A stretch of DNA of 64,000 nt. It comes from Heterodontus francisci. Lineage: Eukaryota. Made by a program: the position numbers and the translations under genes. Below the pieces are notes generated by a model. That model did no database searches, was not told where the DNA came from, and worked only from the letters and a program-made list of their open reading frames with translations. The DNA is taken from the NCBI RefSeq assembly GCF_036365525.1, contig NC_090382.1, positions 33,401,298 through 33,465,297 on the forward strand, in the 5' to 3' direction. Below, one piece after another: positions 1 to 64,000 of this stretch (positions are counted from its first letter, which is position 1; every line of letters begins with the position of its first letter).

Positions 1-125
1 AGGTGGCAAGGAGACGAGAGTTCCGTGCTGCCTCTGTCAGCCAGCCATGCTCAGAGCCAACATACGGTGGAAGGGAGGGTGGGGAATGGAGGTCATTGCC
101 AGACAATGGTGGGGTTTGGGTGGTG

Positions 126-363
126 GGTGAAGATGGCAGCACTCGGGGTGGGGGACATGTGTGAAGGTGGCAGCATCAAGGGGGCGGGGAATTGTGAAGA
201 TGGCAGCAACAGGGGGGCACGCATGTGAAGGTGGCAGCACCAGTTGAGGGGGAGGGGGAGTTTGTGAAGATGACAGCCGCAGGGTGGGGGAGGGGCCATT
301 GAAGGTGGCAGCACCAACTGGATTGGGGAAGGGGGAGTGCAGGTTGTGAAGGTGGCAGCACCA
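126..363. repeat. G-rich irregular minisatellite with core TGAAG(G/A)TGGCAGCA (7 units, 30-47 bp spacing)
   Basis: Core at ~128, 162, 196, 226, 265, 300 and 347, separated by G-run spacers. Confidence 0.8.
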
Positions 364-369
364 GCAAGG

Positions 370-2482
370 TGCATGTGTACTCCAAGGGTGACAGAGGGGC
401 AATAGTCAGAGGCACTTGCTCCCAAGTGGCTGGCAAGGGAAAGGTCTTCGCCCTGGTAGACAGTCTACTGTGCATGGCTCAACTATTGCCAGATATCCGA
501 GCGGCAGTGTCAGCGCAGACTGAGGCACTCTAGGGAGGTGGTCACTGATTTTTGCGCCATGCTTTAGGACGAGCTGAGACCTGTGGGGTCTCTGAAAATC
601 AACATGGCTCCCAACCTCTACACCTCTGGCTCTTTTCAGGGATCCACTGTAGACCTTTGACTTTTGTGGGATATCACAGGCTGCGGCACATCAGTGCATC
701 AAGGAGGTGACCAATGCCATGTTCAAGAGGGCTGACGAATATGTGCAGTGCCGGACCAATGGAGACAGTCAGGCGGAGAGGTCCATTGGTTTTGGAGCCA
801 TCGCTGGATTCCCCCAAGGGTGGGATCAACTGCATGCACGTGACCATCAATGCACCGAGGACCAGCCAGTGGCCTTCATCAACAGGAAGGGCTTTCGTTT
901 CATCAATGGTGTTATGAAAGTGCTTCCATTTTTTGTTAAATTTTTTTTTGAGGACACACATTTAAATTGTGGAAATGGATTTTGGAAGGCTGAAGATTTC
1001 ATAGATGCTGGACTTTGTTTTGTTGTTGGAAGTTCACTGAAAGGACACGAGATGTTGTGTTTGAAAACAACCTATACTGATATCACATGCCTTAAGATAA
1101 ATAAAGAACAGAAACCTTGGTGACTTGGGGGACATGTTTGCAGAGAAGTGACATGTCAAGATTTATAAGGGTCAAGAATTGGTTTGGCTTCTGAGATATT
1201 GTTTTGGTTCAGTTGGGGTGTGGACAGGTGTGAAAAGCAATTGGTTTTGTACTTGCTGAAAAGAAACCCCCATTTCATCTGTCCTGCACCTCACTAAGAG
1301 ACCAGAGAAATCCAGTGTGTCAGCTTCTCTTTCTCTACCTCTTTGGAAAAACCCTGCAAATCCAGAGTATGATAACTGAAACCCCTGATGCCACATTTCT
1401 CCTGGAAAGTCTACCAGACTATTTCTCAACATCTCCAGAATGAACTGCTTCTGAAAAGATACCAGAGACCTGTCTCCGCAAACCCGGACACCAGACCAAA
1501 AGGAACAACTGACATCCTTCCATACCTTCTCTTTTTTTCTTCAAGAATTAGCAAGTATTTGGCCAAAGTATTCCTATTTTTGTCTTTTTTTTGTAAAAGA
1601 GCTCCGCAGAGAGTATTTTTTTCCAGTGTGTCTGTGTTTGTGTGTGGAGTATTTAAAAAGGGAACTTTCATATTTCAATCTGTGCGTTTATGCTTTGTGT
1701 CATTACTGGATAAGTCTTGTTTTATAATAAACTGATAATTTTGTTGTTTATTAAAGAAATCTGGTTGTTGTATTTTATTCTGGGATAAAGAGTAGAGTTT
1801 ATGATTGGCCATATCGGCAACTGGGTAAACATTTACAATATATGTTGTGACCTGTGGACAACTGGAACTGGAAATGCCAGTGTGCTCCTTCCCCCTCGTT
1901 CATAGCACTGGTCTGTGACCATTGAATGCGAATCCTTCGGGTATGTGCACATTTCCGGGGAATCAGCCATGAAGCCTACATACTTTGGCAGTCCCAAGTG
2001 CCAGAGCTGTTCCAGTCCCCCGTGTGCCTTCAGGGATGGATTCTTGGGGACAATGGATACCCGCTGAAGACATGGCTACTCACGCCTGTGAGGAACCCTT
2101 GCATTGCAGCAGAGGAGAGGAGAGTTACAATACCTGCCACGGCTCCACCTGAGCAAGCATCGAGCAGGCCATTGGTCTCCTAAAGATGCGATTTGGGTGC
2201 CTGGAATAATCTGGTGGAGTCCTTCAGTACACCCCAGCGAGGGTTTCCTGCATCGTTGAGATCTGATGTGCTCTGCACAGCCTAGCAGCGTAGAGTGGGG
2301 AGGCCTTGAATAATGAGGACATCTTCGATTGCCACTCCTCATCCAATGAGGAGGATGTGAAGGAGGCTGCTGAGCTGGCAGTACAGGATGAGGAACCCCT
2401 TGTACCAGAGGCAAGTGGAAATAAGAGATTCATAAGGGAGGCGCGGGACAATCTCATACTAACCATTTCCTGTTGCCCTGAT
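370..2482 (+). pseudogene. Harbinger (HARBI1-like DDE) transposase pseudogene, split by a solo LTR at 910-1907
   Basis: Frameshifted or stopped motifs ISERQCQRRLRHSREVV, SGSFQ, GISQAAAHQCIKEVT, AGFP..G.INCMHV, FINRKGF, LVCDH, WILGDNGYPLKTWLLTP, IEQAIGLLKMRF, CALH; AATAAA at 2502. Confidence 0.9.
910..1907 (+). mobile_element. Solo LTR (998 bp) inserted in the Harbinger transposase
   Basis: Termini TGTTATGAA...TTCATAGCA (TG..CA with short inverted repeat); internal AATAAA near 1726; non-coding; transposase frame resumes right after it (CTG GTC TGT GAC). Confidence 0.75.
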
Positions 2483-2738
2483 GCCTTTTCACAATCAGTG
2501 CAATAAAGACTCACCTTTATGCAGACATGCTAGCACCTCCTTCATCTCGCACTCCATTGCCTAGCGCCCAGACTTACAGCATGCACTAACAAAGCTGAGT
2601 AGCTGACCAGTCACGGCCTACTCCAACACTAGCACCCACTGTGGAAGCAAGGCTGTAGAAGACATCTAACAAGGCAAAAGAATGGAAAGATAACCAACAG
2701 CAGTGCCTCTAGCATTTATTGAGTGGCATAACATAACA

Positions 2739-5700
2739 TGGCACCCCCTTCCTTCACCCCCTCCCCCACCCGCTCCCCCTTCCCAGCTCCCCCCTTGCGC
2801 CCCCCTCCCAGTTTACACCACCTTGCACCCCCTTCCCCCCACCCCCCTCACACCCCCTTCCCAGCTCCCCCCTCGCACCATCTTCCCCTTGCACCCCCTT
2901 CCCCTGCACCCCCTCCCCTAAAACCCTGCAGCCCCCGTCCCAGCTCCCCCTCGCACCCCCTCCCCCACCCCACACCCCCTTCCCCCCACCTCCTCCCACC
3001 GGCATCCACCTATCCCTGAGCAGGGGCCCTAACAATCCCACTGCCTTGTGGGCATCTCGGGAGAGGCCAAGGCTAAGGGAGTAAACACTAACAGTAAATT
3101 CGGAGCGGAACCCTAAAGGCAGTCATGTGTCACCTTTGGCATGTTTCCGGCAGTTCCTGCAGCCATACCAGTGCCAAACGTCGTGCTCTGCACTCCTTTG
3201 GACCCCACCAGGAAGGCCGAGAGGGGGGTTTTGACTCTTGGGCAACTCACAACCTCCATACATTCGCCCAGGCATGTGCCATGGAGAGGTCACTCCATAG
3301 TCACCTCACAGTGACCAAAACAACACGGAAGGCAGCAGTTACGGGTTATAAGTCCAGCTCAATTGGTGTAGAGATTGGGCACCACGGGTTGCCTTTGTCG
3401 GTGGGAGAGGTCATCGCATCTCACTGGACAGCTACCGCCCGCCTCAAACCAGGCAGCCCCCGGTCAATAAGGTTCTGTCCCGCCACAGTCCACCTGCTTC
3501 AATGAGTGTTTGGAGCTCAGGGTCATTGCCCGAAAAGTGGACTGTAACACCGCACCAAACAGCACGACAAAAAAGGAAGTAAGGTACCAGCCCTTCGTTT
3601 TGCAAGCTGGAACGTCAGAACTATGTGACCTGGCCTGTCGGATGACCTTACACAAATCACTGATTCTCGGAAGACCGCCATCATTAACAACAAGCTCAGT
3701 AAACTCAATGTGGACATTGCAGCACTTCAGGAGACACGCCTCCCTGCGAGCGGATCTCTAACAGAGCAAGACTACACCTTCTTCTGACAGGGTAGGGATC
3801 CTGAAGAACCAAGACAGCATGGAGTGGGCTTCGCCATCAGAAACTCTTTGCTCAGCATGATAGAGCCACCTTCAATTGGCTCAGAACGCATACTGTCCAT
3901 CCGACTGCTCACTGCCTCTGGTCCAGTACACCTACTCAGCATCTATGCTCCAACACTCTGCTCTTCATCTGAAGCTAAAGACCAGTTCTACGAGGAGCTC
4001 CATAATATCATTAGTAGCATCCCCAATACCAAACATCTGTTCCTGCTGGGGGACTTTAATGCCAGGGTTGGGGCCGACCATGACTCATGGCCCTCCTGCC
4101 TTGGGTGCTGTGGCATTGGAAGGATGAATGAGAATGGACAGAGACTGCTTGAATTGTGTACCTATCTTAACCTCTGCATCACCAACTCGTTCTTTCATAC
4201 TAAACCCTGTCACCAGGTTTCTTGGAGGCACCCAAGATTACGTCATTGGCACCAGTTGGACCTCATCGTCACAAGGCAAATCTCTTTAAACAGCATTCAA
4301 ATCACACGCAGCTTCCACAGTGTGGACTGTGACACCGACCACTCCCTGGTGTGCAGCAAGGTTAGACTCAAACCAAAGAAGCTGCATCACTCCAAGCAGA
4401 AGGGCTGCCCGCACATCAACACTAGCAGAATTTCTTATCAACAGCTGTTACATAAGTTTCTAAATTCACTTGAAAAAGCCCTTCAAAACATTCTTACAGG
4501 GGATGCAGAGACCAAGTGGGCCCACATCAGAGACGCCATCTATGACTCAGCAATGACCACCTATGGCAAACGTGTGAAGCAGAATGCAGACTGGTTTCAA
4601 TCTCACTTTGAAGAGCTGGAACCTGTCATAGCCGCTAAGCGCATTGCACTGCTGAACTACAAGAAAAAACCCAGCGACTTTACATCCGTAGCACTTAAAG
4701 CAGCCAGAAGCGCTGCACAAAGAACAGCCAGGCGCTGTGCAAATGACTACTGGCAACACTTATGCAGTCATATTCAGCTGGCCTCTGACACCAAAAACAT
4801 CAGAGGAATGTATGATGGCATTAAGAGAGCTTTTGGACCAACCATCAAGAGGATCGCCCCCCTCAAATCTAAATCAGGGGACACAATCACTGACCAATGC
4901 AAGCAAATGGACCGCTGGATGGAGCACTACCTAGAACTGTACTCCAGGGAAAATGTTGTCACTGAGATCGCCCTCAATGCAGCCCAGTCTCTGCCAGTCA
5001 TGGATGAGCTGGACATACAGCCAACACTGTTTGGGATCTTCTTCTCCCTGCTGCTCTCACATGCGTTCAAGTCTTCAGAGGAAGGAATTTTCGTCTACAC
5101 AAGATCAGGTGGCAGGGTGTTCAACTTTGCCCATCTAAGAGCGAAGACCAAAGTACGGAAAGTCCTCATCAGGGAACTCCTCTTTGCTGACGATGCTGCA
5201 TTAACATCTCGCACTGAAGAGTGTCTGCAGAGACTCATCGACAGGATTGCAGCTGCTTGCAACAAATTTGGCCAAGAGAGTGTGGGAAAATGGCGCACTG
5301 ACACGGAACACAAAAGTCTGAGTGTATCAAGCCTGTGTCCTCAGTACCTTGCTCTACGGCAGCGAGGCCTGGACAACGTATGTCAGCCAAGAGCGACGTC
5401 TCAATTCATTCTATCTTCGCTGCCTCCGGAGAATCCTTGGCATCAGGTGGCAGGACCGTATCTCCAACACAGAAGTCCTCGAGGCGGCCAACATCCCCAG
5501 CATATACACCCTACTGAGCCAGTGGCGCTTGAGATGGCTTGGCCATGTGAGCCGCATGGAAGGTGGCAGGATCCCCAAGGACACATTGTACAGCGAGCTC
5601 GTCGCTGGTATCAGACCCACTGGCCGTCCATATCTCCACTTTAAAGATGTCTGCAAACGCAACATGAAGTCCTGTTACATTGATCACAAGTCGTGGGAGT

Positions 5701-5987
5701 CAGTTGCCAGTGATCGCCAGAGCTGGCGGACAGCCATAAAAGCGTGGCTAAAGTGTGGCGAGTCGAAGAGACTTAGCAGTTGGCAGGAAAAAAGACAGAA
5801 GCGCAAGGCGAGAGCCAACTGCGTAACAGCTCCGACAACCAATTTTATCTGCAGCACCTGTGGAAGAGTCTGTCACTCTAGAATTGGCCTTTATAACCAC
5901 TCCAGGCACTGCTTCACAAACCACTGACCACCTCCAGGCGCTTACCCATTGTCTCTCGAGACAAGGAGGCCGAAGAAGAAGAAGAAG
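2739..5987 (+). mobile_element. RTE-clade LINE, near full length with two internal deletions (APE endonuclease + partial RT + C-terminal zinc finger)
   Basis: 11-bp TSD ATAACATAACA (2728-2738 and 5988-5998); (GAA)n tail; endonuclease motifs IYAPT, LLGDFNARVG, NENGQRLLELC, DTDHSLV; LFADD; CSTCGRVCHSRIGLYNH. Confidence 0.95.
2742..3000. repeat. C-rich low-complexity tract at the RTE 5' end (CCCCCTTCCCAGCTCCCCC-type units)
   Basis: Dense C-runs, G-quadruplex-prone on the - strand; produces spurious Pro/Gly-rich ORFs. Confidence 0.85.
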
Positions 5988-6100
5988 ATAACATAACAAA
6001 GCCTTAACATGTACAAAGTCTAAATACCTGTGAACCCCAGGTGCATCTAGGTGCTCTTCTTAACTCGCTTATATGTGCTCCCTACAGTGGAGACAGGCAG

Positions 6101-7822
6101 TTAATCAGGCTGCCGCATGGCCTGGGATGACCTTGGCAGCCGTCCTCTGGCTGTCTGATGCCTTGAGGGCCCTGAGATGCTGAGGGGATCCTGCACAGGT
6201 GCAGGTGCCACCTCTGTCATCACAGTTACTGGAGGCACTGGGGTCACTGGCAGAGGGGCTGAGCAGCTGCTGTCCACAGCAGGAGCGCCCTGAGAGAAGC
6301 CCCCAGTGCAGAAGTGAGCTGCTCCTCCTCCCTTGCAAGGCAGCTTGTACCTCCTGCTCACCTGAGAAGGATGAGCACCTGGTGGAGACTCCAGGTGTCT
6401 TATCCCCTCTCACCTTGCACTGCTGCATAGAGTTCATGTACAAGGCGATGGCACGCTGGTCTGCGCGCATCTCCAGCATCCACTGAGTGGTTTGCTGGAT
6501 CTGGCTGTCCAGAAGGCTCTCCAACCTCTCGCTGGAGGAAGCCATGCGTGCATACGCCTAAGGCATGGCAGCACCCATGGCCTGTATGGACTTCTCCATC
6601 ATTGGCGCATAGGTGCACATAGCCTCTGGCAGCTCCGCCAGATGTTCCCTTAGCTCCAGCAGGTTCAGTGTTGCCAGAGGCACTTCATCAGCCTGGGGCT
6701 CAGCATGGGCCTGGCCTCCCACAGTCCTCTGGCCGATGGTGGCCTCAGCTGTCACAGCCTCCATCAGCTGTTTGGGCGTGGCTGTGATGTGCTCACCGGG
6801 TTGTGACCCTGAATCTAATCACAAACGCATACCAACTGATATGAGAGTATCTGCGCTGGTGGAGGATGTGGGGCAATGATGTGATGGTGCACCCTCTGAA
6901 GATCCCTCCTCCTCCTCAGAGGTGGACAGATGGTCCGCACTCTCTCCAGCTGTGTGTCCTTCGGGATTTCCGAAACCTGCCAGAGAGAACAGGTTAAGGG
7001 TTAAGGGCTTCACACCTCCTCATCCCAACCATACTTGATATGGAGCTCTATGTGTCCAGTGGTGGAGACGTGAGCACTGTGCCTCATGTAGGGGTCAGAA
7101 GAATCCTTCTGCCCCTGCACTCATTCACTCACTCTCCTCTATTGGCACTCCTGTTTCGCCATCAGCAATCGCTCGGCCACCCTGAGACCCAGCCAGTTCC
7201 AGGGCCTCCTCCTCTGCCAGGGTCAGGATACACAGGTCTGGGAGGCCTCACCAGGCTTGACCATCTCTTTATTGTTGTGTGTTCTTTTCTCCTACAAACA
7301 GAAGGAGGAGTTTCCCCATGAAGACTCACACAACACTTCTGCTGGTGGCAGCCCTTTGGTCCCTGGTGGGGGTTCATGAGTGCCTGCTCCTCGTGTCTGC
7401 TCTGGAGAGACCTTGTGGGGGTCAGCAGAGACAGACAGCTGCCTCGCGCCAAGATGCAACCATACATCTGACTGGATCCGCTACTGTCTGACCTCCTTGC
7501 CACCGGCTGGGTGGTCACTCTCTCCCCACCTAGCGCACACTCTTGTATTGCCACATGTAAGCCCCAAACAGGAAATCAATATTGAGAACTCACCTTGGTG
7601 GAGCAAAGGAGGTCATTGACCCATTTGCAGCACTGCACCCACATTCGGGGCAGGGGGTGTGACCCCAGAGCTGTTGTTCTCCTCTGCAATCTCTGTCCGG
7701 GCTTGCTTGGTCACACGAGCCAGTCTCTTCTTCACGTCCCTTGAGAGGAGGACCTCCTGCCTTGCCCCTGCAGCCTGGAGGAGAACCTGCAGGGAGGCAT
7801 TGCTAAACCATGGGGCCACCAT
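6101..7822 (-). pseudogene. Harbinger accessory Myb/SANT-like (trihelix) DNA-binding protein pseudogene, multi-exon
   Basis: MVAPWFSNASLQVLLQAAGARQEVL...KKR...TKQARTEIAEE resembles Harbinger Myb/SANT N-termini. Donor gtgagt at ~7593, coiled-coil-like downstream exon (ORFs 6105-6764), and a minus-strand AATAAA at 2715-2720 beyond the RTE insertion. Confidence 0.7.
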
Positions 7823-7859
7823 GGTTGCAGTAGGCTCCCTGTCAGCTCTTTCTTTCTTA

Positions 7860-8142
7860 TTCGTTCCTGGAATGTGGGCATCACTGTCTAGGCCAACCTT
7901 TACTGCCCATCCCTAATTGCCCAAACTGAGTGGCTTGCTAGGCCATTTCACAGGGCATGTAAGAGTCAACCGCATTGCTGTGTGTTTGGAGTCACGTGTA
8001 GGCCAGACCAGGTAAGGATGGCAGATTTCCTTCCCCAAAGGATATTAGTGAACCAGATGGGTTTTTACAACAATTGATAATGGTTTCATGGCCATCATTA
8101 GACTATCTTTTTAATTCCAGATTTTTAAAAATTTATTGAATT
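7860..8142 (-). mobile_element. 5'-truncated tRNA-derived SINE sharing its 3' tail with the L2/CR1-like LINE
   Basis: Reverse complement of the GGGCAATTAGGGATGGGCA...CCACATTCC tail and CTTACCTGGTCTGGCCTAC body; same family at 15310, 26580 and 32990. Confidence 0.75.
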
Positions 8143-8429
8143 GGCTTCTTTGAGGTCTTCTGCACTGCTGGTCAGGCAAACACTTCAAAAAAGGCAGCAG
8201 TGCATGCAGATCTCATAGCCCTTTAAATATGGCACCAGCACCTGCCTTTGAATCAGCTGACGCCGCCATTGGTGCCTTGTTGCCTGCCTCCGCACCTCCC
8301 CTCAGTTAATTGGCCAGCCGCTGCGTGATTGTGGTTGGCCGGCCACATGGCACTCGTGTGTAAGCAGCACCCGCTTCTGGTGCCACTGCTGGTGCCTGCA
8401 TCCTCCAAACAAAATTCAGGCCTATATTT

Positions 8430-10489
8430 CCCTCCTGTCTGGAAAAATAACCATTCACTACTTCACTCTGCTTTCTGCCTCAAAGCCAATTTCATACCCA
8501 TGCTGCCACTGCCCTTTTAGTTCATGGGCTTCAGTTTTGCTAACAAGTCTACTTTGTGACATTGTATCACATGCTGTTTGAAACACACATCATCAACTGC
8601 ACTATCTTCATCAACCTATTTCATCAAAGAACTCAATCAGATTAGTCTAACATGATTTGCCTTTAATATATCCATGTTAGTTGTCATTTATAAACCCATG
8701 TTATTCCAACTGACAATTATTGTCTCAGATTATGGTCCCTAAAAGTTTCCCCACCACTGATGTTAGGCAGACAGGCTAGTAGTTACCTGATTTCTCTTTC
8801 TCCTCTTTTTGAACAGAGGTATAACATTAGAAGATTGTGACCAGAGCCTCTGCAATTTCCATCCTTACTTTCCTCAGTAAACTTGCATGCAGTCCATCTG
8901 AACTATGGTCCTTTCTACTTTGAGCACTGTCAACCATTTTAGTACCTTCTCTTTATCTGTTTTATCCTATCCAATGTCTCTACCCCCTCCTCCTTTATTG
9001 TAATGACTTCGTTAGTAACCATTGTTGCAAAATACTCATTCAGTATCTCAGCCATGTCCTTGGCCTCCCCAAGATTTCATTTTTGGTCCTTAACTGGCAC
9101 CACCTTTCCTTTGACTATCCCTTTACTCCCCTTTAAGTCTTTATATGTTTATAAAAGACTTCAGTGTTCCCTTTTATGTTCGCTGCTAATCTTTTTTCAT
9201 TAATTCGTTCTTTGCCCCATTTATTTTTCCAGATTTTCTCTGCATTCCCTTTATTCATCTAGGTTCTCCACTGTATTTTGAATCTGACATTTATCCAGGA
9301 GTTCTAACTTTGGATGACTTTCCTTACCCCCTCATAGTAATGGATCTAGTTTGTTGCTGAACTCTCTCCTCTTTGAAGGCCTCCCATTTATTATTTTCCC
9401 TGCCAATCTCTGATTCTAATCCACCTCGGCCAGATTCCTTTCCAACTCACTAAAATGAGTCCTCTTCCCGTCGAGCAGCCTCATCTTTGATTATTCCTTG
9501 TCCTTTTCCATAACTATTCTAAACATATTGTGATCACTGTTTCCCACATGCTCTCCCACTGAAACATGCTCCACTTGCCCTACTTCATTCCCCAGAACTA
9601 GATCCAGCACTGCTTCCTTCCTTGTTGAGCTGGAAGCACACAAGAAAGTTCTCTTGTATACATTTCAGGAATCCCTCTCCCGCTTTGTCCTTTCCATTGT
9701 TTATTTCTCAGTCGAGAATGGGATAATTGAAGTCCCTCATTACCACTACTCTATTGTTTTTACATGTTTCTGCAATCTGCCATTCTATCTCTTCCCCATT
9801 ACTTGATGACCTATACACCCGGCAACCTAACAGCTCATCTTCTGCTCCTTAATTCTAACTAAATTGATTCTGACTTTGATCCTGCAAACACATCATCTCT
9901 TTTCAGTGTTGTAACAAAATGTTTGATTAATACGGTCACACCCTCTATTTTTTTCCTTTCTCATAGAAACATAGAAAATTTACCGCACAGGAGGTGGCGA
10001 TTAGGCCCATTGTTTATGTGGCCAGCCGACAAAGGTCTAGCAGTTTAATCCCACTTCCCAGCTCTTGGTCTGTAGCCCTGTAGGTTACAGCACTCCAAGT
10101 GCGTAGCCAAGTAATTTTTAAATGTGATGAGCTTTTCTGCTTCTACCACCCTTTCAGGCAATGAGCTCTATTGCCACTGCTGGATGAAAAAAAATTCCCC
10201 TCAACTCCCCTCTAATCCTTCTGCCAGTTACTTTAAATCTATACCCCTGGTTATTGGCCCTTTGCTAAGGGAAACAGGTCCTTTCTATCCACTCTATCTA
10301 GGTTCTTCATCATTTTATACACCTCAGTTAAATCTCCCCTCAACCACCTCTGTTCCAACCTTTCCTCATAAATAAACTACACAATTCCTGGCAACATCCT
10401 CATACATCTCCTCTGTACCCACTCTAGTGTAACCACATCCTTCCGGTAATGCGATGAACAGAACTGTACGCAGTACTCTAGCTGTGGCC
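8430..10489 (-). mobile_element. Degraded CR1 LINE fragments
   Basis: Reverse-strand RT/endonuclease remnants and a CR1 3' tail (catagaaacatagaaa at ~9962). Confidence 0.75.
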
Positions 10490-11490
10490 AAGTGGTAATG
10501 TCACTAGACTAGTAACCCAGAGCCCCAGGCTAATGCTCTGGGGACAGGGGTTTGAATCCCACCAAGGCATCATAAGGTCAGAAGTGGGGATGTTCGCTGA
10601 TGATTGTACAATGTTCAGTACCATTCACATCTCCTCAGATAATGAAGCAGCCCCTGTCCATATGCAGCAAGACCTGGACAACGTCCAGGCTTGGGCTGAT
10701 AAGTGGCAAGTAACATTCGTGCCACACAAGTGCCAGGCAATGACCATCTCAAACAAGAGAGAATCTAACCATTTCCCCTTGACGTTCAATGGCATTACCA
10801 TCGCTGAATTCCTCACTATCAACATCCTGGGGGGTCACAATTGACCAGAAGCTGAACTGGAACAGCCATATAAATGCTGTGGTGACAAAAGCAGGTCAGA
10901 GGCTGGGAATTCTGTGGCGAGTAACTCACCTCCTGTCTCCCCAGTGCCTGTCCACCATCTACAAGGCACAAGTCAGGAGTGTGATGGAATACTCTCCACT
11001 TGCCTGGATGGGTGCAGCTCCAACAATACTCAAGAAGCTCGACACCATCCAGGACAAAGCAGCCCGCTTGATTGGCACCCATCCACCACCTTCAACATCC
11101 ATTCCCACCACCGATGCACAGTGGCAGCAGTGAGTACCATCTACAAGATGCACTGCAGCAACTCACCAAGGCTCCTTCGATGGCACCTTCCAAACCCGCG
11201 ACTTCTATCACCTAGAAGGACAAGGGCAGCAGATGCAAGGGAACACCACCAAGTTCCCCTCCAAGCCACACAAAACATCGTGACTTGGAACTATATCGCC
11301 ATTCCTTCACTGTTGATGGGTCAAAATCCTGGAACTCCCTTCAGACCAGCATTTGGGTGTATCTAAACCCTAAGGACTGTAGTGGTTTAAGAAGGCAGCT
11401 CACCACCACCTTCTCAAGGGCAATTAGGGATGGGCAAAAAATACTGGCCTGGCCAGCGTCGCCCACATCCCATGAATGAATAAAAAAAAT
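10490..11490 (+). mobile_element. Chimeric retroposon: tRNA-like SINE head (10490-10566) fused to the 3' ~920 bp of an L2/CR1-like LINE
   Basis: GTGGTAATGTCACTAGACTAGTAA...TTTGAATCCCACCA joined to RT coding sequence (MFADDCTMFS...QQDLDNVQAWADKWQVTF) with an A-rich tail. Confidence 0.75.
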
Positions 11491-11787
11491 TACAGTTCTA
11501 GCATAACCTCCCTGCTCTTATATTCTGTGCCTCAGCTAATAAAGGAAAGTATCCTATATGCTTTTTAACCACCTGATCTACCTGTCCTGCTACCTTCAGA
11601 GATCTGTGGACATGCACCCCAAGATCCGTCTGTCCCTGTACACTCCTCAGTATCCTACCATTTATTGTGTATTCGCTTGCTTTGTTTGTCCTCCCCAAAT
11701 GCATTACCTCACACTTCTTTGGATTGAATTCCTTTTGCCATTTTTCTGCCCATCTGACCAGTCCATTGCTATCTTCGTGCAGTCTAT

Positions 11788-12575
11788 GGCCGGAGTTTTA
11801 CGATGGATGCAAGAGAGCCGGACTTCGACGTGAAAGTCGGTGGCGAACCCGCTTCCGCCTAGCCTGGGGATCCGTCCCGTATTTTACGGATCCCCAGGCT
11901 TTAATTGTCCTGAGTTGGGACTTCCACCCACTTGAGAGAGGAGGTCCCGCCTCAGTGAGCTGCCGGCCAATCAGCGGGCCGACAGCTCTTAGTCCCGCAG
12001 CACCACCGGGAGCGGTGGCCAGTGCTGGGACTGCAGCCAAGCCAACGCCATGGATCAAGGAGGGAAGGTAAGTAGGGCCACTCCTCATCAGTGGGATCGG
12101 TCCTTCCCTGGTGAGGCTGGAGTTGTCCTTTAGCGGGAGGGGGTGTCTTGGGTCCCGGGGGTGGGTTGGAAGGCGGGGGCGGCCCTCAATTGGGCACTCT
12201 GTGCCCGACTGCCAGGCCCTCCCCCCCGGGGCGTGGAAAGGCTGGCGGCTATCGCTGGGCAGCCTTTCACGTCCCCAGCACACCCGCTTGCCACGGGTAA
12301 CATACCCATGGGGGCGGGCCAGGACCCTTAAGTGGCCGTTAAGTGGCCACTTAAGGGTCTTGATTGGCCTTGGGCGGGCGGGCCGTTTCCCACCCCCCCC
12401 CCCCCCCCCCCGCCCCCCCCCCCGCTGCCTGATCTCCGTAAACTTGTTCGGAGGTGGAATCAGGGCGGGTAGGCCTCCCGGAGCCTGCCGCTCAACTTTA
12501 CACCGCTATCCCCCACCCCCCGCCCCACCTCCCACCTCACTATCCGACCCGCTGGGGCAGCGTAAAATTCCGGCC
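11788..12575. mobile_element. Non-autonomous PIF/Harbinger-type MITE (788 bp)
   Basis: TIRs GGCCGGAGTTTTACG / CGTAAAATTCCGGCC; 3-bp TSD TAT/GAT; CpG-rich; host CR1 is contiguous when it is removed. Confidence 0.88.
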
Positions 12576-12982
12576 GATAGCTTTCTTCCTTACTATCAAT
12601 CACACAACCAATTTTTGTATCATCTACAAACTTCATAATCATGCCCTCGACATTTAAATCTAAATTATTGATATACATCATGAACAGCAAGGCACCCAAT
12701 ACTGAGCCCTGTGGGGCTCCACCAGAAGCAGGCTTCCAGACACAAAAGCACCCGTCAATCATTATCCTTTGCTTCTGGCCATTGAGTCAATTTTGGATCC
12801 AACTTGCCACTTGCTCTTGGATCCCATGGGCTGTTACGTTTCTGACTAGCCTGCCATGTGGGGCTTTGTCAAAAGCCTTGTTAAAATCCATGTAGATGAC
12901 AGCTACCCTCATCGACCCTGTTTGATTGCATTTTTTGAGGAGGTAACAAGTTAGTCAGACATGATCTTTGCTTAACAAATCT

Positions 12983-13334
12983 TAGTTTAGTTTAGAGATA
13001 CAGCACTGAAACAGGCCCTTCGGCCCACCGAGTCTGTGCCGACCATCAACCACCCATTTATACTAATCCTACACTAATCCCATATTCCTATCACATCCCC
13101 ACCTGTCCCTATATATTTCCCTACCACCTACCTATACTAGGGGCAATTTATAATGGCCAATTAACCTATCAACCTGCAAGTCTTTGGCATGTGGGAGGAA
13201 ACCGGAGCACCCGGAGGAAACCCACGCAGACACAGAGAGAACTTGCAAACTCCGCACAGGCAGTACCCAGAATCGAACCCGGGTCCCTGGAGCTGTGAGG
13301 CTGCAGTGCTAACCACTGCGTCACTGTGCCGCCC
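12983..13334 (-). mobile_element. HE1-type elasmobranch tRNA-derived SINE
   Basis: Pol III A/B-box head GGCGGCACAGTGACGCAGTGG...GGTTCGATTC; (CTAAA)n tail; 7-bp TSD CAAATCT. Confidence 0.88.
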
Positions 13335-13664
13335 CAAATCTATGCTGACTGTCCTTGATTAAACTGTGCCTTTCTGAATGACGATTTATACTGTCCCTCA
13401 GAATATTTTCCAATAATTTGCCCATCACTGAGGTTAAACATACTGGCCTGTAATGACTCGATCTATCCCTCCCACCCTTTTTAAACAGCAGTATAACTCT
13501 GGTCCTCTGGCACCACTGTAGCCAGAGAGAATTGGAAAATGGTGGTCAGTGCTTCCGCTATTTCCTCCCGGAGCAACCTGGGATAGATTTCATTCGCATC
13601 GATGCTCATGTTGATGTGTTGTTGGTTTACCAACATTTTGTACAAAAGCATTTGATAAAGTGCG

Positions 13665-14795
13665 ACACAACAGACTTTGTGAGCAAAGTTCTACCTCGTG
13701 GAATAAAAGGGACAGTAGCAACATGGATATGAAATTGGCTGAGTGACAGGAAACAGAGAGCCGTGGTTTAATGGATGTTTCTCGGGCTGGAGAAAGACTT
13801 GTAGCGGGGTTCCCTAGGGATCAGTATTAGAACCTTTGCTCTTCCTGATATATATTAATGACCTAGACCTTGGTGTACAGGGCACAATTTCAAAATTTGC
13901 AGATGATATGAAACTTGAAAACATTGTGAACTGCGAGGAGGATAGTGCAGAACTTCAAAAGAACATAGACAAATTGGTGGAATGGGTGGAAAAGTGGCAG
14001 ATGAAATTTAATGCAGAGAAGTGTGAAGTGATTCATTTTGGTAGGAAAAACATAGAGAGACAAAATAAAATAAAGGGTGCAATTCTAAAGTGGGTGCAGG
14101 AGCAGAGGGACCTGGGTGTATATGTGCATAAATCATTGAAGGTGGCAGGATGGGTTGAGAGAGCGGTTTATTGAGCATACACCATCCTAGGCTTCATTAA
14201 TAGGGGCATACAGTACAAAAGCAAGGATGTTATGTTAAACTTGTATAGAACAATAGTTCAGCCTCAGCTGAAGTATTGTGTCCAGTTCTGAGTGCCACAC
14301 TTTAAGAAAAATGTGATGACATTAGAGAGTGCAGAAAAGATTCACGAGAATGGTTCCAGGGATTAGGAACTTCAGTTATGAAGATAGATTGGAGAAGTTG
14401 GGACTGTTTTCCTTGGAGAAGAGAAGGTTGAGAGGCGATTTGATAGAGGTATTCAAAATCATGAGGCGTCTGGACAGAGGAGATAGAGAGAAACTGTTGG
14501 ATCAAGAACAACAGGGCATAGATTTAAGGTAATTGGCAAAAGAAGCAATAGTAGCATGAGGAAAAACTTTTTTATGCAGCGAGTGGTTAGGTCTGGAATG
14601 CATTGCCTTAGAGTGCGGTGGAGGCAGGTTCAATCGATGCATTCAAGGAGGAATTGGACTGTTATCTGAAAAGGAAGAATGTACAGGGCTATGGAGAAAA
14701 AGCTGGTGAGTGGCACTAGGTAAATTGCTTATGGAGAGCCAGTGCAAACACGATGGGCCAAATGGCCTCCTTCTGTGCTGTAACAATTCTGTAAT
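13665..14795 (+). mobile_element. CR1 LINE 3' fragment
   Basis: LFLIYINDLDLG...[49 protein letters not shown]; CR1 3' UTR. Confidence 0.9.
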
Positions 14796-15419
14796 TGTCA
14801 TGCCAACCTTTTAGCTGTTTCTTTAATAAATAATTAACTAAAACAGCTGGTTCAGTGGTTAATAAACACACTCTGCCACCCAGTGGTAGGACATGGTTTT
14901 GCCACTTTGATCCCCACATCTGCTTAGGATCCTGCAATTAGGTAGAACCTACGGCACAGAAAGAGGCCAACATGTAATTAAATACCAGTGAACTCTGAGG
15001 AACAGGGATACATGATTCATAAGAGTATTGTATTACTATCACATTCAATACAGCAGTAAGATGAATGGATCTTATGTAGGGTTGACCCTGAATGAGAGTT
15101 AGGGTGAGGAAAGTGGACTCATGGACAGATCATTTGATGCCAATGTTGCGTATTTAATTAGAAGCTGTGGCATTCCCATACCAGCTGGTTCTTTTTTCAT
15201 ATTAAGAAACTTAAATGAAGGACTAAGACCCATAAGTGCAGGACACCACTAACGTTGAAATGAGTAGGGGAGGAGATGAAATATGAAAGTTTGTTAGTTA
15301 TGTTAGTAGAGTGGTAATCTAGAGGCTTGTACGAATAATCCAGAGAAATGTGAGCTCAAATACCACCATGGCAGTTTGAGAACCTGAATTCAATTTTAAG
15401 AGCAGTTTAAGAATGAGAA

Positions 15420-16080
15420 GAGTGGGTCTAAGACTAGTATTTTAAACTTAAATAAGGGCAATTCTGAGGGCATGAAAGCAGAGCTAGCTAAACTGAACTG
15501 GCAAATTAGGTTATTGGATAGGTCAATAGAGATGCAGTGGCAGACATTTAAGGGGATATTTCAGAATACACAGAATAGATACATTCCAATGAGAAAGAAA
15601 AATTCCAAGGGGAGGACCCACCATCCGTGGTTAACCAAAAAAAGTTAAAGATCGTATCAAACTTAAAGAAAAAGCCTATAATTGCACAAATATGGGTGGC
15701 AGGTCAGAAGGTTGGACAGAATATAAAAAACGGCAAAAATTAATAAGGAGGGAAAAATTAGAGTACAAGAGAAAGCTAGCTAGAAATATAAAAACAGATA
15801 TGTTAAATATTTAAAAAAGAAGAGTTAACAAAGTAAGCATTGATCCTATAGAAAGTGAGTCTGGGGAATTAGCAATGGAAAATAAAGAGATGGCAGATGA
15901 ATTGAACAGGTATTTTGCATCTTCACTATAGAGGATGCAAGTAACATCCCAGAATTAGCTGTAAGTCAGGAAATGGAAGGGAGAAAATTACTCAAGAAAA
16001 TTACAATCACCAGGGAAGTGGTACTGAGCAAATTGTTGGAGCTGCGGGCTGATAAGTCCCCGGGTCCTGATGGACTTCTT
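15420..16080 (+). mobile_element. CR1 LINE internal fragment
   Basis: Remnants ending in KSPGPDG (aagtccccgggtcctgatgga). Confidence 0.75.
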
Positions 16081-16452
16081 GTTCAAAGAAATTTGAGCTT
16101 CAGTTCCATGTACCTCATCAATGAGATTGCAAGAGAACTTTAGGTCTATTCTTACATCTATAGCACAAATTATAGGGCTCTATTAAACATCTAAGGAAAG
16201 CAACAGAAAATGGAACAACTGTTGCCTGGTAGTTGCAAAGACAGCAAAAGACATGAGAGAGAAAAAGAGGGAAGAGGAGATTAGAAATGAAAACACTGTA
16301 CTGAAAGACACATTGTGGGCTCTATTTGCACAGAACCATATTTCCCAAGCTGTCCTGCACTGTGGTGAGCACCCTAAGTGTAATTTTCAATGGTTGGAAA
16401 TAGCTGACAAATTCGTCGATTCTTTTCCATCATTAATGAATAGTGGTACTCC

Positions 16453-17703
16453 AGGTGCTTCATCAATGACCTTCTTTCAATCATTAGGTCAGAAGTGGGG
16501 ATGGTCGCTGATGATTGCACAATGTTCAGCACCATTCACGGTTCCTCAGATACTGAAGCAGTCCGTGTAGAAATGCAGCAAGACCTGGACAATATCCAGG
16601 CTTGGGCTGATAAGTGGCAAGTAACATTCATGCCATGTGGGGGCGGCACGGTGGCGCAGTGGTTAGCACTGCAGCCTCACAGCTCCAGCGACCTGGGTTC
16701 GGTTCTGGGTACTGCCTGTGTGGAGTTTACAAGTTCTCCCTGTGACCGTGTGGGTTTCCACTGGGTGCTCCGGTTTCCTCCCACAGCCAAAAACTTGCAG
16801 GTTGATAGGTAAATTGGCCATTGTAAATTGCTCCTAGTGTAGGTAGGTGGTAGGAGAGTTTGGGGATGTGATAGGGAATATGGGATTAATGTAGGATTAG
16901 TATAAATGGGTGGTTGATGGTCAGCACAGATTCGGTGGGCCAAAGGGCCTGTTTCAGTGCTGTATCTCTCTATGACACACAAATGCCAGGCAACAACCAT
17001 CTCCAACAAGAGAGAATCTAACCATCTCCCCTTGACATTCAATCACTGAATCCCCCACTATCAACATCCTAGGGGCTACCACTGACCAGAAATTGAACTG
17101 GAGTAGCCATATAAATACCATGGCTACAACAGCAGGTCAGAGGCTAGGAATCCTGCAGCAAGTAACTCACCTCCTGACTCCCCAAAGCCTGTCCACCATT
17201 GACAAGGCACAAGTCAGGAGAGTGATGGAATACTCTCCACTTGCCTGGATGGGTGCAGCTCCAACAACACTCAAGAAGCTCGACACCATCCAGGACAAAG
17301 CAGCCTTCTTGATTGGCACCCCATCCACAAACATTCACCACCGATGCACAGTAGCAGCAGTGCGTACCATCTACAAGATGCACTGCAGCAACGCACCAAG
17401 GCTCCTTTGACCTCTACCAATTAGAAGGACAAGGGCAGCAAATGCATGGGAACACCACCACCCGCAAGTTCCCCTCCAAATCACACACCATCCTGACTTG
17501 GAACTATATCGCCATTCCTTCACTGTCGCTGGGTCAAAATCCTGGAACTCCCTTCCTAACAGCACTGTGGGTGTCCCTACCTCACATGGACTGCAGTGGT
17601 TCAAGAAGGCAGCTCACCACCACCTTCTCAAGGGCAATTAGGGATGAGCAGTAAATGCTGGCCTAGCCAGCGAGGCCCACATCCCATGAATGAATTTAAA
17701 AAA
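16453..17703 (+). mobile_element. L2/CR1-like LINE 3' fragment interrupted by a SINE
   Basis: ADDCTMFSTI, QQDLDNIQAWADKWQVTF, MEYSPLAWMGAAPTTLKKLDTIQDKAA; same tail as the 10567-11490 copy. Confidence 0.88.
16639..16975 (+). mobile_element. HE1-type tRNA-derived SINE
   Basis: GGGGCGGCACGGTGGCGCAGTGGTTAGCACTGC head; CR1-like tail GGGCCAAAGGGCCTGTTTCAGTGCTGTATCTC. Confidence 0.88.
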
Positions 17704-18052
17704 GGTACCAGAATGTCTTTTTCAAAAGTAAAAACGTATCTTTTTGGCAGGGTTTTGCACCAACTGCTTTTATTGCAGTAGAATTTCTTAGTAGTTGAAA
17801 GTAATTTTTTCCTCTGTAGTGACAAGAATAACTGAAGCTCAGTGACTTAAAGCAGTCCTTTCAGTAGTAATACCACAGCGGCCACGGGTTCAAGTAAACG
17901 GAGCTTCATAAACCCTGCAAGGTTTACATTGCGCACAGCCTAACACTTTTAACTCTGATTTTGCTTTAGCACCAGCCGACAGCTCCAGTGTGAGGGTAAA
18001 ATAAGAGATAAATAGTTTACTTTTTGTTCCATTATATTTTCCCCACCCCTTA

Positions 18053-19828
18053 GCCATTGATTCTCTAGCCAGCGGAAAAGCCCTTGGGAAGGACAGCATT
18101 ACCCCTGAAATAATCAAGAGTGCCAAGCCTGCTATACTCTCAGCACTACATGAACTGCTATGCCTGTGCTGGGACGAGGGAGCAGTACCCCAGGACATGC
18201 GCGATGCCAATATCATCACCCTCTATAAAAACAAAGGTGACCGCGGTGACTGCAACAACTACCGTGGAATCTCCCTGCTCAGCATAGTGGGGAAAGTCTT
18301 TGCTCGAGTCGCTCTGAACAGGCTCCAGAAGCTGGCCGAGCACGTCTACCCTGAGGCACAGTGTGGCTTTCGTGCAGAGAGATTGACCATTGACATGCTG
18401 TTCTCCCTTCGTCAGATACAGGAGAAATGCCGTGAACAACAGATGCCCCTCTACATTGCTTTCATTGATCTCACCAAAGCCTTTGACCTCGTCAGCAGAC
18501 GTGGTCTCTTCAGACTACTAGAAAAGATCGGATGTCCACCAAAGCTACTAAGTATCATCACCTCATTCCATGACAATATGAAAGGCACAATTCAACATGG
18601 TGGCTCCTCATCAGAGCCCTTTCCTATCCTGAGTGGTGTGAAACAGGGCTGTGTTCTCGCACCCACACTTTTTGGGATTTTCTTCTACCTGCTGCTTTCA
18701 CATGCGTTCAAATCCTCTGAAGAAGGAATTTTCCTCCACACAAGATCAGGGGGCAGGTTGTTCAACCTTGCCCGTCTAAGAGCGAAGTCCAAAGTACGGA
18801 AAGTCCTCATCAGAGAACTCCTCTTTGCTGACGATGCTGCTTTAACATCTCACACTGAAGAGTGCCTGCAGAGTCTCATCGACAGGTTTGCGGCTGCCTG
18901 CAATGAATTTGGCCTAACCATCAGCCTCAAGAAAACGAACATCATGGGGAAGGACGTCAGAAATGCTCCATCCATCAATATTGGCGACCACGCTCTGGAA
19001 GTGGTTCAAGAGTTCACCTACCTAGGCTCAACTATCACCAGTAACCTGTCTCTAGATGCAGAAATCAACAAGCGCATGGGTAAGGCTTCCACTGCTATGT
19101 CCAGACTGGCCAAGAGAGTGTGGGAAAATGGCGCACTGACACGGAACACAAAAGTCCGAGTGTATCAGGCCTGTGTCCTCAGTACCTTGCTCTACGGCAG
19201 CGAGGCCTGGACAACGTATGCCAGCCAAGAGCGACGTCTCAATTCATTCCATCTTCGCTGCCTTCGGAGAATACTTGGCATCAGGTGGCAGGACTATATC
19301 TCCAACACAGAAGTCCTTGAAGCGGCCAACACCCCCAGCTTATACACACTACTGAGTCAGAGGCGCTTGAGATGGCTTGGCCATGTGAGCCGCATGGAAG
19401 ATGGCAGGATCCCCAAAGACACATTGTACAGCGAGCTCGCCACTGGTATCAGACCCACCGGCCGTCCATGTCTCCGCTATAAAGACGTCTGCAAACGCGA
19501 CATGAAATCGTGTGACATTGATCACAAGTCGTGGGAGTCAGTTGCCAGCATTCGCCAGAGCTGGCGAGCAGCCATAAAGACAGGGCTAAATTGTGGCGAG
19601 TCGAAGAGACTTAGTAGCTGGCAGGAAAAAAGACAGAGGCGCAAGGGGAGAGCCAACTGTGCAACAGCCCCGACAAACAAATTTCTCTGCAGCACCTGTG
19701 GAAGAGCCTGTCACTCCAGAATCGGCCTTTATAGCCACTCCAGGCGCTGCTTCACAAACCACTGACCACCTCCAGGCGCGTATCCATTGTCTCTCGAGAT
19801 AAGGAGGCCCAAAAGAAAAAGAAAGAAG
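18053..19828 (+). mobile_element. 5'-truncated young RTE LINE with an uninterrupted RT + zinc-finger frame (ORF 18197-19765, open from ~18053)
   Basis: [64 protein letters not shown]; GAA-rich tail. Confidence 0.95.
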
Positions 19829-19856
19829 TATATGAAGGCATGAATGCTCTATTTGT

Positions 19857-20249
19857 CTTCTTCTGCTTTGGCCTCCTTGTCTCGAGAAACAATGGGTAAG
19901 CGTCTAGCGATGGTCAGTGGTTTGTGAAGCAGCGCCTGGAGTGGCTATAAAGGCCAATTCTAGAGTGACTGCATCTTCCACAGGTGCTGCCGATAAAATT
20001 GGTTGTCGGAGCTGTTACACAGTTGGCTCGCTCCTTGCACTTCTGTCTTTTTTCCTGCCAACTGCTAAGTCTCTTTGACTCGCCACACTTTAGCCCCGCC
20101 TTTATGGCTGCCCGCCAGTTCTGACGATCGCTGGCAACTGACTCCCACGACTTGTGGTCAATGTCACAGGACTTCATGTCACGTCGTTAAAGCGGAGACA
20201 TGGGCGGTCAGTGGGTCTGATACCAGTGACGAGCTTGCTGTACAATGCG
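19857..20249 (-). mobile_element. Short 3' fragment of the same RTE family, inverted
   Basis: ORF 19914-20177 matches the RTE C-terminus; flanking direct repeat TCTATTTGT (19848-19856 and 20250-20258). Confidence 0.92.
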
Positions 20250-20359
20250 TCTATTTGTATTATTTGTATTATGAGTAATAACGGTGCTTTCTTTATTCTG
20301 ATAACCACAGCAACTTCGCCACCACCTGTGATGGACAGTTGGGACTGCAAGAGCCAGGG

Positions 20360-20693
20360 CCAATCAGGTGAGCGGATGTTAGTGGGTGCGAGGGCGAGCA
20401 GCGTTGTGATTGGCTGGAAGAGCAGGCAGCACTGCGATTGGCTGCATGGGCTAACAGCGTTGTAATTGGCTGCTACCGCAAGGGGTGTTGCGATTGGCTA
20501 TGAAGGCGAGCGACATTGCGATTGGCTGCGGGGGCGAACGGCGTTGCGATTGGCTGCAAGGCGAGCGGCATTGTGAGTGGCTGCGCGGACGAACGGCGTT
20601 ATGATTGGCTGCGAGGCCGAGCGGCGTTGTGATTGGCTGCGAGGGCGAGGGGCGTTGTGATTGGCTGCGAGAGCGAGCGGGCGCGGGGGAAAG
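20360..20693 (+). promoter_or_regulatory. CDC23 proximal promoter: CpG-rich 28-bp tandem array of inverted CCAAT (NF-Y) boxes
   Basis: ATTGG at 20409, 20437, 20465, 20493, 20521, 20549, 20604, 20632 and 20660; AGTGG variants at 20381 and 20576; forward CCAAT at 20360. Unit consensus GATTGGCTGCGAGGGCGAGCGGCGTTGT, lying immediately 5' of the ATG. Confidence 0.85.
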
Positions 20694-20702
20694 ATGGCGG
20701 CG
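20690..20702 (+). promoter_or_regulatory. TISU/YY1-like start-codon element (AAAGATGGCGGC)
   Basis: One mismatch from the TISU consensus SAASATGGCGGC; contains the YY1 core AAGATGGCGGC. Confidence 0.55.
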
Positions 20703-20797
20703 CTGTGCGAGTTTCCCGAGCTGAAGGAGGTAAAACGGGGGCTGATGGTGGTGAGCAGCCTGTGCCGGGAGCGTGGCCTCCTGCAGAGTGCCAAGTG
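20694..20797 (+). CDS. CDC23: CDC23 exon 1 ([35 protein letters not shown])
   Basis: aagATGGCGG start context; RERGLL..KW motif; donor TG|gtgagt, phase 2. Confidence 0.92.
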
Positions 20798-23700
20798 GTG
20801 AGTGAGAGAGCCGGTTGGTGGGCAGGGGACCAGCAGCAGGTCAGGCTGGGGAGCAACTCCCCTCAGTTTTGATCCAGTGCACTGGCAGAGGCGGAGCCAG
20901 GCTGGGCCCAAATTCTGCATTTACATTACAGCTGGTTTGCAACGAAAATGCAAATGTATGTTTAGTCTTCTTTACCCTTTAAATATAATTTTCAATTCTA
21001 ACATCTCTATGAAGCTGTCATGCTCTTTACTTAGTTATTCCCTGTTCACCTGCAGCTGACTCCCAGTAATGATGTGAGGTTTAAAGCACATCTGTACAAC
21101 AGCCCTCAGCTCAGTCTGGATCTGTCAGAGCAGCTTGTACAGTCCTCTGCCTGGTGCCGGTGTATAGGAATGGCTACAGATTAGTTTGCCATGTACGGGT
21201 GTTCTAAAGTATAACTTGTTAAATGTAGAATACAAAGTTAGGAGTTGTGTATCTGTGTAGCCATTTGTTTTTATTTACAGGTTACTTTTTCCAACTCCGA
21301 GTGATTAACTTAAGTAATTAATTTATAAACCTTTGATTATTACTTGTATAAAGTTGCAGTGATAGTCTTGATCATGTCTTCAGCGCACAGATCTTTGTGC
21401 GTCAATAATAAGTCTCGTGGGTGATCTTTGTTTAATTTGATATTTGCTGTCGTCAAAAATTTTTTTTTTGCAAATTTAGCAGAATCCTTTTTGTTGAAAA
21501 AGTAATAGCATAAGAAATATTTCATAGCAGAAGAGCCCTGATTAGCTGCTCTCCTATCACCCCGCGTTTATGGTTTTTCAGGGATTCTGGTTGGGTCACA
21601 TTGAATCTTTTTATTTCCTGTCACTTTGGATTGGGAATCAGGTCAGGTTTTCTTTCTGCACTGACTTACAACCTGATTATCTGCCAATTTCAAATATCTA
21701 CCAGGGACTTGTTCATTATGGAGTAAAATCAAGGCTTTAACTGTTCATAGCCTATGTGGCACACTCTGATAGAGTGTTTATTCTCCTGCTATCCAAAGAG
21801 AACATGAGAGGGCTGGTGTGAATTCCAGTGAGCTCTTCATGATTATATTCTTGGCTATCCCTCGCAGGCGAGGATGATTGTCTTCCGAATCCGAAGATGG
21901 CTGATTCGAGATCTACAGACTTTATGGCACGTAGGGCATTTGTTGTCATTGGGATGTCTGGTCGTATATTATTAGTTCCTGTCATGGCTTGTTCTTTTTG
22001 CTGCTCTCGCTTTTCCTCTTTTTATCGTCGTTGGGCCTCAAAATGCTGGGATGCCTCCCACAGACCCTGCCACCATCTGGATCGGTCCAGGGCGATGGTC
22101 TCCCAGGAGGTGATGTCAATGTTGCATTTCTTCATGTTGGATTTCAGCACATTCTTGAAGCGTTTCTTCTGTCCTCCTCTGGTGCATCTGCCCTGACTGA
22201 GTTGGGTGAAGAAGATCTGTTTTGGGAGCCTGGTATCTGACATCCGACCTATATGACCAACCCAACAAAGCTGATGGCAGATAATCATAGCCTTGATCCT
22301 TGTGGCCCCTGCTTGTGAGAGGACACTGATGTTGGTGAGCCTGTTCTCCAGCTTGACATGTAGGATATTCCGCAAGCGGCATTGATGTGACTCCAGTGCT
22401 TTGAGGTGCCTCCTATACATTGCACATGTTTCGGCCCCGTACTGTAAGGTAGGGAACACAACCACATGGCTTGGTTTCAGTTTTGATGTCGTGACCTTCA
22501 AACACTCATTTCCTCAGGTGGCCACAGGCTGTATCAGCAGATTTCAGGCGATGCTGGATTTCTTCGTCAGTGTCAGCTTTCTGTGAAAGATAACTTCCAA
22601 GATACTGGAAGTTTTCCACATTTTCCAGACACTCACCATGAATCCTAATCAGTGGGGCTGGGGCCTGTGTATTTGGAGCTTGCTGATGGAGGACTTTAGT
22701 CTTCTGAATGTTGAGTGCAAGTCCCATCTGCTCGTATGCCTCAGTAAAAACGTCAATGATTCTCTGAAGATCTGTTTCTGACACAGCACTTACTGCAGCC
22801 TCATCAGCATATTGGTGCTCAATGACTGAAGTCGGGGTGGTCTTAGTTTTTGATTGGAGTTGTCTGAGATTAAATAGTTTACCGTCCATTCGATAATCTG
22901 CACTCCAACAGGGAGCTTGTCTCTAGTCAGATGGAGCATGGCTGCTAGGAAGATCAAACCTTGTTTAACTTCTGTCTTAACCTTAAAGGGGTCTGTAATG
23001 GGTCCGTTGCTAAAGACCACCGCTCATATATCCTCATGAAGTAGGCGAAGGAAGGTGATGAATTTTGGACGACATCCATACTTCAACAGAATCTTCCAGA
23101 GTGGCTCACGATTTACAAAGTCGAAGGCCTTTATCAAGTCAAAAAACGCTATGCAGAGAGGTTGATGTTGTTTGCGACATTTTTCTTGTAGTTGGCAAGC
23201 TCTGAAAATCGTGTCAACAGTGTCTCTTGATGGCCTAAACGCACATTGAGATTTGGGGAGTAGCTCTTCAGCAAGTGTAATGAATCAGTTCAGAAGGGTT
23301 CTTGTAATGAACTTCCCTGCAATGGAAAGTAGGGAGATGCCTCTGTAATTTCCACAGTTGGGTTTGTCCCCTTTCTTGAAGATTGTTACAATCATGGAGT
23401 CCTTGAAATCATTCGGGACTTCCTCTTCATTCCCGATCTGTAGGATGAGGGCGTGGAGCTGTAATGTTAGTTCCTCTCCTCTGTGCGTAAAGACTTCAGG
23501 GATTCCGTCACCACCTGCCGCTTTGTTGTTGTTCATTTGTGTGATGGCTTTCATCACCTCCATCGGCATTAGTGGAGTTCCGAGCTCGTCTCTAACTGGA
23601 TGTTGTGGGATGGAATTGAAAACACCCTCATCAACAATGGGTTCTTGATTGAAAAGGTCTTCAAAATGCTCCCTCTAACAGGTGTTGCCAGCTTCCCTTT

Positions 23701-26700
23701 CCTTGATCAGATCTCCCCCATCCTTAGGCCTCAAAGGTGCTGGTCCTTGAGTACTTGGGCCATAAATAGACTTTGTGGCAGTGAAGAAGCCACAGATATT
23801 TATGTAAGCAAGATGTTGAAAACGCATGATAATGACTGGGCAGGGCAGCGTTACCTGTTGTTGTGCCTTTAGGGTCATACATTGTAGGGAGTTAGGGTCA
23901 ATAGTGGGACCAGATCTTGAATCTGGCAGTGGAGAAATATCTTTCTAAAATCATAACGTGAACCAAGTTCCTACAACCCTCAACAGTGACAACATGCATA
24001 TCTCAAAATGAAGCGTTCCCTGGTCCTTTAGGTTGTGTAAACCATTATTGTGATGGGCTTGCCTGTGTCTGGAGGAGGTCTGAATTTCACACGTCCTTAT
24101 GTAGTTGAGGTTGACTGTTTTCTTTTTGCACAGGGCTTCAGAGTTGGCCTTCTCTCTGGATCCACTTCCTAAAGACGAGCTGCCACCCGCCCCTGCATTA
24201 ACAGAGGTACGACAGTTTTTTTTAACAGGTACACAAATTATACTTATTTTAACAAGCAATTCTAAAGGATGCCACAATTTTAAAAGGTTTGAAACCCATA
24301 GAACTGAAGCTTCTTTCTGTCTTAATAGATTGACGTTAGAAAATGTATTTAAAAGGAACATTACACTGATCCTGTTTGCCATTGCTGCTATTAGAAAGGG
24401 GAGACACAGCTTTAATGGAGCAGGGAAATGCCTAAGTACAATAATACATTCGGGTATAAGTTAAACTTGTCTATCGTGGTGTTTGCTTTAGTTCGGGGCA
24501 GGTGGGGAATGAATGAGGAGAAGCAGTGAAGTCTCTTTTCATTCTATTCTTTCCATAAACAAAATCCAGGTAATTGCGTGACAGAGAAAATCAACTGCAG
24601 TGTGGTTCAATATCCAAGATAAGGGCTGTGTGTACATTTCATGAGAGATTTCTTTTTGAGTTACAGATTTATTTATTTTTAGTAAAAACTTGTTTATATT
24701 TAGGAAGACCTGGTGGATTTGGATGCCTACACTTTGGCCAAGTCGTACTTTGACTTGAAGGAGTATGACCGTGCAGCATATTTTCTCAAGGGCTGTCAGA
24801 GTCAGAAGGCTTACTTCCTGTATATGTATTCCAGATATCTGGTAAGGGAACACTCATTAATAATAGGATCACTGGTAAACCTGCAATGGCCCATCAAATG
24901 CATTTCAGGGTGACTAGGTGGTGCAGTGGGCTAGCCTCTGCCCTTTCACCTCTGGGGCTTATTTTAAATCCAGCCTAGACTGATGGGATGAAATTCATAG
25001 TCTGGCATCTTTGCTGGACAGCGTTATACTATATAACCATTTTCTAAGATCTGTTGGAAACTTCCATTATCTGTTGTAATGGAGGGGAATCCCCACTGTG
25101 GATCATGGAAATTGGCAATAATCAAGAGTCCCCAAATTATTCTTATACAGCAATATGCTAGGCATGGAAGTATTATGTTATCAGAAGTTCTGGCAGTGAA
25201 ATGATACCTTGTGCAATGCATGAAAAACACAAATAATTGAACATAATATAAGATTGTGTGCATTATTGTCCTTTCCATTTCACTAACCATCCTGTGCCAT
25301 GGAATATCTCAAACAGAGAACAGCAACTTGCTCATAGACCATTATTGTGCCATGTAGGGTAAGCTTTTTTTAAGGAGGTGTGCAAATAGTCCAAAGTGAA
25401 TTCCTACTCAATTTCCACCCTTAAGGAATGCATTGGGTGTCCCATAGTGATATGGGTGAGATTGGGACCTCTGAGATTACATTTTTGTTTGATCAGTTGC
25501 ACACATTTTTTAAATTTCCTTACCCCAGTCTCAAATTGTAGTCTTCTCATATTATACCAACATGACAACAAGACTATACATCGTATCTATTGGGTTGTAA
25601 TACACTTTGAGATGATCTGAGGATGTGAAAGGCATTTGATAAATGCAAGTTTGTTCTTCATACAAAATAAAAACAGAAAGTGCTGGAAATCCTCCGCAGG
25701 TCAGGCAGCATCTGTGGAGAGAGAAGCAGAGTTAACATTTCAGGTCTGCAGCACAGTCTGATCTGCTGTGTATTTGCATAAGAAGTAGGAGTAGGCAATT
25801 CAGCCCCTCGAGCCTGCTCCGCCATTCAGTACGATCATGGCTGATCTTATCTTGGCCTCAACTCCACTTTCCTGCCGGTTCTCCATAACCCTTCATCCTA
25901 TTTCTTATTAAAAATCTGTCTATCTCCTCCTTAAATTTACTCAATGTCCTGGCATCCACCGCACTCTGGGGTAGTGAATTCCACAGATTCACGACCCATT
26001 GAGAGAAGTAATTTCTCTTCATCTCTGTTTTAAATCTGCTACCCCTTATCCTAAAACTATGACCTCTCATTCTAGATGAATTCCACAAGAGGAAACATCC
26101 TCTCTACGTCTACTTTGTCAATCTCCTTAATCATCTTATATACCTCAATTAGATCTCCTCTCATTCTTCTAAAGTCCAGGGAGTAAAGGCCGAAACTCTC
26201 AATCTCTCTTCATAAGACAAGCTCCCCATCTCTGGAATCAATCTAGTGAATCCCCTCTGAACTGCCTCCAATGCAACTACATCCTTTCCCAAGTAAGGGG
26301 ACCAAAACTCTACGCAATACTCCAGGTGCGGTCTCGCTAATGCCAGCACTTCCTGTTTTTATTTCAGATTTCCAGCATCTGTAGTATTTTGCTTTTGTTC
26401 TTCTTATACATTGTTACCCTGCCAAGATGGAAAGCAGATGGAATCAGTCCTTGCAAGTGTCCTGGGAAGACTCGTCCCCTCATTTTTTTCTGCCTTTATG
26501 GCATGGGTCTTTTCCTGCATGTCAACTTTGTATGGTAGAGATTAGTGACTTTGGAGCATAAATTTGCATTCTATCACAGTGGTGGTTATAGAGGCCTGGA
26601 CTAATAAGCCAGAAAATGTGAATTCAAATCTGACCATGGAAGTTGGGGAATTTGAATTCAGTTTTTTTTAAAATCTAAAACTAAAAACCTAGTTACAGTA

Positions 26701-29700
26701 AAAGTGACCATGAAGCTGATTGTCATAAAAACCCAACTGATGCCGTTTAGGGTGGAAACCTGCCTAAACAATCTGTGATTCCAGTCCCACACCAATGTGG
26801 TTGACTCTAAACTGCCCTTTGAAGAGGCCTAGCAAGGCAGTCAGTGGTATCAAGTATCTTCTCAGATTAAAAAGGAATTTAATGTAAAAATCATCCCAGT
26901 TACTGGCTTTGTTATGTTGTAGCTCTGATTCTATGTTGTAATGCTCTGATTGTAATAGGATGAATTTATTAAATGCTTAGTAACTGATTTTGGTATTCTA
27001 GTCTGGAGAAAAGAAGAAGGATGATGAAACAGTGGACAGTTTGGGTAAGTCAGTCTGGCATCAATAACTGGCCACCATAGCAATAAGCTGTGATTTGGTC
27101 CGTTGCATTATTATGAGATTTCCTGTTAAAACAGTATGAAAAGACTACTATTTTAAAGTTTTTTTTGCAATGTTCTTCGTTCCTTACCTGAAGGTTTTGA
27201 TTCTTGCTGGGCTGTGATATTACATGTACTGGTCACTCCCTGATAACCTGCCCAATATTCATGTGTAACCCTGGGCTGTATGAAAAATGGGCATCCCAAA
27301 TATCGAGCGCAATCCTGTTTTCTGTATATTCAGAAGGTAGATGGTGGAAAATCACTGGCTACCAATGAGATATTTTCTTCCTACCTGCCACTCCTAACTC
27401 GGGCATCCTGCAGCTAGCTGTGATACCCCACTGTCAACCTGATAGATCTGCTAATGTAGTGCAGTCCGGGGATCAAACCTGGGGACTTCTGATCTGTGTG
27501 ACTCAGCTGCTCATTGGATAAATTGGCTGAATCTCCAGGGGAGCTGCGAGAGATATTTAATCTGAATTAAATACAGTAGTACTGAACATGTGCATTAATT
27601 GAAAATAGCCTCTGTTTTATATATACTGTGTTTCTCTGCAGCTTGCCTTCAGTATTTTATGTCCTATTGTCCTTGTAGACTGTGGATCCAGCCTGTTGGA
27701 GGGCCACGCAGATTTATCCATCATCTTTTACTTTTTACCTCTTTAAGCATTAAAATATTGAAATTAATATTGTGCATCATTTTGTATTTGTTTTAATTCA
27801 CTATTGTGTATCTGGAGTAAGAGGCAGTGCCTACAATTTTTTATTGACCTGCATTATTAATGGCATCTATGTTTTATTAAATGTGCCTAGAATCTGTTAT
27901 GTTAAACTGACCTCCAGGGGAGGTGCTAGACTGTTGAGGAAAAGATGCTTTAAGTTTAACTATATTTCATTGGACTATTTATATTTATAAAGGCTTGTAG
28001 CAGCATTGTATTTCAGTATTGAAAGACATGGTTGTGTGCAATTTTTATTGATACGACTGTCCAGGTCCTTTGAATGGGAGCAAATAATATATTGCTTAAT
28101 GTGATCTGTGATTGCAGGCTACATCATCATTTCCCCCAGACCTGTATGTGTGAAGGTTTATGTTATATCTGCTTGGCAGGTCCCTTGGAGAAAGGACAGG
28201 TGAAGAATGAGTCTCTGAGGGAGTTGCGAGTGGAACTGAGCAAAAAACACAAAGCGAGGGAATTGGATGGATTTGGCCTATACTTGTACGTACTAACTTA
28301 TATTATTTTTAAATTGACTTTTTTCCAATGTGTGCTGAATAAGATAGTTGATAATTCGGAGGAAGGTTATTCTACTGAATTTTCCCACAACCTTGTAGGT
28401 AGTAAAGGGGGGTTGGGGTGGGGGGGGGGCACCTGTGCACTGTCCCAAATCTCTCTCATTGTTTGTTGCCATGTGTTGTACTTTAGAACTGGTAAAAGGC
28501 AGCCTGAGAACTAACAATTGGGTAGAAGCTGTCCCATTGTGAAATTGTACTGCAGTGACATTGTGACCAGGGATAGTGAGCTGTCTGAATACTTCACATT
28601 TCTGTTGTCATTGGAGAAGCAATGAAGTGGCTCTTTAAAATATAAAATTTAGCCTTAACAATAGATTGTAAGCATGAGAAAGTCCTGCTTAAAACATGCA
28701 GTCCTTTGATCAGACCACACCTTGAGTAATGTTCAGGTATGGCAGCATCTGTGTAGAGAGAAACGGAGTTAATGTTTTGGGTCGATGACCACTGGTTCTG
28801 ATGAAAGGTCATTGACCTGAAACATTAACTCAGTTTCTCTCTCCACAGATACTGCCAGCTCTGCTTAGTGTTGCCAGCATTTACTGTTTTTATGTCAGTT
28901 TTCCAGTATCTGAAGTATTTTGCTTTTGTCCTTGAGTAATGTGCTCAGTTCTGCCCCCAAGTTATTCAGCACTTGGGGGTGATGGATAAAAGAGCCACAA
29001 GCAGAACACTGTTGCCAGAGAAATGAGTCGTAAGGAAAGACTGGAGGAACTTGGGCTTTTCAGCTTTGAAAGAATTTGACTGCAAGGTGACCTCGTAAAG
29101 CTGTATAAGGTAGTAAATGGTATAGAAGAGTAAATCTGAACACTACTTCAAATTAAAGCATAACGGTAGAGCAAGGGGTTTCAAACATGAAGCAATGAAA
29201 GGCAAACATTGGACTGATGTCAGGAAGTTCCTCTTCATGCTAACTGTAATCCACATGGAATGGACCTGTGGATAGGGTAGTAGAGGAAAAGGTCGGGAAT
29301 TATCAAAGAAACCGGCGCATATTATGATTGGAGGAGAGCTGAAGTTTGTTTGTAGGTGGATGACCCAGTGAGTCAAGTGACAATTCCTGTTGTCACAAGA
29401 TAGATTCCATCAAAATATCCCATTATAACACTTAAGGCTGTTCAATTCAGTAGAATATATATTTCTAACACTACCAAGGGATTGTCATAATTACTTGGAA
29501 ATGTATGTCATAGAGTCATACAGCACAGAAACAGGCCCTTTGGCCCATCATGTCTGTGCTGGCCATCAAGCACCTACCTATTCGAATCCCATTTTCCAGC
29601 ACTTGGCCCATAACCTTCAAGTGCTCATCTAAATACTTCTTAAATGTTGTGATGGTTCCTGCCTCTACCACCCCTTCAGGCAGTGCGTTCCAAATTCCAA

Positions 29701-32700
29701 CCACCCTCTGGGTGAAAAACTTTTCCTCAAATCCCCTCTAAACCTCCTAGCTTAAATCTATGCCCCCTGGTTATTGACAGCTCTGCTAAGGGAAAAAGTT
29801 TCTTCCTATCTAATCTTTCAATGCCCCTCAATTTTGTATACCTCAATCATGTCCCTCCTCAACCTTCTCTGCTCCAAGGAAAACAACCCTAGCCTTTTCA
29901 GTCTCTCTTCATAGCTGAAATGCTCCAGCCCAGGCAGCATCCTAGTGAATCTTCTCTGCACTTTCTCCAGTGCAGTCACATCCTTCCTATAGTGTGGTAC
30001 CTGTGCTGCTGCCTTCAGTGATCTATGGACAAGTACACCAAGGTCCCTCTGACCCTCTGTACTTCCTAGGGTCCTACCATCGATTGTATATTCCCTTGCC
30101 TTGTTAGTCTTCCCAAAATGCAACACTTCACACTTCTCAGGATTAAATTCCATTTGCCACTGCTCCGCCCATCTTACCAGCCCATCTATATCGTCCTGTA
30201 ATCTGAGGCTTTCCTCCTCACTATTTACGACACCACCAATTTTTGTGTCACCCGCGAACGTACTTATCATACCTCCTATATTCACGTCTAAATCATTATT
30301 GTACACTCCAAACAGCAAGGGTCCCAGCACCGATCCCTGCGGTACACCACTGGCCAGGCTTCCAATCACAAAAACAACCCTCGACCATCACCCTCTGCTT
30401 CCTACCACTAAGCCAATTTTGGATCCAATTTGCCAAATTTCCCTGGATCCCATTGGCTCTTACCTTCTTGACCAATCTCCCATGTGGGACCTTATCAAAT
30501 GCCTTACTGAAGTCCATGTAGACTACATCCCTGATCTACACATCTAGTCACCTCCTCGAAAAATTCAATCAAGTTGGTTAGACACGATCTCCCCCTGACA
30601 AAGCCATGCTGACTATCCCTGATTAACCCTGCCTCTCCAAGTGGAGATTAATCGTGTCCCTCACAATTTTTTCCAATAATGGTACCATATTCACTGTCCT
30701 CCAGTCCTCTGGTACCTCTCCTGTGGCCAGAGAGGATCTGAAACTTTGTGTCAGAGCCCCTGCCACCTCCTCCTTTGCCTCACATAACAGCCTGGGATAC
30801 ATCTCATCTGGGCCTGGGGATTTAAACACTGTTAAGCTCTCTGTAACAGCTAATACTTTCTCCCTTTCAATACTAATATGTTCAATTGTATCACGATCTC
30901 CCTCCTTGATCTGTACACCTACATCGTCCTTCTCCATAATGAACACAGATGAAAAGTAATCATTTAAAACCTTACCTATATCATCCGGCTCCACACACAC
31001 ATCGCCACTTTAGTCCCTAATGTGCCCTACTCTTTCCCTGCTTATCCTCTTGCTCTTAATATACTTATAAAATGCCTTAGGATTTTTCTTTATCTTGCCC
31101 ACCAGTGTTTTTTCATGTCCCCTCTTCGCTCTCCTAATTACTTTTTTTGTGTACCCCCCTTACACTTTCTACACTGCTCTAGGGCCTGTGCTGTTTTCAG
31201 CGTTCTGAATCTGCCATAAGCTTCCTTTTTTTTTCCTGATGCAATCCTCTATATCCCTTGAAATCCAGGACTTGTTGGTCCTGCCCTTCACCTTAATGGG
31301 TACATGTTGGCTCTGAACTCACTATTTCCTCTTTGACTCCTACTGGTCTGATGTAGACTTTCCATTGTCGGTCAAATAAAATTGATGTATTTTCCTTTTA
31401 AGGACAAAATACAACAGATAGTACCAAATGAATTATGACTATCCCATTGCAGAAGCATTAACAGAAAAGTTTCCAGTGACAGATGCCTGCTTGGGCAAGG
31501 TGCCAGAGGGTTGAGATGTTTACAAAATGTTACGCAAGCAAGAGTCAGCACCTTCAGTGAACGTTGGGGTGGGGGGAATTTGAAGTGGCATTTATTTTTT
31601 TTTAAGAGATTTCAGCTTGAAGTGTGAGCTCAGGAATTAAATGACTGTTTTAAATTGCGCACCATTTTCTCTCATGACACAAATTATCTCAGCCTCAATT
31701 ACATTTATTGCTTTTAATGAGCTTCCTATTCTCTTTTTGCATTACATTGTGAGTTTAACCATTTTATATATAGCTAGTGTTTGATACATGTATCTACGTA
31801 AGATTAAATTCACTCAGTTTGTATATTAGGTACGGGGTAGTCCTGCGGAAGCTGGACCTGGTTAAAGAAGCCATTGACGTGTTTGTGGAAGCCACACACA
31901 GTCTGCCTCTGCATTGGGGAGCTTGGCTCGAACTCTGCAACCTCATTACTGACAAGGAGATGGTAAGGGACTAATACATTCCTTTCCTGAGGATTCTGTC
32001 ATGGCCAATAACTTATTGAGTGTATTTGTTTCTCTTCAACTGAGTTGCTCGGACAGTTTTCCGTTCCTGAGGATATTCATTGTTCTGGGAAAGGGTAGAG
32101 TGCGAGAGAGACTTTACTCTTCCATGGTGCCTCTTGTTAAATCAGGAGCCCAGTTAACAGAAGTGACACCCAAAGAGGGGAGTTCACATTTCAGTGCTGA
32201 GGGAGTGCTACATTGCCAGAGGTATCAACCTATCTTGCCATTCAGGTGAAAGTTAAAGATGCACTGGCATCTTGAAGAGTCCTGGCCAATGTTCTTCCCT
32301 CATCCAACATCACATGCAGTAGATTAGCTAGTTATTGACTCTCATTACTGTCAGTGGGACCTGACTGAGCCACAGTTGCCAGCATAACAGTGAATGCACT
32401 TCAAAGCAATTCTAGAACATTTGAGAGATACAAGACACTGCAAAAATACAAGTTTTTGTTAAATTATGGTGCAAACTTTGTGCCAAGTAAAAAAAAATTT
32501 TTTGGAGCATTCCCAAAACTGAAGTAGGAGGGCATAGCTGTTTTACTCGCACCCCCAACGAATCTTGATGGGTTTTGTTTACCTGCTCTGTGATTGTTCT
32601 AGTGTAAAAGTCAGATCCATTCATGATTTTTAATTTGAAACTGATTGTTCGACCAGGCATTTGCTATTGGCTGGATCGCTCACTTGAAAGCCTTTCCATC

Positions 32701-35700
32701 TGCCTCATGTAACATCAGCGTGCAGGCCCTTCGTGTAGGGTACACTAATAAGAACATAACTTAAGAAATAGGAGCAGGCCATTCACCCCTTTGAGCCTGC
32801 TCTGCCATTCAATGCGATCATGGCTGACCTACTTCATTTTCCTGCACTATCCCCAAAACCTTTTATGTTTTTAATATGTAGCAATCTATCGCTCTCCGTC
32901 TTGAACATACTCAACGACTGAGCCTGCACAGCCCTCTGGGGTAGAGAATTCCAAAGATTGACCAACCTCTGAGTGAAGAAATTCCTCCTCATCTGCCGTC
33001 CTTACCTGGTCTGGCCAACGTGTGACTCCAGATCCACAGCAATGTGGTTGACTCTTTAAATAAAATGCCCTCTGAAATGCCCTAGCAAGCCACTCCGTTC
33101 AAGGGCAATTAGGAATGGGCAACAAATGCTGGCCTAGCCAGCGACGCCAACATCCCACAAATGAATAAAAAAAAAATTCACTGGTTCCCCCTTATCCATT
33201 CTGCTAGTTACATCCTCAAAAAATTCCAACAGGTTTGTCAAACATGATTTCCCTTTCAAAAATCCATGTTGACTCTGCCCAATCCTGCCATTAATTTCTT
33301 AGTGTCCTGTTATCACTTGCTTTATTCTGGCATTCTCCCTATGACTGATGTTAGACTAACAGGTCTGTAGTTCCCCATTTTCTCTCACCCTCCTTTCTTA
33401 AATAGCGGGGTTAAATTTGCCACATTCCAATCTGCAGGAACCATTCTAGAGTCTATAGAATTTTCAAAGATTACCACCAATGCATCTACGAATCTACTAT
33501 CTCTACAGCCACCTCTTTCAATACTCTGGGATATAGATCATCGGGTCCAAGGGATTTATCTACTTTGAGTCCTATTAATTTCTCTCGTACTGTTTTTACT
33601 AATAATATCTTGCAGTTCCTCGATAATACTAGTCCTGTGATTCTTCATTGTTTCTGGGAGGTTTTTGGTATTCTCCTCCGTGAAGACAAACACAAAGTAT
33701 TTGTTTAGTTTCTCTGCCATTTCCTTATTCCCCATTATAAATTCTAACTCTGCTTATAATAGACCCACATCTGTTTTTGCTTATCTTTTTACTTACCTAT
33801 AGAAGCTTTTATAGTCCGTTTTTATGTTTCTCACTAGTTTACTCTCACATTCTATTTTCCCTTTCTTAATCTTTTTCTTGGTTCTCCTTTGCAGAATTCT
33901 AAAGAGCTCCTGAACCTCAGGCTTACCATTTTTTTTGGCAACTTTATACACCTTTTCCTTTGATCTAATACAATCCTTGATTTCTTTCATTAGCCACGGT
34001 TGGAAAATTTTCCCTGCTGGGTTTTAGTGCATTAAAGGAATGTATTTTTGTTATAAACTATGTATTAGTTCTTTAAATGTTAGCCATTGCCTGTCTATCA
34101 TTATACCTTTTAACCCAATCCACCATAGCCAACTTGCCCCTCATATCTTCATAGTTTCCTTTGCTTAGATTTAAGACTCTAATTTCTGATTGAACTAGAT
34201 CACTTTCAAACTTGATGTAAAAATCTATCATATTATGGTCCTTCTTTCCTAAAGGCTCCTTTACAACAACATTATTGCATAATACTAGATCTAAAATAGC
34301 CCATTCCCTAGTTGGTTCCTCAATGTACTGCTCTAGAAAACCATCTCGCATACATTCCAAGAATTCGTCTTCCACAACATTAGTACTAATTAGGTTTACC
34401 CGGTCTATATGTAGATTGATATCCCCCATGATTACTGTATTACCCTTGTTACACGCACCTCTAATTTCCTGATTTATACTGTGCTATTTGGCCTATAAAC
34501 ACCTCCCACCAATATTTTCTGCCACTTGCTGTTTCTTAGTTCCACCCAAACTGATTCTACTTTTTGATATTTAGAACTAAAGTCATCTCTCAGTACAGTA
34601 CTAATGCTCTCTTTAATTAACAGAGCTACCCCACCACCTTTCCCAGCTTCCTGTCTTTCCTGAATGTGACGTACCCTTGGATATGTAGGTCCCAACTTTA
34701 GTTTCCTTGCAGTCACATCTCTGTAATGGCTATCAGGTCATACATATGAATTTCAATTTGAGCTGACAATTCATCTGTTGTATTCTGAATGCCCACAGCA
34801 TTCACATACAGGGCCCTTAATTGAGTTTTTTTTTGTTACTGTTTTTGTAAACTCAAGCCCTATCTGCTGGCACCCCGTTAAGTTTGCAGTCACCGTTCTT
34901 CCTGCGATACTCTGATTATCATTACCTTTGCTACCTTGATCGATTGCCTTGTCATTTCCCTTTAATTTGCTCAATCTTCCCCTACGTGATCCCTTAGCCC
35001 CCCCCCCCCCCTCCCCCATTTAGTTTAAAGCCATTTCTACTTCCCTTGTTATACGACTCACTAGAACATGGTGCAGGTGAAGTCCCCACTTTCCCCAGTA
35101 CTGGTGCCAGTGCCCCATGAACCGGAACCCACTTCTTCCACGCCAGTCTTTAAGCCACACATTAATTTCTCTAATCTAATTCACCCTATGCCAATTTTTA
35201 CCTGGCTCCGGTAATAATCCAGAGATTATTACCTTTGATCTGCTTTTTTTTTATAGTGCCTAGCTCCTCATACTCCCTATGAAGAACCTCTTTCCTAGTC
35301 CTATCTATGTCATTGGTACCTACATGGACCATGACAGTTGATCCTTCCCCCTCCCACTGCAAGTTCCTCTCCAGACCTGAGCAGATGACATGAACGTTGG
35401 CACTAGGCAGGCAACAAAGCCTTCTGGACTTTCGCTCTTGGCTGCAGAGGACAGTGTCTATCCCCCGACTATATTGTCGCCTACTACCACCACATTCCTT
35501 TTAACTCCCCAACCCCCCCCCATGCCCCACTTGAAGGGCTTCCAGTGCCATGATCAGACTGCTCATCCACACTACAGTCCTCGCTCTTGCCCATACAAGC
35601 TGCAAGAACCTCGAACCTGTTGATCAATTGCAAGGGCTGAGGCTCCTCCATTCCCACCTTGATCCCCTTACCTGCCTAACTCGCAGTCACACCCGCCTGA

Positions 35701-38700
35701 CCCTGATAACTGACCAAATCAGACGACCCTATCCTAAAGGGTGTGGCTGCCTTCTGGAACAAAGTGTCCAGGTAACCTTCCCCCTCCCTGATGCATTGCA
35801 ATGTCTGTAGCTCGGCCTCCAGCTCATTAACTCTGAGCCGAAGCTCCTCAATTCGTAGACACTACAGATGTGATTGCCATGGATTTCAATGGCATCCAGG
35901 AGCCCGCACATGCTGCAGCTGCGACACATCACCTGTCCTGCCATCATTATTGTGTTTGTTAAATTTATTTTTCCTTAATTAATTTATAGTTCCCCACTTC
36001 AATGAACTCCTTCACTCAACAAACTCCTGGCTTTGCACTCGGTGCACTCAAGCAGCACTCAGTGCAGACCAAATAGACCCATTGTTAAAGATGATTATGA
36101 TACTTACAGATGAGGAAGTCCATTTGGCCCATTTTCATCATTTATCCAGAACAATCCCACATTCCCCTATTGCTGCATTGAATTGTTTCTTAAACATTCT
36201 AGAGACTCTGTCTCTACTACTTGGAAGTCCAAGGTGTCTCACAAGGCACATGGGTTATAGTTCTGAGCACAATGATGTTAGTGCTGACATGTGTACACTG
36301 CTGGTACCAGTTATTCTTTGCTTTCCTCTTCGAGCTCAAGCCCATGGTGCTGCCCAGTACATGGATGAAAGAGTTCTTCCTGGCTCATATCTACACAGAG
36401 CTGCAGCTGATTGAGGAGGCACTGCAAAAATACCAGAACCTGATTGATGCTGGCTTCTCCAAAAGTACTTACATCATCTCCCAAATTGCTGTGGCTTATC
36501 ACAATGTTCGAGGTCAGTATTAGATTACGATGAGGTCTCTTCATTTTTGTAATGTAAAATCAAATTGAGATGGTCCCACATTTCAGGTGTATTTTTTTTT
36601 AAACTCTATTCTTTAGCTTCCATTCTGCTGTCAGTTTTTTCTGAAGTTTAGGAATGTTTGCAGTAAGACCAAGAGCCTGGCCTTAGCAGTGACTCCTAAA
36701 TGTAGCTGATTCCTGGTCTTGATTCAACCCAGTTCCCACCAGAAATTCTTCACTTGTTTGCCCAAGATCATTTTGTAAATGAGAAGATCAATACAACACG
36801 TGGCCAATGTATAGTTAGGGTTGCCACCCATCTGGTTTTGAACTGGACAGACCTATTACTAATGCTGAATATCTTACTATTTTCTAAAAATGAAACTGGA
36901 CACCAGTGTGTCTTCACTTAATGTGAGATCACAACATCTGTGATCCTGGTACTGTCTAGAAGATAAAGAAATAGCTTCTGATTCACTGACTTTCGATAGT
37001 GATGCCACATGTGGCAGTTTTTGGTGCAGGATTTTCTGTGCTTCACTTTATCCCCAGGGGTCCCTCTGAAGAGAGACTGCAGCTTGGAATTCTGCTTGAG
37101 ATGAAGTTCAAAATTGGTTTCAGCATGGACTTAGCAGTTGCTTAAAGAGAAAGGGGTAGAGTACCCACTTTGAGTGCAATCAGTGATTCTGGCACAAAAT
37201 GCTTCCGTTTCGAAAAGTCTTGGTTTCCACCGAACACGCATTCTGCCACGAACCAGTACAATTGTCAAATTTTTTTAAATGCCTTCTTTTAAAAATTGCT
37301 TCAGAAAATATGCCTTGCTATATTTGAATGGTAACTTTGAAAATAACTTGTGAAAAAAAAATACAGAACGATTTTCTAAATGGATTGGGGCACAATAGCC
37401 AGTTCCTTGGTAAATTAAAAAAATAAATTATATTCAAAATCTTTTAAACTGTACCTGTTAGTGTCCATACTCCCAAAAGATCAAGTTTGATTTTTAGAGT
37501 CTCCTTGAAGGCCTACAACCAAGAGCAATTAGTGGAAACTCCCAGTGGTGATCAGTTCACCCTGAGGGTATGGCCAGTTTTGTGGTGGGGCCTGCTTCCA
37601 TCACAATGTATTTAAAACTGACCCAAAAGGTCCTGGAAACGCGGCTTGTGCTAAATGCAATTTGCACTTAAATTTCCTTGATCCCTTGTACCAGTTACGC
37701 TGATTCTGGGCAAATTACACAGGGGCAAAACCAGAGCAATCGAGCGGAAACTCCTGACCAATCTCAAATCTCTTAATTTTTTTTAAAAAGGAAAATTGGG
37801 GCTAACTTTTCTGGGGATAAATAGACCTTGCCAACCTAATCCCACTTGAAGCGGGATCGATGGTGGTGCTTTTCGTGCTGAAATTTAAGTTTGACATGTC
37901 TCTTGATTGAGGTGGTTTTTCTTGCTGCAGAGCATTTGTTTTATTGCACCTTGGTGTCTCTGCTCTACAGTGCAGTTCTTGAGGCTGTAAGTTTGAGCTT
38001 TTAAAAATTCTGAATTTATTTAAATCATTAGTTTTTTTTGTCATCCAGGAGTATCGGGGGAATTCCTATTGTGCATTGTAAAAAAAAAATGAAGTGTTTT
38101 AATGGTAGGGCCTGTGTGGGAAGCTAAGATATAATGGCTGTCTCATACAATTTCTTTAGATTTTACTTTTTATACAAAAAACACGCCTGATTAGTCAAGG
38201 AGTGCCTCTATATTAATTTTTGAATAAACCTTTTTTATTCAAACCCTTATGTCTGCAGTTCTGTAAAGTGTTTTAAAATTAAGATTTCCAGGTTTACATT
38301 TGTGACTTGTGAAATCATCTTAACCTTTCAGCGTGCTATTTGTGGAATGACGTGTGCCAGAGTGTGTTATCCTGTGTGTGTCAGATGAAAGGTTCTTTTG
38401 ATTTATTGTGTTCATTTGTATCTGATACTGTCATGTATTCAGGAAATGCTGAACTATTTTTCTTTCTTTTTCTCTAATCTCTTTAGACATTGATAGAGCT
38501 TTAACCCTTTTCAATGAATTACGGAATCAGGACCCATATAGGATAGAGAATATGGACACTTTATCCAATCTGCTGTATGTCCGGGTAAGGCTGGCATTTC
38601 TGGTTTATGGGCTTGTGGAGGTTTAAGGACTCATGGAACTGATTTCCATTCCATCTATTCCAATAGACTCAATATTAATCTAGTTATGTTCTTTGTTTTT

Positions 38701-41700
38701 GTACAGAGATGTCAACAAAACTCGTCAGAAGTTTTCATTTATTCAACAGTATCTGAATCAGTGACACATTCTGATAGCAATTTTGTGAATAATTATATCC
38801 TTACATTCGCTTAATACTGAGGCATCCTTAGTGGCAAGACCTGAGACCTTTTGCATTTAGTTAATGACATCAGTCATGTAAAATTGTACCCTTCAGTTTA
38901 GCATTAAACTATACAGAACAGTAGGTCCTGCATTAGATCCTATGTTTATACTGAGTCGATTGGTCTCAATACTGGCAATAGTTGGAACTGTATAATATGT
39001 CTCAGTGCTCCTGGATTATCTGCTTACTGTTCAGTGAGCCCTGCTGGAAAGTGCATGTGTGAACATTGGGTGTGGGCTAGAGCAGGATTGGCTGTGAATC
39101 CTTCAGATAATCTCCAACATTCATTGTTTAGTCAGTTGACTGAGATACCATAGGGTGTTCTGCACCCATATCCCACTCAGAGTTGGTGCCTTCCTAAAAA
39201 GTTGAAAAAAATCACACCGGTCACATTTATTTTCGTTATACAAATCTGACAAACCCCTGTCGTCTCTACAAATTTATTATAGAAAAGTATGATAAATCCT
39301 TTCACATAAATTGTTCTCCCTCCTGTGTAATAGTTTGTTGTTACGTGTAATCCATGTTTGTCAATATAGTTTTCAGCGTAGCTATTTCACTGGTTGCCAT
39401 GTTGGCTATATTCCACAACTCTTGGACTCTGCTCTTGAACACATTTATAAAATTTTTGACTGGGTCTACCTGTATGCATTTCTAATAGCCAGGGGTTCAT
39501 ACCAGTGATGACTTCCTCATATCATTCAAACTATCTAACTTTTGCTGCTGATTGCACACTCTGTCAACTTTGTTTATATTGGGTGTCTGCAGTGATTATA
39601 GTCTCTAGTGCTCATTTAATTCCTCCTGCATGTTTAGTCAACAAGAAGCACCTCTTGCCTTGATGGCACCCCTGTGTCCTGAGTCTTCATCTGTTGACAT
39701 TCTTCTTGTCTTGGAGCCTCCATATCTCCATCAGAAGGACTCACTGCAAAGAGCTCCGTTCCTTGTCTCATGCCAAACTCTATTCCTCTGGACCAGAAAT
39801 CTGTACAAATCTGAGTAAAGCTTCTAAAGCTAGAGAGGCTCTCCCAGCATATCTCTCACTTCTGGTCAGGTTACAAGAAAAAGCTGGTCATCTGACAACG
39901 TGACCTTTCCCTCCTGTCTAGCTTCCAATGTCCATTGTAATCTTTCATGTCTTTCTTTACTTTTACAATAATGTATTCCTGCTTAATTCCATTTTGTATC
40001 AATTGTGCTCACAAGTTGATGCACGCTACCTCTGATTAGTTTTTTTGGATTACGTGACTTCTTGTCAGGATCACTTTCAGGTGTAGCAGTGTCAACAAGC
40101 AAACAAGGGAGTGAGAGCAATAAGGTTGAAGTTGAGTTTGAAAGACACTCCTGAGTGTGTAAATATTTAATATTGGCTTTGCTACTCGAGCTATTAAGTC
40201 ACCCTCACTTGAAGGATAAATTGTGTGGTTTATCTAATTAATTATTTGTAGCTATCTTTGGGTATGTTCTTTTCTCCAATAAAGGGACCAAGTTAGGGCA
40301 ATTTTTTTGAATACTACATCAAATTCTCCTTTTAAATTGCTCTTGAAGTAAAAGTATACAGGCTCCTCAAGATCATTTCAAGTTGTAGTTATGCTTAAAG
40401 AATTTAATTTATGAGGAAGACAGAAAGCAGGAAACTACAGGCTAGTTAGCTTAACGTCTGTCCGGGAAAATGCTGGAATCTATTATTAAGGAAGTCATTT
40501 AGAAAATATCAATGCAACCTGGTTTTTTGAAAAGGAAATCGCGTTTGACTAATTTATTAGGTTACTAAGCAAAATAAGAGCCCATGGTATAGGGGGTAAC
40601 ATATTAACATGGATAGAGGATTGGTTAGTCATCAGGAAACAGAGAGTAGGGATAAATGGGTAATTTTCAGGTTGGCAAGCTAGAACTAGTGGAGTGCCAC
40701 AGGGATCAGTGCTGGGGCCTCAATTATTTACAATCTATATCAGTGACTTGGATGAAGGGACAGAATATATGATTGCTAAAGTTGCTGATGACACAAAGAG
40801 TAAGTTGTGAAGAGGACATAAGGAGTCTGCAAAGGGATATAGAGAGGTTCAGTGAATGGGAAAAGATTTGGCAGATGGTGTATAATGTGGGTAAGTGTGA
40901 ACTTGTCCACTTTGGTTGGAAGTATAGAAAAGCAACATATTATTTAAATGGCGAGAGATTGCAGAAAACTGAGATGCAGATAGATCTGGGTGTCCTAGTA
41001 CATGAAACACAAAAAGTTAGTATGCATGTACAGCAAATGATCAAGAAGGAAAATGCAATGTTGTCGTTTATTGCAAGGGGAATTGAATATAAAAATAGAG
41101 ATGTTTTGCTAAGGTTGTACTGGGTATTGGTGAGACCACATTCGAACATACGAATTAGGAGCCGAAGTAGGCCATTTGGCCTCTCAAGCCTGCTCCGCCA
41201 TTCACTAAGATCATGGCTGATCTGTTTGTGTCTCGAATTCCACACACCCATCTACCCCTAATAACCTTTGATTCCCTTGTCTAACAAGAATCTATCCACC
41301 CCACCATAAAATTATTCAATGACCCTACCTTCTGAGGCAGAGAGTTCCAAAGTGGCACAACCCTCTGAGAGAAAAAATTTCTCCTCATATCTGTCCTAAA
41401 AGGGCAACCTCTAATTTTAAAACAGTGCCACCTAGTTCTGGACTCCCCCACAAGAGGAAACATCCTTTCCACATCCACCTTGTCAAGACCGTTCAGGATC
41501 TTATATACTTCAGTCAAGTCTCCCCTCACTCTGCTAAACTCCAGTGAAAACAAGCCCAGTCTGTCCAACCTTTCCTCATAAGACAACCCACTCATTCCAG
41601 GTATCAATCTAGTAAACCTCCTCTGAATTGCCTCCAACACATTCATATCCTTCCTTTAAATAAGGAGACCAAAACTGCCGGCTATTCGAGATGTCGTCTC

Positions 41701-44700
41701 ACCAGTGTCCTGTATTACTGAAGCATAACATCCTTACTTTTATTTTGAATTCCTCTCGTAATAAAGGATAGCATTCCATTCACCTTCTTTATTACTTGCT
41801 GTACCTGCATACTAACTTTTTGTGACTCGTGTACTAGAACACCTAGATCCCTCTGTACCTCGGAGTTCTGCATTTGTTCTCCGTTTAAATAATACTTGGC
41901 TTTTTTATTCTTCCTGCCAAAGTGAACAATTTCACATTTTCTCACATTATACTCCATCTGCCAGATTTTTGCCCACTCACTCAACCCATCCATATCAGTC
42001 CGCAACCTCCTTCTGTCCTCTTCACAACATACTTTCCTACCTATCTGTGTGATCTGCAAATTTAGCTATCATGCCATCGCTCCCCTCATCTAAGTCATTG
42101 ATATAAATTGTAAAACGTTGAGGCCCCAGCACAGACCTCTACGGGACTACACTCGTCACATCCTTTCAATCAGAAAAGGACCCATTTATGCATACTCTGC
42201 TTTCTGCCAGCCAGCCAATCTTCTATTCATGTTAATATGTTACCCCCTACACCATGAGCTCCTACTTTGCACAATAACCTTTTATGTGGCACCTTGTCAA
42301 ATACCTTCTGGAAATCCAGTACATCGAGAGTATTCTGTACAGTTTTGGTCTCCTTATTTAAGAAAGAATATAATTGCTTGGAAGCAGTTCTGAGAAGGTT
42401 CACGTGACTGATTCCTGGGGTGAGACAGTTATCTTATGAGGAAAGGTTGGACAGGTTGGGTCTGTATTCACTGGAGTTTAAAAGGATGAGAGGAGATCTT
42501 ATTGAAACATACAGATCCTGAGGTGGATGTTGAAAGTGTGTTTCCCCTTGTGGGAGAGACTAAAACTAGAGTTAGACGGTACAGTTTAAAAATAAGGGGT
42601 CTCCCATTTAAGACCGAGATGAGAAATTTTTTCTCTGAGGGTTGTGAGTCTGTGGAGCTCTCTTCCCTGGAAAGCAATGGCGGCAGGGCCATTAAATGTT
42701 TTGAAGGCTGAGGTAGACAGATTCTTGACAAACAACGGAGTCAAAAGGTATTGGGGGTAGGCAAGAAAGTGGAGTTGAGTCCACAATCTGATTAGCCATG
42801 ATATAGAATGGCAGAGCAGGCTTGAGGGGCCAAACAGCCTACTCCTGCTCCTAGTGTATTTGTTCGTATATACGTAGAATTTGACTTAAGCAACTTTTGA
42901 ATTAAAAAGAGTACACCGTAATTCCAATCGAGCAATTTTCTTTACAGTAGTTGTGGAAATTGTGTTTGTTATAAATCCATTCCCATTTTTATTTTTCTAT
43001 TAGAACATGAAGCCTGAGCTGAGCTACTTGGCTCACAATCTCTGTGAAATTGACAAGTATCGAGTGGAAACCTGCTGTGTGATTGGTGAGCATGATTGTC
43101 TCAGACAGGAAACTGCCTTTTCAATTCAAAACCAAAGCACTCGTTCTGGTTTGCAGTCAGTCCATTTAACCCATTTTTAGTTTGTGCGCCTGTTGAGACT
43201 CTCATGTTTTTTTTTAACCCATGTTTTCTTGATTTCCTCAATCTTTTCTGCATTAACTGCTTTTTGCAGTGCCCCTCTGAAACAAGGTTCATCTTTGATA
43301 TTTACCTATCTCCCTTTCTTCCACTCTCCATGCAACGTTCCTGTACTCTGCTTGATGGTGGCATTCTGAGATTGAGAATTCTGTGTTAAGGATCACTAGT
43401 CCATTCCATTGACTTGTCACCCACTGGCACAGTGTACCTGGGCTCCAATGTGCCACTTGGCATTCAGTTCTTTAGAAGGATTTAATTGTAGTCACCTGAA
43501 AGTCCACTGTGGAGCAGCCACATTCTTTCTCTGTCTCCCACCCAAACCCTTCTTCAAAGACCACTGCGAAATCAAAGAGAAAAATTCTCCCGTATGCCAC
43601 GAGGGAGTTGAATGGAATTGAGAATTGCCCCTTTCACAAGACCAATGGGAATTGGATGTATCAGAGAGTTTGCTGTATGGGGAATTAATTGCAGGTGCAT
43701 AGATTCATTCTTCCACCTTGTGTTGCTACATGATACCCTGATGTACTTTACGGCTGAGTGGAGCAATACAGAAATGTAAACTGTTGAGATCAGTCAATTC
43801 TACTAGCATTGAAAAATTAACAGTGAAGTCTCCATTTACAAGTTGTCTATATTTTATCCCCTCCATTTGTTAAGATATGGCTTCACAGATGCCAGTACTT
43901 GACCCAAGTGGGCACTTTTCATGTGAGAAGAATATTGTTGTTCAACTATAGAGGGCATAATATTGAAGCCTGATCTTGTTCTTCTCCAGGGTGACACGCA
44001 TTTTCTACCAGTGGTCACTCGATAACAATGATGGATGGAAATGTGATATTTTTCCCCTTTCCTGGCTAAGAATTCTCAAACAAATTGTAGGACTCCAACT
44101 GCTGCCCTGCTCAGGTCACTTGACTGTGCAGATCAATATTTGATCCTCGGACCTCAGGTCTCTGTGGTTTAGAGCTGTTGTATCTAAATTGTGAATCCAA
44201 TGTTCTTTCTCTTTATCAAGGCAATTACTACAGTTTAAGGTCGCAACACGAGAAAGCAGCCTTGTACTTCCAAAGAGCACTGAAGTTAAATCCTCGCTAC
44301 CTTGGTGCCTGGACACTAATGGGTCATGAGTATATGGAGATGAAGAACATACCAGCAGCTATTCAGGCCTACAGGTACACTATCCAATTAATTGACAGTT
44401 CACATTGAAAATCTAACTCTCTTTAAACTGGTACATATCCAAGCATTAAATTTCAGTATTCTGCATCCCTTTTCCATTCATTCACAACAGAAAACTGACT
44501 AATGCATCAGTCCCCATGCTGTAGGACAGATTTGGTCACAAGAGGGGAACTATGCTTATGTAAGATCTTTGGCTTGAAAGTTGCGAATCTGTCACTAGCA
44601 GCATCTATAACTTTGCCACCAGCCCTATCCATGGCACCAGAGGTAACCTCTCTCTCAGAATTTCCTTGTCTCCAACGGCAAGAAGGAAGATTACTTTACA

Positions 44701-47700
44701 AATCAGAGTCGCCTCTACTGGGAGGCAGTCTTATGATTGTAAGGGTCATTATTGTGCAGCCCCATCAATTAAATTGGTACATCAGATCCTGGCAGTATTT
44801 TAAACCCATCAAAGTGTTGAAATAAATACTGAATTCTTAGGACCATTAGGAACAAGGGTGGCCATTCAGCCCCTTGAGCCTGTTCAAACATTTGCTTAAA
44901 TCATGGCTGATCTGTGCCTCAATTCCCTTGGTACCCATATCTGATAAAGTGCCAATCTGAAGTATTGAAAATTTAAATTGACCCTGCATCCACAGCCTTT
45001 TGGGGAATGAATTCCACATTTCCACTACTCTTCGTGCAAAAAAACTTTTCACTCCTAAATAGCCTAGCTTTAATTTTAAGATTTTGTTGCCATATTCTGG
45101 ACTTCCCCACCAGTGGAAATAGCTTCTTTGTATCTACTCTGTTGAATCCTTTCATCATTTTAAACACCTCAATTAGATCACCCAATCAACCTGAACTCAG
45201 TTGAGGACAAGTCAAGTTTATGCAACTGGCACTTATAGTTTAACCCTTTAAGCACTTGATATAATTCTGTTGACTCTGTTCCCCATCTGAGGCCAGTACA
45301 TCCTTCCTGAGGTGTGATGCCCAAAACTGATGCAGTACTCTAGATGGAGTATGACCAAGGTTCTGAGATCGATGTCTTCAGTTTGCTGTGTTGCCCACCA
45401 AGGAGCATCCTGCACCAATTATTCCTTGTGTCCCTGCAGACATGCCATTGAGGTGAACAAACGAGATTACAGGGCTTGGTATGGACTGGGACAGACCTAC
45501 GAGATCCTCAAGATGCCATTTTACTGTTTGTATTATTACAGACGAGCCCATCAGCTGAGGTAAGCCACTGAAGAGAACAAGGCTGCAGCTGAACTAAAAC
45601 TTCTGTTAGCATGTTCCATCTGTAGTTTGAGAAGATTCTGAATCAATATGACTTTTCCCCACAGACCCAATGACTCTCGAATGCTCATTGCTTTGGGTGA
45701 ATGTTATGAAAAGCTGAATCAGCTGGCTGAAGCCAAGAAGGTACTTTCCAGTCTTGTTTTTATTCAGAAGCTAAATTGACTTTTCAAGTGGCACTGCAAA
45801 CAATGGTAGCATATTAGAGCTTTACTAGAGAAATAGGTCTGTGAGAAGCAGAGGTCTGAAATCTGTTAATCATCAAAAGGGTGAAGTTGATTATAATGAA
45901 GCCAGAATACAAGCCTCAGACCTTGCAGGTGCAATTTTGTTCTTCGATAAAAGTCTCTGTGATAAAAGTGAAAGTTCTATCATTTTTATTTCCTTTTTTT
46001 AAAATCACACTCATTAGAAATGCCTGTATGATCCTTAACGATTATTTGGATGTTATTTGTCACCATAATATCATTGGTTATTCCCAATTTACTCTTTAAG
46101 AAATGTTGAAGCTGGGGTGAGCTGGTTAGATATTCCAGGCATTTATACCTGTGCTCAGTTCAATGCAGTAGACCAAATTGTGACAACCCCTGCTTAAATT
46201 TAGCCACCTAACCACACTCACTAGCATATTTTAGGAGGCCTGGAGGTATAACATATAGTGTTGTCCAACCTGCTCGTTAGAGGCTCCTAAAATTAAACTA
46301 ATTACTTGTCTTCCTTTCTATTTTTCATTGGCAGTGTTACTGGAGGGCGTTTTCTGTTGGTGATGTAGAGAAAATGGCTTTGGTGAAGCTAGCAAAGTAA
46401 GTACTAATCAGTGGGGAGTTCTTGCCTCCATTGCAGATGATTTAGAAAAGTCCTATACTGCTTACTTCAAGCAGACTATTTTGCAATTAAATGTTTTCAC
46501 TTCCAGTTGTGAGAGAGTCTGTTTTATTGTTTTGTCAAAAGGAGTATGATGTAAAAGGTTATTAGAGCTATGGAAGTCCCAGAATAGAATGATCCCAGAA
46601 ATAAGAGGTATATAGCTATGAAGGCTTGAAATGTTGGAACTCTTATCAGTGGAATGGAGAAGGTTAAGATGACTGAAGTTTTCATAATTTTGAAAAGTTT
46701 CGAGAGGTTAAATAGTGAAAGATCACTATTAATGGTTAGCAGTTGGTAACAAGGGCATAGACTCTTCATTTAGAAGAATAATGGCACACAGATAAGGATT
46801 AACCACTTGGTAAGATAAATGAGGTGCACTGGCTGGTATCTGTAGGAATGTATCTCATCAAGGAGTCCATGCAGCAGGAGAAGAGAAAAGTGGTGTTAAA
46901 AATGGGAAGAAGTGACTTTTTTTTAATCCAAAGTTTCCCTGGATCAGTTATGACTGCCTGCATAGCTACCAATTCCATTCTGAACCAGTTGCTAAGAATA
47001 GGCAGTAGTGACCAGGGGAATACACAACTAAGCCTGGAAACTCAGTGACATGAGAGAAATCAAACCTATATGCCTCTGCTCTGTACCAATACACTGGCTT
47101 CCTGACGGGGTCTAAATAGGGGATCAGACACCAGGAAACATTAAGCAGCACTTCAATTTCCCAAGTCTGAGATCTCAGTACTATCTAACTGTATTGCGAG
47201 TTCTTTTACACAAGATATTTTATTCTGTTGGTAGCCAAACAGAAATTTCACTGAATTGTGGAATTTGCAGGAATATGAACAAAAGAGCTCGCTGTGAAGC
47301 ACCTTCAGTTGTTTGAGGTTTCACTTGGCGTAGCCTCCCAGCATTGCTAGTGCAGGGTCCAGAACTTATTGTTTTGATTGGCTTATACTGATTTAATGTC
47401 TCTTTCCTTCCATAACATTGCAGAATTCACGAGCAGTTAGGTGAATCAGATCAAGCGGCTCAGTGTTACATCAAATATGTCCAAGACATCTGTGACTGTG
47501 GGGTAAGACTTCTCTAGGGTTCATGTGGAGCTGGCACTGGCAGGCCCAAACTGGCACAGATTACACAAGGCCTTGGTTCCACAAGAGCTTTTATACTGCT
47601 TTTTGCAACAAAGTTTAAAAGGAAAACTTCAGACTTCACCCTCCAGTATTTATCTATGTACTGTATCCCTCCACTCTTTTAAAACTTAACAGAAGGTGAC

Positions 47701-50700
47701 AATCAGGTCTGTCTTTGCAGCATTTTTAAGACTGAAGTGTTCCACAAAGCAAATAATTCCAGCTGTTCAATGAACATAGGACAGGAGTAGGCCCTTGAGC
47801 CTATTTCACCATTCAGTGAGATCATGGCCGATCTGCGATTTAACTCCAATTTCCCCACCTTTGCCACAAATCCCTCACTAACTTTGGCTAACAAAACTAT
47901 AACAATCTCAGTTTTAAAATTAACAATTGATCTAGCATCAATTGCTGCTTGCAGAAGAGAGTTCCAATCTTCTACCACCCTTTGCATGTCAAGGTTTCCT
48001 AATTTCACTCATGGAAGGTCTGGCTCTAATTTTTAGACTATGCCCCCAGTTCTAAACTTCACAACCAGCAAAAATAGTTTCTCTCCATCTAACTGCTCCC
48101 CTTAAGGCCAGCATTCTATTTGCCTTTTCTATTTTCTGTATCTGTTCATAATGTTTTAATGATTTTCTGTACCTTGACCTCTGAGCCACTGTTCCTAGCT
48201 TTTCACCATTTAGAATGTACTCTGCTTAACCTTTTTAGGTCCATATTTGCCCAAATTGAAATCCATTAACCACTGTTTTGCCTATTCACTTAATCTATGA
48301 ATATCCCTGTAATTTTATACTTCCATCTTTACTGCTTACATTGCTGTCCATCTTTGTGTCATTGGCAAACTTAGATATGTGGCTTTTTATCCCATCATCT
48401 AAGTCATTAATAAATATGGTGGATAGTTGAGGTCCCAACACAAATTCTTGTGGGACGCTAGTCACCTCATGCCAATTAGAGTACCTGCCCATTATCCCTA
48501 GCGTCTGTCTCCTGCTATCCAGTCAATTTCCTAACCAAAGTGACTCCTGACAACACAGAACATGTGTAGAGTGATCGCAGACGTCATCAGTGTGTCCAAA
48601 CATTTGCCAGCCTGTTAGTATGAATGCGCACACATGATTGTTCCCTGCTCCTCGCTTTCAGATCACCCTTTATTTTTCTTTGTATGTTTCCCATTTGCCA
48701 GGATCTGTGCTTTTTATTCCTTTGTTTTATGTTCTTTAGCTGTCCATGGTTTGTTTTGGGCAAGTAGTGTTCTTGCCCCTTAGGGGCTTAAACTGGTTCT
48801 GTATTACAGATTCTTTCGAACACCTCCCACTAATCTGTCATTTTACCCAGTTTACTGTCTCATCCCTTTGAGGTCAGCCTTACCTAAATCTAGAATCTTA
48901 GCTGTTTTGCATTTCTCCCTTTCAAACCCTACATTGCACTTGATATTGTGATTGTTATTAGATAAATGTTGATGCACTGTTAGGTTGTTTAACTAAATCT
49001 GGCTCATTACTTTTTACTAAATCTAACATGGCATGTCCCCTTGTCATCTCTAAGAAATAGGTCATTTAGAAAAACATAATGCAATCAAACAGTCAATATG
49101 GTGTTATGAAAGGGAAACCATGTTTGACAAATTTGTTAGAGTTCTTTGAGGATATAACAAGCAGTGTATAAAGGGGACCCGGTAGATGTAGTGTATTTGG
49201 ATTTTCAGAAGGCGTTCGATAAGGTGCCACACAAAAGGCTATTGCACAAAATAAGACCTCAGGGTATTGGGGGTAATGTGTTGGCATGGATTGAGGGTAA
49301 CACACAGAAGGCAGAGGGTTGGGATTAATGGGTATTTCTCAGGTTGGAAAGCTGTAACTAGTGGGGTGCCACAAGGATCGGTCCTAGGGCCTCAACTATT
49401 TACTATCTATATTAATGACTTGGAGGAAGGGACAGAGTGTAGTGTATCCAAATTTGCTGACGATACAAAAATAGATGGGAAGGCATGTTGTGATAAGGAC
49501 ACAAAGAATCTGCAAAGGGATAGAGATAGATTAAGTGAGTGGGCAAAAACTTGGCCAGTGGAGTTCAATGTGGGGAAGTATGAGGTAATCCATTTTGGTA
49601 GGAAGAATAAAAAGGCAGATTATTATTTAGATGGAGAAAGACTACAAAATACTGCAGTACAGAGGGATCTGAGTGTTCTTGTACATGAAACACAAAAAGT
49701 TAGCATGCAGATGCAGCAAGTAATGAAGAAGGCAAATGGAATTTTGGCCTTTATTGCTAGGGGGTTAGAGTTTAAAAATAGGGAAATCTTGTTACAGCTG
49801 TACAGTGTGTTGGTGAGGCCACACCTAAAGTACTGCATACAGTTTTGGTCCCTGTATTTAAGGAAGGACATATTAGCACTGGAGGCAGTTCAGAAAAGGT
49901 TCACTAGGCTGATTCCTGGGATGAAGGGGTTGTCTTATCAAGAACAGCTATACTGGTTAGGCCTTTATTCATTGGAGTTTAGAAGAATGAGAGGTGATCT
50001 TATTGAAACACAAGATTCTTGGGGAGCTAGACAGGGTAGATGTTGAGAATATGTTTCCACTGGTGGGGGAATCTCAAACTGGGGGACATAGTTACAGAAT
50101 AAGGGGTCATAATTTAAAACTGAGATGCGAAGGAATTTCTTCTGAGGGTGGTGAATCTCTGGAATTCTCTACCTCAGAGTTGTGGAGGCTAGGTCACTAA
50201 ATGTATTTAAAGAGGAGGTAGACAGATTTTTGAAATCTTGGGGAGTTGAGAGCTATGAGGAGCTGACATGAAAGAGTTGAGACCTGGGGAAGCCAAGATC
50301 TTATTGAATGGTGGGGCAGGCTTGAGGGGCTGAATGGCCTACTCCTGCTCCTATTTCTTATGTTCTAGGAGTTTGTTGCAGAAAACTATCCGAGACACGC
50401 TGAAAAAATTCACTACCTTTGACATATACTAGTCTGCTGATCTGAATCAATACAAAAATTAAAATCCTCCATTAAAACCACTCTGCCTTTATATTTATCC
50501 TTCTTAAAGCACGGAGCCCAGAACTGGACATAGTATTTCAGCTGAGGCCGAACTAGTTTCTTATACAATCTATCACTTCACTGTCGCTACCAGGGGGCCT
50601 ATACACAACTTCTACTCAAGTCTTAAGTGGTGATTAGTCTAAAGGCAGGTCCTCTACTCACTTCTGCATGCCTCATGATCCTGCATCTTTCTTTTCAGTT

Positions 50701-53443
50701 GTTTGCAAGAGCCTATTTTTTTTTTTTAACTTCCATGAGAAATGAGCAATACGACATGGGGAAGAAGCACATGAAATGGTTTGCTATTGTCTTTATGTGT
50801 GCTTTCAAGGAAACACACATCCTCTTCCGGCATCACCACCAAAAATTCACTGTTGTTGACCGTGGCTTGTAACCCTGAGCGTGGGCACCCTCGCCTGGGC
50901 AACTCCCAAAAGGGCAGGGATAACCACCCCTGTATAGTTCCTTCCTGTCCCAGACCTGGTACCACTGTCCTATGAAATTGAACCCCTTTCCCACACTCTT
51001 TCAGCAGTGTTCACAAATAATCCAGATTATAACTCTTGAGATCCTCGTGCCTGGTACTTTATAAGCTGAACCTCATGCCTACTCTTCCCTATGTTATTGG
51101 TCCCAACATGGATCATTCCCCTCCAATATTCTTTCAAGCTGGTTTAAGATGTCCCTCACAAGTAAAGTTGGTCCCTGCCTGCTTGGGTTGGGAGAACACA
51201 GTGTCAACCACCCCTCAAACAGATCCAACCTCTTGAATGAAAGTTACCCATATAGGAATGTATGCCAGTAAAATATATTCCAGCAGGAGGAAAAGAGATA
51301 AAATCACTTTCATTTTTAAAATTGTATTTTGGTTACAGAAATGCAACCTGCAGTTCTGAAGGGGTGAGGGGAAAGAATATCCTAGTTCGAATGTTTTTAG
51401 GAGCTGTAGCTGTTGAAGTAAATACCTTATTTACTTATAACCTGAATTATAGGTAGAGTAAGTACATTTTGCATGGTGGTTCCATCTTCAAAGGGCTGCA
51501 GAGAAAGTTATGACAAATTCATACAAATGAAAAATGAGCAGCTTTCTCAGTCACTCCCTGAACTAATAAATCTTTGTTGTTCAAATCTTTAGGAGCTTCT
51601 GGAGCATCATGAAATGAGCACTGCATTTCGAGCCTTGGCACAGTATTATTTCAAATGTAAACGGTGGGATGAGGCATCAGTCTGTGCACAGAAGTGTTGT
51701 GATTACAATGATGTAAGTTTTAACCATATCTCTATGGTAGCCATCTCAGGGAAGTTGCTGTCAAGTACAGGTGGGCATTAGGGGAGAACAAGTTTTTGTT
51801 TTCAGATCCAGTACAGTGTTTCAGTGCTGTATCTCTAATCTAATCCTACAACTGACTACAGCAGTGTAATCCAGCAGATTTACTAGAATACAAGTCTTGA
51901 TTCAGCTAATGTTCAGGAATATGTTTCCCTAAAAGTATCTCATTTCAATAACTTATTTAGAAAGAGCCTGTGCACTAATTAGTAATATCCATCAGCTTTT
52001 AACAGGTTTAAATTTTAGAAAGGTAAACCAAAATTTAGCCATTCTAATTAAAGTTAGATTTTTTAAAGTCTTTTAACCTTGAAATCCAAATCATAAATGC
52101 TTCAATAAGAAAGTTCAGCAATACTACCAGCTGATAATGCAGAATGGCATCAACCAGCCAGGTATTGTTGGTGAATTGCTCGATTACGCTATTGGGAATC
52201 TGGCCTCTATGGTTGCCAAAACATCAAGCTGATACGAACTGTATATGGACAGGAGCAGGCTGAATAAACTTGTCAGTCCTTCACTTACATGCTGACAGGT
52301 GCAAGTATGCTCACCTTGTCCCTTTCTGCTCATTTAATCTCTGTGAACATGTGGCACTATTTTTTTTTTAAAAAGGGAATTCATTATGTTGAGGCAAATA
52401 TTTATCCCTCAACCAAAACCCAAATCAGGAGGCCATTCATCCCATCATATCTGCACCAGCTCTCCGAATGAGCATTTCATCTCGTGCCACTCTCCTGCCT
52501 TCTCCCTTTTTCAGATAAGTCTAATTCCCTTTTGAATGCTTCAACTAAACCTGCCTCCACCACTCTCAGGCAGTGCATTATAGACCTTATTCACTGTGTG
52601 AAAAGTTTTCCTAATATCACTTCTTTTACCAATTACTCTAAATCTGTGCCCTCTTGTTCCCACTTGTGAAAGGATTGAGAACGATAGGACACAGATTTAA
52701 AGTAATTGGCAAAAGCAAAAAAAAAATGTGACTAGGAAAATTTTCACACAGCGAGTGGTTAAGGTCTGGACAGAGTAGAGAGGGAGAAACTGTTCCTGTC
52801 TATCTACTCTGCCCAGACCGCTCATGATTTTGAATACCTCTATCAAATCACCTCTCAACAACCTTTTCTCCAAGGATAATAGTCCCAAATTCTCCAATCT
52901 GTCTTCATACCTGAATTTCCTCATTCCTGGAACCATTCTCGTGAATCTTTTCTGTACTCTCTCTAATACTTTCACATCCTTCCTAAAGCACAGCGCCCAG
53001 AACTGGATGCAGTACTCCAGCTGAGACCGAACTAGTGTCTTATACAAGTGCAACATAACCGCCTTGCTCTTGTGCTGTGTTTCCTACGTTAAGTACTGTA
53101 TTGGCTGTAATGTGGTTTGGAATGTCCTGAGGCAGCAAAATATATTTACAAATTTTGTAAGGTTGTTCTCAAACACTTCAGACTTGTTAATCCAAGTTGA
53201 CTTTTAATGAAACGCTTATTTGCTTTGATTTTGGTTGGCCAGTAGATTTTTGGATTAAATATTGATTTGTTCCAGACCAGAGAAGAAGGAAAAGCTCTGC
53301 TCAGACAGATATCACAGCTTCGTAACCAGGGTGACGTGCCACCAACGCCCATATCTGCAGATGTAACTCGAACATTTGTCCCTGGAGTCAACACCCCCTC
53401 TGCAAAACTGCCACCACTAAACCTATCTTCCATCACACCATGA
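20694..53443 (+). CDS. CDC23: Cell division cycle protein 23 / APC8 (anaphase-promoting complex TPR subunit), 16 coding exons, 577 aa: join(20694..20797,24134..24206,24704..24841,27002..27044,28180..28285,31830..31962,36335..36512,38487..38584,43004..43085,44221..44374,45440..45559,45665..45740,46335..46396,47424..47502,51593..51712,53276..53443)
   Basis: Manually spliced exons give one open frame of 1734 nt with GT-AG introns and matching phases. The translation matches vertebrate CDC23 as recalled ([78 protein letters not shown]-terminal PLNLSSITP*). Confidence 0.97.
21880..23880 (-). mobile_element. Older, degenerate RTE-clade LINE of a different family in CDC23 intron 1
   Basis: [66 protein letters not shown] across several frames. 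Confidence 0.9.
24134..24206 (+). CDS. CDC23: CDC23 exon 2 ([24 protein letters not shown])
   Basis: Acceptor tttttgcacag, donor gtacga; 73 nt. Confidence 0.93.
24704..24841 (+). CDS. CDC23: CDC23 exon 3 ([17 protein letters not shown]...YMYSRYL)
   Basis: Acceptor atatttag, donor gtaagg; 138 nt. Confidence 0.96.
25663..26397. mobile_element. Penelope-derived inverted-repeat remnant interrupted by a minus-strand CR1 3' fragment (~25778-26342)
   Basis: AAAACAGAAAGTGCTGGAAAT...GGCAGCATCTGTGGAGAGAGAA and its reverse complement arm flank the CR1 tail. Confidence 0.6.
26578..26865 (+). mobile_element. Degraded tRNA-derived SINE (same family as 7860 and 32990)
   Basis: GGACTAATAAGCCAGA..TTCAAATC head; AATGTGGTTGACTCTAAACTGCCCT body. 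Confidence 0.65.
27002..27044 (+). CDS. CDC23: CDC23 exon 4 ([14 protein letters not shown])
   Basis: Acceptor attctag, donor gtaagt; 43 nt. Confidence 0.95.
28180..28285 (+). CDS. CDC23: CDC23 exon 5 ([11 protein letters not shown]...DGFGLYL)
   Basis: Acceptor ttggcag, donor gtacgt; 106 nt. Confidence 0.95.
28733..28930. mobile_element. Penelope-derived palindromic remnant carrying a minimal hammerhead-like core, inserted in an old CR1 fragment
   Basis: ~50-bp inverted arms at 28741-28790 and 28807-28856; CTGATGA-stem-GAAA core at 28798-28822. Confidence 0.6.
29510..31360 (-). mobile_element. CR1 LINE fragment (RT and 3' end) with internal deletions
   Basis: [42 protein letters not shown]. 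Confidence 0.92.
31830..31962 (+). CDS. CDC23: CDC23 exon 6 ([18 protein letters not shown]...ITDKEM)
   Basis: Acceptor atattag, donor gtaagg; 133 nt. Confidence 0.96.
32185..32455 (+). mobile_element. Degraded Deu-domain SINE (SacSINE1-like)
   Basis: TGCTGAGGGAGTGCTACATTG...GTCCTGGCCAATGTTCTTCCCTCA...ACAGTGAATGCACTTCAAAG resembles the DeuSINE body and tail as recalled; further pieces at ~25555-25655 and 52395/53075-53145. Confidence 0.6.
32750..36010 (-). mobile_element. CR1 LINE retaining ORF1 (zinc finger + SGNH esterase) and ORF2 remnants; internal deletion with a SINE 3' piece at ~32990-33176
   Basis: ORF1 CRSCSM..C..., [19 protein letters not shown]; ORF2 [27 protein letters not shown]; CR1 3' tail at 32750. 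Confidence 0.88.
36335..36512 (+). CDS. CDC23: CDC23 exon 7 ([25 protein letters not shown]...AYHNVR)
   Basis: Homology places the start at CTC AAG after an unusual ttcGAG acceptor; donor gtcagt; 178 nt. Confidence 0.9.
38487..38584 (+). CDS. CDC23: CDC23 exon 8 ([33 protein letters not shown])
   Basis: Acceptor ctctttag, donor gtaagg; 98 nt. Confidence 0.96.
40424..42875 (+). mobile_element. CR1 LINE 3' fragment with a nested inverted CR1 copy
   Basis: RT remnants on +; host frame LVRPH|[12 protein letters not shown] is split at 41142/42321. Confidence 0.88.
41142..42320 (-). mobile_element. CR1 LINE 3' fragment nested in the opposite orientation
   Basis: [33 protein letters not shown]; possible TSD ACAT. 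Confidence 0.88.
43004..43085 (+). CDS. CDC23: CDC23 exon 9 ([27 protein letters not shown])
   Basis: Acceptor tctattag, donor gtgagc; 82 nt. Confidence 0.96.
44221..44374 (+). CDS. CDC23: CDC23 exon 10 ([21 protein letters not shown]...AAIQAYR)
   Basis: Acceptor ttatcaag, donor gtacac; 154 nt. Confidence 0.97.
44845..45362 (-). mobile_element. Degraded CR1 3' fragment
   Basis: [17 protein letters not shown] and CR1 3' UTR. Confidence 0.8.
45440..45559 (+). CDS. CDC23: CDC23 exon 11 ([40 protein letters not shown])
   Basis: Acceptor ccctgcag, donor gtaagc; 120 nt. Confidence 0.97.
45665..45740 (+). CDS. CDC23: CDC23 exon 12 ([25 protein letters not shown])
   Basis: Acceptor ccccacag, donor gtactt; 76 nt; the preceding intron is only 105 nt. 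Confidence 0.96.
46335..46396 (+). CDS. CDC23: CDC23 exon 13 ([21 protein letters not shown])
   Basis: Acceptor attggcag, donor gtaagt; 62 nt. Confidence 0.96.
47424..47502 (+). CDS. CDC23: CDC23 exon 14 ([26 protein letters not shown])
   Basis: Acceptor attgcag, donor gtaaga; 79 nt. Confidence 0.95.
47770..48540 (-). mobile_element. Degraded CR1 fragment
   Basis: [25 protein letters not shown]...KFANDTK. Confidence 0.8.
49055..50368 (+). mobile_element. CR1 LINE 3' fragment (RT)
   Basis: ORF 49267-50046: [43 protein letters not shown]; 3' tail CCTACTCCTGCTCCTATTTCTTATG. Confidence 0.92.
51593..51712 (+). CDS. CDC23: CDC23 exon 15 ([40 protein letters not shown])
   Basis: Acceptor tctttag, donor gtaagt; 120 nt. 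Confidence 0.95.
52425..53072 (-). mobile_element. CR1 3' fragment containing fold-back rearrangements
   Basis: [18 protein letters not shown]...[13 protein letters not shown] on -, with an inverted segment at 52677-52796. Confidence 0.8.
53276..53443 (+). CDS. CDC23: CDC23 exon 16, terminal coding part ([19 protein letters not shown]...PLNLSSITP*)
   Basis: Acceptor gttccag; TGA stop at 53441-53443. Confidence 0.95.
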   Translation, partial: TREEGKALLRQISQLRNQGDVPPTPISADVTRTFVPGVNTPSAKLPPLNLSSITP

Positions 53444-54196
53444 AAATTTCAGTGCTGCTATCTGAAACCACCATGACACTCTACTGGCTGTTTCCCATTA
53501 CAGCCTAAATGCCTGTTGGTAGCATAGTTGGATTTTGTATTCATGGGAAGCAGATTCTCTTTTGAAATGTACTGCATAATCTCTGCTTGTGTAAATATTA
53601 AATAGTGCACTTTTTTGCTAGATGTCATAATTCCTACAAGTTTGTTGCAACTAACTTTCTCCTGTAGTATAAATAGAAATCACTCAACCCACCTAACCTC
53701 CCCACTTAAGTTTCTATTTTGCTTAAGAATTCTGAGCTAACCAAGAGGTCAGGTACATCCAGTCAATCCTGCAGAAGCAGGCTCATTCCCCGCTAAAAGG
53801 GGCAGACCATCACACAAATGCAGAATTAAAAATTAAATTAACTCAATTTCATAGCCCCTGTCCATCAGTATCTAGCACCATTTATCAAGGTAAATTCGAC
53901 AGCTTTCAACATTAGACAACACCTCAAAATATATTTGCAACCAGAACTAAACTATCCTTCCTTATGGGTTGAGAAAGGCTGCTTATCTCACAAATCAATA
54001 GCAACCCCTCATATTCAATGTCGTTTCTGATCTCAGGACTCTGCTGATGGTACACTGCACATCCAGCAACCATGAGCTTGTATGTACTTGAAAGCACAGA
54101 CTGTTTTTCAATTTAAAAAAAAATCACATTACTTTAAGTAATTCAATTTTAATTTCCCTCATTTCACATGCGTACAGCAGGATACAAGAGGGCAAG

Positions 54197-54214
54197 AATA
54201 AACATTTTAATAAA
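54197..54214 (+). terminator. Candidate CDC23 polyadenylation signals (tandem AATAAA)
   Basis: AATAAA at 54197-54202 and 54209-54214, ~750 nt after the stop; a weaker ATTAAA lies at 53597. Confidence 0.5.
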
Positions 54215-54575
54215 AAGTGATACCGATACACTAGTATGTAAAGTACAAGAGTGGTAACCTTCATATTTTACAAACACATTTAACCTTATAGAATTCACCA
54301 AATAACCTCAGTTAGCTAAAGCCTACATACTACTCTGCAGCAATGGTCCTGTTCATGATATCATAGCAGGGGAGGCGAAGTATTAATCAGCTTGATTAAA
54401 TTTTCAGTTATTACTTCATTTTGGTTTGTCAGGCACAATGACTGATCTCCCAAGTGTTACATTAGTATAAATCAGAGAGGCTGCTTAAATCAGAACTGGA
54501 AAAAACATTCCCTAGCGGCATAAGACATACACAGCAAGTACTGGTTGTCCATCAAGATTTCCTGCAGTTGGACAC

Positions 54576-54581
54576 TTTATT
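54576..54581 (-). terminator. Candidate KIF20A polyadenylation signal
   Basis: TTTATT on + reads AATAAA on -, ~1 kb downstream of the KIF20A stop. Confidence 0.4.
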
Positions 54582-54953
54582 TCTAATTTTAAATATGAAT
54601 GTCAAATGAGCTTCAACAAAAGCACCTTAACTGAATTCTTAAAACTAGTATTGTACCACTCTTCACATTACCATTTCAGTAAAAGCTCTACAAGTTGCGT
54701 TAGTGTAAACCCTCGTGTTTAAATATTAAACCATACATGGAGCAATTATTTAAAGAATTTTGCAATACATTCAGCAATATATAAGGCACGAACGTAACTG
54801 TTCAAACTTCCAGATAAAGTGGAAGCTTATAAAAAGGGACACAGACTGAATTTGCATTTTTTGGTGCAAACCTTTCCCCTGAAATTAATATCTTTGGAAT
54901 ATACAGGAAGCACACCACACTCAAAAATATGGCTTACTTGAAACTTGGTTAGT

Positions 54954-54977
54954 TATATATATGTATATATATATATA
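54954..54977. repeat. (TA)n microsatellite in the putative KIF20A 3' UTR
   Basis: tatatatatgtatatatatatata. Confidence 0.8.
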
Positions 54978-55610
54978 GCTTAACAAAAGTGTTGATAGTT
55001 AATAGCTTATCTCTACATACAGAAAACACAAGATATGATGCTTTCCCAAATAAAAACCCTCCAAATCTTCTATACAAAACATAACAGGCCAACAGAAAGG
55101 AAATTCTCAATCCTGATTTTTTTTGAAATGGTAATCTTAAGCTGTCAGAACAAAATCGATACAATCTCTAGCTATACTCATCCTTACAGGCTACTTCCTA
55201 CAAAACATTTAATGCATTAATATAGAGTCTCCTGTTTCTTCTTGGACTTTGTTGGTTGACTCGTGTAGTAGAACTCCAAGCCACATTTCAACAAATGGCT
55301 GCAAAAGATAAATACTGGCTAGACACAAAGAAAAAGTTTGAAGAGTGGAATATTCGAGCAGCATAATACACAAAATACTTACAAAGTAGCTAGTGATAAT
55401 ATAACTTCCGGCACAAATCTCCCAGCATACCGTTTCCGCTCCCATACAAATCTTTTGCCAAAAATTGGATAATCAAAAGGTTTGAAAAACAGAACAAACA
55501 CCATTATCGTGGAAGTCATTGACGTAAATATTTTTAATTGGACCTAATTTCCAAATAAAATATCTTGAAAAATAAAAAAAGGTCTACAAAACCAGCTAAC
55601 CATGACTTCC

Positions 55611-55931
55611 TTAATAGTTTACGTGATATTGTACACTCGAGAGATGCAATGGCTTCTCCAGTCTTGCTCGGGATCGCAGAATATAATTGGAGGGAGTGTT
55701 GTTGCTGCACTGCTGAGCAAGCCTCATTGGGGTCAGGAGACCAGTTAGAAATGGCTTTTTCCCCGGGGGTGGCTGATTTTCAATATTGCCAGCACAGCGA
55801 CGCTTATTGCAGCCTGGACCCGCCTGAAGCTGGCGGACTGTGTGATACTGCTCTGCGATGCATGCATTTTTTTTCTTCAGGTCCAATTTTACTGCAATCA
55901 TCAGTTTCTGCAGCTCTGCCAAGGTGTGATC
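55611..55931 (-). CDS. KIF20A: KIF20A terminal coding exon
   Basis: Acceptor ttctaacag then GAT CAC ACC TTG; ACIAEQYHTV and PPGKKPFL motifs; TAA stop at 55613-55611. Confidence 0.93.
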   Translation of the reverse strand, partial: DHTLAELQKLMIAVKLDLKKKNACIAEQYHTVRQLQAGPGCNKRRCAGNIENQPPPGKKPFLTGLLTPMRLAQQCSNNTPSNYILRSRARLEKPLHLSSVQYHVNY

Positions 55932-58900
55932 CTGTTAGAAAGAAAGACTCTTCACTATCAAGTTCCATACAGTGAAAATACAAAGGTCCTAAATGTATTC
56001 ACACTAATTGCAAGCACGTCTCAATTATAAAAAACAAATTAGCTTTTTTTGGTATAGACATTACCTGTTTGAAGCATGTGTAGGGAAACCTATTCAGTCT
56101 TTTACCAGACCCATTCTAAAATTGCAACATGCAGCCTCAGCTCAGGGATACTCTGCACACTGCAGAAGTGTTTTAGTGTACAGCTTCCCACAGCAATGTG
56201 GTTGGGGCCAGGAATTCAACAAATGGAAAGCCCAGTTGATAAAAGCATGGCTATGCATGGTATTAAGCCATACAGATTAGCTGGGCCTACTTTTGAATTC
56301 TGGTCTGTGCTGACATATTTCCTTTTCAGCTCAGACAGCAATTGAGGCACAATTTTATGGGCCACCGCAAATCAACCCCCGCCCCCCAAAAAGGGGCCAG
56401 GAGGCGAGGGGCCCCACTGAATTGCAACGGGAGGTGGTCGCCTACCTGCAGCACCGCAATTTAGTCGGGGTGGGATAGACCGATGACAGTCTTCCCACAC
56501 AGTGACCTATTGAGACCCTTAGGAGGCCTATTAACACCCATTAAGAGGTTCTTCCCACCCTCGCTGCTGGAATTAAGCCAAACAGGGAGGTCACCCAGTA
56601 ATCTTTAAAGTCATCTTTAAAGGGACAAGGATCCGGGCGCCGGGCTGTTAATTGGCCTTGCACAGTCGAATTGTACCAAATGGCCGATGCAGGATTCCCC
56701 CTGCCTTTTCAACTCTGCACTGGGAGCCCCACCAGCACCACAAAATTCTGCCCTTAGACTCAGCGCCCTTGAAGAGAAAAAAAAGTCAAAGTTGCAAATC
56801 CCACTACAAACCAGTGACTCTTGTTGGAAAAAAGGTATATGTATGAATATGAGACAGTGACTGGATGGAGCTTGCTTGTGATGCCCTCCAATGATCAAAT
56901 AATCTGCTGACAGGATGAATGGCCTCTTCAACAAAATAACAGAGGGCTGTTGGCACTCAGAATTGTACCAGTGAGAATCAGCACCTTTTGAAGATAAATT
57001 ACTATGGTCTAGATGTAAACCCAGATTCCTCTATGACATTCATGAGTTACACAAGACAGCATGCTGTACAATCCTAGTCATTTTTATTCTAATGTCCAAT
57101 TAAGCAATTGAAAAACAAATATATTCTATGGATTTGCCACAACACTGTGTCGATATGTCCCTTCAGCACATTAGTTGGCTTTGTTTTCAATCTCTGGGGC
57201 TGAAACAGCTTAATTAGGTAATGCTACCTACAGGGTTAGGCCTAGAGGGGTGATTACAAATCAGCTGGCATCACATCAGAAGCAATTTCCGATCCAGATT
57301 AAGTAGCAAGGCAGAGGCACAGCATTGTGGGAGACTAGGTGTAAAATCTTACAGTTTCATCAACTAAATTTGAAACATGATCTTAGTTTCAAATGCATGT
57401 AACGAATACAAATGCATACAATATGTAAATATTAAAATTGCAGTTTTGTAATAGCTAAATGGTTTCAGCAGGATTCTTGCAGCTGATGGCTCAATTCACA
57501 TCCAATGTAATTGATCCATTAATATGTTGATTGGCAGATCTTGGCTATACACAAGGAAGGTGGTCCACCAGCACCATCTCTAAGTTTAAAGCTTGGAAAA
57601 ACAGGTTAATTAATTTCGACTTTGAGCCGAGCAAATATTGTTTGCCAAAAACAAAGCCTGCAAAGGAACAGGTTTGCAAAAGACAGCCATAGACAGCAAT
57701 TAAGCAGAATGCACGTTATTGGAATCAAATAAAATTAGCCCTTCCATTCGGAGATGCCTACCCTCAAATTCTGCCCCTCTCTCGCTCACACAAAAAAGTT
57801 ATTCGCTTCATACCATTTTTTCTGAACAAATGCTTTGAAAATTTATCCAAAGTTGCAAGTCTCCCCACTTCTCTCTACATTTTTGAAATCTGTGCATTGA
57901 ACCAAGATCAATGTGGCTAAGAGCTGTCACTGACTTGTAGCTGAAGGACAATTGCTAACATACCTGTTTTACCATTAGGTCTTCACATTTGGCTAGAGTA
58001 CGCCGTAGGTTTTCTGCTCCGGTGTTATGGCAACATGCTCTCTCTGATGTCTGCAGTGCCTGGCCTATTTTCTGTAGCTCTTTCTGCAGGGCCTTCACAT
58101 TCTGAAAATTAATCAGACACATTAACAGACATTATTGCCAAAAAGAGAGGGGGGTTAGGGGAATACTCTAGCTGAATCATAACCAGTGACTTATAAAGGA
58201 TCATAACTTACTTGCTTTTGTACTCTATGCCTCTATTTAGAAAGCCTTATCAACTTGTCCTACCACCTTCAATGAATTGAGTATGTGAACTCCAGATGTC
58301 TCTGTTCCTACACCCACTTTAAAATTGTATTTTTTAAAAATTCATTCATGGGATTTGGGTGTCGCTGGCCAGGCCAGCATTTATTGCCCATCCCTAATTG
58401 CCCTTGAGAAGGTGGTGGTGAGCTGCCTTCTGAACCGCTGCAGTCCATGTGGGGTAGGTACACCCACAGTGCTGTTAGGAAGGGAGTTCCAGGATTTTGA
58501 CCCAGTGACAGTGAAGGAACGATGATATAGTTCCAAGTCAGGATGGTGTGTGACTTGGAGGGGAACTTGCAGGTGGTGGTGTTCCCATGCATTTGCTGCC
58601 CTTGTCCTTCTAGTTGGTAGAGGTCACGGGTTTGGAAGGTGCTGTCTAAGGAGCCTTGGTGCATTGCATCTTGCAGATGGTACACACTGCTGCCACTGTG
58701 CGTCGGTGGTGGAGGGAGTGAATGTTTGTGGATGGGGTGCCAATCAAGCGGGCTGCTTTGTCCTGGATGGTGTCGAGCTTCTTGAGTGTTGTTGGAGCTG
58801 CACCCATCCAGGCAAGTGGAGAGTATTCCATCACACTCCTGACATATTTTATTTTATATTTATTTAGAGATACAGCACTGAAACAGGCCTTTCGGCCCAG

Positions 58901-61900
58901 AGTCTGTGCCGACCATCAACCATGCATTTTATACTAATCCTACATTAATCCCATATTCCCTACCACATCCCCACAATTATCCTACAACCTACCTCCACTA
59001 GGGGCAATTTACAATGGCCAATTCACCTATCAACCTGCAAGTCTTTGGCTGTGGGAGGAAACCAGAGCACCCGGCGGAAACCTACGCGGTCACAGGGAGA
59101 ACTTGCAAACTCCACACAGGCAGTACCCAGAATCGAACCTGGGTCGCTGGAACTGTGAGGCTGTGGTGCTAGCCAACGTGCCACCCTTGTGCCTTGTAGA
59201 TGGTGGACAGGCTTTGGGGAATCAGGAGGTGAATTACTCACCGTAGGATTCCTAGCCTCTGATCTGTTCTTGTAGCCACGGTATTTATATGGCTACTCCA
59301 GTTCGGTTTCTGGTCAATGGTAGCCCCTAGGATGTTGATAGTGGGGGATTCAGTGATGGTAATGCCATTGAATGTCAAGGGGAAATGGTTAGATTCTCTC
59401 TTGTTGGAGATGGTCATTGTCTGGCACTTGTGTGGCGCAAATGTTACATGCCACTTATCAGCCCAAGCCTGGATATTGTCCAGGTCTTGCTGCATTTCTA
59501 CACGGACTACTTCAGTATCTGAGGAGTCACGAATGGTGCTGAACATTTTGCAATCATCAGCAAACATCCTCACTTCTGACCTTATGATTGAAGGAAGGTC
59601 ATTGATGAAGCAGCTGAAGATGGTTCGGCTAGGACACTACCCTGAGGAACTCTTGCAGTGATGTCCTGGAGCTCAGGTGATTGACCTCCAACAACCACAA
59701 CCATCTTCCTTTGCGCTAGGTATGACTCCAACCAACGGAGGGTTTCCCCCCCCCCCCGATTCCCATTGACCTCAGTTTTGCTAGGGCTCCTTGAAGCCAT
59801 ACTCAGTCAAATGCTGCCTTGATGTCAAGGGCAGTTAGTCGCACCTCACCTCTGGAGTTCAGCTCTTTTGCCCATGTTTGAACCAAGGCTGTAATGAGGT
59901 CAGGAGCTGAGTGGCCCTGGCGGAACCCAAACCGGGCGTCACTGAGCAGGTTATTGCTAAGTAAGTGCCGCTTGATGGCACTGTTGATGACACCTGCCAT
60001 CACATTACTGATGACTGAGAGTAGGCTGATGGGGCGGTAATTGCCGGGTTGGACTTGTCCTGTCTTTTGTTTACAAGGACATACCTGAGCAATTTTCCAC
60101 ATTGCCGGGTAGATGCCAGTGTTGTAGCTGTACTGGAACAGCTTGGCTAGGGGCGCAGCAAGTTCTAAAACGCAGGTCTTCAGTACTATTGCCAGAATAT
60201 TGTCAGAGCCCATAGCCTTTGCAGTATTCAGTGCCTTCAGTCGTTTCTTGATATCACGTGGAGTGAAGCGAATTGGCTGAAGTCTGGCATCTGTGATGCT
60301 GGGGACTTCAGGAGGAGGCTGAGATGGTTCATCAATTCAGCACTTCTGGCTGAAGATTGTTGCAAATGCTTCAGCCTTATCTTTCGCACTGATGTGCTGG
60401 GCTCCCCCATCATTGAGGATGGGGATATTTGTGGGATTTTGTGGGATAATTGTACTGTTTAATTTGTACTGCCACTCCTAAATTGGAAGTGAGCTAACTT
60501 CAATGGGATGAAAGTGGGCACCTCTCCAGATGGCGCTGTTGGGACTGAAGAGGTGTCGGGGGCCTCTGATTGGCTGGCAGCTCTTGGAGGCGAAACATTC
60601 TGCTTCAGAAGGGCGGAGGCCGCAACCTCAGACAATAAACTGCTTGAGCCACGCAAAATAGTGTCATGGTTTCCAGGGACAGTGGAGGCAGGCTCACCCG
60701 ACTTTCCAACAGGTGGGCAGTGCCATTGCCAGTGTTAAATCCTGGCCTATGACTCAACTTTCCTTCTAAAATGCATTACTTCACACTTTTCTGTGTTAAA
60801 TTTCATTTGCCTATTTCACCAGTCTATGTCCTCCTGATGTCTGCTACTATCCTTCTCACTGGGAACTATATTTCCCAGCTTTATGTCAATACTTGAAAAA
60901 AAATCAGAAAGGGTATGAAGAAAAGGCAGGGATGGATGAGTGATTAACTCTTTCAGAGAATTAGCATGGGTTTGAAGGACTGAATGGCCTCTCTGCTGTA
61001 AAATTCAATAATTCCCATTCTAAATGTTGTAGCTCCCTTTCAGAAGTTCCCATTGGAACAATGGGATCTATCTGTCATTTGGCAAATTTTAATGTCACAA
61101 GTAGCACATAGTATATGTTTCAAGGTAACCAGGATAAAGCACTCAAGAAACAGACCAAATGCACAAAACCACTGGGAGATTATCTCATTCAAAATGGTTT
61201 TTCAACAATTTATTCCTATGGCACTTGTCCTTAATCATTGCACAGCAGGTTTGCACATCAAGCATTCCAACTAAGCTCTGTCCCTTGACAGCACTGCTCA
61301 AATGAATAGTGCTTCAGCGGTCTGATGAAGCAGCTGTGTGGAAATCCAAAGTCTCTCCAAGCAATCTGTTGGCTATAAAATGTTAAAGGAAAACCCCACT
61401 ATGCTAAATTAGACCAAGAGGGAAATACATGACTCACTCTCTGTCCTTCTTCTAGTTTTCGGTCTGTATCAACTGTAAGATGTTTCATTCCAGCAGGAAG
61501 CTCGACCATGTCCTTGTATCGCTTCAATTCTGTAACACGGCAGAAAAACAGTCCATCACAAAACCTGCTGATTTTATGGAAAGCCATCACCAAGCATATT
61601 TTTAAAAATCTAAACTCAAGAATGATTCAAATTCTAAAGGCATTTGTCCTAGGGAAATTTCCATTGAGAAATTCCCACAAATCTGAATACCAAACATTCA
61701 AATTATTAGGAGATCCACATTAAAAATGACATTTAATGGGTGGATAGGAGAATAGAAACTGCCTTTCGAGACAGTAGACAAACCTGATCACAAAAGTAGT
61801 TAATTGCAACTTGCAGGTATGGAAGAACTAATGCAAAAATTGGACCAGAAGTTCGATTCCAGTTAGGTAAAGATTGCTTACACTGCCACAGGAGTCAGAA

Positions 61901-63591
61901 CGCTAGGTCACAGGCAATTGAACTGTGGAATGGAGTTCACAGCAAGTGGAATCTATGCCCATTAAAATTACTATGCCAGGGAAAAACAAACAAATACTGG
62001 GAATGTTCATTGCATTAAAGTCTGTAGTTAACCTCCATTAGTAGCTCAACTAGTTTGTTGGCTGATGACGATAACAAGACACACCTCCAGGAGGGGAAGG
62101 TGTAAAAAAAAAAGTGACAAACTGCAAGCTTAATAAATTAACTTTTGTTCCTCAAAAGAAATAAGAAAAGCATGTCATTTTGTTAATTTCAAAGAAATTA
62201 CAGCAAGTTTTCAGACAGGATTCAATGATGGTGTAATGAAAAAGTGGCATTTGAGCAACTAAAAAGCCCCCAGATGCCATCAATTGCATCCATGAGCAGG
62301 ACCAGTCAGTTGGCATGCAGGTCAGCAGCAGCTCTATGCTATTACACAGCTATGTATAAGTGACGTAAAGCCACCACCACTTCTGAATGCAACGAGCCAA
62401 GTGACTGCTGTGACAACCGTGGTGCTGATGCAGGCATATCAAGGCTGGTCACAGAACTAAAAGTATTACAATGTTTCCCTATGTGTAATCTCCAACTTCA
62501 TAGTAGCAGGTAAGTAGATAGAACCACAACACCACACACAGCTTCAGCTTTTCTTTTAAATTAAAGTAAATCTTGTGACAGGGGAGTTAAGTGAGTATCT
62601 GATGATGTGCTCTATTACAGTGGCACATGAACTCTAAATAATTGTAGGCTGTCATTTAGCTTGTCTTTTCCTTTCTTTTTAAGTCCCTTACTCCACACCC
62701 GAGTTTTAATGATGTTCAAAATAAAACTAATTTAAACTGATTCTCTCAATGTGGGATGTGGGAATACATGGCTTCAGGCTTCACTGGACCGACTCCAAAG
62801 GTGATCCCTGTGAGTGCCCGGACTGTCCTGCAGGATAACGAATTTACAGCACTGATGACCTTCAATGCCAGTGGTTGTGTCATGCAAATGGTTTACTGTC
62901 CCTGCAAGTTGTCATGGCCCAGGTGGCTCACCTGTCACAGCCTACGTCATTATTCTGAACTTCCTCATCCACTCTATTCAAGTGGCTGACTCTATTCAGC
63001 AGGTCTGCTAGCCAAGGTGGTGCCTGCAAGTTACCAGCTGCCTTCCCTTTTGCTCCACTACAATAAAGCCACCAATGACATTCTCTAGGGAAGAAATTCT
63101 TATTCAGTTCTGTTGATATTTTGAAATCTTCTCACTTGTTAATCTTACCAAGAGTATATATTCACTTTTAATAGTTGGGCAGCCTTGAATGCTGAATTAA
63201 TGTATTAATGGTCATTAATAAGGCCTTAATTAAGATACATTCGCCCTACCTCGTCACAATTGTACTTTTTCTTTTTACATTTTTTGAACAGTAGTATTGC
63301 TGAGTAGCACTGACCACGAATAAATCATCTGTTGGCTCTTCCCATCTACCATTTGCTAAAATTAGCAAATGATAGTGCTAGCCCTGAGGTACACTAACCT
63401 TCTGCACTGAAAGCTGCTTCTGCTTTGCTTTGTTCCAGCTCAGTTTTTACATTTACAAGTTCCAGTTGCAGATTGTGCAGTTCATCACGGAGTTGCGTAT
63501 TGGCCAAATGAACAGATTGTCTTGTCAGCCGGCCAGTGGACTTTCTCTCTGCCTTCAACTGCTGAATAGTTGCCTCTAGTTCACAGATTTT
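55611..63591 (-). CDS. KIF20A: Kinesin-6 family KIF20A (MKLP2/rabkinesin-6), 3' part only, last four coding exons: complement(join(55611..55931,57964..58101,61438..61529,63399..63591)); the gene continues beyond the window
   Basis: Spliced translation ...KICELEAT...SAEELKRYKDM...VDTDRKLEEGQRNVKALQKELQKIGQALQTSERACCHNTGA...DHTLAELQ..VKLDLKKKNACIAEQYHTV...QPPPGKKPFL...ILRSR matches the KIF20A C-terminus as recalled. Introns are GT-AG and phase-consistent, and the position is syntenic with CDC23. Confidence 0.93.
56345..56753. mobile_element. Degraded Harbinger-type MITE in the last KIF20A intron
   Basis: Imperfect TIRs AGGCACAATTTTATGG / CCACAAAATTCTGCCC; flanks TTG/TTA. Confidence 0.65.
57964..58101 (-). 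CDS. KIF20A: KIF20A penultimate exon (NVKALQKELQKIG...SERACCHNTGAENLRRTLAKCEDLMVKQ)
   Basis: Acceptor ttttcag, donor gtatgt; 138 nt; ERACCH motif. Confidence 0.93.
58330..60447 (-). mobile_element. L2/CR1-like LINE (RT and 3' end) with a nested SINE, inserted in a CR1 remnant
   Basis: NYRPISLLS, FGFRQGHS, ALDIKAAFD, VPQGSVL, MFADDCK; 7-bp TSD AATTGTA (58323-58329 and 60448-60454). Confidence 0.9.
58845..59185 (-). mobile_element. HE1-type tRNA-derived SINE
   Basis: Alignable with the copies at 12983 and 16639; the host LINE is contiguous around it. Confidence 0.88.
60480..60747. mobile_element. Right-end fragment of a Harbinger-type MITE
   Basis: Terminus TTAAATCCTGGCC followed by TAT; internal CTGATTGGCTGGCAGCTC resembles the MITE at 11788. 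Confidence 0.55.
61438..61529 (-). CDS. KIF20A: KIF20A exon (ELKRYKDMVELPAGMKHLTVDTDRKLEEGQR)
   Basis: Acceptor gtgttacag, donor gtgagt; 92 nt; KLEEGQ motif. Confidence 0.9.
63399..63591 (-). CDS. KIF20A: KIF20A coiled-coil exon (KICELEATIQQLKAE...ELEQSKAEAAFSAE)
   Basis: Polypyrimidine tract plus caaag acceptor, donor gttagt, phase matches the next exon; acceptor position less certain. Confidence 0.8.
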
Positions 63592-64000
63592 CTTTGAATT
63601 GGAGGGAAAAAACAAAATCTCACTCAAAAAAAAATTGAGGCCAAGGAGGTATTAGTGTTCTTCTAGGGAGGATAAAAACAAGTATCCCAACTAGAAGTGC
63701 AGCACTTTAAAAAAATTAAGAGATCTCTTGCCTCTGAAACTTATTGCTTTCAATATTAACACTATTAACACAGCAGGGTTTCTTGGTAGTCATTATTATA
63801 AAGTTATAAAAATACTCATTTGCCAAGAATTACATTTTTACCAATTTTTATGGAAAGAGTGAATGCTGGGGGTGGGGGCAGTGGAATAGCACACTTGGGC
63901 ACTTAACTTTGAAGCACAGACACAATTCCAACATCTTAGGTGGCAGAGTGTGAGGTATGACAATGATGGAGGGCAAAAGACAAGGTGATAAAGAGACTTA

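Follow-up and report, generated by a model that had tools for sequence, protein, structure and literature searches.

The DNA directly upstream of the CDC23 start codon in Heterodontus francisci is for the most part a tandem array of 11 degenerate units (20372–20678), each of which carries a CCAAT box, intact or broken, in reverse orientation. Positions are those of the window, the whole 64,000-nucleotide stretch of DNA that was analysed. The array is fairly likely to be a TATA-less CpG-island proximal promoter in which an ancestral NF-Y site was amplified, with ordinary NF-Y function and with several boxes under purifying selection.

In the pathway that we propose, a GC-rich 28-bp segment containing the NF-Y site of CDC23 would have been duplicated in tandem long ago, and the gene-proximal end (units 9–11) would have been extended or homogenised more recently. 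Several of the reverse-oriented boxes would be bound by NF-Y (NF-YA/B/C), which would keep the region nucleosome-depleted and recruit the pre-initiation complex, as elsewhere at TATA-less CpG-island promoters. Initiation would be restricted to just 5′ of a TISU/YY1 start element, so that the 5′ UTR would be very short, and the boxes, distal ones included, would be held by purifying selection as the spacers decay.

Structure of the array and its position at CDC23

Tandem Repeats Finder (TRF), a check suggested with the original prediction, gave a row at 20383–20680 with period 28, 10.7 copies, 73% matches, 2% indels and a score of 244, the highest among the 21 TRF rows of the window. The array shows the head-to-tail organisation of a minisatellite (unit class 10–60 bp). 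Ten units are 28 bp long and one is 27 bp, the alignment being otherwise gap-free, so that the near-exact 28-nucleotide period holds for all units but one, and the multiplication of an NF-Y-type site by tandem duplication is borne out by both TRF and the unit alignment.

Perfect ATTGG was present on the + strand at all nine expected positions (20409, 20437, 20465, 20493, 20521, 20549, 20604, 20632 and 20660), with AGTGG at 20381 and 20576. On the − strand these are nine perfect CCAAT boxes (20407–20666), one in each of units 2–7 and 9–11, and two in-register broken boxes, CCACT, in units 1 and 8. The ten to eleven NF-Y boxes originally counted thus come down to nine perfect ones, eight of which fit RRCCAATSR. 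Consecutive perfect boxes are 28 bp apart in seven of eight intervals and 55 bp apart in the remaining one, and their positions run from −34 to −285 relative to the ATG. Across 5000 dinucleotide shuffles of the 307 bp, ATTGG occurred 0.82 times on average and never more than 5 times, against the nine copies observed. The two broken boxes carry the identical transversion, CCAAT to CCACT, which could reflect recurrent mutation or conversion between far-apart units.

Matches to RRCCAATSR number 21 in the window, and nine of these are the eight array boxes plus one at 20358; for the longer pattern YRRCCAATSRS, seven of nine window matches are inside the array. An extended NF-Y consensus is given as TRRCCAATSRN (PMC10366219, Table 2). 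The match at 20358–20366 (+ strand, CCAAT at 20360) is a lone NF-Y-type box, off the repeat register and opposite in orientation to the array boxes. Two opposed CAGGTG E-boxes at 20323–20370 bracket this lone box together with a TALE-like decamer at 20329 that has one mismatch; the whole cluster falls in the 120-bp unique segment 5′ of the array. The array itself is CpG-rich and has a GC skew of 0.39 (G-rich on the + strand). Its region, with a CpG observed/expected ratio of 1.0–1.13 against 0.31 for the whole window, is the window's strongest CpG island.

The gene downstream is CDC23 (APC8), as predicted. Sixteen colinear coding blocks were found on the + strand at 20694–53443, with the stop codon at 53441–53443 (tblastn: P0004, P0005 and P0009; Pfam ANAPC8 on one exon). 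Coding exon 1 (20694–20797, ATG at 20694) has a PDB match to CDC23 (E 6e-5) and shares 89% identity with residues 1–35 of Stegostoma and Narcine CDC23; it ends at a phase-2 GT donor at 20798, and exon 2 begins at 24134. Three shark and ray proteins share 98% identity with one internal exon, and the named proteins from other vertebrates share at most 90%, which places the source among the elasmobranchs. The gene is apparently a complete chondrichthyan CDC23. The array ends 15 nt short of the orthologous ATG, in agreement with the promoter position assigned to it. The upstream limit of unique DNA is set by an antisense LINE fragment, leaving 441 bp before the ATG (20253–20693), of which the array makes up 307 bp.

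Patterns for the TATA box (TATAWAW), CHR (five hexamers), E2F and GC-box were scanned against 20253–20810. All four gave zero matches in this interval, so the claimed absence of TATA box and CHR held. A TISU/YY1-type element at 20691–20701 (+ strand), with the core AAGATGGC at 20691–20698, encloses the start codon, and AAGATGGCG occurs once in the window, at the CDC23 start. The match of this site to the 12-mer TISU pattern is inexact.

The core definition of the TISU motif is that of PMC2518114, in which the motif sits at +5 to +30 from the transcription start site (TSS), the median UTR is 12 nt if the motif ATG is the start codon, and 36% of TISU-motif genes start translation elsewhere. From this location and short UTR we infer a CDC23 TSS at about 20660–20690, a few to about 30 nt 5′ of the TISU element. 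Four ATGs within the array would make upstream ORFs given more 5′ initiation, which favours a TSS 3′ of 20601. With a TISU-type short UTR, units 9–10 would fall near the usual CCAAT position of −60/−100 (PMC11802806). The last box would be within about 30 bp of the TSS, nearer than usual, which counts against the promoter reading.

Conservation of the core and age of the array

Nine core columns of the unit alignment deviate from consensus at 6 of 99 sites, compared with 42 of 208 in the other columns (Fisher P 0.0007), a contrast that weakens to P 0.028 after scan correction for the post hoc choice of core window. For ATTGG, defined a priori, the counts are 2/55 and 46/252 (column permutation P 0.007, or 0.03 without CpG columns). 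The most conserved columns are those of the NF-Y consensus, and within the motif only one column is polymorphic (C/T), at the site where either A or G is accepted by NF-Y. Mean pairwise distances among units 2–11 are 0.07 for cores and 0.35 for spacers. The near-invariant core was thus confirmed; the remaining 16 or so nucleotides were said to drift freely, but the 19 non-core columns keep about 80% consensus and so cannot be described in this way.

CpG decay is a real confounder of this contrast, because the five CpGs of each unit are nearly all outside the core and CpG-type transitions account for 21 of 51 substitutions. They also lend weight to an alternative in which the array is a mostly neutral minisatellite grown from an ordinary CCAAT promoter with one to three boxes. 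Functional importance would then be confined to boxes at the usual distance (units 9–10), and the other cores would seem conserved through lack of CpG, shared history and chance. We consider this unlikely. In its favour, two cores are broken and the youngest units are proximal. With transversions only, core and spacer do not differ significantly (3/88 against 14/219, P 0.23). In neutral simulations matched on total divergence only, neutrality is not rejected when CpG mutability is raised 10–15-fold (P 0.10–0.60; six of ten settings); the same matching gives borderline values with a 5-fold excess (P 0.03–0.10) and rejects neutrality with none (P 0.002–0.016).

Against neutrality, the contrast persists when CpG columns are dropped (core 4/88, spacer 19/109; Fisher P 0.004, column permutation P 0.006). 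It is seen in distal units 2–7, 145–285 bp from the ATG, where 2/54 core and 31/113 spacer sites have changed; with CpG columns removed the figures are 1/48 and 11/59 (P 0.006). The 10-fold CpG settings predict 35–42 CpG-column changes, whereas 25 were observed. Three LINE copies in the window indicate an excess of only about 2–3-fold (0.090 against 0.040 transitions per site), a value that majority-rule polarising may underestimate. When the simulations, which combined star or sequential duplication histories with CpG mutation, were conditioned on the number of non-CpG changes, neutrality was rejected in all nine settings (P 0.007–0.043). The core–spacer contrast is therefore probably more than CpG decay. 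The contrast behind the proposed selection on the boxes survives CpG removal and the conditioned simulations, but not the transversion test or the strong-CpG nulls; we take this as moderate support for purifying selection that reaches beyond the proximal boxes.

A further point for the neutral alternative comes from a degenerate tandem array at 127–364, in which an almost invariant 13-nt core, TGAAGRTGRCAGC, occurs seven times between variable G-rich spacers. Its start-to-start distances are 31–47 bp, and it was found at no other site in the window. No gene start was identified beside it, so a fixed core with variable spacers does not by itself imply promoter function. The core resembles the YY1 motif. 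Frameshifted peptide fragments at 650–920 (+ strand), which gave no Pfam match, in our judgement resemble a Harbinger/HARBI1-type transposase, and the 127–364 array may be part of this Harbinger-like element.

Spacer divergence declines towards the ATG (Spearman −0.93, units 2–11). The predicted rise in homogeneity towards the gene is thus present, but in the spacers; stronger NF-Y selection near the ATG was rejected as its cause, since the gradient sits in spacer columns. Later duplication or conversion at the gene-proximal end would fit. Derived bases common to units 3, 6 and 8, and likewise to units 2 and 4 (20428–20594), hint at multi-unit duplications, with weak tree support. The neighbouring LINE copies differ by 8–16%, less than the array spacers, and the array is probably older than the adjacent LINE insertions. 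Every unit differs from every other, and exact repeats extend to 21 bp at most, which makes copy-number tuning at the present day doubtful. The suggestion of a copy-number-tunable promoter was accordingly not upheld: with 73% matches and a spacer p-distance of 0.35, the array is old and impure, unlike a live VNTR.

Possible NF-Y binding, spacing and comparable promoters

The NF-Y-type identity of the cores agrees with both the consensus fit of eight boxes and reports of CDC23 as an NF-Y target in mammals. In mouse, Cdc23 is named as an NFYA-bound gene whose expression and accessibility both fall in Nfya-null oocytes (PMC13060261). Human CDC23 is listed in a PMC4889920 supplement entitled 'Target genes per GO class'; with the file matched to its table by title, the text of that paper suggests that the genes listed are NF-YB-bound and NF-YA-responsive in HeLa cells. 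Elsewhere NF-Y, bound at a median of 94 bp upstream, is reported to maintain nucleosome depletion and accurate TSS choice, and promoters whose TSS shifts upon NF-Y loss have more CCAAT motifs (bioRxiv 10.1101/369389). Full occupancy of the boxes is not to be assumed, because at the four-box Mrps12/Sars2 promoter every box was footprinted in vivo, yet EMSA pointed to binding that may be mutually exclusive (PMC1802594).

NF-Y sites are given a minimum spacing of 24 bp, a bend of 80 degrees and a promoter spacing peak of 31 bp (PMC4982600). A 28-bp period exceeds the minimum and is off the peak, and would therefore permit side-by-side binding, out of phase. The CCAAT spacing peaks of PMC4889920, at 24–28 and 35–37, look to us to be offset by 5 from those of PMC4982600, which leaves 28 bp as a possible preferred spacing. 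Successive NF-Y trimers had been predicted to rotate around the helix; the arithmetic is right, each unit turning by 231–249 degrees, and special phasing gained little support. In a rigid toy model with ten kinks, arrays of 31–32 bp curl (end-to-end distance 13–33 nm). A 28-bp period gives an open path of 67–70 nm out of 95 nm, and periods of 24–30 and 33 bp are equally open. Indels in the array (1 per 51 substitutions) are as scarce as in the local LINE copies (1 per 63; P 0.81). Selection for the 28-bp period is therefore not supported: the period is permissive, with equally open alternatives and an indel rate equal to the local one.

A bolder form of the NF-Y reading, which we regard as quite unlikely, has most of the nine to ten boxes occupied together. 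With a 24-bp footprint and a 28-bp period, NF-Y histone-fold trimers would form a near-continuous, open, out-of-phase filament of about 300 bp, replacing about two nucleosomes, shielding the small CpG-island promoter from neighbouring LINE chromatin and fixing the TSS; such an arrangement would be conserved across elasmobranchs and perhaps recur at other shark housekeeping promoters. If NF-Y uses many of the boxes, this would be a natural host-gene promoter made almost entirely of one amplified activator site. It would then offer a test of how many NF-Y trimers fit side by side out of phase, and of whether output or TSS fidelity rises with the number of boxes, and would show how tandem duplication makes homotypic site clusters. 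Comparison of the paralogous units likewise amounts to phylogenetic footprinting of the NF-Y motif within a single sequence.

G2/M multi-CCAAT promoters carry CDE/CHR elements. The analogy with such promoters, part of the original prediction, failed on two points: neither CHR (with or without CDE) nor E2F was found in 20253–20810, and the boxes are 28 bp apart in seven of eight intervals rather than at the in-phase distance of about 31–32 bp of the CHR-type class (CCNB1/B2, CDC25C), the in-phase peak being 31 bp in PMC4982600. The array would instead resemble a multi-CCAAT NF-Y promoter set outside the CHR-type G2/M class. As in shark CDC23, the boxes of cyclin B2, CDC25C, thymidine kinase and Mrps12/Sars2 are described as sharing one orientation in TATA-less, GC-rich proximal promoters of cell-cycle genes (PMC1802594, PMC4982600, PMC4889920), but multi-CCAAT NF-Y promoters usually have two to four boxes, no recognisable repeat unit and a spacing peak at 31 bp (PMC4982600). 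The human gamma-globin promoter, also a host promoter, has two NF-Y-bound CCAAT boxes (−115 and −88) 27 bp apart (PMC10366219, PMC3468502); it contains a TATA box and is tissue-specific, whereas the shark promoter has nine intact boxes, on the opposite strand.

Multiplication of a transcription factor site by a tandem repeat in a proximal promoter is also described for the 33-bp VNTR of TRIB3 (PMC7425993). That repeat carries a C/EBP-ATF site in 1–5 copies, is human-specific and polymorphic, and has a demonstrated dosage effect (PMC7425993). The shark array is degenerate, with 11 copies in one haplotype, and TRIB3-type copy-number polymorphism is less likely here because of its low purity. The BORIS minisatellite was rejected as a precedent, its CCAAT box lying apart from the repeat (PMC4973313). 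Since CDC23 as a target, multi-CCAAT promoters and repeat-amplified sites are all known, the array would add to current views without overturning them. What sets it apart from the precedents is that a host housekeeping promoter is composed largely of about eleven degenerate NF-Y units whose distal cores carry a selection signal. Among the matches listed in literature searches on the CDC23 promoter, CCAAT tandem repeats, NF-Y VNTRs and shark promoter repeats, which covered few subscription journals, the array is undescribed.

Other explanations and neighbouring repeats

The array might have been exapted from a transposable element, for instance from an LTR with a CCAAT-repeat U3 enhancer or from the subterminal repeats of a DNA transposon. 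A known model is ERV-9/LTR12, whose U3 enhancer (14 CCAAT- and GATA-containing repeats), like the related R66 tandem repeat, resembles the shark array in having many CCAAT subunits in tandem, and whose repeats are NF-Y-bound and act on a host gene (PMC3730095, PMC5416847, PMC12065363). Long NF-Y-bound CCAAT arrays in mammals are, in the same reports, typically LTR-derived, and the region surrounding the shark array is rich in transposable elements. However, ERV-9/LTR12 is retroviral, with thousands of dispersed, mostly distal copies and spacing peaks of 24 and 41 bp (PMC4982600), while the shark array is single-copy in the window (best off-array blastn-short match, E 1.3), adjoins a host ATG and has a 28-bp period. 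It also lacks the U3-R-U5 anatomy with a TATA box 3′ of the array: between array and ATG there are 15 nt, containing neither TATAWAW nor an R/U5-like segment. The flanking LINE fragment has a target-site duplication of its own and ends 120 bp 5′ of unit 1. An origin of this kind is accordingly very unlikely.

This fragment (19856–20252, − strand) is the 5′-truncated 3′ end of a LINE, flanked by an apparent target-site duplication of 8–9 bp (19848–19855 and 20250–20257). By blastn self-search and repeat comparison it belongs to the same family as a LINE copy further 5′ of the promoter (18005–19830, + strand), which has a reverse-transcriptase ORF (Pfam RVT_1, E 1e-32) and which we assume to be RTE-like. 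The two LINE 3′ ends face each other across a gap of about 30 bp and form an imperfect inverted repeat (19417–20252, 84% identity), ending 120 bp 5′ of the array; if transcribed, it could fold as a hairpin or dsRNA.

It is less probable still that the core serves another, overlapping factor. Half-sites for TALE PBX/PREP (a TGATTG-type decamer), NFI (TTGGC) and C/EBP are present in the repeat, the unit 8 variant is closer to the TALE decamer, and there is a one-mismatch decamer at 20329. But a scan of 20253–20810 found neither a complete decamer nor an NFI palindrome nor a C/EBP site, and eight boxes fit the full NF-Y consensus. The site at 20329 is 21 bp from the CCAAT at 20360, and cooperative DECA-CCAAT action is reported to need about 11 bp (bioRxiv 10.64898/2026.02.16.706105).

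An RNA-level action of the array from within a long 5′ UTR is scarcely credible: it could appeal to the TISU-motif genes that start translation outside the motif, but the motif ATG is here the orthologous start, the class with the 12-nt median UTR (PMC2518114), the four upstream ATGs would yield upstream ORFs, the unique DNA 5′ of the array amounts to no more than about 120 bp, and Rfam gave no match at E≤1 in 19800–21300. A 46-aa in-frame extension joined to exon 1 had no protein candidate at 25–81 aa, and of 21 longer candidates the two that passed were full-length shark or ray CDC23 proteins matching exon 1 only. A 140-aa antisense ORF over the array was rejected as coding, its one weak match (P0090, E 8e-5) lying outside the repeat part and being judged due to chance; antisense ORFs over the array are taken as non-coding.

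Elsewhere in the window, an exon-like peptide at 55614–55901 (− strand), tail-to-tail with CDC23, had no match in Pfam or Atlas; it resembles the C-terminus of KIF20A, and this gene order would agree with that of mammals. Another patch rich in GC and CpG, at 11500–12750, contains convergent NF-Y-type boxes at 11965 (+ strand) and 12361 (− strand) and a 35-nt C run, and is probably a repeat element.
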